The notes: generated by a model not told the origin, from the letters alone. A DNA stretch of 64,000 nt from Trichosphaerium sp. ATCC 40318 (GCA_038496445.1 JALMLS010000039.1:1-64000); one strand, 5' to 3'; numbered from the stretch's first letter, positions 1 through 64,000 are shown. A program made the numbers and translations.

Positions 1-3000
1 ATGCTCTTCGTGATCATAAACAACCTTTGATTCGTCACTCAGTTATCGCTCTTATTCCTGAGCTTGCTTCGTATAACCAAGAAGAGTTTAGTGCTAATTG
101 GCTTGATAAGTTTATTACATTCATTCTTCGAAGTGCAAAAAAAAAGTGATCGTAAAGTAGCTCTTAAGTCTATTGGTGAAATCGCACTTGTAAGTCAACT
201 TTTTTTTGGCTTTTGTCTTAAGGTTTGTATTGTAGGCCATCAAAGCACCTCTTGAGCCTATGTTAGATGATATTATGATTGTTGGTAAAGAATCATTAAT
301 CAATCCAAAGAAGGGAAGTACTCCTGTACGTGATAAGCAACGTTATTGATAAACCTTAACAAACTTTGATGCTTATGTTTTTCGTAAAATGAATTCTACG
401 AATTTATTGGTATGCTGGCACAAGGTACTATCTCTTTATATTGCCCCTAATGAAATAAAATTTTAACGCATTATTAGGTCTTGGAGACGCCATGGCACCT
501 CATGCAGAACCATTACTGCGTAAGTATAAAATTCGTTTTTTTGAAAAATCTTCTATTTGAATGACGCTTATACTTTTGTTCTCTAGCTATGTTCTTTGAT
601 CTGCAGTTAACAAAAACAGTTCTAAGAATGTTCTCACTTCTTATGAAGCATGTACCAACACTAAGATCTGTGATACAAGGTACAACTTACAAATCTTTAA
701 ACCAAAGTCTATACTCACTCTTTTTGAAGATCGTCTTATCAATAAGTTTAAACGAACATTGACTACAGAGCATTATGGAGTAACAACGCCAAGGAAGAAG
801 AGGAAACAAGGAGGTAAGAGAATAGTGTTTTAAGACATATTGTATCATGTGCTGAGTGTTTTCTTTTTAGCTTCTCCAATCACTTCAGCGCCAGTACCAA
901 CACCTTGGGATAATAACTCAGGAGCAATCACACAGAATACTTCACGTATAATATTCACATTGAACAGTCTCTCTGCACTTGAGTTTGATAAACCACTTGC
1001 AGAATTCGTAAAGACATGTGTTATCACATACTTGGATAATCCAAACAGGTTAGTAAAGCTTTTTTGAATTTTCTAATTTTGATTTTTTAGCAAAGTACGA
1101 CTCAGTGCTGTACAAGCGTGTATCAAGCTATTGATTGGTAATAAGCCCCTGCATTGTGGTTATTCAGCAAAGGTTATAACGGATTCACTTGAGCGATTAC
1201 TCGAAGTGGCAATGACTGACTCAAAACTGGAGGTAAAATACAATTTTTGAACAATTTGTATTATTTTTTGTTTAAGCTTCCTTTTTGTAGATTCGTTTGC
1301 GTATTCTTCGTTCTTTAGATGCTAGATACGATCCATTTCAATCTCAACCAGAGTTTCTTAAGTCACTGTACTTGTTTCTATATGATGAATCCTTGGAAGT
1401 CAGAGAAATTGTAATTGTACTCTTGGGTAGACTTGCAAAGTATAATCCAGGTTATGTCTATCCAACAGTTCGCCGTAAGCTCATCGAGCTCATCAAAGAG
1501 ATTGGTACAAACCCTACCATATCATACAACAGACATCTAATTATTGCTTCTAGAACATAACAAGGATTCTATGGCTGAGCGTACAGCTGAACACAGAGTT
1601 ACTGAATTTGGCCTTGTTATAAAGCATATGCCACAGCTTGTTTCACCATACGCTGATGCTGTACTTAATGCATTACGTCTAAAGCTAGAGAACCCTGAAT
1701 TCGATCTACAAGAGGTACAGTTCCCATCACTCGTAATAGACTCAAGGTTTTCTTATTTCTCTATTTTAGGATCAACGCGTCATCACTGAAGCCTTGGCAG
1801 CACTTGGCGATTTAGCACAAGTATCATCAAGTGTTATGAAGAAACATATATCTCCATTGCTTAAACTTGTTATTGATAATCTTCATCATCGGCATACAGC
1901 TTACAGAAGAGATGTTGCTTTTAAATCTCTTGGTCAGATTATTCAAAGCACAGGATATGTCATCAAGCCTTTCTTGGAATACCCACAACTTATGGGTATT
2001 ATCCTTGAACGTATCAAGCTAGCTGGAACTCAGTCTGAGCGTGAAGAACCTCTTCGTGTGTTGGGTATCATTGGAGCACTTGATCCTTATAAATACAAAC
2101 TGCAACAACTTCGTTTGCTTGAGGAGAAACCTTCAGGAGATTTAGAGCTTCTTCAGATTACAGAGAAGCAAATGGCAAAGCAGATTCTTAGAGGATTAAG
2201 GCCTGGTGTTGATGAGTACTATTCTGCTATTGCTCTAGTTGTACTTCTACGGTTCTTGCGTAATCCATACTCCAACCTCGCTGTTGTACGTGTCGTTTTA
2301 AGCGGTTTCCTTTAACATTTTTTTTTCTTCGTGCGATTTTTTTTTCTGATTTTTGTTTTTAGTCACAACGTGCTGTGATTCAAGCGGTCACAACAATTTT
2401 CAAGAGTCTCGGACTCAAGTGTGTAAGGTACTTGAGGTATGCGATGCCTTTGTTTGCACATGTCATGAGGGTTTGCGGTACGTTTAAAATCTATCTTTGA
2501 ACTACAGGTTTTTTTTGGAAGTCTTGTATACTGATATTCCATTTTAGGCGACTCACAGCCGGGTCTGAGAGAACTTGTATTCCAGCAATTACATATTCTT
2601 GTTCGCATTATCAAACACTATGTTAGGGACTACCTAAATGATATCCTGCAGGTACTCTAGGCGTTGACTTTTTAGTTCTTTTTCAGAACGTTCATCAAAA
2701 CTTTTAACTTATTTTTTGTCTTTTCTTTCTTACTTATTCTTGTAGCTTACCTCTGAATACTGGGATAGCCCAGAACTAGTCGTTCATGTTATTAAACTAG
2801 TTGAACAACTTTCAATCGCTTTGAGTGATGAGTTTAAACCTTGTATCACAACCCTTCTACCAAAGATGCTTGATGTTCTTAAAGATGATAGAACTGAAGG
2901 TAACAAAGGAACTCAGCAAGTCTTGCATGCTTTCTCTATATTTGGCACAAGTCTAGACGATTCAATTCATCTTGTAATACCAGCAATGGTTCGTCTATTT

Positions 3001-6000
3001 GATGGTAAAAGCGGAACATATCCTTTTGTCAAAAAAGTAGCTTTGGAGAGTATGGCGGATATGTGCGCAATACATGACTTGTATAAATTCTCTTTGGCAA
3101 TCATGCAAGCTATTGCGCGTTGCTTAGAAGTCACATCTGATTCTAATGTCATCTCAACAGCAATGAAGGTACGAGAGTCAAAAACTTGTTTTATTACATT
3201 TTTTTTCTCACTAATTTTTTTGTTAGACGTTGTGTGCTCTCGTTAGGAGCTTCGGTCAGGGTTATAAACAGTTTGTTCCTATGATACATAAAGTTATGTT
3301 TATCAAGGATATTCAAAATTCTGATTACGATGCTCTTGTGATTAAATTCATGAATTTGAAGAACGGTGAAAGACTTGAGTTTGAAGCAAAAGCAATGGTT
3401 GACGAAACAGGTTCGCTGGTTTTTTTCTCCAAGGTTTTTAAAGATTTTGGCTTATTTGTTCTTTTAGAAGAACCAGATACACGTAATGTACCAGATTACG
3501 GTGCTATTGGTGGATCTAAACCTAACGGAACAACAATGAAGCATGGTAAAGCCAATTAGCTTTTTTTCTTCGTTGTACTAATTTTTTTTTGTTTTTAGCT
3601 TGGGATACTTCTCAATGTTTCACAGACATTGATTGGCGTGAGTGGTTCCGAAAGTTATCTACTACAGTACTTTCAGAGTCTCCTTCTCCTGCACTTATGT
3701 GTTCTGCATCTGTTGCAAGTCAACATCCACCAACACTCAGGTACTTTAAAACATTAGGGTCTTCAGTTTTTTGTGAGCTTGTCTTAAGTTTATGTTAGTG
3801 AGCTTTTCAACGAAGGCTTCTTATCATGTTGGGAGCGTCTACAAGGAGACCTGAAGGAAGATTTTATTAAAAACTTGGAGACTGTACGAAAGCCTAATTT
3901 AGATCTTTGACATTTTTGATCATTTATTGTGATTTAGGCTTTGACTTCACCTAATATTCCAGCAAAGACACTTCAAGTACTCTTAGATCTTGCAGAGTTT
4001 ATGGAACACAACGAAAAGCCTCTACCAATAGACATATCTCTTTTGAGTAAACTGTCTCATCAGTGTAGTGCTTATGCTAAAGCTCTTTACTACAAGGTAT
4101 TTTAACCTTTTCCTTCGTTTACTATGCTCATGTTTTCTTTCTTTTTAGGAGATCGAGTTCAGACAAAAACCTAAAGAGACAGTCCCTGATTTGATTAATA
4201 TTTACTATGAGTTGGGTGAACATGTCGCTGCTGATGGTATTCTTGTCTACGCTCAACAAAAGTTTGGTTTGAAACCAAAGCTTGAGTGGAAAGAAAAACT
4301 TCAACGTTGGCTTGGAAGTGTTGCTGAGTATGATACTTTATTGGAGCAAGAACCAGACAACCCAGATTTGTATATTGGCCGTCTAAGAAGTCTTTCAGAG
4401 TTGGGAGACTGGGACACACTCAGCCCGGCTATACACCATGCTTGGTATGTTCACAATCTTACAATATGGTAAACTCATCTAAATCAATAATAGGGAGAAA
4501 TGGGGATCTACTAAGCATAGAGCTGATGTAGCTAGACTTGGTATAACGACAGCATTGAGTCTTGCTGACTGGAAGGTAAGAAAATTTACAAATCTTTATG
4601 TTACAGACTAAAATACAAGTGTATACCTATCACGTGATAAGGAAGAGACAAGTTTTTTTTCAATCTCTGATCCGCTTCTCTAAATTTTTTTTAGGCCATT
4701 CCTATGTTCTTGCCAGCCATTGAACAGAATTCTATTGAAGGTTGTCTGTATAGAGCCATTGTAGCTTTTAATAACAAAGAGAGTGATAAAGTAAAGCAGT
4801 TTTTATCGAAAGGCAGAGAAATCGCCTCTGCGAACTTGACAGCATTACTTGGGTATGCTTTTTTGAACATTTTAACAAGTTCACTAAACCTTACATTTAA
4901 TTCTGTAGTGAAAGTTACTCACGTGCCTATGATGTGATTGTAAAAGTACAACAAATCTCAGAAATGGAGGAAATACTTGGTTGTGAGAACGCAGGTCCTC
5001 AACGCCGCTCTGAACTCAAACAACTATGGAGAAAAAGGTAAACTAAATACCAATACTCTTGTTCTATCCACTGACTTATTTTTTAGGATTGGAGGATGTA
5101 AGCAATCTGTTGCAGTGTGGCAAGACACTTTAGCGTTACATCAACTTGTTATACCAAAGGAAGAGAACCTTGAAGTTTGGGTAAAATTCGCAGACTTGGT
5201 TCGTAAGCATCAACGTCCAAATCGTGCCATGAGGCAGCTAGGTAAACTATTAACTGGTAAAACTGCTGTCATGAAAGTATCCGATCCAATTCCTGCCGGT
5301 GGACACCCTCTGTACGTCATACCCACGAACAGTGGTTCAGAACTTGAAACAAGAGAATACTGACAACTTTTGTTTTTGATAGAGTCAAGTTCACTTACAT
5401 GAAACATTTGTGGTACCAAAGAAAGTATAGAAAATGGGCACATGATCATATGGCAAAGTATGTTAATAACTTTGATGCTGGTATCAGTCCCAAGCTAAAG
5501 GCGAAGTGCTATTCTCGTTTTGCTTCATGGCAACTTAATCTGAATTACTACAATCTTAACGAGGTTAGTTTGGGTTTTCTTTTTCAATCCTTTTCAATCG
5601 TTTACTGACAAACCTTGTTCTAGCAAATCATTCCTAAGATTATAACAAATGCAAGAAAAGCAAGAGAGAATAACGACCAGTCTCATAAAGTTTGGCATAT
5701 TTGGGCTATTGTACACTACAGGGTAAGTTGAATTGAAAAGAACTTTGCAATCGTGATTTTTTTTTTTTTCACGTGTTTTTTGTGATTTGCCAGTAATGTT
5801 CTTTTTAGGTTGTTGCTCACTATGAGAAGCGTAAAGAGAAAACTAAGATGGATAAGTTCTTGTTACCTGCTGTAACTGGATTTATTCGTTCTATTGCTCT
5901 ATCGCCTGAAGAGAATCTTCAGGATACTCTACGTCTTTTGACTTTATTCTTTAAATACGGAGGTAAACCAAAGATAACACAGGCTATGGATGACGGTATA

Positions 6001-8716
6001 GATATCATCAACCTAGACAACTGGTTGTCTGTAATGCCTCAGGTACCCTTTTTCTTTTCTTACGTATTTTCTCACATGTTTCACGTGCTTTTTTTTTGTG
6101 AGTTGTGTACACTCCTCACTCTCTTTCTCACTCTTTCTCAATAGTTGATGGCACGTATTAGTACACAACGTGAGAGTGTAAGGAACTTGATTCATAAGTT
6201 ACTTCATAAAGTCGGTCAAAAGCATCCACAGTCTCTCATCTATCCTCTTACTGTTGCTCTAAAGGTATGTCTGATTTCTTTTATCTTTTCCCATTTTTCC
6301 CCTTTCTTTTGCTCACCACGTGATAGTCTGATATCCCTGTTCGTGTTGAGGCTGCTAAAAGCATCTTGGAGAACTTGAGGAGTCATTCTTTTAAGCTTAT
6401 TGATCAAGCTATTCTTGTTTCACAAGAGCTTATTCGTGTTGCTATTCTTTGGAAAGAAAGATGGCTTAAAGGGCTTGAAGATGCTTCTCGTCATTACTAC
6501 AAAGAAAAGAACGCTGAGCGTACACTTTCTACTCTAGAAGCGCTGAACTCTATGCTTGAAAAGGGACCACAAACAGCACACGAAAAAGGTAAAAAAAAAT
6601 GAATTTTTTTTTTAAAGTGTTGTCTACCTTGATGTTGTTTGCTTCTTTTTTACTTAATTTCTTTTTAGCATTTGCTAAAGCGTTTGGGAGAGATTTGACA
6701 AAAGCTTGGGAATGTTGTAGAGAGTATAAACGCACAGGAAAATTGTCTTGCATGAACCTAGCATGGGATCTGTATTCCCACGTGTTTAGAACAATTAAGA
6801 GACAACTACAGACAGATTTTGATCATATGCATCTACAAACAGTATCTCCTATGCTACTAGCAGTAAAAAATCTTGATATATCGGTACCAGGTAACGTTAT
6901 AGAGAACCACCAGTGAAACGAAACAAAAGTTTTCTTCTTACTTATTTTTTACCATTTAGGAACTTACTCCGCATCTACCAGTGAAAAAGTCGTTCAGATT
7001 AAAGATTTGGCTCCTGTGCTGAAAGTTATTCCTTCTAAGCAGAAACCAAGAAAGCTTGTTATCCATGGTGGCGATAAAGACAGAAACTATCCATTTTTAT
7101 TGAAAGGTACCGTTTTATATCAATAACGCAACATTGTATTTTAATGTTATTTTAAAGGTCACGAAGATTTACGCCTTGATGAGCGAGTGATGCAGCTTTT
7201 CGGTTTAGTAAATAGACTACTTCAAGCAGAGTATATTACAAGACAGAATCACATTAAGATTACTACATATGCTGTTATTCCTCTTTCTCCAGATACTGGT
7301 ACTTTTTTTAACTTTTTGAATGTTGGTCAAGTTTTTTGACATTGTTGGCTTTGACTAACTAGTCTTGCTCTTTAGGATTAATTGAGTGGGTATCTGGATG
7401 TGATACATTACATGAATTGATGAAATCATACAGGAAGCAACGCAATATCGCTATTGACGCTGAGTTGACGCACATGCAACGTGCTAGTTTTGGATCAACA
7501 AATAACGCTTATTACTACAAGATGAGTACAATTCAAAAACTAGAAGTATTCCAATATGCTCTATCAAAAACAAAAGGAGATGATTTAGAGAGAATACTGT
7601 GGCTTAATAGTAAGAGTTCAGAGGTACGATGAACACAAAACGCTCATTTTCAAGCTCAAAAAGAAGACAAACACTCTTGCTTTTTTTTTTTTTTGGTTTT
7701 TGGTTTCGACTTTGTTTCAACGGTTTTATTCTTACTTTTTTTTGCCTTCTAGCAATGGATCGATAAACGTATGGTATACACTAGATCTCTTGCTACTATG
7801 TCTATGGTTGGTTATATTCTAGGATTGGGTGATCGTCATCCTAATAATCTGATGTTGAATCGAAATACTGGTATGGTTATTCATATTGATTTTGGAGATT
7901 GCTTCGAAGTCGCTATGCATCGTGAAAGGTTCAGTGAGAAAGTACCATTCCGTCTCACAAGATTATTGATAAACGCCATGGAAGTATCAGGTATCGAAGG
8001 TAACTTCAGGTCAACTTCAAATACAGTCATGAATCTTTTGAGAAACAACAAAGAAAGTATTCTTGCTGTACTCGAAGCCTTTGTATATGATCCTCTTGCA
8101 CAACTTGGATGGCTTTTACAGCGTAATGGTGGAACTGATAAGGATGATGATGGTCTTGAGACACCAGGTAGTTAAATTCTTTTGGAAGGTTAAAGTTGTT
8201 TGTACTGATTGGTTTTTTTTGTTTTAGATGGCGGTCAAAGTATGTCTGCTAAAATTGTTTCTGAGTTCAGTTGGAGTGGTACTGCAAGTGGTATAGATAG
8301 TATCGGCACAAGTGCAAACTCATTCGTAAGGTATGAACCCCAGACAAACGCGTTTTTTTTAGAAGTCTTTTGTACTTGAAGTTTTTTGTTTTCTGACTTG
8401 TTTTACTCTGTAGGGATATCCCATCACGATCAGCTCTCGAAAATTCTGTTAGAGAATATGGTATTGATATCAATCAAAAAGCACTTGAAGTTATTGACCG
8501 TATCTCAGCAAAGTTAACTGGACGTGCGTGCATAGAGTGTTGTTTTTTTTTGAAAAACTTTGCTTAACCTTGTTTTTCTTAACAGGTGATTTTGCGTCTA
8601 ATACCAGGACCCATAAACAACTTGATGTTACGGAACAAGTAGATAAACTTATATCTCAAGCTACTGATCATGAGAACTTATGCGCTGCTTACCTTGGATG
8701 GTGTCCGTACTGGTAA
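1..8716 (+). CDS. TOR: Target of rapamycin (TOR) kinase, 5'-truncated by window edge, many introns
   Basis: Spliced exons give HEAT repeats ([34 protein letters not shown]), FAT ([24 protein letters not shown]), FRB (LIRVAILW...AWDLY), kinase ([17 protein letters not shown]; [12 protein letters not shown]; HIDFGDCFE) and FATC (AYLGWCPYW*, stop at 8714-8716). Confidence 0.98.
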
Positions 8717-8889
8717 AAAGAGGAAATAAAAAAAAAAGAACCAAAAAAAAAAAAAAAGAGATAAAAATAGAGACAACAAAAAAGTTGTAAATATCATCGT
8801 TTGTAAATAATAAAAAAGGTTATAGCAGCATATTATATGATTGAAAGTTCTACAACCTAGTAAACCACGTCGTGATAGAGCCACACCTA

Positions 8890-9169
8890 CATTTTTGGAG
8901 TTGCCACTTGAGATTTTAGCATATTCTACAACAAACCATGTTGAACACGATTCACGGCTTGTCAGACGTGTCATCTACTCTCTTCTATTTTTCATGAAGC
9001 CATTGGGTACAATGAAATTGGAGGCGACTTTAACAAAGAATTTGCTGGTGTACACGTGATTTGCCTACAAGGAACTCAAGTTACAGTTGAAGGCATTAAA
9101 GCACTCAAAGTTGTACATAGAATAGATCTTCGCAACACTGTAGTGACTAAAGGAAACAACTCCGAGTAA
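8890..9169 (+). pseudogene. Frameshifted F-box/LRR pseudogene related to the 60727-61578 gene
   Basis: FLELPLEILAY (F-box-like) in one frame. Another frame reads ACQTCHLLSSIFHEAIGYNEI...FAGVHVICLQGTQVTVEGIKALKVVHRIDL, matching AQTCHFLRDIVHNHVGYGRI...AGVHDIDLSCTKVTDEGLKALAGVHTINL of the 60727 gene. Confidence 0.7.
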
Positions 9170-9794
9170 TTGTGGGACAATTCAAGGCAGTTGGCGTTGT
9201 GAGTGCAGTTGTTGGTGGTACTATAGTTGACAGTATGAAACTTCACTTCATGAACAAACATTATAGTGTAATTAGACTTTTTGGTAAATAAGGAGAGTAT
9301 GATGACTAATTCTTGTTCACGTGATATATTTTCAAACTTTAGTATGGATGTGGACAGTGTATTACCAGTTTTAGGCTGAACAAAAACAAGACGGAGTGTG
9401 AACAAAACTTATGTGAACAACCTCCGAGGAAAAGGCAAACTAAGCGGAATTAAAAAGAAACCGCTCGTCGCGTTCCATCTCTGAGCCCCTTACATACCTT
9501 GAATAGTACATGGCACATATATATCTGTTGTTAATCGCTTGTAGGGGATTCAACATACAAACTACCAAATACCTGTACCAGTTTTATCTACGGAAGAATC
9601 CAAGAGCTCAAGGTACCGCATCGTTTCGTAAATCAAACATGAAATTAAATTAAATTAAATACTGATCACATGACCTGCAAAATTAATATGTAGCGGCTAA
9701 CGTTCAGTAGCAATTATTCCGGCTACTTTGTGCTAAATAATTCAAAACGATAAAATTAGTTCTTTTCTCACGTTTTTAGTAGTTTCTACGTCAA

Positions 9795-12763
9795 ATGCAT
9801 CGGATTACAATGAATTCGATCTTGGTTCTACTTCTAGTGATGATAAATGTATCATATGCCCAAATTGATTTCGTAACAGCATTGAGAGATGCGTACTCTC
9901 ATGACCCTTTATTTCACGTGCGTGGCTTTATTTATGTAGGTGCTATTTTTACTTACATCCCAATTTAGCCCTGCAACCATACTGGCGTGACATGCGATGA
10001 ATCCGACGCCATATGTGAAGTGTTAGTGTTAGGCTAAACGTTTGCGCTGTTGTAACTAAAAGTGGTAGGCGAATGCATGAGGACATTGATTTGAACTTGA
10101 GTGATGACGCCTTTGATGCATTGGACTCACTCACGGTTTTGTAAGAAACACTCTTTTTTGTATGTACTAAAACGCTTTTCAAGAGACCTAAGCACTGGTA
10201 GTATATCATGGACGCTTACATTTAATCCTGGAAAACTCATTAATCTTGAGAGTTTGTACGTCATCATATTGTTTTTGTTTTTTTTTGTTTCTCGTGGTAT
10301 CAAATTGTTTACACTTCAAACAGATCTCTTTTTGGTAAGTTAGGAGATACCGAGTAATGTACATACCTCACGCCTAGGAAATATTCAAAGAGTACAGCAC
10401 TCAATTCCTCCATCCATCTTACAGCTAACAAAACTCCGAGACATGTAAGTGATTGTTATTCTGACTTATTCTCTAATTATGTTTATAGAAGTATAACATT
10501 TGATTATAACATGGCAGGAACAATTCCAACTAATTTATTTACAAGTCTTACTCAACTTGAATTTCTGTAAGTACAACACAAATCACGTGTTTTTTAGAAC
10601 ACAACAAATAACTTTTTTAAGCGATTTATCACACACTGAGATTAGTGGTCCTATTCCAGATATACCTCCTGGATCTGGTTTGAAGAGCCTGTACGTTTGG
10701 ACTTAAGTCAGTTATAGTTTAATTATGTTTACTAGTTTTCTTCAGTACACCTCCATAAATGGATCAATACCCGAGCAGATATACTTAAATGGATTAGAGG
10801 ACTTGTACGTCCATGTATACTTTATTGTTCTTCTTTAACCAAACAATTCAACAGTCGCATCAGTGGTACACAATCACTGATAGATGACTTGGATGTATCA
10901 CGTTTGGTACCACCCGCATTTGAAGATATAACACACTTGTACCAATCATCAAGCATATTAAAGAGGCGCTGATTAATACTCATAGGTCTATTGACACAAA
11001 ACCTCTGGGTCAAATTCCTCAACACTTCGCAAGTTTAACTAAACTGACACATCTGTATTACTATCACGTGTGCTGTAGCAGGTTATTCCAACAACTTTTA
11101 GGAGCCTTATTGATTGTGGTTTGGAAGGAAACCTTCCTGACTTCCTTGGTAGCCTCCCTTTACAGTCTTTGTACGTTTGTTGACTATGTATATGCACTAC
11201 TATGTGATCACTTCTTAAAGATTTAAAGGGATATTGAAGATAACAAATTGAATGGCACTCTTCCAGATTGGATATTTAATATCGGTGACTTGTACATGCA
11301 CATAATTTTGAGAAGTTGGTGCTAATTCTTCCTCTAAGCCGAGCAAGCAGGAACTCGTTCTCTGGAAGTCTACCACAAATACCTTTTGACTCAAATAAGC
11401 AAGGATTCCACTTTTTGTATGTCCCCCTACTTCACTTATGCCAGACTGATTGATTTAATATTGTAGAAAGATATCGGACAACAATCTATCAGGTGATCTT
11501 CCTCCAGCTATTGGTCAATATCAACTTGAAGTGTACGAACCTTCAACCAGTTTTACTGTCTATGTAAATGACTTATTTGATAGGGACTTAAATGGAAATA
11601 TGTTCTCAGGTGGTCTTGAGCATTTACAACAAGCCAAAACTAGATTTATGTATGTAGTTGTCCTTTGATACTTAAATAGTATCTCATCTAATCTAAAGTA
11701 CGTAGTCGCCTTGCTGATAATCAATTTTCTGGATCCATTCCGATGTTTAACAAACAAGTACAAATCCACACAATGTATGTCCAAATAAGTCGTTCTATTC
11801 TAACTTATTTGTGCACAAGAGAATTGAATGGAAACAAGTTTACAGGCCCTATCACAGCGTCAACACTACAGATCAATACCAACATTTTGCTTTTGAACAA
11901 TAACTCATTTGAAGGAGAACTTCCGTTGGATAGCAATATTACTGTGCCTTATATTCAAGAACTGTACTACATGAGAAGTTTTCGACACAAAAGTAACACT
12001 TTAACTAAAAACAGTTTGTTTAGAGATTTAAGTGATAACGAATTGTATGGTCCTTTGCCTGGATACCTCAAAGATATTCCTGAACTGTTAGTGTTTGTTC
12101 AAATATCACGTGCTAAATATTGTATTTATTTAGAGATGTATCCAACAATAGATTTTGGTGTCCATCTGTTCCTTTTGAAGTCAATACCTGGTAATTTCAA
12201 TCAAAAACAACTCTCACAAACAAGACTAACACGTAATAGTGATCAATTTGATTCATTTGGTGGAAATTACTTTTGTAACGAGTCAGGAATAGCTTGTGAA
12301 ACATTGGGAAGTCTCAATTGTCCTGGAGTGTGCCGAAGCCTTCCAATCAACATCACACTTCCAGAACAAGCAATCATAGATCAACCAATAGTGATACAAG
12401 GTGATCTTAATATTGTCAGTCAGATAACAATAGCACTTCCAATTGACTATGGTACAGATGACGAAAAATTATATGGTTTACATTCCTTCAACTGTTAACT
12501 TGGAGTGATAAACGTTGTTCAATATAATTGTTTTGTTGGTACCCTCGATGATATAAAGACAGACAGGGATGACAAGTGTTTTGATGATGTTCCACAACAA
12601 AAAGACTTTGGGTATGTGCGCTACTGTGTTTTGTGCAACTAACAATTGAATTTACAGAATACTGTTTAACCTCGGCACTGACAAGTGTTCTTCACAAACA
12701 ATAATTAAATTCAGCTTTATTATCTTCACTCTCGTAAGTGTACTGTTGTACGACCTTGTATGA
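9795..12763 (+). pseudogene. LRR surface receptor paralog 1 (signal peptide, ~18 LRRs, Cys-rich domain, hydrophobic tail); probably disabled
   Basis: MHRITMNSILVLLLVMINVSYAQ signal; plant-type LRR exons (xLxxNxLxGxIP); NYFCNESGIACETLGSLNCPGVC cap. Relative to paralogs, a deletion plus frame disruption at ~12465-12505 removes the LTVTG/CLxL segment. Confidence 0.75.
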
Positions 12764-12861
12764 GACAATCTAGCACGAAATAAATCAGAAATTTATGTAA
12801 TTAAAAGGTGGGTTTTCGAAGGGGCGTTAGCTTCCAGCTTGATCGTTATAAGTCTAGCGTG

Positions 12862-12995
12862 GGGATACATTCTGCTACTTGTTTTATTCTCGTGTTTACT
12901 CTTTTCGCAGAATAACACTCAACATTGGTGGTAATACGTGCTATGGATATCATATCACAAGATTCAGTTTCTTTGTATTTATTAGCTCTCTGCTA
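12862..12995 (+). pseudogene. Orphan last intron/exon of a deleted LRR receptor paralog
   Basis: ITLNIGGNTCYGYHITRFSFFVF plus preceding intron, nearly identical to the last exon of paralog 2 (~16168-16268), with no upstream exons. Confidence 0.8.
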
Positions 12996-13350
12996 ATACC
13001 TCAATGTCACAGTTTAGCTCTATTGTCTCCTTTTTTTTACTTTTTTTTGGGGACTGCACGAGCCAAAAGTTTGTTTGATGTATCAGTTATAAAACAAACA
13101 GTTCTTTTAGTTTGTAGTGATGATTGAAAGTAACGCGCTGAGCAATAGTAAGCAGTTAAGTGGTCCTGTGAAACTTAGGTACATATTAGGATCTCCCGAA
13201 GTACTTCTCTTTAAGTATGATTCATTTCAATAGCGCTAGAAACAGGTATACAGTGAGTATTGTAAACGATATCTTTGTTTTTTTAAAATCAGAACTTCCG
13301 TATTTACATTGCTTTCACAAGTTGGAAAATATTGCAGGCCAAGCAGAACT

Positions 13351-13367
13351 ATTTCAACGTGATTCGT
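13351..13367 (+). promoter_or_regulatory. Conserved 17-bp upstream motif ATTTCAACGTGATTCGT of LRR receptor genes (also 19623-19639 and 23951-23967)
   Basis: Identical 17-mer starting 63, 63 and 74 bp upstream of the ATGs of paralogs 2, 3 and 4, although paralog 4 is otherwise diverged. Confidence 0.5.
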
Positions 13368-13413
13368 ATCACACTTTCGTTTGAGTGATCCGATACGCCA
13401 TACAGCTCAAACA

Positions 13414-16268
13414 ATGTATATCAGAGTAGTCAGCTTTTCCTTATTTCTGTTACTTTTACTTGGGATAGCAGTTATCTTTCTCTCAAACTGATTTTATAAC
13501 TGCTTTGAAAGCAACTCATAACGACCCCTTGTTTGACGTCCGTATAAGTTTTTTACTTGCTCACCGCTTTATGATTTAACGAACTATTGGTTGATTCATT
13601 TTTAGCCTTGTAACGACACCAGCATAACTTGTGATGAATCTGGTAACATTGTTCGAGTGTTCGTGAACAATCACGTTTTATTTTTGCTAAATCACGGTTA
13701 TCTTCAAAAGAGTGTAAAGTCTGAAATTTTGTAGGAGCATGCAGCGCTCTATAGTACTGAACTTATCTGATGACGCTTTTGATGCCTTGGATTCTCTCAC
13801 AAGTTTGTAGGACAAATTATTGTTCCGCTCACTATGTTTACATTTGTTTAAGAATTCTCATTAACCTTCGGACTGATACATTCTCATGGAACCTCACATT
13901 GAATCCAGGAAAGCTCACAAATCTTGAATCTTTGTACGTCAATGGTATTGTTGTTCTATTAATGTTTCCCAACAGATATCTTGGTATGCAACGTGCTGTT
14001 GTGTTGTTGAATGCTCAGTGTAACCTAAAAGTACCTAGGAAACGTTCAAGGATCAGGATCTATTCCTGCCTCCATCACACAGTTGAAGAATCTAACAGCC
14101 TTGTAAGAATTCTGATTATGCTTGCGCTTATTGTGTTTGTTTAATAGGTCAATTACGGCTAATAAAGATATTACAGGAACTATTCCATCAAATTTGTTTT
14201 CAAGCCTTCCCAAACTTCAGCACCTGTAAGTACAAGACTACTTTTGTTTTAATACTGAAGGTGTTTAGTGACCTGAGAGGTACTTCAATAAGCGGATCTA
14301 TTCCAGATATACCTCCTGGCCATCCTTTAACCAATCTGTAAGACCCAAACTACTTTATCCAATATCGGTTTGGATAAGATGTTTCAAATCATCAATTCTT
14401 TACACTGGCACTTTTGTTTTTAACAACACATTTAGCGTCATCTCACACAATTCGGGGCAAATGAATGGAACAATACCTGAAGGAATATACGGCAACGGAT
14501 TAAGCATATTGTATGTCTTTAACCAATGACAACAATCACCATTTATTAAAAAACCAAAAGGATTATCGAGGGTGAACCTTTGCTTGTGACCGAATTGGAT
14601 CTGTCACGTGTGGTGGCACCAACATTTTCACGCCTTAGAACATTGTACGTACCCAAACAACACCCAATATTTGCTGATGACAGCTTAGGCATTTAGATAG
14701 TTTTCCTTTAACTAAAATCCCGGATCACTTTGCTAATCTAACTAATCTTCAAGAACTGTACAACAGTGTTGTTTGGTTTTGCTTAACCCCTTGGTAGGAA
14801 ACTATACAGATGTGGTTTGGAAGGACCACTACCAGCTTTTCTTGGTAGCCTTCCTCTACTTGAGTTGTACGTTTGCTGGCGCCTACTGCTTGGAATACCT
14901 AATTGTGTGAAGGAACCTTAGCGACAACAGGTTGAATGGTACTCTTCCGGATTGGATATTTAACATCAGTCGCGTGTATGTATTTTGTACTTATTGCAAT
15001 CATATCTGATTCTCATTTTTTTCTGATGGTTTTTGTTAAAGGAAACTTCAAGATAATTTGTTTTCTGGGACCTTCCTCAAGTACCTTTTGATCCAACAAC
15101 ACAAAGAAATTTTTGGTTGTACGCTTGTAGTTTTCTCTTCTTCTACTTACTATGTTAGCTCAGTTTATAGAAACAACTTGTCTGGCGATATACCACCAGT
15201 ACTAGGTCAGTACTTATGGGTGTACGTCGTTCATATATAAACTTCAATATTAAAACGCTTAGTAATTTGGATAACAATCACTTTTCTGGAGGACTACAAC
15301 GTTTAAATGGCACAAGAGCTCATAACATGTATGTTCAGATTGAAATTTCAGCATTTGTTAATTGGAGTCTGTTTAGATCCATAGCTCACAACGAATTTAA
15401 TGGAACGATGCCAAGCTTCCTTGAACACATAAATACCCTGTAAGTTGTATACGATCAACATTACAAGCTAAAAAGGTTCTAGTTCTGTTAACGGCAATTA
15501 TTTTTCGTGCCCATCTGTTCCTTTTCGAGTCTTAACATGGTATAGCCTAAAGAATTCTTACTCTGAACTTGCTTACTACAGTATTAACATGTGATAGTGC
15601 TGTGTTTCAACGAAAGTATGCGAATAATTACTTTTGTAATGAGTTGGGATTAATTTGTGAAACAATGGGAGTCTCAACTGCTCTGGAATGTGTAGGGGCT
15701 TTCCATTTGTACCAACTAAATCTCCAGCTCCACCCGCTCCAATTCCAAATAACATCACACTTCCAGAGGGAACAATAATAGATAGACCAACGGTGATACA
15801 AGGCAACCTGAATATTGTGACTCCTACAACAATATTAATTCCTCTGACTTTGGTAAAGACGACACAATACTCACTGTTACAGGAACGTAAATTTACTTGT
15901 TGTTTGCGCCTATCCTGTCTTGTTCTTCTCAAAATTCTTGATTTAGGTTGCTTATCACTACAAAGTGAATTGATTGTTACCACACCACCAACAGTGAGAA
16001 GACCTTCCAGTATTGATCTTATCAAAGCTAATTGTATCATTGGTGATATCGACAATATTAAGATAACAAGTGACAAGCAGTGTTTCAATGACAAGGCACT
16101 TAGAACCAATATTGGGTAATACATTCTTTGTACTTGTTTTACTCTCGTGTTTCTAACTTGTATTGTAGGATAACACTCAACGTTGGTGGTAATACATGCT
16201 ATGGACATCGTGTCACAAGATTCAGTTTCTTTGTGTTTGTCCTTTTTATTTTATTAACACTCTGTTGA
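13414..16268 (+). pseudogene. LRR surface receptor paralog 2 (~15 LRRs), frameshifted
   Basis: Close homolog of paralog 3 but with a 2-bp deletion at ~13470 (gcagttat vs gcagagttat) and 1-bp deletions at ~15670 and ~15844. Confidence 0.8.
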
Positions 16269-17559
16269 AAGGTCATTTTATAAAAAACTGTTCTTGCTCA
16301 ATAACTGTTAGTACCAATGAATCATATTGTGAAAGTGGTTTTGTTTTTCATAGCCCATAAAATGCGAATCTCCCAAGTAGTTCCTTTGAGTCTATTAAAA
16401 ACTAAATACAGACATAATGCCTATTTATACACGGTTTTTTAGTGCTTGAGAAAACGCTATGTTCGTGAGCACTGGAGTAGAACTTTGTGGGATGAACAGT
16501 CACGTGCTTTGAAAAGAAGCTTAACTAAATTGACATAGCGTTATTTCAGGTCAACGCTTTAATAGAAGTTGAAGCCAATAGTGCACTGTTTGCACGAAGA
16601 GTGGTCATGCCTATAAATGTGTTATATAACTCTGTTAAAACTCGGACACAAACATCTTGAGGAATGGGTTCTAGGCACTTATTATTTGCTGATGTATTTG
16701 TTACAGTGATTCCTATCAAATAGGCGTTTGGTAGAGGTGCTAGATTCTTGGTAAAACGGTCACTTGTTTCAGCTTTGTACCAAAACTTTATTTCTTTGGA
16801 TTTTTCGGCTGTTTTATTGTATAAAACAAGGTCTCAGGCTTTGTGAAAAGCTGTCTAGCCAATAGCTTCTCCTCCAATCAGGTGTTGGTTATAGGAGCCA
16901 ACAGACAATGGGGATCTAATTTTTCATAATTGTATGGCAATAAGATAAAGACCCAATTAAAAAGTAAGAAAATAATGAGAATGATAAGCTCAAAGATTTG
17001 TCAAGACTTTTCTTTGCTATGTAACCCGGGAGGTGAGACAAATTACAGCTATATCCTTACATGTGACTCAAAGGAATTTTCACAAAAGATATGGCTACCA
17101 GGTTACGGTCTTGGTCAGTTATTTATTCAGGGTCATTACATAGCTTTGGAGCTCCAAGACAGAATTTAGGAATTGAGATCAGTTCAGAATTTTTACATGA
17201 TAAGTGCTCATGATACTGTTTTACAAATACGATAACGTGATAAATCCGTTTTCTTTTATACACCTAAAACACAAACAAAAAAAAATTGTGGGACCTGAAC
17301 ATACTTGTAGCCCTACCTGTGGTGATCTGAATGGTACCAATTTTGTTTCAAATTGGTTAGTGTAGAACGTAGTAGTATGTAGTTTACACTAAAACCTCTC
17401 AAAGCACAGCCTTGCCAACAGGAGCACCTGACGTGCAACTGTTTTTCGAACTGGTTCACTTTGTGCTAAGTACTTTGTAAAAGACTCCAAATACGTCCAA
17501 AACGCCTACAAACGATCTACATACGCGTAATTATGTATATATAAGCGTATTCAATACGC

Positions 17560-17700
17560 ACAAGGCATTGGAGCAGTGCAAAGACGAATTCCATTTCGAA
17601 CCAACCGTTGTAAAAAAAAATTGTGAACATGTTTTATATGTTGTGTCCGGACTAACGCGGTTATTTCTACGCGTGGGTCGTTGGTTTACTCCAAGGATAT
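17560..17700 (+). mobile_element. Possible degraded MULE transposase fragment
   Basis: ALEQCKDEFHFEPTVVKKNCEHVL...LRVGRWF weakly resembles the MULE F.P..xMxDxE...GCxFH region; no TIRs found. Confidence 0.25.
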
Positions 17701-18492
17701 CCACGAAAACAGATGAAACCTCATGATAACGCTAAATCAGTCCAAAAAGACAGTTATTTGTTTATTTGAGTACTACACGCTTCTTAGTATGTATTAAAGA
17801 CAATAACAGGACCTTAGAAGAGTTCGGTGAACTTGCTTTATAGTGATATGGAGCTAGTTACACATACTCACACGTAAAGAAACGATAAAAATGTAATTTA
17901 AACTCTAAATAACGCTACACATGGAAAAAAAACCGTTATCACGTTTTTTAAACACGAAACGTCATCGGCTGGGTAAAAATCCCAGGTGTAGAGTATATAA
18001 CTACCACTAAATGACTTTGTTGTTTTCAAGGCGAAAAACGAGTACAGCACGTTTATAGAACTGAAAAAGTCGCCATTCCGAAATAATAAAGCTACAACGT
18101 GCTACTGTTGAAGTACCTTCTTTTGCAAGAACATGCTTTTCGGAATGGTATTACTGCCAAAATTACATCGTGACGCATAGAAATATCAGGTTAAATAACA
18201 TATCACGAAATAGAACATAACACTTTCTACCAGAAAGCTGATCATACTTTTACGGTTACAGAATGGAAACCTTCTAGATTTGAAAGCCGGCTAACCTTCT
18301 TCTTAACGACTAATGACTATGATTCAGTGAAATATTGTGCTTAAAAGCATTGGATAAACAAACTATAGCAAAAATAGACTTGTAAAATTACAATGAAGCC
18401 AACAATAGCCGGTTTTCTAAGAGCTCTATTCTGCCTGCTGTCAGATTCATTCTTTTTTATTAAACAAGTAAACGAGAACCAAACTTCTAAGT

Positions 18493-19290
18493 CTAGGAAG
18501 CAGCTCTCCAATTAATGAGGTTATTCCGTAAACATCGAAGAATTGAACTAACTTCTTTGTATGTATATTCGCATACTCTATCAAGGTAACTTATACCATC
18601 ATCAAAAGCATTCTTAGCCATTTCAAAAGCTTCATTCTTATTCCCAAGGTCATATTGTTTCCTGCTTTGTTTCAAATGAAAAGAAAGAACCAAAGAACAA
18701 GCAGGGAACATATCTGAAATACAATCATACATTTCATCTAACAATTGGATAGATTGTTGTTTATATTCTTCTCTATCATCGCCACTTGAAACCTCAATGA
18801 TATATTGATGGTATTTACTTTTAAGAGATGTGTAGATAAATCTACTATCACTGTGTTGATATCTAATTGAGAGAATAGTGTCACATGCTTTTATGGCACG
18901 TTTGCTTGCTTCAATGATTTTATCTTCTAGTTTCTTTCTATACGCTGTTACTACATACACTGCTGGCTCGTCTGCCGTCCTAATAACCACATTACATTGG
19001 ATGGTAACAAAAATCCTTACCGCTCCAAGTTATTCACAATACGCCAAGATGCCCTCAACGCTCCTACAAAGTTGGAAAAGGCGACGTCAACAAGATTTCT
19101 CTCGTTTTCATATAATAACTCGCCATCTTCTTTTGCTATGGCTACTAGCGCTTCTACAGCTTCTACCATATCCTCATACTGCTCTGACTGAATTTAACAT
19201 GAGTTTATTATCGCAGCTATTAAAAAGCCGTTTAACCTGTTCAGCAATACTCGCTTGGTACACTGCTGCTTCCCGTGCATTCATTGACAT
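18493..19290 (-). CDS. Divergent 14-3-3-like protein (2 introns)
   Basis: Spliced: MSMNAREAAVYQASIAEQSEQYEDMV...ENERNLVDVAFSNFVGALRASWRIV...AKNAFDDGISYLD...YKEVSSILRCLRNNLINW*; clear 14-3-3 helix motifs. Confidence 0.9.
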
Positions 19291-19685
19291 GTTAAAAGAC
19301 ACTGTTTACACAGCTAGTTGATGTTCAAAGAATAGAAAGCTAAGTTCTGGTGTTAAGTTGTTTTCAGCTTGGCTTGCACATCAACTTAGTTCTTTGACGC
19401 ACGATTGTGAGCAGCAGACTACAATTAAACACCAGAATTGGTATTCTTGCATGAAGTAAACGCCTTGAGAAAATCGCCGCTAAAGCTGCTTTTTATTTAT
19501 AACGCGCTGTAAACGTTATGTTTACCTCTGCCACAGTATCAGTGATCTTTTTTTATAAAATCAGAACTTCCGTTTTTACATTGCTTTGCCAAGTTGGGAA
19601 AAATTGCAGGCTTGGCAGAACTATTTCAACGTGATTCGTATCACATTTTGTTCCGCGCTATCTGAGAAGCTACACAGCTCAAACA

Positions 19686-22600
19686 ATGTATATCGTCAGC
19701 ATAGTAGCTAGGTTCTTTATGTTACTTTTACTTGGGATAGCAGAGTTATCTTTCTCTCAAACTGATTTTATAACTGCTTTAACAGCAGCTCATAGTAACG
19801 ACCCTTCATTTCACGTGCGTGTTTTTTTATTTTAATTGTTTTCTGACTGTTTTATGATTTAACAAGTATTAAGTAATTGAATTTTAGCCTTGTAATGATA
19901 CTGGCGTAGCTTGCGATGGAGCTGACAACATAGTATCAGTGTTCGTGAATAATCACGTTTATTTTCGCAAAATCATGTTTATTTTCGCTAAACACACGTG
20001 CTCTTTAAAAGAGTGTAACGTCCGAAAATTGTAGGAACATACGTAGCTCTATAATACTGAAGTTAACTGATGACGCTTTTGATGCCTTGGATTCTCTCAC
20101 AAGTCTGTACGACAAATGGTTTTTCCGTTCACTATGTTTACATTTGTTTAAGAACTCTCATTAACCTTCGGACTGATACATTCTCATGGAACCTTACTTT
20201 GAATCCTGGGAAGCACAAATCTTGAATCTTTGTACGTCAATGGTATTGTTGTTCTATTAATGTTCCAACAGATATCTTGGTATGCTGTTTGCTGTTGAAT
20301 GTCAATGTAACCTAAAATTACCTAGGAAACGTTCAAGGATCAGGATCTATTCCTACCTCCATCACACAGTTGAAGAATCTAACAGCCTTGTACGCTTCTT
20401 ATTCTTGATGATGCTTGCGCTTATTGTGTTTGTTTTATAGGTCAATTACGGCTAATAAAGATATTACAGGAACTATACCATCAAATTTGTTTACAAGCCT
20501 TCCCAAACTTCGGTATCTGCAAGTACAGAAAATCATTTTTGTTTTAATACTGACGGTTTTTAGTGACCTGACAAGTACTTCAATAAGCGGATCTATTCCA
20601 GATGTACCTTCTGGACATCCTTTAACCGATCTGTAAGACCCAAATAACTTTATTTTGTTTTTTTTGTTGCAGCAAGATGCTTTCAAATCAATGCCACTAC
20701 ACTGGTGCTTTTGTTTTAACTACACTTTAAGCATTATCTCACACAACTCGGGGGAAATGAATGGAACAATACCTGAAGGAATATACACTAACGGATTAGA
20801 GCGACTGTATGTCTTTAAAAAACAATCATGTCAACATCAACTTACTAGTAAACAAGGACTATTGAAGGAGAACCTTTGCTTGCAGCAGAATTGGACCTCT
20901 CACGTGTGGTGGCACCAGCGTTTGAGAACCTTACAATATTGTTAGTATCCAAAGAACGCCCTATATTAGCTAAGGACAGCTTAGGCATTTAGATAGTTGT
21001 CCTTTAACTAAAATCCCTGATCATTTTGCTACTTTAACAAATCTTATCGGCCTGTACAACTAAACGCACTGATTTTCTCCTAGGGACTATTTTTGTACGC
21101 GGTTCACACCTCTTATATCAATGCTTTAGCATGTGTTAATGTATCTCTAGAACGAATGGCTCTATTGTTATGTTCTAAGTGTGAAATAAATTATTTACTT
21201 TTTTACATGTTTTTTGGCGTATTTTTTTAATACATAGCTAAAAAAGCTTCAATCGAGCTTCATTGAGAATAAACAAATGATTCGAGCCTGTAATCATCAT
21301 AAACGGCTCTTGCAAATAAAGATATGCGTTATGGGCTAAAATAAAGCTTATGGTACCACAATATGAACGTGTATATACAATGTACCTTTAAACGGCGTTT
21401 ATCGCTCGGAAAACGCTTAAACCGTTGGTTTGCTGTGTTAATATTGTAGTCAAATCGAGTTCCCCAATACCGATGTAGGGCAAGCGTGTACAAGCGTTTA
21501 AATGGTGTACATACATTTAATAGCTATTTGACATATGTTAAGAAGGGTTTCAAGTCTGTACAGCCTTGCGTAATCTGTAAATTCCAATATTCTGTACTCC
21601 ATTTACCATAAGCAATTTTACATTTTATGAAATACCATGAGTTATTGAAGGTCTCTTACTCTTTGAAAGTATAGTCCATACACTGTATATGATACAGCAT
21701 AAATTTCAGCAATAGTTAAACAATTGTAGCAGCATAGTTTCATAGAAACTGTTTTTGGTAAGTACTGAAGTGTCTCCATGTAAAAAGTAAGTTCTGTCTC
21801 TAAAACTTCTGTAGTGGTAAAACATAACTACAGCAAGCTGTATGGACCTTTGATTCAATAAAGTACCCAGCAAGAGTGAGTATTTTGACATTTTCATTTA
21901 AATATTATGTTCATCAACTTCTATGAAAAAGTAACCTCCGTGTTTTGATACCTAAATTATCAAATACTCTATAACTGCTTACAGGTAGACAATGGTTTAT
22001 TGAGCACCTGCCACCAAAAGGAAAGGTTTGAAAAAGGTATCTGTGGGTTAGAATGATTGTTCAAAATACTGACCAATTTACAGCAATCAGGTATAGAGAC
22101 GGGTGATGATAGCTTTATGTGGAACACTGAAAGTGATAAAAAATGCAGGAAACGACAGAATGTAATCCTTAATCACTATGTTGTTCAAGAATTACGTGCA
22201 AAACATGGTGGTGTTAGAGGAGAAGAATGTGATCCCAGGCAGGAAAAACTCGTTTTTGGATTCAATGAAATAGTTGATTGAAGTACACTATTAATTACCA
22301 GCAAGTTCTGGTTCCACTAAATTATAGACACAAATGTATTCTGAAGCATACCCAAAATTTGGCCAAAAATAACGTTTTTGAGGTGTGCTAGACTTTTTTT
22401 GAAAGTGTGAACTGCTTCCAAAAATCGTCCCTATGCCTTATCCAACTAGGAAAATTGTCGAATGTGGATTGGAGGGTCCACTACCTGATTTTCTTGGTGA
22501 TCTTTCTTTAATAAGTTTGTACGTAACTTACTTGGAGTGCTTTACTACTTGGAGTACCTTATTTATTGAAAGGAACCTTCGCTACAACAAGTTGAACGGA

Positions 22601-23861
22601 CCTATTCCAGACTGGGTATTCAACATCAATACTGTGTACATACTTGTTTCAATCATGTTTGATTATAACTGTTATGTTAAGGAAACTTCAAGATAATTTG
22701 TTCTCTGGTAGCCTTCCTCAAGTGCCTTTAGATCCAACCAACAATTTTGTTCAGTTGTAAGTCGGTACTGAAAACAAGATACATCATACTTACTATGATA
22801 GCTCTGTTCAAAGAAACAACATCACAGGTGATATACCACCTGTACTTGGTCAGTACGCGTTTGTGTACGTAATTCACATCAACTTTAGCATTAATACAGT
22901 AATATCTAGGAGTTTGGATTACAATCACTTTTCCGGAGGACTAGAACATTTAAATGGCACAAAAACTACTCACATGTACTACAATCCAAGATAAACTATA
23001 CTAACGAAAGTCTATATAGATCCATAAGTCACAACGAATTTAATGGAACTTTACCAAGCTTCCTTAAAGATGTATATACCATGTAAGTTATACATGCTCC
23101 ATTTCAGTAGCTAACAGTTATATTCTTAGATCAGTTCACAACAACTATTTCTCATGCCCGTCTGTTCCGTTTCAAGTGAGAAATTGGTAACGTCACATGC
23201 CTCAAACATGATTTGTGCTCGTCAAATACTAACACGTGATAGTGATGAGTTACAAAAGTTTGCTAATAATTACATTTGTAACGACTCAGGAATAACTTGT
23301 GAAACAATGGGAAGTCTCAATTGCTATGGAACGTGTAGGGGGTTCCCTCTTATCGTACCAACTATAATCAATAACACACTCCCATATGGAACAATAATAG
23401 ATAAGCCAACAGTGATACAAGGCGACCTGAATATTGTGACTCCTACAACAATATTAATTCCTCCTGACTTTGGTAAAGACGACACAATACTCACTGTTAC
23501 AGGAACTTAAATACACTTTGCTAGCTATTTGATGATCTTGATTTAGGTTGCCTATCACTACAAAGTGAATTGATTGTTACTACACCACCATCAGTGAGAA
23601 GACCTTCCAGTATTGATCTTATCAAAGCAAATTGTATCATTGGTGATATTGATAATATTAAGACAACAAGTGACAAGCAGTGTTTCAATGACAAGGCACT
23701 TAGAACCAATCTGGGGTAAGTTTGTTATTTGTTTATTGTTATCCACTAACTATTTGTACAGAATAACACTCAGCATAAGCCTCAACGAATGCTCTGGGCA
23801 ACAAATCACAAGATTCAGTTTCTTTGTATTTATTCTTGCTATTTTATTAGCGCTCTATTAA
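19686..23861 (+). pseudogene. LRR surface receptor paralog 3 (~15 LRRs), intronic TE and an early frameshift
   Basis: Signal peptide MYIVSIVARFFMLLLLGIAELSFSQ, LRR exons, C-terminal RFSFFVFILAILLALY*. 2-bp deletion at ~20214 (aagcacaaat vs aagctcacaaat in paralog 2). Confidence 0.75.
21083..22431. mobile_element. Non-autonomous TIR DNA element (1349 bp) with TA target-site duplication
   Basis: Left end GGGACTATTTTTGTACGCGGTTCACAC; right end reverse complement GGGACGATTTTTGGAAGCAGTTCACAC. TA at 21081-82 and 22432-33. Removing it restores a 45-bp intron matching the paralogs. Confidence 0.88.
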
Positions 23862-24024
23862 TACATTCACATACTGAGACTCTACTAATCTACCAAGGCG
23901 ACAAAATAATAACACGTGTTTTCCTTCTGAAAAAAACCAGTCGTTTACTAATTTCAACGTGATTCGTTTTCTTACTGAGAGTTTTTCCGAGTGCTTCCAC
24001 CTCTCGCTGTAAAAACCTCATACA

Positions 24025-27000
24025 ATGACTACTATAAACATAGAAATGATAATCGTCCTACTCGCGATATTTAACGTATCTTACGCTCAAACAGACTTTG
24101 TAACCGCTTTGAGCGAAGCACACTCAAATGACCCTTTATTTCACGTGCGTATTTTTCGTATTTTGCCCAAATAGTATCGCTTGTTCAAGTTGACCCAAAT
24201 CATGCTTATGGCATCTTTAAAGCCTTGTAATCATACTAGCGTGACTTGTAATGGATTTGACGCCATTTTGGAAGTGTACGCTACTAATTAGAATCACAAG
24301 GTTATTTGTTTTAAACTAAAATGGTAGGCGAATTGAAGATAACATGAGATTGAACCTAGCTGATAATGCCTTCGACGACTTATTATCTCTCACGGTTTTG
24401 TACTAAATTATTAACCCGCTAATTGTTTCTAACGCGTGCTAAGAGTTCTTGACAGCCCTAACATCTCGTGGCGTCTTACTTTGAATCCCGGAAAGCTAAT
24501 TAATCTAGAAATTTTGTGCGTTCTTCCTGTTGTTGCCTTACTTACCCTTCCTACAGGTTTCTTAGCGGTACGACGCCTAGGAAATATTAAACCGCTAGTT
24601 ATAGCCAACCGTTGTGATATTTCAAGTATCTCCTAACACGTGACCAGGAACGATTCAAAGCACATCACATATATTTCCTGCGTCAATATTGAACCTAACA
24701 AAACTAAGGGAGATGTGAGTCAACTGTTTCTTTCTACGCTTTTTTGTGCTTACTGTATATCCCTATAGAACTATTAGTGAAGATCCTAATATATCTGGAG
24801 AGCTTCCAGCAAGCTTGTTTACAGATCTCCGTCAACTAGAAATTCTGTAAGTTGTTCAACCTTCAAAACCTTTTTTCAATCATATTCTAAAGTTTGTAGA
24901 GATGTTTCAGGAACTTCAATAAGCGGAACTATTCCTGATGTACCACCTACAGTACCTTTGCGAGTGCTGTACGATATCTTAACGTATATATTGTCACTAA
25001 TGTACTTACCCGACAGTGTTCTTGATAACACAAAACTGACTGGTCCAATACCAGAAGGGATTTACCTCAATGGGTTACAACGTTTGTATGTATTTTAACA
25101 TACTATTGATTGCTATAAATCTCTCAACCTGTTTAAAGGAGCATCAGAGGCGTCACATCTCTTTCAAATGCCCTAAATCTGTCACGTGTGGCATTACCAG
25201 CATTTGACAGTATGACTCTATTGTGCGTCATAGCTTAACTCTAGAATTTAGCTCAACACTGATTACTTATTACCTAGGTCTATGGGTGGTAAATCTTTAT
25301 CTACAATACCTGAGCACTTCGCTGGTCTAACCAACCTAAGACAGCTGTACTATTTTATTAGCTAACATTATGTTTGAATGTTAAATGTCGAATATTTGAC
25401 AAAAAATGTCGAGTTTTGGTGAATTGTTTTGCTGTAGACTGTAGTGTTGTTTTTGGTTTACTGACTAGTCAGACCATGTGACTGTGAATAATATCACGTG
25501 ATTGGCCCACTTCTTCCGAAAATAAGACCTGTTTTCTGAAATAACGTATCTTGTTAACAGTGACTCAGTTATACATAATACAGTGCATTTACACGTTAAA
25601 TAAACAACAATCTGAAGAGAACCAGTAATTTTGAAGAGGTTTGGGGCTTCAAAGAACAATGAAGTGTCAAACACCCTCAAAATAGATACATAGGCGTCAC
25701 AGACACGTAGAAAAGCTAAATATACATATTTTACAATAGTTGGTAAAATGTCGATGTAAAGACCTGATGCTGTTACCTAACCTCTCTTTTGCACATTAAC
25801 AGGTCATATTAAAGCATTATTAGTTGTTTGCCGCTGTTTTAAAAAGGTTGAAGCTTCAAAGAAACATGAAGAATGAAACCACTTCAAACCACAAGGATAG
25901 CATTTTCCACGCGTAGATATGTCCAGTAGAGACTTTGAATATTTTTTTGACAGTCAAACAAGATTGTTGATATAATTACAAGGAGTCTTAAAAAGGAAAC
26001 ATGCTAAGACTCTATCAGTGCTTTCACCAGACCTATTAAACGTATCAACAACAGTATGAGGTATTAACATTAAGTACTTGCTAAAATAGGAGCAAAAACT
26101 TAAAAACCATTTGTTGCTCTCATTAAAACACATAATGGAGGAAGGTACTCCTCCAGAATACAATGTTGCGGCTGATGTAACGCCTGAAATGTTCAAAACA
26201 CTTGGAGTGTGGATCCATGGTGACCGTTTGGTACTTTACACCAATACAAAGAAAGATTTTGCCTACCAATGGCATACGGACAACAATGGAGCACTCATCA
26301 AGAAGAATTCAGTGTGGGCTCATTACTTTAAATGCCCTAACCGTAAGATATGTAAAGCCCGCGTAATATTGCATCAGGAAAACCTCAGAGATGGTAAAAT
26401 GATCAAACTGTCGCAAACTACAGGTGCATAAACTCATTCAAATGAAAAAACCACCTTATTTCTTTTCAGAACACAATGAAGCGTGTCAACCCACCCCAGA
26501 GTTCAAGTTAAAATTAAGTTATGCGGCAGGAAAGAAAATACAAAAAGATATTGAACTGGGTATCCGAACAACTACTATTGTGAGCATAGTATGTGCAGTA
26601 CATAACACTAACAATCACTCAGCTGCAATCTTTTTTAAAAGATCCCACGAAAAATAATGTAAACACTTCAGAAGTACCTAGTGGCTATGCTATGGCGTCA
26701 CAAGTGCGTAAAGCGCATAATATGGACAGATTACATCCAGAGGTACTCAAGCTTAATTATTTATTCCTTACAAGGCACAGTTGTTTACCCACATTCATCT
26801 TAAATACCCCAAAACTATCCAAATACTTATTGCTGAGCATGTTGTTTTTTCTTATATAAATTTGGAAGTTGGTTCGCTGTTCAAACAAGCCAACACCAAA
26901 ACACTATACATGGATTCCATACACAAAGTATCAGACACAGGCGCACATGTAAGCATTTTGTCCATTATTTACTTCCCTCTGTTCACTTATTTTGTCAGGC

Positions 27001-30000
27001 CATGCTCTACTGGATCAGGGCAGAGTCAGAAACAAGTACAATGGGTATGAACCTTGGATGGCGCTTACAGAGGGTAAAACTTTACAAGAATATATTTTCG
27101 CGTTTAGGCACCTTCGAGACACATATGGGTTCTTTTTTGAGCGTATTATGGCTGATTGTGAGCTCAACATTCGAAAAGGTATTGTTTTTTCTCTTTTTCA
27201 CATTTTTTTTTCTGATGTTGAATTTTAGCAGCTAAAGAAGTATGGCCAGAGGATTTTAAAATGCACCACTGTCGCTTTCATGTAGCAGATGCATTCCGAA
27301 AAAAGCGCTTGAAGCATGGTATGGGTGGGGAGGCCAATGAAGGGGAGTATGCATGGTGTGAGCGTGTTGCTGATAAATTATTCAGTGCAACCACCAAAGA
27401 AGAATTTGAAGAAACATGGGCAGAGTGCTATGAGGTACCAGTACGTTTTTGAACATTGACTAAGCGCGTATAGGATGGTATGTACCTTGGAAAAAACGTT
27501 AAAACCCATTTGAACTACTTAAAGAAGCATTATATAACTCCTGCACCACAAAACAAATGGTCCATATTGATAATCAATTTATTTGTTCTAATGTTGTTTT
27601 ATTTAGGTGGCCACCTTGTACTTGGGCGCCATATACATATATGCATGATGTAGAAGCTAACTCACATCGTACTAACAACACCAGTGAAGGAAACAATCGT
27701 GTTGTTCAAGATGCATTGAAGTTAGCTAGAGCTAAAAAGGGAACATCAAATAGAGTAGTTGATGCTTTAGTAGCGTACTGTGAAACCTCTGCAGACAATG
27801 CCAAACGCTTACTGAAAGGTGTTGGAGGTGTGGGAACACTCAAAAGTGCTACAAAGCGCCAAAAGGGTGTCCAATTGGGTGTCATTGCTAAGAGAAGTAA
27901 GTAAATATGTAAACAACGTTAAGCTTTTTTGTAGGAAAAATAAACTCAGCTAAAATTATTGCTGTTGCTCATAAAATCATAGATCGAAAGATAGTATGAA
28001 TGCTCAATCCATATTTAATACTAAATCCTACATAGGCTAAGGCAAAGAAAAAAAAAGCAGCAGAAAAAAAAAGCAAGGCCACTGAAAAAAAGCAACCAAA
28101 AAAGGGCAAAGCAAAGAAAACCACAATACGTGTAAAAAAGCGTCAGATGGAACAACAGACACAAGTTGTGAAACGGCAAAAAGTTGGGGCTAAAATTCCA
28201 AGTTTAGAGCTCAAAACAGTCAGCCAATACAATAAACGCTTACAGGTGGCCTCAAAAAAGAGAACAACACGTAAGAACTACACAGAGTAGCCCAAAAAAA
28301 AAATGTCAAATAAAATACTTTTCCTTTGTTGTTAAATAAAATTTGTTAAAGGCTTTCAATTTGTATTTTTTACCTCGGTTTAGGACTACTTGTATACCTG
28401 TACGTACATTAAAAATAAATTTTTATTACAAGAGGTACTAATGGCGCTCAGTACACCCATCTCCAAAAACTTGACATTTTTGGTCAAGTATTCGACATTT
28501 ACAAATTTAGCAACATTATATGTTGTTATCTAAATCATAGAGCTAGGAGGCTGTCTACCTGCGACTTGGAGGGACCATTACCTGATTTTCTCGGAGACCT
28601 TCCTTTAAATCAACTGTATGTAGCTATGATTTCCGTAACTGTTAACCTTAGCTTCTTTTCAAAGGAATCTTGCACTGAACAGGCTGAACGGTACTATTCC
28701 GGCATGGGTATTTGACAACATTAATGAGGTGTAAGTAACACGTGCCTAAACCTCACTCTATAACCTTTACCAACAGACAGTTCCAAGATAACTCATTCTC
28801 AGGGAGTTTACCACAAGTACCTTATAATGCCTCAAAGAGTCTACACCGACTGTAAGTTGCATTTAAACAATGGTGTTCTAACTTTTGTATTGATAGAATT
28901 CTTAACAGAAATAATCTAACTGGAAATCTTCCTCCAGCGATTGCCCACTACTCTATATTGTACGCCTAAGTTCTACAAACTTTAATTGAGTGATGAACGC
29001 ATAGGAACTTAGAGCGAAACCAATTTTCAGGTGGCTTTGAGCACTTTAAACAAGCCAACGCTACAACAATGTACATTGCATTCTCTGAAAGGTTTATAGC
29101 TTATGTAGAAACTAGTACTCTGAATGAAAATGGAATCAGTGGATCTATACCAGAATTTAATGAAAGAATAGAATACAATCTTATGTGCGCCCTTTGTCTT
29201 TTTTGTTAATCACAACTTACAAATATGTTTAAGATCTTTGTATGGAAACCAGCTCAGTGGATCCATTTCTCCATCAACGTTAGAACTCAAAGTTAAAGAG
29301 TTAAGATTACAAGACAATATGTTATCAGGAGTCCTTCCTGAAGGCGTTGATGTGTCTCATATCAACAAATTGTACTATTTAATGTACCTTTTATTGCACG
29401 TGTTGAAAGTAAATTTAGAGACATTTCAAATAATGAATTATTTGGACCTTTGCCAAGCTATCTACGAGATATCGCTGATCTGTATGTACTTATGCAATTT
29501 ATTGTATTAATATCTTTGTATTTAGAAACGTTCAAAACAACGGATTTTGGTGCCCATCAGTTCCTTTTGAAGTCAATAATTGGTAATATCACAACATTCT
29601 TAACATTCTTTGATTTATCTCAAATACTAACACGTGATAGCGATGAGTTTCAAAAGTTTGCCGGAAATTACTTTTGTGATGAGTCTGGAATAACTTGTAA
29701 AACATTAGGAAGTCTGAACTGCCCTGGAATGTGTTTGAGCCTCCCAATTGTTGTCACAGGAAACTATACACTTCCAGAAGATACAGTAATAGATGCAAGA
29801 ACTGTGATACAAGGAGATCTTAATATCATCGCTAAGACAACAATCACAGTTCCACCTGACTTTGGTAAAGGTGATACATTGTTGACTGTCACAGGAACGC
29901 TTTTTAGCTGAAGTTTTCTTGTTAATTCTTTCAATAGGTTGTTTGACTTGGCAAAGTGAACTGCTTGTTACAATTCCGCCAACAGTGCAGCGACCATCTC

Positions 30001-30272
30001 TTATTGAACTTATTAAAGCTAATTGTATCATTGGTGATGTTGATAATATAAAGACAACTAGCAACAAGCAGTGCTTCGATGACAAGGCGCTTGAAACGAA
30101 TTTAGGGTTTGTTATTTGTAATTTTGTACACTTTCCTATTACTGACTTCGCTTACTTATCTCATAGAATTTCTTTGCGAGTTGGTTCTGATAAATGTTCT
30201 GGACACGTGAAATTAGTTGGGTCCACCTTTTTATTGGTTATACTTGTCAGTTTATTAGTATTAATGTATTGA
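24025..30272 (+). CDS. LRR surface receptor paralog 4 (~18 LRRs), apparently intact, MULE inside an intron
   Basis: The exons I translated join in frame from MTTINIEMIIVLLAIFNVSYAQ to GSTFLLVILVSLLVLMY*; this needs one GA-AG intron at 29895-29937. Confidence 0.8.
25372..28511. mobile_element. MULE/Mutator DNA transposon, 3140 bp
   Basis: ~48-bp imperfect TIRs (GTTTGAATGTTAAATGTCGAATATTTGACAAAAAATGTCGAGTTTTGG vs rc GCTAAATTTGTAAATGTCGAATACTTGACCAAAAATGTCAAGTTTTTGG) and a perfect 8-bp TSD AACATTAT at 25364-25371 and 28512-28519. Confidence 0.95.
26135..28290 (+). CDS. MULE transposase with ~9 introns; probable 1-bp frameshift near 27061
   Basis: N-terminal YFKCPNRKICKARV...HNEAC zinc finger; DDE motifs LYMDSIHK, IMADCE, HHCRFHV (CxxH) and RTNNTSEGNN; Lys-rich C-terminal tail. 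Confidence 0.9.
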
Positions 30273-30386
30273 TAGTAAAGAACTTTATTTTTATGTTGGT
30301 GTATTTCTCAGTTTTTTCTTCGGTGATCAGTGCTGCTCTACTGTGAATGACTATAACGTTTGATTAGCCGAACACCATCTATGTAT

Positions 30387-30782
30387 TCACCTGTAGTGGA
30401 TATTTCTAGTTGTTCTATAATAAGTCGTGAAGAGACCATGTAACTTTCCACTCTGGTAAAAACCTTGCGCAACTTTTGAGCCAAAATAAAAACTCTGGGT
30501 GACTCCTTCTTTCTCTCCATTTTTATAAGATAACTTCTCCTTCAAGTCTCCATTGATTGAATTATAGAAAAAGGCATCACCATGTTCCACTCCATTAATA
30601 AAAGGGATTATAGAACATAGGATACCATTAGAATAAAATCGTTTTATTTTACCATGTTTAACATAATTATCATTGAATCTAGATGTCAAAGCTGTTTGAC
30701 GACAAAGTAACGGCCACTTTATATAACTTTCCTTATCTGTATTATATATAACATAGTGTAGCTCTGGTGGCAAAGACAACAT
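30387..30782 (-). CDS. F-box-like + MORN2 (YwqK-type) repeat protein
   Basis: MLSLPPELHYVI (F-box-like), then KHGKIKRFYSNG, INGVEHG, YKNGEKEG and YQSGKLHG repeats. The last repeat may continue in another frame (GEYIDGV, to 30338). Confidence 0.7.
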   Translation of the reverse strand: MLSLPPELHYVIYNTDKESYIKWPLLCRQTALTSRFNDNYVKHGKIKRFYSNGILCSIIPFINGVEHGDAFFYNSINGDLKEKLSYKNGEKEGVTQSFYFGSKVAQGFYQSGKLHGLFTTYYRTTRNIHYR

Positions 30783-30882
30783 GACTTGATGCGGTACAGA
30801 GGTATTTCAAAGAAAAAAAAAGTAATGTCAAGTCAAACACGTGACTAAATCAAAAAAAAATAGAGTCAAACCGTTGCTTTTT

Positions 30883-33720
30883 TTATAGTATATGTTTTGT
30901 CTTTCTTATTCTGTAGCAAGATAGACCACAACAACTGCACCAGTTATCCAGTTTCGACTCTTCGACTACTTCATTTTCTTCTTGGTTTGATGTCACTTCA
31001 TCGGCACTTTGGGTGTACTTATCAAACTTTCCAACGGACAAACTACTTGATGAGTAAAAATCATCTGGATCATCAAGAACGTCCAAGTACCCAGACTGTA
31101 ATGAGTGTAAACAAAATTTAAGTAAATGTAGTGCGTTCAAACAATACGTACAGTAAAAAAATAGGGTAGCACCCATGTGCGGAGTGGTATCAATATGACA
31201 ATCAGTATTGGAAATATCATCGATCCTAAAGTAACAAAGTTTAGACGTTTTGGTTTGAACAACATCACGTGGTACCAACTGGTTCGAATGTGAGAGCAAA
31301 TATTGCTCCGCAAACTGACATTTGAAATATTGTGAATGCACAAACAAGTATAAAAGGAGCATGTGATACTGTTTTTGATAGGTTCTCTCTATGTTTCTTT
31401 TGTGTTGCAAATAACTTTATACGATCAAACATGTGGTTATTTTCTAATAACTCCAAACCCTACAGAGACTGATTATTTCAAAGCCTTCTACATAACCACC
31501 ATTTAATATTGGTACCATAAACAAGAACAACCCCGAGAATACAGCTTCTGGGAAGTTTCTAAACACCAATTAAGTCACGACTTAATACAATTTACTAACC
31601 CTAAAAATCGTCGAAGTTGAGGTATGAAGGCAGTCAATCCTATCATTAGAGACTGTGTAAATGCTGAAACACGGTTCTCAATAACGCCAATCCACTTTTC
31701 TTTCTTCACTTTACCTTGATGCTCAATACGAATAGTAGCAAGAGATCTAAACCAAAGTCAGAAGAACAATCATGAGAAAGAAACAGCGAATAAGTATTGG
31801 CCTATTTTGACTATTTGACGTACTTAACATGAAGTGGTGCTTGTGGTATCAAGCCATTACACGGAGGAATAGCAATTAGACCAGTCATTAGCACTAAATA
31901 AACGTTTTGTTACAATCAAGATTGAAGCCAAGAAAAGCTTGAAGAAAAAAAAAGTATACTCCAGTACTTACTGTTACATCCAAGAACAAAGAAGTCCCAG
32001 TTATATGCAGTGCCTTTTTTAATGTTATGCTCAGGCTTTTGAGAAAGAAGAGATGATACATTATGGTCAAAAAAGTGAAGTGCAGTCTAATGCAAGGTAA
32101 ACAAATCAACTGTTTTGATAGTGACAGGTAAAAGTGTTGTACCATTATGAACGCAGGTATGGAAGCACTCATGATGCCTCCCCAACCTAAGTCCTTGTGG
32201 AACCACTCTGGCCACCTGTTTTTTATCATCAGTACAAGTAGAACTAGGTAAAAAGGAAGAAAGTCGGCATGTACCAACTTCTTCCAAGGCTAGGTTCAAA
32301 GTCATTTGGAACTTTTAAGTATCCAAGCTCTTCTTTAATGTGACCATAACGGCCTCCTACAAAATAAGGAACTGCAATAAAGAAACCAATAGCAGCAGCA
32401 GTTGCATAATCCTTTACTAAACTCCGCACAACTCGGCTATATTAACAATGGTTAGTAGCACATTTACTAACAGATACTTACTTGAACAAAGTCCACTCAT
32501 TTGCAGTAGACAAAACCGTAGCTAGAATCCATGTCCCAAGAGCCAACAATAGAGCCAAATACGGTCCAGTGAGTTCCTGTTTCGTGTTAAGTTAGATTGC
32601 ATGAACAAAAAACGAGTACAGTGTCAGGTGCGTCGTTGAAGTTCTCGACCAATTTAGAAACTCCTGTCTCGATCTATGGCTGTGTTAGTAAACTTATGTC
32701 GTTAAGTTGACACGTGCATAAACCAAACAAATCAAGCAAGCGAATATTTCGCATGTGAAACGGGTTACAAGGCGCAATAAGTTATTCAAGTTGAAGATAG
32801 CGATCAACCAATGCATAACTGCTCCCCACATCTTTTAGAAAACTTAAAAAAAATTGAAAGAAACACAAAAGGTTTACCTGAATCCATGCATACCTAGGCA
32901 AGTTCTATTAGCCTCCATAAATGCATAGTATATTCTCATAGTATTGAATGATGAGAAACAAAGATTTGCGTACCATGGAAGGAAGGGATAACCATATTGT
33001 TTAGAAATGTTGTAGATCGAAATAGTAAATATCGAAATTGGACCTGTCACACCCACAATAATGATCGCAGAGCCCTGAAATAACTCAGCTAACTACCCAC
33101 AATTCCTTTACTTACTGACATCATTGCGTATGAAGTACCGGCCAAAAAAGTGGATAGAAGCACCTGAGCAACATTAATCTAATTTTGCGAAAAAAAACCG
33201 CCTTTACTTCAATAGTGCCGAGTTGTCCTTCCTTGTTCTAACAATAAACCAAAAGCGATAGCAGGCCCAATGCTAATAAAGTACCTACACGAATAACATT
33301 GAGTCAAGCAATATGTGATCACAAAAGCGGAGAAATGTACATAAACAAAATCGAAGCCAAGATTTTCAATGGCGAAGTAAAACCCTGTATCCAATCATCC
33401 TTGTTCGCCTATTAGCTAATGCACGTGATATTTTATAAAAAACAACGTACTATGTACCAAGGGACTAATCTAACCTTAATATCTCTATACATACCTCTGA
33501 AAGGCATGAAATCAACCAACTTTCGCAGCTCTTAAATTTTCGTTGGAAATCTTTACTCAAAGTTTTTATACGCTTCGAAGTAACACGTACTGTGACAACA
33601 TTGTTTTTTAGTGACGATCGTGTCAACGTCTTGATCTTCCTGATTTGACCAATGGTTGCTTGAATTAGTGGTTAACAAAGGCGTATCATTCTCAGGAGAC
33701 TTTTGTAGTGATGTCAACAT
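30883..33720 (-). CDS. SLC4/BOR1-family borate/bicarbonate transporter (multi-exon)
   Basis: Exons encode YRDIKVRLVPWY, IGPAIAFGLLL, VGVTGPISIF, VTRFTCEIFACLI, FFDHNVSSLLSQKPEHNIKKGTAYNWDF, NGLIPQAPLHV, VIENRVS, VFSGLFLFMG. Confidence 0.92.
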
Positions 33721-33997
33721 TCAAAGCAACTTTTCGTAACGCACGTGACTCGAAAAGTTGACTTTGCTTTACTTCTGCCTGAGGCTTTTTGTGTTTCTCT
33801 CTTATGAACTATACGCGTAGGCTAACAGTTGTAAGAAGGCAAAAAAGGCTGATCCCTTAAAAAGTTACAAACAACTGTGTTTCGGGTTGTTCTTCCCAAA
33901 GACCCTTACCCAAAGCGAAAATTGGGAATTAAGCCGCTGTTTGAAGCTAAAAACGTCAAAACTTGTTTAATTAGCGTATACACGTTGCCAATAAAGC

Positions 33998-35021
33998 ATG
34001 CATAATGTGAAAATGGTATTTATAGGGGATATAGCGGTTGGTATGGCTTTTGGCCACAAAAAACAATTAATTAACGTTTTTAGGCAAAACATGCTTACTT
34101 ATACGCTTTGCGACTAATATGTTCCCAGCAGAATACGGTACGCCACTTTTAACTTAAAACTACTTCCAAGCCGCTAATTGCTGCTATTAATAGTACCAAC
34201 GGTCTTTGACAACTACAGGTACACCACTGAGAGTCTATTGGGGGTTTTTTATAGCTCTTTGCAACTCTTCTCTTAATGATGGATCATAGTTTAGAGGTTA
34301 TGGTTTTTGGCAGGCCAGCGAATATAGGTTCGTGCTATTTGTTTCTCGTTTTCTTCTTCATTTTGTATGGATGCTGATGTACTTACTAAAGGCTTATTCG
34401 ATACTACTAGTGGAGAAGATAATAGCCATATAATAAGGAAACTATCCTACCCTGTGTGTACAGTTTAGGAGAATTAACTTTTGTGTTTTGTCTCACACGT
34501 GATAAAAGGGAACAGATGTGTTTGTTTTATGTTTCAGTGTTGCTTCAAGAAGAAGCTTCAGAAACATTCCTGTTATGGTAAGACTTATTGTTTCACAACA
34601 GGAGCTTTAAGTTTGATTAATCTGTTTTCGTTAGTGGAAGGCTGAAGCTAGTAAACATTGTCCTGATACACCTATTATTCTTGCAGGTCTTAAAATGGAT
34701 CTCAGAACAAAATTAAAGCCTGATGGAAGTTCATTTGACTGTGTTACAAAGGAAGAAGCTCATAGAATGGCCTTGGAGATCGGTGTAAGTTGTTCAAAAT
34801 ACCAATTTTGTTGTTGAAATACTGATTGTGGTACAAGGCATATTCTTATGTGGAGTGTAGTTCTCTCAAAGGAGATGGAGTTGGAGCATGTAATGTGTAG
34901 TTTACTAATTGTTACAACGCTTATACATTTAGTAGTGTTTCGTGAAGCAGCACTAGCATCAATGGTAAATACCGGATTGATAAAACAAAAGGCCATTGAT
35001 TCAAAATGTGTTGTAATGTAA
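33998..35021 (+). CDS. Atypical Rho/Rac-family small GTPase with CaaX
   Basis: Spliced: [85 protein letters not shown]...HCPDTPIILAGLKMDLR...YVECSSLKG...SKCVVM*. Confidence 0.92.
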
Positions 35022-35502
35022 GTCTCAAGTGTAGGAATAAAAGATTGTTGTATAAGTATTTAAATTGTCAAAGAATTTGATCGACAGTACTTACGTTACA
35101 TTTAGGAAGTAGATAAAGATTACTTTTGCCTATGTAGGGTGTATCTATCTTTGTAACATAATTATACTATGAAATAAATATATTATAAATAGAATGTATA
35201 AGTCCTACCTTTACTTATGAATAACGTGCTTGATAAACACTGAAATCTGAGTTTTTATAAGACTTATGATATTATTTTTTTGTGAACGATCGTCCCACCA
35301 AAACTGAGAGTGTTTAAATGCTTCATTTATCACCTGTTTTTGCACATTCTATTATCTCATCTCTTTCAGTTGATTAACAATCTGTTTCGCTCACAAGTTT
35401 GGTGTCATTTAAACACGTGCTTTTGGTCTTTTGTATTTTGGTGACGATCAAAGCGAAAGCGAGTGCTGAAACAATTTTCTACATGTTTCCAGACAGCCAC
35501 AA

Positions 35503-38322
35503 TTCCCGATTTCCGAAATCAGTGTACCTCCCTGGAAATTGATCTACCCCTACCTGAGATTGATAACATCAAAAAAGTAATTAGACTAAACTAGTCACTC
35601 AAAACGGATATTGGTCATCAATCAATTTATTGCGGCCTACTGTGAATATTGGCTGTATTTGAATATTCATAGTATTCATTCATAACGGAAGGGCAGTAGG
35701 ATTAATATCATTAAACACTCTGGTAGAATTATCAAGCCACTTTCGTTCTGTCAAATGTATCTGTTTATGGCCTAGTTTACAATTTTTAGTTGCTGCACGT
35801 GTTGAACTTGCGTTTTCTCTTTTTTTTAATTTTAATTTTTGTTTTGCTTTTTACTAGATGCTCGTGAGAGGTCTATCGTGCGTAGGAGATGGGTTTCTGA
35901 GGCTTTTTGAGCTGTTTTGATGAAATCTTACTTGTTATTATTTTTCGAGACTTTTCACGTGTTTTGTAGGCATCAGTTGTACATTGGCAATATTATCTGG
36001 ACTTGTTAAAAATCAAATTTGGTCATGAGGCACATTGGTATGTAGTACCTACACCGAAATGAACGAATAACCGTTGTAAATTGAAACAAGTTGGTCAGTG
36101 ACTGTAATTGACTTCACATACCATAAAAGAGTCAAACGCATCACGTGAAGCGATTTCTGCGTTCTTTAATAATATTTACAACAAATGGGAAATTTTACAC
36201 AAAGGTATACCGGAGAGAAAACGTTTAGCGATGGCAGCAAATATGTAGGCGAATTTATTTACGGCAAATCTGATGGCATAGGAGAATATACATGGCCAAG
36301 TGGAACGAAGTATGTTGGCGAATTTAGAGATGGCAAACGTAATGGCAAAGGAGAATATACATGGCCAAATGGAAACAAGTATGTTGGCGAATTTAAAGAT
36401 GACAAAGTACATGGCAAAGGAGAGAAGACATGGCCAAGTGGAACGAAGTATGTTGGCGAATTTAAAGATGGCAAATCTGATGGCAAAGGAGAATATACAT
36501 GGCCAAGTGGAACATATGTTGGCGAATTTAAAGATGACAAATTTAATGGCAAAGGAGAGAATACATGGCCAGATGGAACGAAGTATGTTGGCGAATTTAA
36601 AGATGACAAAGTACATGGCAAAGGAGAATATACATGGCCAAATGGAAATAAGTATGTTGGTGAATTTAAAGATGACAAACGTAATGGCAAAGGAGAATAC
36701 ACATGGCCAAATGGAACAAAGTATGTTGGCGAATTTAGAGATGGCAAACGTAATGGCAAAGGAGAACATATATGGCCAGATGGAACGAAGTATGTTGGTG
36801 AACTTAAAGATGACAAATTTAATGGCAAAGGAGAGAAGACATGGCCAGATGGAACAAAATACAAAGGTGAATTTAAAGACGACAGATACATCTCTGGATG
36901 TGTTTATTTTGTTGATGGTACAATGTGCGATGCTAAGTGGATATCAAATAAGCCTGTTTCAGATTGCAAATTAACATTCCCTGGTGAGAAAACAATAGAA
37001 GCGAAATGGATAATGGAACAAAAAAAGTTGATCACATTTCTTGATGAGTACCAACTAACTATCACCCCCAAAATGCATGCTATCTCATACATTGGTAAAA
37101 ATAAGTCAATATCACCATCCACATGGACATGCGATCAGGTATTATATGTACTCAACAGGATTGAACCTCAGCTCGTTGATATACTAGCACCACAAAAATT
37201 GAGGTACACATTAGTATTTTTATCTGCCGTTTCATAACAGCATACCTGACATTTTGTAGTGGTTGTGACTTTTTGGCTCTTGATAAAACAACGCCCATCT
37301 TGCTTAAAGTACCCTTAGGGTATGCAAACAAAATTCTACAGTACATCGAGGACCTGAAACAAGGCACTAAAACAAACACCTAACACTATGTTAATAATTA
37401 CAAATAGGTGCATCTAGTCATCAGTCAACACTGTTGGAACAAGGTAGGCACTCATTCATATGTAATCGTATATTTACTGTGATCATAGTATCTAAAAACT
37501 CAAAAGAGTTTACAGACTTGGTGAAAGAAGTTAAGGTAGCGACAAACAATCAAATTACTGTTTACAACCCACCACACCTATCTAAACCGCTCATATTCAT
37601 CCTTGTTGGTGCTCGCCGTATTCATAACTCTAAACTCAGGTATTTTACAAAAGGTGTTTTGTGTCTAAACATTAATCTAGAGATGCGTATGAAGAAAAGA
37701 AGCAACAATTACATGGAGATAGTAAAGAGTTCATTGGATTTCATGGAACTTCACCATCAAACTTGGAGAGTATTTGCAAGTACGATTCCATCTGATAGAT
37801 CTTTTCAACATGTGCACTAACTGTGGTGTATAGAAGCGGTCTACTTCCTATTGGTCATAGTGAAAACAACAGTACTACTGCGACTGACAGTGGTGCGTGG
37901 AAGTTTTTACTTTTGTTTCAACTAAAAACTATTAAAAACAGGATGGTTTGGGGATGGTACAAAGGGAATCTATGTATCACGATATGTGGACTACTGTCTT
38001 AAATACTCTCGACCAAATGGATTACTCACGCCTATGAGATCAGGTGACACTGTTAAAGTGCTCATGTTTCGTGTACTTCCAGGCAAAACCAACCTTGTCA
38101 ACAAAGTATGTAAACCACTTTTTTGGTCATTGTTTGATTGTTTACTTAGAAAACACCTGGACTGCAACCTACTCCTGGATACGATAGTAACAGCTCCCCT
38201 CGATACATGGAATGGTTCTTATACTCTTCCAACCAGGTGTTGCCTGTTTATGAGCTTGAGATACGTGCTATGTACAACGACCGCACAGTACAAGATGATC
38301 AATGATTTCTTGTACAAACCTT
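35503..38322 (+). repeat. Left arm of an inverted segmental duplication (partner ~46072-48809)
   Basis: Upstream region, exons and introns of MORN-SAM-ART copy A recur in reverse complement at 46072-48809 (e.g. TTCCCGATTTCCGAAATCAGTGTACCTCCC). Confidence 0.9.
36185..38305 (+). CDS. MORN repeat + SAM + PARP-type ADP-ribosyltransferase, copy A (10 MORN units), intact
   Basis: Exon 1 is a MORN array. SAM-like WTCDQVLYVLNRIEPQLVDILAPQKLSGCDFLALD...LKVPLGYANKILQYIEDL. ART: FIGFHGTSPSNLESICKSG (His 37742), GWFGDGTKGIYVS (Tyr 37971), VLMFRVLPG, PGYDS, YMEWFLYSSNQVLPVYELEI (Glu 38210). Confidence 0.88.
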
Positions 38323-38891
38323 GATTTTTTTGGTTCATTTTTTGACTTGTCATACAAAGAGCCCAATACATTACACACGAATAGTTGGTTTCTAAAGTAG
38401 ATACTATTCTATTGTATGATTACTTATGCAATAGCTTTCTTTAATACATATCCATACAATAAACTACGTTCTAAGAGAAAACAAATACTTTCTGGTTTTA
38501 GAAAATGTGACTTACTCCTTTATGTTATGTTGATCGTCAATTAGTATTGAAAACCCAAAAAAATTGTTGCGTGCCAAAGAGCACCCTAAGTTTTGGGAAG
38601 CGGTTTACTGTAACAAGATTCACATACCTCCTATGTGCGTGATTTGCTAGGAAATTTGAAAGATACGGAATTAGTGTTTTTCGGCAGTGTTGAAGCAAGG
38701 CTAAGACCGTCCTTTGTTCGATATCACTTGGGATAACGTCCACACACAATAGAACCGTAAACCTTATTTTGCATTCTCTTTACATTATGTAACTATTCAA
38801 CTAATGGAAGCTTAACAACAGTGTTCCTAATTTGGCAAATGAAGAACAAAAATGTACTTTTATTTACCATATCAGTAAACCATAAACAAGC

Positions 38892-39287
38892 ATGGCAACA
38901 TCTCTCTACGCCATTCTTCTTGTTGTTTCTTTGACTGTAATTGCAGCATACCGTGATAGAACAGACAGAGTTGTCGCTGTATGTGCAAAAACATACAAAG
39001 GAAAAACATTTGCTGGGGTAGAGGCTTACAGTGATACTTATGATACTGAGTGCATTTATACACAAAGAATGCGCACAACAGAGCGTAAATATCTGCAAGT
39101 ATATTTACCTCGTAGGTATGAGTGGTCAGGAAGACTTCGTTCCTTCAGCTTTGTTGACAGATCTCAATGGAAAGTTTGGCGTAAACAAAGACGTTATGAC
39201 CAATCATTTGGAGGCTCTTATACACACCAGATATGTAGAAGTACTAATCCAGTAGATTGTGCTGTTTCAGTTACATATGGGTATTAG
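38892..39287 (+). CDS. Small secreted protein of unknown function (131 aa, intronless)
   Basis: Signal-peptide-like MATSLYAILLVVSLTVIAA; Arg/Tyr/Trp-rich mature part with 4 Cys; AATAAA downstream. Confidence 0.65.
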   Translation: MATSLYAILLVVSLTVIAAYRDRTDRVVAVCAKTYKGKTFAGVEAYSDTYDTECIYTQRMRTTERKYLQVYLPRRYEWSGRLRSFSFVDRSQWKVWRKQRRYDQSFGGSYTHQICRSTNPVDCAVSVTYGY

Positions 39288-39682
39288 TTGAAATAACCTA
39301 CTGTTGAATGTATGAATAAAATCATCGTTGATAAATGTGTTTGAACTTTACTATGAAAACGAAGTTACCTTCACGAGAACCTGATCTGTTTCGAAAACTT
39401 GTTGCCAAGTTTAAGCTAAGAATCTTTGTTGTTTGCTACTGAACCGGTAAACTTAGTCCCATGTCTGATGTACATTCATATGTTAGCTTCTTTTAAAGTA
39501 CACAGTTAAGTCCGAGAGGACACTTTAAAACCAAAGCTAGATATGTTGTATTACTCAACAACATACATGAAACGGTGCTTGGGTGTATCTACAGTAACCA
39601 CTTGCGGTATTCGCTTTTAATAATTGTGTCATTTCACAACTTAAGTTGTATTTAATTTAGGCCCAAAGTCCTCACGCAATCA

Positions 39683-42600
39683 ATGTCGCTTGTGAGACTC
39701 TTTATTGTATTGGCTCTGTTTCTTGGGATACTCACAACGTCGTATGCTCAAACTGATTTTGTAACGGCATTGAGAAAAGCGCACTCAAACGACACTTCAT
39801 TCCACGTGCGTTCAAAAATGCTATTGCTATTATTATCGTATCAGTTATTTTTTCTTTCAAATCTTATTACCCAATCCATTATTATTTACCCATTTCAGCC
39901 CTGTAACTACACTGGCATTACATGTGATGGAAATAACTCAATTTTGGAAGTGTACATAGCCCACAATCTTATTACAATGTTAATCGGATAAATCGCAGGA
40001 GGATAGAAAAGGACATCGAGTTGAAGTTATCTGATGACGCGTTTGATGCTCTGGACAACCTCACTGTTTTGTACGAAATTGATAATTCCATTTCGCATTA
40101 GATTTACAATACTTGTAGATACCTCTATAGCAATGCGATTTCTTGGCGGCTTACGTTGAACCCCGGCAAGCTAACGAAGCTGTTACATTTGTAAGTCATA
40201 AAATTAACCAATGTAAGTTTGTGCTACTTAACGCATGTTCACAGGTTCCTCCGTGGGACGGCAATGTCAGTTGTCGTGGGTCAGTCTGTTTGTGGCTTGA
40301 AGTTACTTCAAAAATTGTACGATTAAAAAAAACATTGACCATCACGTGATCATACAGCCACAATTGTTAAATTGTGGTTTTTTAATTTGATAATTTATTG
40401 TTATTTAAAGGACACTGCTAGAAGTACAACTAACGGGAAAGATTCCTGATTGTATTGGTGATTTAGCCGACTTGGAACACATGTGCGTTCTTTGTACTAC
40501 ATAGAGATTCAATGGCTAACAACAAAAAAAAGACAAATAGGAAGACCTCGTCTTCAAACTGGCAAGTTAACCTTTTAAGCGAAGCCTTTTGGTCGTTCGA
40601 CTATTTTTTTTCCTGTACGAGCTGTTCATGTATCTAAAAAATCATCTATAGGCATCACAGGGACATTTCCACAAGCTGTGCTTCAGTTAAAAAAATTAAA
40701 GTTGTTGTGAGTGACATGACCATTCTTACTTTTTTCTAATTTTCTTGTACTTATGTCGCTTGTAGATCACTAAGAAATAACAATTTATCGGGAACTGTTC
40801 CTTCTAATTTATTTATAAAACTACCTCAACTTGAAACTCTGTAAGTACATAACTAACCTTAGTCAGCAAACTCATTTTTTACTTAAAGCAACCTTTCTTT
40901 AAATAAAATAAGTGGACATATTCCAGATGTACCTCCTGAATCTTCTCTGCGCTCACTGTATGGATTTCAGTTGGTTTTTAAATCTAAGCTTCTACACTCA
41001 AGCAATATAGATTTCACCTCAATGAGCGGGAAAATACCTGAACAGATATACATCAATGGTTTAAAACGCTTGTATGTCGCCTTAAAAGAATCCATCACTT
41101 TCACCATCTCACACTTGTTTGTTTCTCAAGGGAAATAACTGGGTTAATAGAATTATCAAACGACTTGGATGTATCACGCATTATTCCGCCAGCATTTGAA
41201 CACATAACTGCGTTGTACGTGCGCAAACTTTTCTTCGAAATTTAAGAAACTGAATTGAAAGCTTTAGTTGTAGTTGTATTGAACTTGTATTTAGGAGTTT
41301 TGGATCAGAGAGTTCTAGTAAACCTTTGGGAAAGATACCTGAACACTTTTTTAATTTCACTGCTCTAATACGTCTGTATGGATACTTCTTACTTAAAAAC
41401 CCTAGCTTGCCTTTCGGCTTTTTACAACTGACAATTTTTAGCGGTTTAATTAATTGTGAGTTAGAGGGAACTATACCTGATCTTCGCCACTTCCCAAACT
41501 TAAACTATTTGTACGCCATATTAGGTTCATACAAGAGAGCCATCATAACTGTTTTTGTAGGCATCTTTCGAATAATAAGCTGACAGGTACTATTCCTGAG
41601 TGGATATTCAAGCTATCCACTGCGTATGTATAAATGGTTTTCACGTGATTTTCTTAACTTGGTACTAAAGGGAATTATCGAATAATGCGTTATCTGGAAG
41701 CTTACCTCAGGTAAAAGATGATTCATACGACAGATATCAGTTGTAAGTTCCCAACCCTCAACCAAAAGTTTATTGTAACCATTAATCGCTGTAGAGCTCT
41801 AAGCGGAAATAATCTTTCCGGAAACCTCCCTCCAATAATTGCCAGTTACACTGTGTTGTATGTGTACTTATTGTAATGATGACGTGTAATTCATTGCTAG
41901 GAATTTGGCTAGTAATAGCTTCTCAGGAGGACTGCAGTATCTTAAACAAGCTAAAGCTAACACCTTGTAAGCCTATCTCGTTTGTTATTCTACTTGGTTC
42001 TTTTAATTTTGAACTACCTCTAGGTCTCTCTCAGATAACAATTTCACTGGATCCATTCCGGAGTTTAACAAGCAGATAAGATATTTTACAATGTAAGTGC
42101 ATTATGTTTATTAGTACTAATATTCAATCGCAGAAATTTGTCAGGAAACAAGTTTAGCGGATCTATAACACCGGAGGTGTTGAATCTTAACGTTGAAAAG
42201 TTGCTGCTGAATGGTAATTCATTGTCAGGAAACCTTCCTGAGGACGTTGATGTATCTCATATCACCCAATTGTACACGTATCTTTTTGATTTTGAAAAAA
42301 CTAACGCATTTTATCTGTCATAGAAACTTAGCTGATAATGAACTATATGGACCTCTACCGGTTTACTTAAAGGATATAACACAACTGCAAGTATGCTTTT
42401 AACCTAAAACAACACTTATTATTACTATTAGAGGGATCTTAAACAATAGATTCTGGTGCCCTTCTTCTGCTTTTGCAGTTCAGAAATGGTAAGCTCAATA
42501 TTATTGACGCTTCACTATAACACTCGATCAATAACACGGGATAGTGCTGACCTCGACGCGTTTGGTAATAATTACTTTTGCGATGAGTCAGGAATGTCTT

Positions 42601-43172
42601 GTGAAACATTAGGAAGCCTCAATTGCCCTGGAATATGTAGAAGCCTTCCTATTAAAATTAAAGGCAGTTACACACTACCAAAGGATGCGAAAATAGACAG
42701 CCCAACAGTGATTCAAGGCAATCTAACTATTACTCATCAAACGACAATAACCCTTCCATCTGACTTTAAAGAAAACGATGTAATGTTGACAGTTGAAGGT
42801 GACTTACAAGCCCCATTTGTTTTGTTATGAATTTCTTGTTTTATTCTTACTTTAGGTTGTTTAACGCTTTCTGAAACCAGCGGGATAGCTGTTGCTCTAC
42901 CTCACCGACGGTTTTCTGTAATTAACCTTGTCAAATCTAATTGTGTTGTTGGTGAAGTGAACAACATCAGGACTTCAACAAACAATGTCCAAGACTGCTA
43001 TTATGACTTTGCAAAAAAAACTAAAACAGGGTATGTTTGTTTGTCATACGTCTTCTTTCACGTGCTTACAATATCTCCAAGAATACTAATGCATATCACT
43101 GACAAATGCTCTGGACAACAGATCACCATTTTTAGTTTAATTTTGTTGATAATTAGTTTAGTATTGTACTAG
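39683..43172 (+). CDS. LRR surface receptor paralog 5 (~19 LRRs), apparently intact
   Basis: MSLVRLFIVLALFLGILTTSYAQ signal, one extra LRR exon (LTGKIPDCIGDLADLEH), Cys cap, tail IFSLILLIISLVLY*. Uses GC donors at 40562 and 42387; one early junction near 40260 is uncertain. Confidence 0.8.
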
Positions 43173-43607
43173 CATCAATAGGGCACGTAGCATACTTTGT
43201 AAATAAACAGGTTTTTTTGGTTAGCTCCGTATCCTATCTCTTGGTTTGACCTCTTGGTCAGGAATCCTGAGATACTTCCATCCATTATATGTTACATATG
43301 ATTTTATGACGTTGGTGGGAGTACACACTATAAAGTTAGCAAGGCTGAACGCTATATGTATTCCCACAAACACCAATCTTTCAGTTTCTATAAAGTTGTA
43401 TTTTAAACTTAATCAGGTTTTTGGTTCAACACCAAATAACAGTTTAAGATGTGTTATACTTGAGGTGGTTGCGTGTCTTTTAGTGTAACAAGTTTCCTCA
43501 GGATGCGATATTATAAGTATGGTCATCAGAAAGCATAAAAAGCAGAAAAATCGGTTATCTTTTTCTGTAGTGAAAGTCAACAGAAAAGTCAAAACTATAA
43601 TCGCATT

Positions 43608-45703
43608 ATGATCAAGGGAGCAGCGTTAGTAGTTTTATTGTTCCTCGTTAGTGTTCTAGCAGAGCGAGATGGCAGATGTATCCTTTTTTATTCCCTTCTA
43701 ACACCTAACTGAAGCCTAACGGTTCACGACCGCTAAACTCGTTTCTTCCTTGACGCACGAACAAGATTATAGGATAAATATTCCTTCTAGCAGGATTTCA
43801 GAGCTTCCACCGCAGAGCCAAGATTTCTTCGTACAACTCCGTGGAGAAGATCACGTGGAGGCATATGCTGACGATGCACATGTTTTGCAGTTGATTAAAC
43901 AAGGTTTCACCCTTGAAAACGTTACAGAGGTAGAGGTAAAGTACATTTTTATTTTTTAATCTTGTAGCCGTCACGTGATTAATTTAACTGTTTTTTAAAG
44001 GATCATAAAAGAATGAAGCGACAATCGTGGCCTTCAAATGATGATATGTATAACAGAATGCAGACACTTGCTACTAACTACCCGCACCTTACAAACTTGT
44101 TTTCAATAGGTAATTTGAAGTAACTTGTTTTATTTTTTTTCGATTGTGACATCAACCACGTTTTAAATAATCTCTTACTAATATTTCGTATCGCATTTGA
44201 CCACTGTTTTAGGCAAGAGTGTATCTGGCGTAGAATTGATGGTATTAGAAATTTCTAACAACGTACGCAAGAATCCGTTAAGAAATACTTCAATGTCGTT
44301 TTGGTTAACTCATACTTTAGCCTGGTGACCGCACAGAGAACAAACCTGATTTCAAATACATTGCAAACATGCACGGTAAGTAATAAAAGCTTATAGTTTT
44401 ACTAACAATTGCATAGGAGATGAAGTAGTCGGCCGCGAGCTTTGCATGAAATTTATGGAACTCGTCCTTACAAATTATGGAACAGACCCTGCTATTACAC
44501 GTTTAGTTACAGACACTCACATGTTTATCATGCCTACAATGAACCCAGATGGTACGTATATTTTAATTATTATTCTTTAGACACTATACACTGACGGACG
44601 GCGTAGGATTCGCTAGAGGAAGACGCGCAAATAATAACGGTTATGATTTGAACAGAAATTTTCCTGATCAATTCCGTGACCCTAATAACTCTCCAAATGG
44701 AAGACAACCAGAAACACAAGCGATTATGAACTGGATCCAAGATCCACAATACAAGTTCGCTCTTTCTGCAAACTTTCACGGCACGTGATAAAAAGTTTCT
44801 TTCGAAGTTTTTTTTTTTGCTAATACTGTTCTCAAGGTGGTGCTTTGGTAGCTAATTATGCTTATGATTGCAACGCTCAAGGACAGAGTGGCCGTTATAC
44901 TCCTACTCCAGATGACGATTTATTTGTAAAGATATCAACAGTGTACTCAATACTGAATCCACCTATGTATCGTAGCACTTCTTTCAAGGATGGCATAACA
45001 AACGGCGCAGCATGGTAAGAAAAAAAACTTGAAAACACTGTTAATCACGTGATTTTTTTTTTCTTTTTTTTTCAGCGTCACGTGACTGTTTTTGTAAAGG
45101 TATTGCTTGTTCGGTGGTATGCAAGATTGGAACTATGTTTATGAAGACTGTTTTGAGATCACATTGGAAGTATCAAACAGTAAAACACCTCCATACTCAC
45201 AAATCGAAACATTCTGGTAAAGACTCTTTTCGCATGAACTTACTCTTACTTGTTTCTCTTTAATTTGTTTCTTAGGAACGAAAACAGAGACTCAATGGTC
45301 GCTTACGCTTCTGAAATTTTCACTGCTATCCAAGGAACTGTTTTCAAAAGTACAAAAAAAACTCGGAGAGTTTCCGTAATTTGTTTTGATTTTTGTATCA
45401 TGTGCGTTTAGTTCTGACGACTATTTATAGCTGGCACAAGGACAGTACCAGAAGGAGCTAAAATTGAGATTGTAGGAAACCCAAAGCACATGAAAATACA
45501 CAAGGTACGCGAACAAGAGACAAAGCAAACTTGCAATAAAACTGACTAATTTTTCTTCAAAGAATGGCATGTTCTATCGTATGGTACTACCTGGTGAGTA
45601 CAAAATTAAGGCAACAGCCAACGGATGCGAGTCTAAAGAAGTGCATGTCACTGTCGCTGGACAAATGGTTGCAAAGCACCAATTCGAACTTAGCTGTGTT
45701 TAA
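43608..45703 (+). CDS. Secreted zinc carboxypeptidase, M14 N/E subfamily (CPD/CPM-like)
   Basis: Signal [18 protein letters not shown]; [64 protein letters not shown]; transthyretin-like tail [12 protein letters not shown]. Confidence 0.95.
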
Positions 45704-46085
45704 AAAAACAATAAAACGAAGCAAGTTTTCTCAAGACTTAAGGTATCATTCAGTGTTTATCGCGCTTCCCCGCCCGTTTGTAAGCAACCGTAGATTTGGA
45801 GGAGAGAACCTGGCTCTTCACAGCTTCGATCTTACTTTATTAACGGGAGTAGCACCCTTGTGCATTCAAATAAAACTAAACAACTTTTAGGATTCGCTAC
45901 TTTCTGAAAGTTGTTTTCGTTAAATCCTAGTTACCTAAACAACTATACCTCGCTTATCAAACGCCAGTAAAATACGATTTCTAGTGTCATTATTCATACA
46001 AAAGGTAGGACTTATTTATTCTATTTATTCTATTTATGTCGCAAAGATACAGAAATGTCACCTACATATTAGTTTGTACCAGAAA

Positions 46086-48073
46086 TCATTGATCATCTGG
46101 TACTATGCGGTCATTGTACATAGCACGTATCTCAAGCTCATAAACAGGCAAAGCCTGATTGGAAGAGTATAAGAACCATTCCATGCATCGAGGGGAGCTG
46201 TTACTATCATATCCAGGAGTAGGTTGCAGTCCAGGTGTTTTCTAAGTAAACAATCAAACAATGACCAAAAAAGTGGTTTACATACTTTTTTGACAAGGTT
46301 GGTTTTGCCTGGAAGTATGCGAAGCATGAGCACTTTAACAGTGTCACCTGATCTCATAGGCGTGAGTAATCCATTTGGGCGAGAGTATTTAAGACAGTAG
46401 TCTACATATCGTGATACATAGATTCCCTTTGTACCATCACCAAACCACCCTGTTTTTAACAGTTTTTAGTTGAAACAAAGTAAAAACTTCCACGCACCAC
46501 TGTCAGTCGCAGTAGTACTGTTGTTTTCACTATGACCAATAGGAAGTAGACCGCTTCTATACACCACAGTTAGTGCACATGTTGATAATATCTATCAATT
46601 GGAATCGTACTTGCAAATACTCTCCAAGTTTGATGGTGAAGTTCCGTGAAATCCAATAAACTCTCTATTATCTCCATGTAATTGTTGCTTCTTTTCTTCA
46701 TACGCATCTCTAGATTATGTTTAGACACAAAGAAGGTTTTTGTAAAATACCTGAGCTTGGGGTTGTGAACACGGCGAGCACCAACAAGGATGAATATGAG
46801 CGGTTTGGGTAGGTGTGGTCGATTGTAAACAGTAATGTGATTGCTTGTCTCTGCTTTAACTTTTTGCACCAAGTCTGTAAACTCTTTTGAGTTTTTAGAT
46901 ACTATGATCACAATAAATATACGATTACATATGAGTGAGTGCCTACCTTGTTCTAACAGTGTTGACTGATGACTAGATGCACCTATTTGTAATTGTTAAC
47001 AAAGTGTTAGGTGTTTGTTTTAGTGCCTTGTTTCAGGTCCTCGATGTACTGTAGAATTTTGTTTACATACCCTAAGGGTACTTTAAGCAAGATGAGTGTT
47101 GTTTTATCAAGAGCCAAAAAGTCACAACCACTACAAAATGTCAGGTATGTGCTGTTATGAAACAGGCAGATAAAAATACTAATATGTACCTCAATTTTTG
47201 TGGTGCTAGTATATCAACGAGCTGAGGTTCAATCCTGTTGAGTACGTATAATACCTGATCACATGTCCATGTGGATGGTGATATTGACTTATTTTTACCA
47301 ATGTATGAGATAGTAAGTGGTTCAGGGGCGAATGTTACTTTGTACTCATCAAGAAATGTGATCAACTTTTTTTGTTCCATTATCCATTTTGCTTCTATTG
47401 TTTTCTCGCCAGGGAGTGTTATTTTGCAATCTGAAATGGGCTTATTTGATATCCACTTAGCATCGCACATTGTACCATCAACAAAATAAACACATCCAGA
47501 GATGTATCTGTCGTCTTTAAATTCACCTTTGTATTTAGTTCCATCTGGCCATGTCTTCTCTCCTTTGCCATTAAATTTGTTATCTTTAAATTCGCCAACA
47601 TACTTCTTTCCATTTGGCCATGTATATTCTCCTTTGCCATTAAATTTGTAATCTTTAAATTCACCAACATACTTCGTTCCATCTGGCCGTGTGTATTCTC
47701 CTTTGCCATTAAAATAGTCATCTTTAAATTCGCCAACATACTTTATTCCATCTGGCAATGTAAATTCTCCTTTGCCATTACGTTTGTTATCTTTAAATTC
47801 GCCAACATACTTTCTTCCATCTGGCAATGTATATTCTCCTTTGCCATTACGTTTGTTATCTTTAAATTCGCCAACATACTTCGTTCCATCTGGCCATGTC
47901 TTCTCTCCTTTGCCATTAAATTTGTTATCTTTAAATTCGCCAACATACTTGTTTCCATTTGGCCATGTATATTCTCCTATGCCATCAGATTTGCCGTAAA
48001 TAAATTCGCCTACATATTTGCTGCCATCGCTAAACGTTCTCTCTCCGGTATACCTTTGTGTAAAATTTCCCAT
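46086..48073 (-). CDS. MORN + SAM + ADP-ribosyltransferase, copy B (8 MORN units), intact
   Basis: Same exon structure as copy A; FHGT, GIY and MEWFLY retained; stop at 46086-46088. Confidence 0.85.
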
Positions 48074-49945
48074 TTGTTGTAAATATTATTAAAGAACGCA
48101 GAAATCGCTTCACGTGATGCGTTTGACTCTTTTATGTTATGTCAAGTCAATTACAGTCACTGACCAACTTGTTTCAATTTACAACAGTTATTCGTTCATT
48201 TCGGTGTAAGTACTACATACCAATGTCCCTCATGGCCAAATTTGATTTTTAACAAATTGCCAACATACAACTGATGCCTACAAAACACGTGAAAAGTCTC
48301 GAAAAATAATAACAAGTAAGATTTCATCAAAACAGCTCAAAAAGCCTCAGAAACCCATCTCCTACGCACGATAGACCTCTCACGAGAGCATCTAGTAAAA
48401 AGCAAAACAAAAATTAACAAAAAGAGAAAGAACGCAAGTTCAACACGTGCAGCAACTAAAAATTGTAAACTAGGCAATAAACAGATACATTTGACAGAAC
48501 GAAAGTGGCTTGATAATTCTACCAGAGTGTTTAACGATATTAATCCTACTGCCCTTCCGTTATGAAATGAATACAATCCCAATGCCCTTCCGTAATGAAT
48601 GAATGCTATGAATATTCAAATACAGCCAGTATTCACAGTAGGAGGGGAGTATTAGATTTGTTTTATGGCAATCACTTGAGGTGCCGCAATACATTGATTG
48701 ATGACCAGTGAGTCACACTAGTTTAGTCTAATTACTTTTTTGATGTTATCAATCTCAGGTAGGGGTAGATCAATTTCCAGGGAGGTACACTGATTTCGGA
48801 AATCGGGAAGAGACAATCATTCACAAAAAAAAATTTCTTTTGTTTTGTTTTTTAATTCAAACTCAGATATAACAACACAGGCCATAGCCAAAGGTAAATA
48901 CTGACTCTTCGGAACTACTAGAGTCCATTATAACCAAGCTACTATTAGCAACGTAGGTTCCACATGTGAGTGTTCAAGCTGTACAAAAGAAAACAACTCT
49001 AAACGACATTTCTACCTTGCTACTAACACTCTAGAGGGCGTAGATAGAACAATTATTTGGAGTGAGAAGACGTGTCTATCTCAGATTTGTCACATTCTCT
49101 TTAGTGTCAGGCAAATAGGTATGAATAATGAATAGTGAATAAATTTTTACTCATGCCAGACGTTCACATAACCAATATATGGAAGGTTCATATAGCCATT
49201 TCCAGTACAGTGGCTGAATTTAAGCTCAAAATGGCACCAACATAAAATACAGGTACAAACAAAAAGAGTTTATTTACTACAATGGGTTTTGTGTCTTTCG
49301 TGTTGAACGCCAAAGTAAACCATCAAGATTTGTGAGGGACAGGTTTTCAGTAACGCTAATAGTGAAAACCAGTAATTAAGTGTTTGTTGTTGGAAATCAC
49401 ATGGACTGACATTGTAATACGCGTTACAAAATCAAAACCTGCATCACCATACACCAGTGAATATACCAAGTGGGGCAATGAATAATGCGTATATTCCTAA
49501 CGGAAGGGCATTACGCTGCCTCTTATTCTATTAAAAAAACCCCACGGACTGGAATATGTCCTCTTTATTTATTCCTCTCCTAACATTGATTACAATGTGA
49601 TAATCGTAAGTACAGCAGAAAGTAACATATAAGCCACATATATTGAGGCCAATACATGAACAAAAATCTTGTTACATTACAACAAGTCACCATAGAAACG
49701 GGATATGTCCTTGTTATTAATTTACAATGTAACGTAATGTATAATGGCAAGTAACAGGTACTAGAAAGCATCATTTACTTTGTCTTAGAACAGTAGTTTA
49801 TTGTATGGATGCATACGGATTAAAAAAGAGTGGTATCACAAGGAATCATGTGTATTGTATTGGTCTCTTGTATGACAAGTCTCACGTGCTCTTTGTATGA
49901 CAAGTCAATAAAAATGAACAAAAAAATCAAGGTTTGTACAAGAAA

Positions 49946-51969
49946 TCATTGATCATCTTGTACTGTCCGGTCATTGTACATAGCACGTATCTCAAGCTCA
50001 TAAACGGGCACCACCTGGTTGGAAGAGTATATGAACCATTCCATGTATCGAGGGGAGCTGTTACTATCGTATCCAGGAGTAGGTTGCAGTCCGGGTGTTT
50101 TCTAAGTAAACAATCAAACAATGACCACTAGCTTTAGTTTACATACTTTGTTGAGAAGGTTAGTTTTGCCTGGAAGTACATGAAACATGAGCACTTTAAC
50201 AGTGTCACCTGATCTCATAGGCGTGATTAATCCATTTGGGCGAGAGTATTTAAGACAGTAGTCTACATATCGTGATACATAGATTCCCTTTGTACCATCA
50301 CCAAACCATCCTGTTTTTAATAGTTTTTAGTTGAAACAAAAGTAAAAACTTCCACTTCCACGCACCACTGTCAGTCGCAGTAGTACTGTTGTTTTCACTA
50401 TGACCAATAGGAAGTAGACCGCTTCTATACACCACAGTTAGTGCACATGTTGATAATATCTATCAATTGGAATCGTACTTGCAAATACTCTCAATGAACT
50501 CTTTACTATCTCCATGTAATTGTTGCTTCATCTTTTCGTATGCGTCTCTAGGTTAATTTTAGACACAAAGCATCTTTTTGTAAATACCTGAGTTTGGAGT
50601 TATGAATACGGCGAGCACCAACAAGGATGAATATGAGCGGTTTGGGTAGGTGCGGTAGATTGTAAACAGCAATATGATTGTTCGTTGCTGCCTTAACTTC
50701 TTTTTCCAAGTCTGTAAACTCTTTTGAGTTTTTAGATACTATGATCCCAGTAAATATACGATTACATATGAGTGAGTGCCTACCTTGTTCTAACAGTGTT
50801 GACTGATGACTAGATGCACCTATTTGTAATTGTTAACATAGTGTTAGGTGTTTGTTTTAGTGCCTTGTTTCAGGTCCTCGATGTACTGTAGAATTTTGTT
50901 TACATACCCTAAGGGTACTTTAAGCAAGATGAGCGTTGTTTTATCAAGAGCCAAAAAGTCACAACCACTACAAAATGTCAGTAACAAGCTGATTTGCATA
51001 GAAAAATACTAATGCATACCTCAATTTTTGTGCTTCCAATATATCAACGACCTTAGGCTCAATCCTGTTGAGTACGTATAATACCTGATCACATGTCCAC
51101 ATAGATGGCGCTATTGACCTGTTTTTACCAATGTATGAGATAGTAAGTGGTTCAGGGGCGAATGTTACTTTGTACTCATCAAGAAAAGTGATCAACTTTT
51201 TTTTGTCACTTATCCATTTCGCTTCTAGTGTTTTCTCGCCAGGGAGTGTTAATTTGCAATCTGAAACCGGGTTATTCAATATCCAATCAACATCCTATAT
51301 TGTACCATCAAGGAAATAAACACATCCACAGATGAGCCTGCTGTTTTTAAATTCACCTTTGTATTTAGCTCCATCTGGCCATGTACGCTCTCCTTTGCCA
51401 TCATATTTGCTATCTTTAAATTCGCCAACATACTTCTTTCCATTTGGCCATGTCTTCTCTCCTTTGCCATGTAATTTGCTATCTTTAAATTCACCAACAT
51501 ACTTCTTTCCATCTGGCCATGTCTTCTCTCCTTTGCCATTAAATTTGCCATCTTTAAATTCACCAATGTACTTTCTTCCATCCCGGAATGTATATTCTCC
51601 TTTGCCATTAAATGTGCCTTTAAATTCGCCAACATACTTTCTTCCATCAGGCAATGTCTCCTCTCCTTGGCCATGAAATTTGCCATCTTTAAATTGGCCT
51701 TTGTACTTTCTTCCATCCCGGAATGTATATTCTCCTTTGCCATTAAAAGTGTTATCTTTAAATTCGCCAACATACTCTCTTCCATCTGAGAATGTATATA
51801 CCCCTTTGCCATTAAATTCACCATCTTTAAATTCGCCAACATACTTTCTTTTATCTGGGGATGAAATTTCTCCTTCGCCGTCAAATTTGTTATCTTTAAA
51901 TTCACCAACATATTTCGTGCCACTAGCATTCGTTCTCTCTCCAGTATACCTTTGCGTATAATTTCCCAT
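49946..51969 (-). pseudogene. MORN + SAM + ADP-ribosyltransferase, copy C (9 MORN units); premature stop and loss of catalytic His
   Basis: TAG at 51295-51297 right after the MORN array (TGC in A/B), and an in-frame 30-bp deletion of GFHGTSPSNL at ~50492. Confidence 0.85.
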
Positions 51970-52623
51970 TCGCTGTAGTAATAAAGAGCGCAGGCAATCT
52001 AAATCTTTGTGCTCACGTGACTACAATGTATGAGTGCTGTACGTCAAGTCAAATGCTGTCACAATACAAATAGTCTATTTATCGTCAAAACCGCTCAAAA
52101 GCCTCAGAAAACCATACCGCGCATAATATACCTCTCATGACATCATCTGTCAAAAAAAAAAGACAAGGAAATGTTCGATTTAAAAGCCATTTTTTCTAAC
52201 CTCTGTGAGTACTCCCAATACGCTTTCTTACGCGTAAAGAAACATTTATAATACTAGGTATCCCAAACTATGCGCTATTACAGCTATTAATTTTAATAAA
52301 GCATACAAGGTGTGGGCAGGCTACTCACACGCTACGAGAGTGTGTTTAACTATTTTTTGTACCTTTACAGAGCTAATAAACATAAACACATTTAAAGTCA
52401 CGATAACTCACTACAACAGCGTTAATATTGCACCCAAGTACAAACAAATAAGCTGTGTGGCTACACCTATATATCAATATTTTCAGGAAACAGATTCACT
52501 CAAAGCACTATTACGTTGGAACAGACACTGTAATTATAGATGTTTTTATTGTAACAACAAAATTGTGCGCCACAGTTTTTTATGAAATTTAATATTATTT
52601 GACACGTGATCAAATGCAACGCA

Positions 52624-54335
52624 ATGAAAATGACTTGGCTAGCACTGGTTATCTTACACTGGTACCAGTTTCCTCGTTTGAATTTGTACCAGCAATTCAT
52701 TGAAAGTTCTGCGAAGCTAACTCTGTCAGAGTGTCTAACGAAAATTAGTAAGCACCAAGAATCAAACCTTGGTACCAAATGGAGCAGAAAAAAATACTAC
52801 ATACAAGTGCAAGGTTTTGAGATTCACACATCTTGGTGGCGGCAAACGTACACAAATAAAACAGGTAGTACTATATTGTTCCTTAGCAAAACACAAAAGA
52901 TACTTTTTTTGAGATAGATGCGTGTAGATAATAGGTCCCAAAACATCTAAAAAAAAAGGGCGAAAGTCAACAGCATTCGTGCAATTCGAAGTCATCAAAC
53001 GGGTTTGGTACTTCCGTTAGTTGTACTTTATTTAACCCTCTTTCTTTACTTCTAACGCGTTCTAACACCACAACTAACCTATTAAACCCCAACTAACACA
53101 ATACTAATTCCACAACCTAAACACTATTCCTAACACCTCTAACCTTCCTACTTACTACACCTAACACTTACTAACAACGAAATACCTCTTTTAACGTCAA
53201 AAATCATGAAACTAAACCCGTTTTGCCTAAAAAGGTTCCGTAACACCAAGACCTACTCCAAAGCCAACACAAAAGCCTACTACACCTCCTCCAACACCAC
53301 AACCAACAGCACCTCCTACACCAAAACCAACAACGATGGCACCTCCACCACCAACAAAACCAGCTTGTAAACCAACTAAAACATGCTGCAACCAAAACGT
53401 TCGTTGTGGAACAATAGACAACGGATGCGGTACCCAAATCGCTTGTGGTATGTGCGGAAACGGAGCAACGTGCCAATCAGGACAATGCAGATGTACACCT
53501 AAATCTTGCTGCGACTTGGGCAACGTATGCGGTATTCAAAGCGACGGATGCGGTAACACTCTAAACTGCGGAGATTGCTCTAAACCAACGCTACCTGAGC
53601 CTATGATGACAACAGAAGCTCCACCTCCACCTAGACAGACGACTAAAGCTCCTACACCTCCACTTGTAAGGATGGGAAGCGGTAGAATCGAAGCTGAGAA
53701 CTACGACAGCTATTCTGATGATACTTCTCCAAACAACAATGGTACGACAAATATCTATTCTGCAAGTATGTGATTGTTTTTCTTAGGTGGTAAGGGTAAG
53801 GATGACGCTGTTGATAAACAAGAAACAAGCGATATTGGCGGTGGTTTGAATGTTGGTTGGACTGACCCTGGTGAGAAGCTCAACTACAAGGTCAATCTTC
53901 CATCAAGCGGTCGCTTTGTATGCAAAGGTAAGAACAACAGTTTTGTCATAATTTCTCTTTGGCAAAAAGACCAAAAAAAGAAAAAAATGCGAAAAGGTTC
54001 TTTATTTCTTATTCCCTTCTTCTTTTTTAGTTCGCGTTGCTACTAACCAAGAGATGAATCCTAAGATATGGCTTACTATTAATGGAAGAAGAATTGATGT
54101 CAATCTACCTTACACTGATGGTGCGTAAATTTTTTTCCTTTTTTTTTTTTCTTCGAAAATATTGAAAAATAAGTGTTGTTCATTTGTTTGCTTACTTCTT
54201 ATTCTAGGTTGGCAAACATGGAGAACACATACTGTTAATTTACCTTCAGCTCTTGGAGCAGGTATTCAAGATGTTACTATTGAGATGAGAACAAGTGGTA
54301 TTAACCTCAACTGGTTCGAATTTACTCCGATCTAA
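52624..54335 (+). CDS. Probably secreted protein: Pro/Thr linker, Cys-rich repeats, C-terminal CBM6 (5' exons uncertain)
   Basis: PTPKPTQKPTTPPP linker; two CxPxxCC...CGxxxxGCGxxxxCGxC units; RIEAENYD...GGGLNVGWTDPGEKLNYKV...TDGWQTW...INLNWFEF* typical of CBM6. Confidence 0.8.
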
Positions 54336-54712
54336 AATCAGTTCGCATTCATGCACAGAACAACACAATAAGTTGTACACCTCTTTTTCATTGCAATCAA
54401 GAAATGTACCAATTATTAATCAAACTTCATCAAACGAAATGTCCACGTTAGTCTTCATTTTCGCGAAGAAATACCCGTTAGCCTAAAAGCGCTTGTAAAC
54501 ACAAAAAACCTTCGTGATTTACTTGGCGTTCACGGTTACTTGAGAGCCTGACAGGATAACCGTCGTTTAAATGCAAGTGTGAGAATATACTGGGCAGCGT
54601 TTAAACGGATTACATTAATGCTAATCACAGAATGAGCAACTTAAGCCGAAATGTGTTAAAACACCCTTTTAATACCCTAGTGTGAAAGCTCTTCCCGTTA
54701 CTTCCTTATAAC

Positions 54713-55854
54713 ATGGTATTGACGCCTTTTCAAAGATGTCAAAGGTATTTTGGTTAATTTTGGTTTAGCGTTTCCCTAGACCGCTTAAAGTTGCTTTCGT
54801 TGGCGTTTTCTACATCATACTAGCTCGATTTATGCCACTACAAGCGCTTCCTGCAGCAGCTCGTTTATTTCTTGTATACTACTGGTACTACGCCGCTGTG
54901 TGCTATTTTTTAGCGTCCGCAGGCACTTATTTACGTACAACGTGGTGGCTTGGGTGAGATTATGTGAATTTGTGTTTTTTTGCTAAACGTTTTTTCAGTA
55001 AAAATCCAAAAACTGGTTCATTGGCGACTTGGAGCTACCTTATATGGTTCCCGTTTCTTCAAACTATATACACATATATATTCTTCTTTCGATACATGCT
55101 CCATGGTAGCAGAGTACCAGTAAGTTCTCCATTAAATGACCAAACTAAAAAAAAATTCCTCTAAAAAAGGTTGTAACGAAAATCGAAGATGGCTTGTACT
55201 TGGGTGGATTTCCAGCTTTCTGGAGGTTTACAGACTACCCAAAGAAATCACCTTATAGCGCTATAGTAGATATGACTTGTGAGGTACGATTGTAGGCGTG
55301 TTTTTGTCCAAACTGGTTACAATTGAGTTTTAATAAAACTTGAATAGATTCCTCAACAATACAAGTGGCGACATTACATCAACGTACCACTTTGGGATGG
55401 TACAGCACCTACTCCAATACAAGTACAAACATGCGTTGATTGGATAACAAAGCAAAGAAATGCAGATAGAGGTGTTCTAGTGCATTGTGGGTTTGGTATT
55501 GGAAGGAGTTCAACAATAGTCATTGCGTATTTAATTTCAAACGGTAATACTATTTGTCACGTGTTACAAGCATATAATCCATACTTTGGTTTTTTCTTTT
55601 TTCCTATTTTCTCAAGTAGCACGGAGTTGTTGTTCGTGAAAGGGTTGACATGACTCTGTTGCTCAATCGTTTTTTTCATTGAGACTTTTTTACAATTTTT
55701 TGTTTTTCTCGTCTGTTAGTACTCACTTTGTGGTTTAGGTTCTTTTGAGACAATTGATGAGGCATATATGTATCTAAAATCAAAAAGATCTATTGTTCAT
55801 ATAAACACTAGTTATCGCAAAGCACTTCAGTTGTGGCTAGATAATAATAAATAA
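54713..55854 (+). CDS. Membrane-anchored dual-specificity phosphatase (YnbD-like)
   Basis: Hydrophobic N-terminal exons, KNPKTGSLATWSYLIWFPF, GLYLGGFP, IVDMTCE, VPLWDGTAP and catalytic VLVHCGFGIGRS (HCX5R). Confidence 0.88.
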
Positions 55855-58800
55855 TAAAAACTAATATATTCTCACTATTCAAAACAAATGTACACAATAA
55901 CGAAAGAAACAACGTTTCTAGCAAGGCCTACTAGAGACACTGTAGCAACCATAGTTTTTCTTATATTGTTAATCTTTACAAGTGAAAGTGTTTATTTTCT
56001 TTGAACATAGTTTGTACACCATTTTCTTGATTGATCAGCTCTTCCGAAGATATAAATAGTACAAGAGAATCTATTTATATAATTTTAAAGTGTCCGTGTC
56101 CATTGCATGAGAAACACCATTTGAGCCGTTATATGATGTCACGTTTGACTACTTATCATCGAACTTACAGCAACCTAAAGAAAGACAACGTGACATAAAA
56201 AAATTGTAATAAAACGACTTAGACATTAATTCTATCTACGTTTACCAACACAACAACTTTGATTTATGTTACAGCAACGCAATATAAGGACACTAATCTT
56301 GTATTTAACTTTCCTTATTAATAAGAAAAGGCAAGCTACACACATAAAGGCTAATGGTATTGAGAAGATGTAACCAATTTTATTCTAAACTAAACTACAT
56401 ATGATTCTTGCAAAGTCATCCATTAATATACGCTTTCACAGCTTCAATAAACTCAACACTGTCCAAACGTAGGCTCTTAGTACGTTCTCGTGCATAGAAC
56501 GAACAATCCACCCTGCTGCCCTCCTGTCGCAATGTGTTTTGTACAAACTCACCTGCGGACTTCCAACGAGCTTCGTTCTTTGCTTTAAAGGTATAGCATG
56601 GACTTGTATTATTCTTGGTGATTGTCACCCAACTAAAAGGAAATAAGTGGTTTGTGGTGGCGAAATAAAAGCGCAGAGAAGGCGTACTTGTTTATAGCTT
56701 TACGCACACTCTGTGTATCACGGGGATTGTGGTTTTTATATGGCTTAAGTAGCACCATGGAAAGTAAGAATAAGTTAGGATCGCTAAACAAACAAAAGAT
56801 ATAAATAGAGATCCCGCCAAACAGGTTTGCAAAATGAGCCAAGTTAAGTAAAAAAAATGAGCTATTTTCCACCACAGAGGCGCCAAAACATGTGAGTTTG
56901 GGGGTTTTTTTTTTGCTCGTACTACACTTCAAAGACCTTTTCGCTTAGCTTTCTTACACCCAATTCGAGAACCTACAAACAAAAATTGGTTTAGATTATT
57001 GATTGAACTACCCGTACCACTACTAGGACTAATACTATTAGTGCACTGTTGTTGGATTTGCCTAGGAGCTGAAACATGTTTTCTAAAGCGAAGTATGAGC
57101 AAGACAGATACTTTTTGATAGAACAATGTACGTACTGCTTGAGTTTTCTTGTAATACAATTATAGGGGTATCCAAACGAGTTTTGTTTAGTTCATTGTTG
57201 GTCTGAACTCTAACTGACTCGGGAAGGCCTGATACAAGACTCATTACTAAACGTTGGTGTTAGAGAATAGCACCAAAAGGTCAACAAAACAAACATCAAT
57301 ACATAGCACATTATTGAACGGAAACAAGGATGGAAGAGCAAAAGTGTAAGTTATAGCGTAGAAAATGATTTCAAAATCACAACGAAAAAAGGCTTTGGAG
57401 CACTCGGAATTCTGTGAAAAGTAAAAAGTCGTTCAGTTTTGTTAAATGACGGTTTTCACAAGAATGAGTCTAGCTTTATACACTACTACGCATAGAGTAC
57501 TACTATAAAAATTAGAGCGCCAGTAGGGGAGCTTTAAGCAAAACAACTTTGGTATTCTGGTTCAATGCCACCGAAGTCTTTTAGCGCTTCTAGCTTAAGT
57601 AAGGCAGAAAACTCGCAAAGTTTTGAGGGTGGGATTTTGTCAACAAATATTTGTCCGAATCGTTGGTTACAGCCAATTTCACTTTTGTTGTAGTCAACCT
57701 TTTAAACATGTACATAGCAACAGGAGGAGGGCGTTTTTGAAAACAGTTGGCTTACGTTTGTTTTTTTTTTATGCTACAGCGTACCTGTAAGCTTCTTCTG
57801 GTATAATGGGCCACTTTGCGTGTTCTGCACTACGTCCGTATTTTTATATCTTACTTCCGCAATATGTTGGCTCATTCCAGTAAAGAGCTCTTCCACATAA
57901 GGTGGAACAACTAAGTTTTGAGCTGGTGCAGTTGCCATACAGATTTGATTATTCGGTCAAATGACATGCGAGAAAGGTGTGAACGTTTTCTCGCAACCAT
58001 AAATAAAACGAAGAAACACAAACTAAACGCACGTGATGCTTTCCAAAACTATTATCAAAATTACAATGCTTTTTGTGCTTCTCAATCTGGTACTTCAATT
58101 TTTGTTTTTTTCAGTGACGGTGTGTCCTTCAACTAACACCACTTTATGAAAAAAAAAAAACCTAAAGCTGTTTTTTCATTTTAGTCTTCTCAGTGCCGCT
58201 GTGCAGGTATTGCATTTTGGTATTTATTGGTAGGTATCAATGGTAGTATTATAGAAATACAAAGAGTTATTTCAAGTTACGTTACGTTGTGATTTCAAAA
58301 GAGTTTTCATGTTCGGTGTTAAGGCTTAGTACAGAAAACTCTCACGCCCAAAGTTAAAAAAAAAGTCACTAGACGACTCAAAGGCTAGTGGCTCGCATGA
58401 GCTTCGCTGTTATAAGAAAACGTAGCACAAATTTATTTACTGAATATTTCTAAGTGGCTTGAAATGGGCTTTCAACCACTCTGTCTGTAGAAATTTATAA
58501 ATTTTATAGCGTTTAAGACTACTTTTAATCGAAAGGAAGTACCTGGTGGTTCAAAAATAAGCCAACAATTTTTTTCTTTACTGAATGAAGTTCTAAAGCG
58601 CTGACCAGTCTGAAAACCGATATTGAAACCTGGATCGGTATTTGCCACCTCTAAGCACAAAACGGTTTACTTCTTGGCACAAAAAAGCGATATTCGTCAC
58701 GTGCTTCCTAAACGCCACAGAAACTTATAGGCATCACTTTTTCTGCGTAGAACTACTTATTGCTAGATTGTTTGCGCTAATAGAACTAGTGTTGCTGGTT

Positions 58801-59417
58801 TTTTACTATCACTCCACAAAAGCGTTCAAAGTCATATTGTAGGTGCGTGTAGTACAGTCAACCTATCAATTCGGCGTGTATTTTTGCCCAAGCTGTAAAG
58901 GCCTTTTTTTCCATGGTGTAAAAGCTACATCGTGACAAGCAAACAGCGTGAAGAACTACGAGAGGGTCACATTTTAAACGATACGAGGTGAGTTTTTAAA
59001 GCAGTTTAAACTAATATTGAGATTTACAGACACTTGGGAACTGTTCTCCTATCTATACATAAAAAATTCGAAGAGTTCAAGTATATATTCACAAAATGAT
59101 TTTGGTGCAAAGTTTTGTAGAGGAATCTGTGAGGGTACGAAGTACGATTTAGTGAGCCGACAGAATCTAAGCAAACACCGAATAAAACTTTTAAGTAAAG
59201 TTGTGTGATAAAAAACTGATGTTAAAAAAAGACTGAGTTTTAGTTTACCTGGTAGAGGAAAAGTACAGGCCTACCTTTTGTCAAGAAGTGCCAAAACTTG
59301 TGATGAGTTCTTACGTAAATTAATACAACGGAGCTCTTTCGCTAGTTTCATTTGCACACCTTTAGGTGAGGATCACCAAGCTTTTCAGTAAGAAGGCCTT
59401 GAGAGAAATCTGTATGT

Positions 59418-60600
59418 CTACGTATATGGATAAATACGGTCTCACCATGATGGTATGATTGTCAACACCACTACCAAAATTACAAGAAGAAATACAACTA
59501 CAATTACAATCACTACTGGCAACACCGGGAAATCAGAGCCACTGTCTGATTGTGTTGAGCAGGATGAAGAAAACAATACAACTAAACTTCCAATTGTATC
59601 TGTTTGGAGATTAACTACACTTTCAGCTTGTTGTTATTACGTACTTTGTTTAAAGCATGAGTTAATGTCTGAAAGTGATATGTTTTGTTTATCAATGATG
59701 CAATCATCTCTAAAGTTCATGAATGTCAACGAATCAATACTCACTGCAGTTGTATCAACGACTATGTTTTCTTTAAAATAAGCCATCCCCTATTGAGATT
59801 GATGAGTTAGAACCAACAACAATCACTGTATTCTCTGCAAACACGACATCTCCTATATTTTGGTTATGACACGTGTTATAACAATTAGCTGTACCTAACG
59901 TGGCATAGGTTGTTCCAACTACAGAAAAGATGCCATCAATGACAGCTATATGGCTAGGCGATACGGTGCTTGCAGCTGTAGTAGGGGTAATTGTAGGTAT
60001 ACTAGTACATAAAGTCTGCCTTTCTAAGCTACATGGGACGTCATTAATACCTAGACACAGTCAACTGTAGAAACAATGTAAATGCATACCAAAAGCTGCT
60101 TCCATCATAAGACATCGTTCTTGACTGCCAGCACCATCACCAAGCTAGGCTCATCGTGGTTCATAAAGTACTTGACTAAAAACGTATGAATGTTCTCATT
60201 TGCACCAACAAGAAATAGATCAGTTTGTAAAATAGGTTTTTGACTATTCTGCCTTGTGAAAGATGATAATGCTTCTTCACATGTTCCACAATCCCTTTGC
60301 ATATTACGGCAGTCTTGACAGGCGTTCATTGCATAATCTTTATTTCACCACGATGCGCATTAAGCCACGCTGTTGGAGCCGCTCAGTGATTCTGTCTTGT
60401 TAAAAGCTCAAAATCATTTTCAGTAAGCATCTCTGGCAACATATCTCCACTAATCACAGTTAGATTATACTCATAAGGTAATCTAATCTTCCACTGTGTA
60501 AGTGGAATATATACTTGAGTGCAACTACATTTTGTGTAAGAAGTCATGTTATCAGCTTTGAAAATTAGTCCTAAAGCAATGGAGATAATAGTAAGTTTTT
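59418..60600 (-). pseudogene. C-type lectin transmembrane receptor pseudogene
   Basis: Pieces across frames: ELLTRQNH*AAPTAWLNA, HDEPS/GDGAGSQERCLMMEAAFG|INDVPCSLERQTLC (CTL end), Thr-rich stalk, beta domain, TM VLPVVIVIVVVFLLVILVVVLTII, then PSW*DRIYPYT*. Several stops and frameshifts. Confidence 0.65.
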
Positions 60601-60726
60601 CTTACTGATTAATAGAACTTTATTAGAGCAACAACTACTTACATATTGCACATGACGTGAAATAATTTTGCTGCATGTTTCCAAGCTAATTAATTTTGCA
60701 CCTGCCACTGCCTATTACTACAACCG

Positions 60727-61578
60727 TTATTTATTGATAGTGTGTGCACCTGCCAATGCCTTCAAACCTTCATCTGTTACATCTGTATATGATAAATTAA
60801 TATCATGTACACCTGCCAATGCCGCAATGCCATTGTCTGTTATTGCCTTACAACAATATAGGTTGATAGTGTGTACACCTGCCAATGCCTTCAAACCTTC
60901 ATCTGTTACATTTGTATATGATAAATCAATATCATGTACACCTGTCAATGCCGCAATGCCATTGTCTGTTATTGCCTTACAACAATATAGGTTGATAGTG
61001 TGTACACCTGCCAATGCCTTCAAACCTTCATCTGTTACATCTGTATATGATAAATCAATATCATGTACACCTGCCAATGCCGCAATGCCATTGTCTGTTA
61101 TTGACATACAACCACATAGGTTGATATCATGTACACCTGTCAATGCCGCAATGCCATTGTCTGTTATTGCCTCACAATAATATAGGTTGATAGTGTGTAC
61201 GCCTGCCAATGCCTTCAAACCTTCATCTGTTACTTTTGTACATGATAAATCAATATCATGTACACCTGTCAATGCCGCAATAATGTCGTTTGGTAGCTCA
61301 CATCGGTTGAGATCAATAGTTGTATTGTGGAGTAACGGACTACCAGAAAGCATCTGAACTTCATTTGTGTTTTTAATATGGATACGACCATACCCAACAT
61401 GGTTATGAACAATATCTCGTAAAAAATGGCACGTTTGGGCTGTACGAAGTGTATACGTCCCTTGTTTGATAATATGGACTATTAACTCAATTGGTAGCCC
61501 AACAAGGTCGAATACTTGGTTGAACTGTGTTTGTTGTTTTTTCTTTTCCATTGTATGATCAATGTCAATTTTCGTCAA
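60727..61578 (-). CDS. Intronless F-box/LRR protein with near-identical alternating 21/22-aa repeats
   Basis: LVGLPIELIVHII F-box; repeats VHDIDLSYTxVTDEGLKALAG and VHTINLYCCKAITDNGIAALxG; the ORF ends mid-repeat. Confidence 0.85.
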   Translation of the reverse strand: MTKIDIDHTMEKKKQQTQFNQVFDLVGLPIELIVHIIKQGTYTLRTAQTCHFLRDIVHNHVGYGRIHIKNTNEVQMLSGSPLLHNTTIDLNRCELPNDIIAALTGVHDIDLSCTKVTDEGLKALAGVHTINLYYCEAITDNGIAALTGVHDINLCGCMSITDNGIAALAGVHDIDLSYTDVTDEGLKALAGVHTINLYCCKAITDNGIAALTGVHDIDLSYTNVTDEGLKALAGVHTINLYCCKAITDNGIAALAGVHDINLSYTDVTDEGLKALAGAHTINK

Positions 61579-61910
61579 ATAATCGTACTAAATAGCGTAC
61601 AAGTGTTGCGAGCACAAGTATACTGCGAGAAAAGTTAATTTATTATCTAAAAAAGGTGGCTTAATGCGTGGTCTACCTTAATCTCATGAATTTACAAACG
61701 TAAAGTTGTTATTTTGGTATCAAGTTCATTGGAGTTATTAAGGACTTCATGTCACGCAGTGACGTAATGGAACATCTTCTCAATGTTGTTTGTTTTAATC
61801 AATTTCTACACTCGTAAACTTAAAAATCCACAAAAAAAAAACAAGAAAAGCAAAAGTGGATATTGATTGGGAAAGCAAGTTTTTACTTTTATTTTGAATT
61901 ACTGTTATAT

Positions 61911-64000
61911 CTAATCCACTTGCATTGCTGTAGGTGCTGATTGTGCTTCATCAAGACCACGTTGTCTTTGTGCATATTGGTTTTGAAGAGTATTCTCAAT
62001 ATCAAGGACTTCACGAACACGTTCTTGTCCGTCTTTAATACGATTAGCAATAGCAACTTCCTCTGCCTTCATAACTCTATCTGTCATACTAACATCAGAA
62101 TCAAGCTCTTCAATATCCTCACAAAGCTGTGCAATATTCTTCCAAAGCGCTTGAGATCGTTTCTAGACATTTATAAGTATCAAAACAAACAACAAACACC
62201 AAACACTCAAAAAGCGAAAAAAGAAAAAAAAAACAAGCAAAAAAAGAAAAACGTGACAAAAAGACGTACGAGGTATCCACCATGATAAATACCAACACGC
62301 TTCAACAAAGCATTGTTTCGATTAACAGTCGCGTTAAACTCATCATCAAGAAGATCTAAAGAATGATTCAAAGCGTCAACATGATCCCTAGTAGGAGCCT
62401 TTGACTTTAAAGCAAACTTATTAGGTGGTAACAAAATCATATCATCATTAGTAACATCCCACATTGAATTAAAATGTTCCTGATCAATCTCAGAGCTACC
62501 ACGAACATTCCTTAGTTCAGCATCAATAGCTGCTCTAGCTGATTTCATCTGTGCACTAGAAAATAGATCATATTCATGTCTATCAACAGAAACAGGTGAA
62601 GAAACTCCTTTCTTTGGAAAAAGAGTACAATCATGTCCCATGATTCTGAGCATCTCCTCTTTAATAAGATCAGAAGGCTCGACTGATGACCCCTTCTTTC
62701 CCTTCTTCTTCTTTCCAATATAAAGAGAAGATACAGAAACAGGTCTAGGCAGATCTCTCTTCATAACAATAGAACGAACTCTAAGCTTCTCTTCAAGTTC
62801 AGCTTGTTTCTTTGCTGTCATCTCTTGCTCAATATCAAGAGCATCCTTGATGGTAGTTGATGTTCCATGGAAAGGTTTGTCACTCTCCTCTTCTTCTATC
62901 TCTGGTATAGCAATCTCTACATCGTTCTTGGCCTTTGGAAGGGAAGCTAAACCAGCCTTAAGGCTTCTAATTTGGGATTTATGTCGATCTCTGTCAGACA
63001 TTGTTTCATCACGCAACATCTCGTCTCTGATTTAAGTGTTAGATGATGAGGTTCACGTTAAAAAATCTCTAGTACGTACTCATCATTGATTCCCATATTA
63101 TCTCTAACAGGTGTACGAGAAGGCGTCCTTGAAGAAGATACACTAAAGAGCGGCATAAGACTCTGAACTCAAAAAAAAAAAAAAGAAAAGAAAAAAGACA
63201 ATACAAAACCGTTTTTTGCTTTCGTACCCTCCTGGAGTAGCATAAGGGTTAGGCGTTGATTGCATAGATGATCTTGGTGTAACACCGCTGAAATCAGAAT
63301 CAAGTATATCTGGATTTTCTCCTCCACGGAGTGGTGTTTGAGCAGCTTGCATCGCCTATTAAAACAGTTATTTTCTGATCAACTTTTTTTCTTTCCTCAA
63401 CGTACGTATATGTTTTGAGCCTCTTTAGCTAATATATCACTACGGTTAGGCGTTCTAAGAGGTGTTCCTCTACCAGGTGTAGCACCACCAAATCCACCAG
63501 GACGTCCAGGTGTAGCTACTGGTGTATAAGAGCTAACAAGACCTTTAGTGACTTGAGAACGATCCTCGTCATCATCATCAGCTGCTGGATTATAATTTGC
63601 TTTCTGTATCTGTCTTAGCTCCTCATCTGTAACTTGTGTAGCAGGTAATTTAAGCTTCTCCCTTCTAGTCAACTCTTCATCTTCAGTCTTTTTACCAAGA
63701 GCAAAAGGAAGATTTTCTTCAAGCTTTTTCCTTTCTTTTAATCTATCTTGTCGTCTCATTTTTAACTCCTCCTCATGTCTACGACGACCCTCAAGATCAG
63801 AGAGCTTACGCCTCTTAAACTCAAAAGGCTTATTACCCTTCTCATCGGATGTATCGTAAAAACCAGGTTGTGGTTGATGAAAAAACGGAATTTCTCTTTC
63901 GTAATCAATACCCTTAATCTTACGCCTTCTTCGTCTTGATGGAAGCTCTAAAACAACACGTGTTATTATCATCGTTGACTTTAAATATCACGTGTAATAC
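61911..64000 (-). CDS. CDC5L: CDC5L/Cef1 splicing factor, 3' part (5' end outside window)
   Basis: KGIDYEREIPFFHQPQPGFYDT, KLKLPATQVTDEEL, RTPNRSDILAKEAQN, QTPLRGGENP, TPVRDNMGIN, LASLPKAKNDVEI, RDLPRP. Confidence 0.93.

Follow-up and report, generated by a model that had tools for sequence, protein, structure and literature searches.

A cluster of MORN-SAM-PARP genes in an amoeba with a tankyrase-like domain order and a putative ADP-ribosyltransferase related to the TASOR pseudo-PARP

Introduction

Among PARPs, the combination of ankyrin repeats with a SAM domain is unique to the tankyrases (tankyrase 1/2 or PARP5a/b; ANK-SAM-PARP), which are confined to animals and choanoflagellates and whose activation depends on the SAM domain (PMC9688111). 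A different fate befell the PARP-like domain of TASOR (DUF3715, also found in TEX15), which is reported to have lost catalytic competence (bioRxiv 10.1101/2020.03.09.974832). MORN repeats, in turn, are protein-interaction and oligomerisation modules (PMC7725318).

Here we describe a gene cluster from Trichosphaerium sp. ATCC 40318, contained in a 64-kb stretch of DNA (hereinafter the window), whose products join a MORN array, a SAM domain and a C-terminal PARP-type ADP-ribosyltransferase (ART) domain. The initial annotation of the window had called this layout tankyrase-like and not known to have been characterised: the domain order is indeed that of tankyrase with MORN replacing ankyrin, and a literature search found no paper describing the MORN-SAM-PARP architecture. 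Our favoured reading, which we hold to be somewhat better than an even bet, is that these genes, in an amoeba rich in introns, are a small tandem cluster belonging to a lineage-specific family and code for cytosolic three-module proteins with a putative H-Y-E enzyme.

Two intact copies and one decaying copy of a spliced gene

Searches with tblastn located exactly three copies of the gene in the window, as neighbours. Two of these are intact:

36185..38305, + strand: copy A, intact gene; 8 exons, 595 amino acids; frame open after splicing, with splice-site dinucleotides
36185-37203, 37260-37363, 37408-37443 and 37489-37639, + strand: copy A exons 1-4
37681-37779, 37834-37892, 37942-38105 and 38150-38305, + strand: copy A exons 5-8
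46086..48073, - strand: copy B, intact gene; 8 exons, 550 amino acids, 8 MORN units
48073-47190, 47130-47027, 46982-46947 and 46901-46751, - strand: copy B exons 1-4
46709-46611, 46556-46498, 46449-46286 and 46241-46086, - strand: copy B exons 5-8
35672..36184, + strand: upstream sequence common to copies A and B; self-blastn aligns it with 48574-48074 of the other strand at 91% identity

The seven introns of copy A measure 41-56 nt, of which all six but intron 2, a GC-AG intron, are GT-AG; copy B is built in the same way (8 exons, 7 introns, 550 codons). Both proteins begin with MGN and proceed through the MORN array and the SAM domain to a PARP-fold ADP-ribosyltransferase with the H-Y-E triad. 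That copies A and B would encode these modules once seven introns were removed had been proposed by eye; the eight-exon open frames recovered here carry the very motifs then quoted, namely FHGT in exon 5, G..GIY in exon 7 and MEWFLY...Q.LPVY in exon 8. The upstream region common to A and B, which copy C lacks by self-blastn, is probably a duplicated promoter and 5' UTR.

The third copy has a different character:

49946..51969, - strand: copy C, degenerate, transcribed; TAG after 9 MORN units and a deletion in exon 5

Its in-frame TAG (51295-51297) comes directly after the MORN array. In addition, exon 5 has lost 30 nt without a change of frame (junction 50493/50492), and with them the 10 residues GFHGTSPSNL, including the catalytic His motif. 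It is nonetheless transcribed, as zero-mismatch contigs lie on 51020-51140 and are spliced to exon 2. An earlier description of the genes as triplicated was thus right as to the presence of three copies and overstated in that one of them is degenerate. Similarity between the copies is mosaic, and the evolution of the cluster, with two intact copies and one transcribed decaying copy, is of the birth-and-death kind. We rejected a viral insertion or contamination, given the spliceosomal introns and the location among genes for mTOR, 14-3-3 and CEF1. An Rfam search of the window gave no match.

RNA and transcript support for the joining of the modules

Two introns call for individual treatment:

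37364..37407, + strand: copy A intron 2, 44 nt, with a GC donor
46557..46610, - strand: copy B intron 5, retained in RNA-run contigs (two contig records, 46549-46687)

The recommended check of splicing by RNA upheld most of the gene model: for introns 1, 2, 3, 4, 6 and 7 (six of the seven), the joints in spliced contigs coincide exactly with the predicted intron ends, those in copy B falling at 47130, 46901, 46709 and 46286. Intron 5, however, was seen in RNA contigs solely in retained form and never spliced. Its retention is recurrent, for the homologous intron is likewise retained in the MMETSP isoform P0053. Removal of intron 5 is supported by two other lines of evidence. First, P0052, a 445-residue MMETSP transcript-derived homologue with a complete ORF in MORN-SAM-PARP order, is collinear through every junction, and copy A is collinear with it. 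Second, the spliced domain of copy A (residues 380-595) matches a family HMM from which the window rows had been left out, from end to end (247.6 bits, E 1.4e-77); copy B scores 244.9 bits.

The weak GC donor of intron 2 deserves attention in this regard: if the intron is left in copy A, a TAA stop falls in frame and a MORN-SAM-only product results, and retention leads to an in-frame stop in all three copies. Since intron-retaining isoforms are known in the family (the intron-5 contigs, P0001 and P0053), one might suppose that a MORN-SAM protein ending at this TAA is the main product and that the ART exons are rarely joined to it or are separate. Yet in one RNA contig exons 2, 3 and 4 are continuous, the GC-AG intron (here the 44-nt one of copy C, 50820-50863) having been spliced out, and P0052, as a complete transcript-derived ORF, spans MORN through ART, so that the expected joining of MORN and ART exons on a transcript is borne out in this homologue. 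Moreover, exons 3 and 4 continue the frame, so that an independent ART gene would have neither a start codon nor a promoter-like gap. We accordingly reject a separate ART gene and regard the two-product arrangement as a whole as very unlikely. A ciliate-type genetic code for the TAA after exon 2 was also rejected, as the GC-AG intron was observed spliced.

The ART domain and its relatives

37408..38305, + strand: copy A ART domain, approximately residues 380-595, exons 3-8 (family HMM, alignments and homologue fold)

The domain is hard to recognise exon by exon: single exons of the window match Pfam PARP at E 0.17 at best, since the domain is split over them, and searches of single catalytic exons against the PDB yielded nothing meaningful, the ART domain being too divergent and too fragmented. 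Nevertheless, exon 7 alone recovered 51 relatives, with which the spliced domain aligns end to end (E 1e-50 to 1e-38). The catalytic residues of copy A are H458 (exon 5), Y500 and Y511 (exon 7) and E565 (exon 8), with equivalents in copy B; both copies keep these H, Y, Y and E positions, which show 100% conservation across the family. Evidence on fold and Pfam membership was taken on P0052, which is 46-63% identical to the catalytic exons of the window. Pfam PARP (PF00644; cutoff 26.7 bits) is matched by this homologue at 41.2 bits and also by 34 of the 51 relatives. Its ART domain is modelled by AF2 with pLDDT >90 over residues 230-440, and all top matches of the model in Foldseek and VIA are PARPs, with tankyrase, PARP12 and TASOR among them (VIA Z 20-21, rmsd 2.2-2.6 A). 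The anticipated ART fold of the C-terminal domain is therefore recovered in the homologue, at Z ~21. The domain is under purifying selection (dN/dS 0.18-0.30), as is the SAM domain.

Sequence profile searches of the PDB with the ART domain retrieved TASOR, PARP12, ZAP, PARP14/15 and tankyrase. By profile, the closest solved structure is the TASOR pseudo-PARP (6tl1, E 8e-16), followed by PARP12 (E 8e-10), with tankyrase at E 3e-7. The likeness to the TASOR/TEX15 DUF3715 domain extends to structure (VIA Z 20.1, 23% identity for the P0052 model) and to Pfam, where DUF3715 is matched marginally by P0052 (28.8 bits; cutoff 28.5) and by 21 of the 51 relatives. This raises the alternative that the domain is an inactive scaffold, binding partners or nucleic acid as the TASOR DUF3715 domain does, with no transfer of ADP-ribose. 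However, whereas TASOR itself is reported to have lost catalytic competence (bioRxiv preprint cited above), the window family keeps the H-Y-E triad and the second tyrosine, invariantly across its members. Further, the sole copy without the His motif, copy C, is also the one with a premature stop, which is what one would expect of a motif that matters. On balance, we consider an inactive scaffold quite unlikely. The window proteins also differ from TASOR in having MORN and SAM as N-terminal partners and in lacking the SPOC and DomI domains after the ART, because they end at the ART.

The clade-3 mono-ARTs (PARP12, PARP13/ZAP, PARP14 and PARP15) are matched over the whole domain (profile E 1e-7 to 1e-9) and have in common with the window family a YDS-type motif before the last strands; further, fusions of this ART to WWE occur in related protists, a likeness to PARP12. 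They differ at the third triad position, where they have I, L or Y: in the profile alignment, the Glu of the window family lines up with the Ile of PARP12. The same ART domain, at 30-39% identity, occurs in a protist PARP clade from diplonemids, euglenids, Mastigamoeba and Thecamoeba, with a shared GH..NP insert and DSHSSP..LEW motif and with the ART at the C-terminus in all members. These proteins carry Ank, WWE, SAP, FHA, TPR, RCC1, SPRY, kinase or LRR modules, whereas a MORN or SAM part was found in none of the 51 relatives except the P0052 cluster. The window copies and P0052 form a clade of their own (SH-aLRT 100, quick tree). On sequence grounds, the window enzyme domain belongs to this protist PARP clade, which is closest to the dead TASOR pseudo-PARP, and not with tankyrase.

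The resemblance to tankyrase lies instead in the layout: a repeat array is followed by a SAM domain and a C-terminal H-Y-E ART, without a helical regulatory domain. The P0052 ART superposes on that of tankyrase-1 with 189 aligned residues (Z 21.0, rmsd 2.4 A), and when the SAM and ART of P0052 are taken together (model residues 162-432), 245-253 residues superpose on the filament subunit of tankyrase-2. In contrast, the ankyrin ARC clusters of tankyrase give way to the MORN array, with no Ank match in P0052, and the zinc motif of tankyrase is without a counterpart, there being no conserved Cys column in the ART family and no conserved Cys/His cluster among its conserved columns. MORN in place of ankyrin, an ART nearer to TASOR and PARP12, and an amoeba as host together point to independent assembly of the tankyrase-like layout.

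The SAM domain

37109..37363, + strand: copy A SAM domain, approximately residues 309-374, split by intron 1 (37204-37259); profile and homologue model

As in tankyrase, the SAM domain directly adjoins the ART on its N-terminal side. Searching for homologues of the SAM-like segment of the exon-1 ORF gave no match, and Pfam SAM models stayed below the curated cutoff (SAM_PNT E 0.039; SAM_2 E 0.14). Profile searches against the PDB gave the SAM domains of PHC3, SAMD1 and Scm as best matches (E 0.002), and the AF2 model of P0052 (residues 140-235; mean pLDDT 76.6) has the five-helix SAM fold. Nearly all of the top 50 Foldseek matches of this model are SAM domains, among them that of PHC3 (TM 0.89, rmsd 1.2 A). 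The predicted fold thus matches the polymerising type of SAM domain by its likeness to such domains. Polymerisation is nevertheless not assured, as the window copies have Leu at only one of the two positions that correspond to the PHC3 interface leucines (L967 and L971), and P0052 at neither.

MORN arrays and a possible role in conflict

36242..36928, + strand: MORN array of copy A; nine regular units of 22-23 residues and one degenerate terminal unit

Exon 1 matches Pfam MORN (PF02493) at 5e-61 in 9 stretches, with tandem 23-residue units of the form YxGxW/F...GxG; the MORN part of the P0052 AF2 model is of low confidence (pLDDT 40-60). The copies differ in repeat number (A, 10 units; B, 8; C, 9), and replacement changes between them concentrate at 7 of the 23 repeat positions, where pN/pS is 1.2, a value that is biased and no test of diversifying selection because the variable positions were picked after the fact.

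Several animal PARP mono-ARTs act in antiviral defence. This general background, together with the multi-copy, lineage-specific nature of the family, its differing repeat numbers, decaying copy and mosaic similarity, and the gathering of replacement changes in the MORN units, accords with an immune or conflict role in which a ligand from a virus or bacterium is recognised by variable MORN surfaces, polymerisation of the SAM domain serves as the switch, and the ART then either uses up NAD+ or modifies a target of invader or host. Public proteins with MORN arrays fused to TIR, caspase, PF01129 ART, PD-(D/E)XK and AAA domains lend themselves to the same view, as does the heavy giant-virus gene traffic reported for this genome, in which MORN and F-box are the commonest domains involved (PMC10521059). 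Against it stand the neighbourhood, in which the genes with Pfam matches are the ordinary nuclear ones named above, with no defence-gene context; the bias of the pN/pS value; and the purifying selection on ART and SAM. Scans of a viral contig collection with exon 7, the P0052 ART and exon 1 found no relatives at the level of near-exact peptide words, which is all that such scans detect, and hence say little about giant viruses. We consider this sensor-effector role unlikely. Decidedly improbable is the more elaborate picture of an amoebozoan immune or conflict system in which paralogue-specific MORN recognition of giant-virus or bacterial factors triggers SAM filaments and the PARP domain then modifies targets or burns NAD+, its enzymes being active relatives of the pre-TASOR/HUSH domain.

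Proposed mechanism and implications

Returning to the reading that we favour, of a lineage-specific family of three-module proteins, we infer enzyme activity, SAM polymerisation, a targeting role for MORN and the biological process served. The beta-sheet array of MORN repeats would form a protein- or lipid-binding platform through which the protein attaches to a partner or to a site on a membrane or the cytoskeleton. A SAM domain of the kind that polymerises head to tail could, through self-association, concentrate and perhaps activate the enzyme domain, as in tankyrase, and the ART would move ADP-ribose from NAD+ onto itself or onto bound targets.

By itself the cluster reveals no new kind of system, and the idea of a defence role is a hypothesis. 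The cluster does capture gene birth and death in progress. Moreover, the tankyrase design of a repeat array, a polymerising SAM domain and a PARP domain would have arisen here a second time, outside animals and from different parts, and such an independent origin makes it possible to test separately whether PARP domains in general can be activated by SAM polymerisation. Finally, the little-noticed protist clade, in keeping H-Y-E, is by sequence the nearest putatively active relative of the dead TASOR/TEX15 pseudo-PARP, and could therefore show what role that domain had before the loss of activity.

Gene models and splicing of the three copies

Splicing of the predicted introns of copy A joins eight exons into a single open frame of 595 codons, with introns 1–7 measuring 56, 44, 45, 41, 54, 49, and 44 nt:

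36185–37203, +, copy A exon 1
37260–37363, +, copy A exon 2
37408–37443, +, copy A exon 3
37489–37639, +, copy A exon 4
37681–37779, +, copy A exon 5
37834–37892, +, copy A exon 6
37942–38105, +, copy A exon 7
38150–38305, +, copy A exon 8

Six of the seven introns are GT-AG, and the donor of intron 2 is GC; with intron 2 unspliced, the frame stops at a TAA. Exon boundaries were carried over to copies B and C via a three-copy DNA alignment, yielding an intact frame of 550 codons with the same splice-site dinucleotides for copy B (48073–46086, minus strand), and a 562-codon frame carrying two defects for copy C (51969–49946, minus strand): a TAG at 51295–51297, immediately 3′ of the MORN array, and an in-frame 30-nt deletion in exon 5 that removes GFHGTSPSNL. 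The seven short introns and the MORN-SAM-ART (ADP-ribosyltransferase) reading frame proposed in the initial annotation are thus borne out for copies A and B; its description of the genes as triplicated holds for their number, as a tblastn search of the window with copy A minus its repeats returns exactly three copies, but copy C has an in-frame stop and a deletion that removes the FHG motif. Spliced copies A, B, and C (the stop of copy C being entered as X) score 247.6, 244.9, and 220.7 bits over positions 5–226 of a family HMM from which window sequences were excluded; the gene model is therefore sound.

None of the RNA runs had a high share of the locus. Contigs from runs X1, X3, and X4, all three of a single organism, were short and had adapter ends remaining; they were placed on 46000–51990 and gave the following joints:

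47130/51020 and 50967/47190, exon 1 to exon 2
50818/50863, GC-AG intron 2 (44 nt)
46901/50784, exon 3 to exon 4
46709/50588, exon 4 to exon 5
50309/50365, intron 6
50101/46286, exon 7 to exon 8

All of these coordinates are exon ends of the predicted models, so that the RNA confirms splicing exactly at introns 1, 2, 3, 4, 6, and 7; the apparent jumps between B and C arise because near-identical exons let the halves of a contig map to either copy. A single contig spans exons 2, 3, and 4 and so connects the MORN-SAM and enzyme parts over the spliced GC-AG intron. Copy C is itself transcribed, with intron 1 removed, as mismatch-free contigs over 51020–51140 show. For intron 5 the contigs show retention only (copy B, 46549–46687; two runs, one sample), which would cut the enzyme domain short just past the His motif. 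Such retention may be regulated or, alternatively, reflect pre-mRNA or DNA carry-over. In region 48800–49200 between copies B and C, which contains no ORF of note, an X4 contig of high depth (word depth 89), from a transcript or repeat, lies at 48954–49054, and contigs of a further run, X9, touch 48397–48855.

A transcript homologue and the wider family

A search of 1.84 billion representative proteins with exon 7 alone (54 residues) recovered 51 matches, nearly all with the match near the C-terminus, to which spliced copy A aligns over residues about 381–595 (E 1e-50 to 1e-38). The best match belongs to a three-member cluster of MMETSP transcript ORFs, the longest of which, P0052 (445 residues), has an MGN start, MORN repeats, and the same SAM-like region and enzyme domain as copy A, with which it is collinear through each of the seven exon junctions, also the exon 5–6 junction absent from the reads. 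The two shorter isoforms end exactly at the intron 5 and intron 7 positions of the window genes and look like intron-retention products: P0053 retains the homologous intron 5 and P0001 the equivalent of intron 7.

Named relatives come from diplonemids (Diplonema, Artemidia, Rhynchopus, Sulcionema, and Namystynia), euglenids (Entosiphon and Petalomonas), and amoebozoans (Thecamoeba and Mastigamoeba). Their N-terminal parts are highly diverse (Ank, WWE, SAP, FHA, TPR, RCC1, SPRY, kinase, LRR, and Sel1); apart from the P0052 cluster, none of the 51 relatives has the MORN or SAM part. A second homologue search, with P0052, returned only MORN-driven matches beyond its own cluster, and a quick tree places A, B, C, and P0052 in one clade (SH-aLRT 100) separate from all other family members. 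Within the data searched, MORN-SAM-PARP is restricted to this lineage. Our literature search turned up no description of MORN combined with PARP, in line with the earlier remark that the architecture is not known to have been characterized.

The SAM domain and MORN array

The SAM region is invisible to ORF-based scans because intron 1 splits it, and it stays below the cutoff of the Pfam SAM models. As a small profile, its best PDB match is the PHC3 SAM (E 0.002, 64 residues), followed by those of SAMD1, Scm, and Atherin. Modeled alone, the region of the homologue forms five helices (mean pLDDT 76.6), and the top 50 Foldseek matches are almost all SAM domains, the best being the polymerizing PHC3, Scm, L3MBTL3, and Ph (TM up to 0.89, rmsd 1.1–1.2 Å), upholding the proposed SAM-like domain. 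Residues 162–432 of the full P0052 model align structurally with the tankyrase-2 SAM-PARP filament subunit (245–253 residues superposed). Of the PHC3 interface positions, L967 has a Leu counterpart and L971 an Asn in the window copies by profile alignment; P0052 has Leu at neither.

Exon 1 matches MORN in Pfam (5e-61), and the array comprises 10 units of 22–23 residues in copy A, 8 in B, and 9 in C, including a degenerate last one. Replacement differences among the regular A and B units cluster at positions 6, 8, 10, 11, 16, 20, and 22; pN/pS is 1.2 at these seven positions versus 0.23 at scaffold positions, which describes a pattern and is no test for positive selection, because the positions were picked by their variability. 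MORN repeats have been demonstrated to mediate protein interaction and oligomerization, and are not proven to bind membranes (PMC7725318). All three copies and P0052 share the MGN start; a lipid anchor there is only a possibility, since P0052 fits the PROSITE myristoylation pattern whereas the window copies do not. Among public metagenome and genome proteins (P0058–P0098), P0052-like MORN arrays are fused to TIR (PF01582/PF13676), caspase (PF00656), arginine-ART (PF01129), PD-(D/E)XK (PF12705), AAA (PF00004), and RING-type domains; MORN is therefore often the N-terminal module of effector-like proteins.

The enzyme domain and its relation to tankyrases

Single exons are too short to score well against Pfam (PARP E 0.17 for exon 5; DUF3715 E 0.012 for exon 7). 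P0052 scores 41.2 bits against PARP (curated cutoff 26.7) and narrowly passes DUF3715 (28.8 bits, cutoff 28.5); 34 of 51 relatives match PARP. Profile matches in the PDB were as follows:

TASOR pseudo-PARP (6tl1), E 8e-16
PARP12, E 8e-10
ZAP, E 5e-9
PARP15 / PARP14, E about 3e-8 to 1e-7
Tankyrases, E about 3e-7

The AlphaFold2 model of P0052 has pLDDT >90 over residues 230–440, its top Foldseek matches are all PARP catalytic domains, and VIA-align gives Z 21.0 for tankyrase-1 (rmsd 2.4 Å, 189 residues aligned), 20.7 for PARP12, and 20.1 for TASOR; the predicted PARP fold is thereby supported on the homologue. Among the columns invariant across the family are the FHG His, the G.Y.S Tyr, another Tyr 11 residues on, and the LEW Glu (H458, Y500, Y511, and E565 in copy A). 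All four are kept in copy B, so that the H-Y-E triad reported for A and B is indeed intact in the family alignment; copy C lacks F-H-G. By profile alignment the Glu occupies triad position three, an Ile in PARP12, and the domain is therefore of the H-Y-E type, as in PARP1-5. Judged by sequence profiles, the nearest relatives of this H-Y-E domain are mono-ARTs and one dead domain.

The layout was likened to that of tankyrases, which it resembles on paper. However, the window proteins lack ankyrin clusters, TASOR and PARP12 are nearer to their ART than tankyrase is, the zinc motif is not conserved in the family, and the host is neither an animal nor a choanoflagellate, the groups that make up the tankyrase range (PMC9688111). 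Hence, they are not tankyrases; the family is a PARP superfamily member with a new accessory architecture.

Genomic context and evolution of the cluster

The window and the RNA runs fit the published Trichosphaerium draft, which has 37.7% G+C, about 8 introns per gene with a mean length of 75 nt, and single-cell transcriptomes dated 2022; its putative giant-virus transfers most often carry MORN and F-box domains (PMC10521059). The window has about 36% G+C and numerous short introns, marking it as eukaryotic, and the MORN-SAM-PARP genes carry spliceosomal introns. Exon-sized ORFs around the cluster match the following:

1794–2312, mTOR
18496–18990, 14-3-3
60730–61578, LRR_6
62210–63019, CEF1/Myb splicing factor

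Given these neighbors, the cluster lies in ordinary nuclear DNA, and neither they nor the introns show any sign of a recent viral origin. Between A and B, a multi-exon gene (39683–42830, +) encodes a signal-peptide-like N-terminus followed by plant-type LRR motifs (LSGNLP-type), and its product resembles an LRR protein that is secreted or receptor-like.

The orientation of A and B is convergent, and that of B and C is tandem. Upstream, A and B have about 510 nt in common (91% identity), which are absent from C; a 93-nt stretch upstream of A (35503–35595) is 100% identical to 48717–48809 upstream of B on the opposite strand, and is thus more conserved than the surrounding duplicated region. Introns differ by 4–9% between copies and are as similar as exons; dN/dS is 0.33–0.38 for the non-repeat part and 0.18–0.30 for the enzyme domain. 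The ART exons of copy A are nearest to C (94%), whereas its upstream region, MORN array, and linker are nearest to B, a mosaic indicative of recombination or gene conversion among the copies. What is new here is the three-copy cluster with a decaying but transcribed member and mosaic similarity between its copies, together with the observed splicing of a GC-AG intron and an intron 5 retention that recurs in two data sets.
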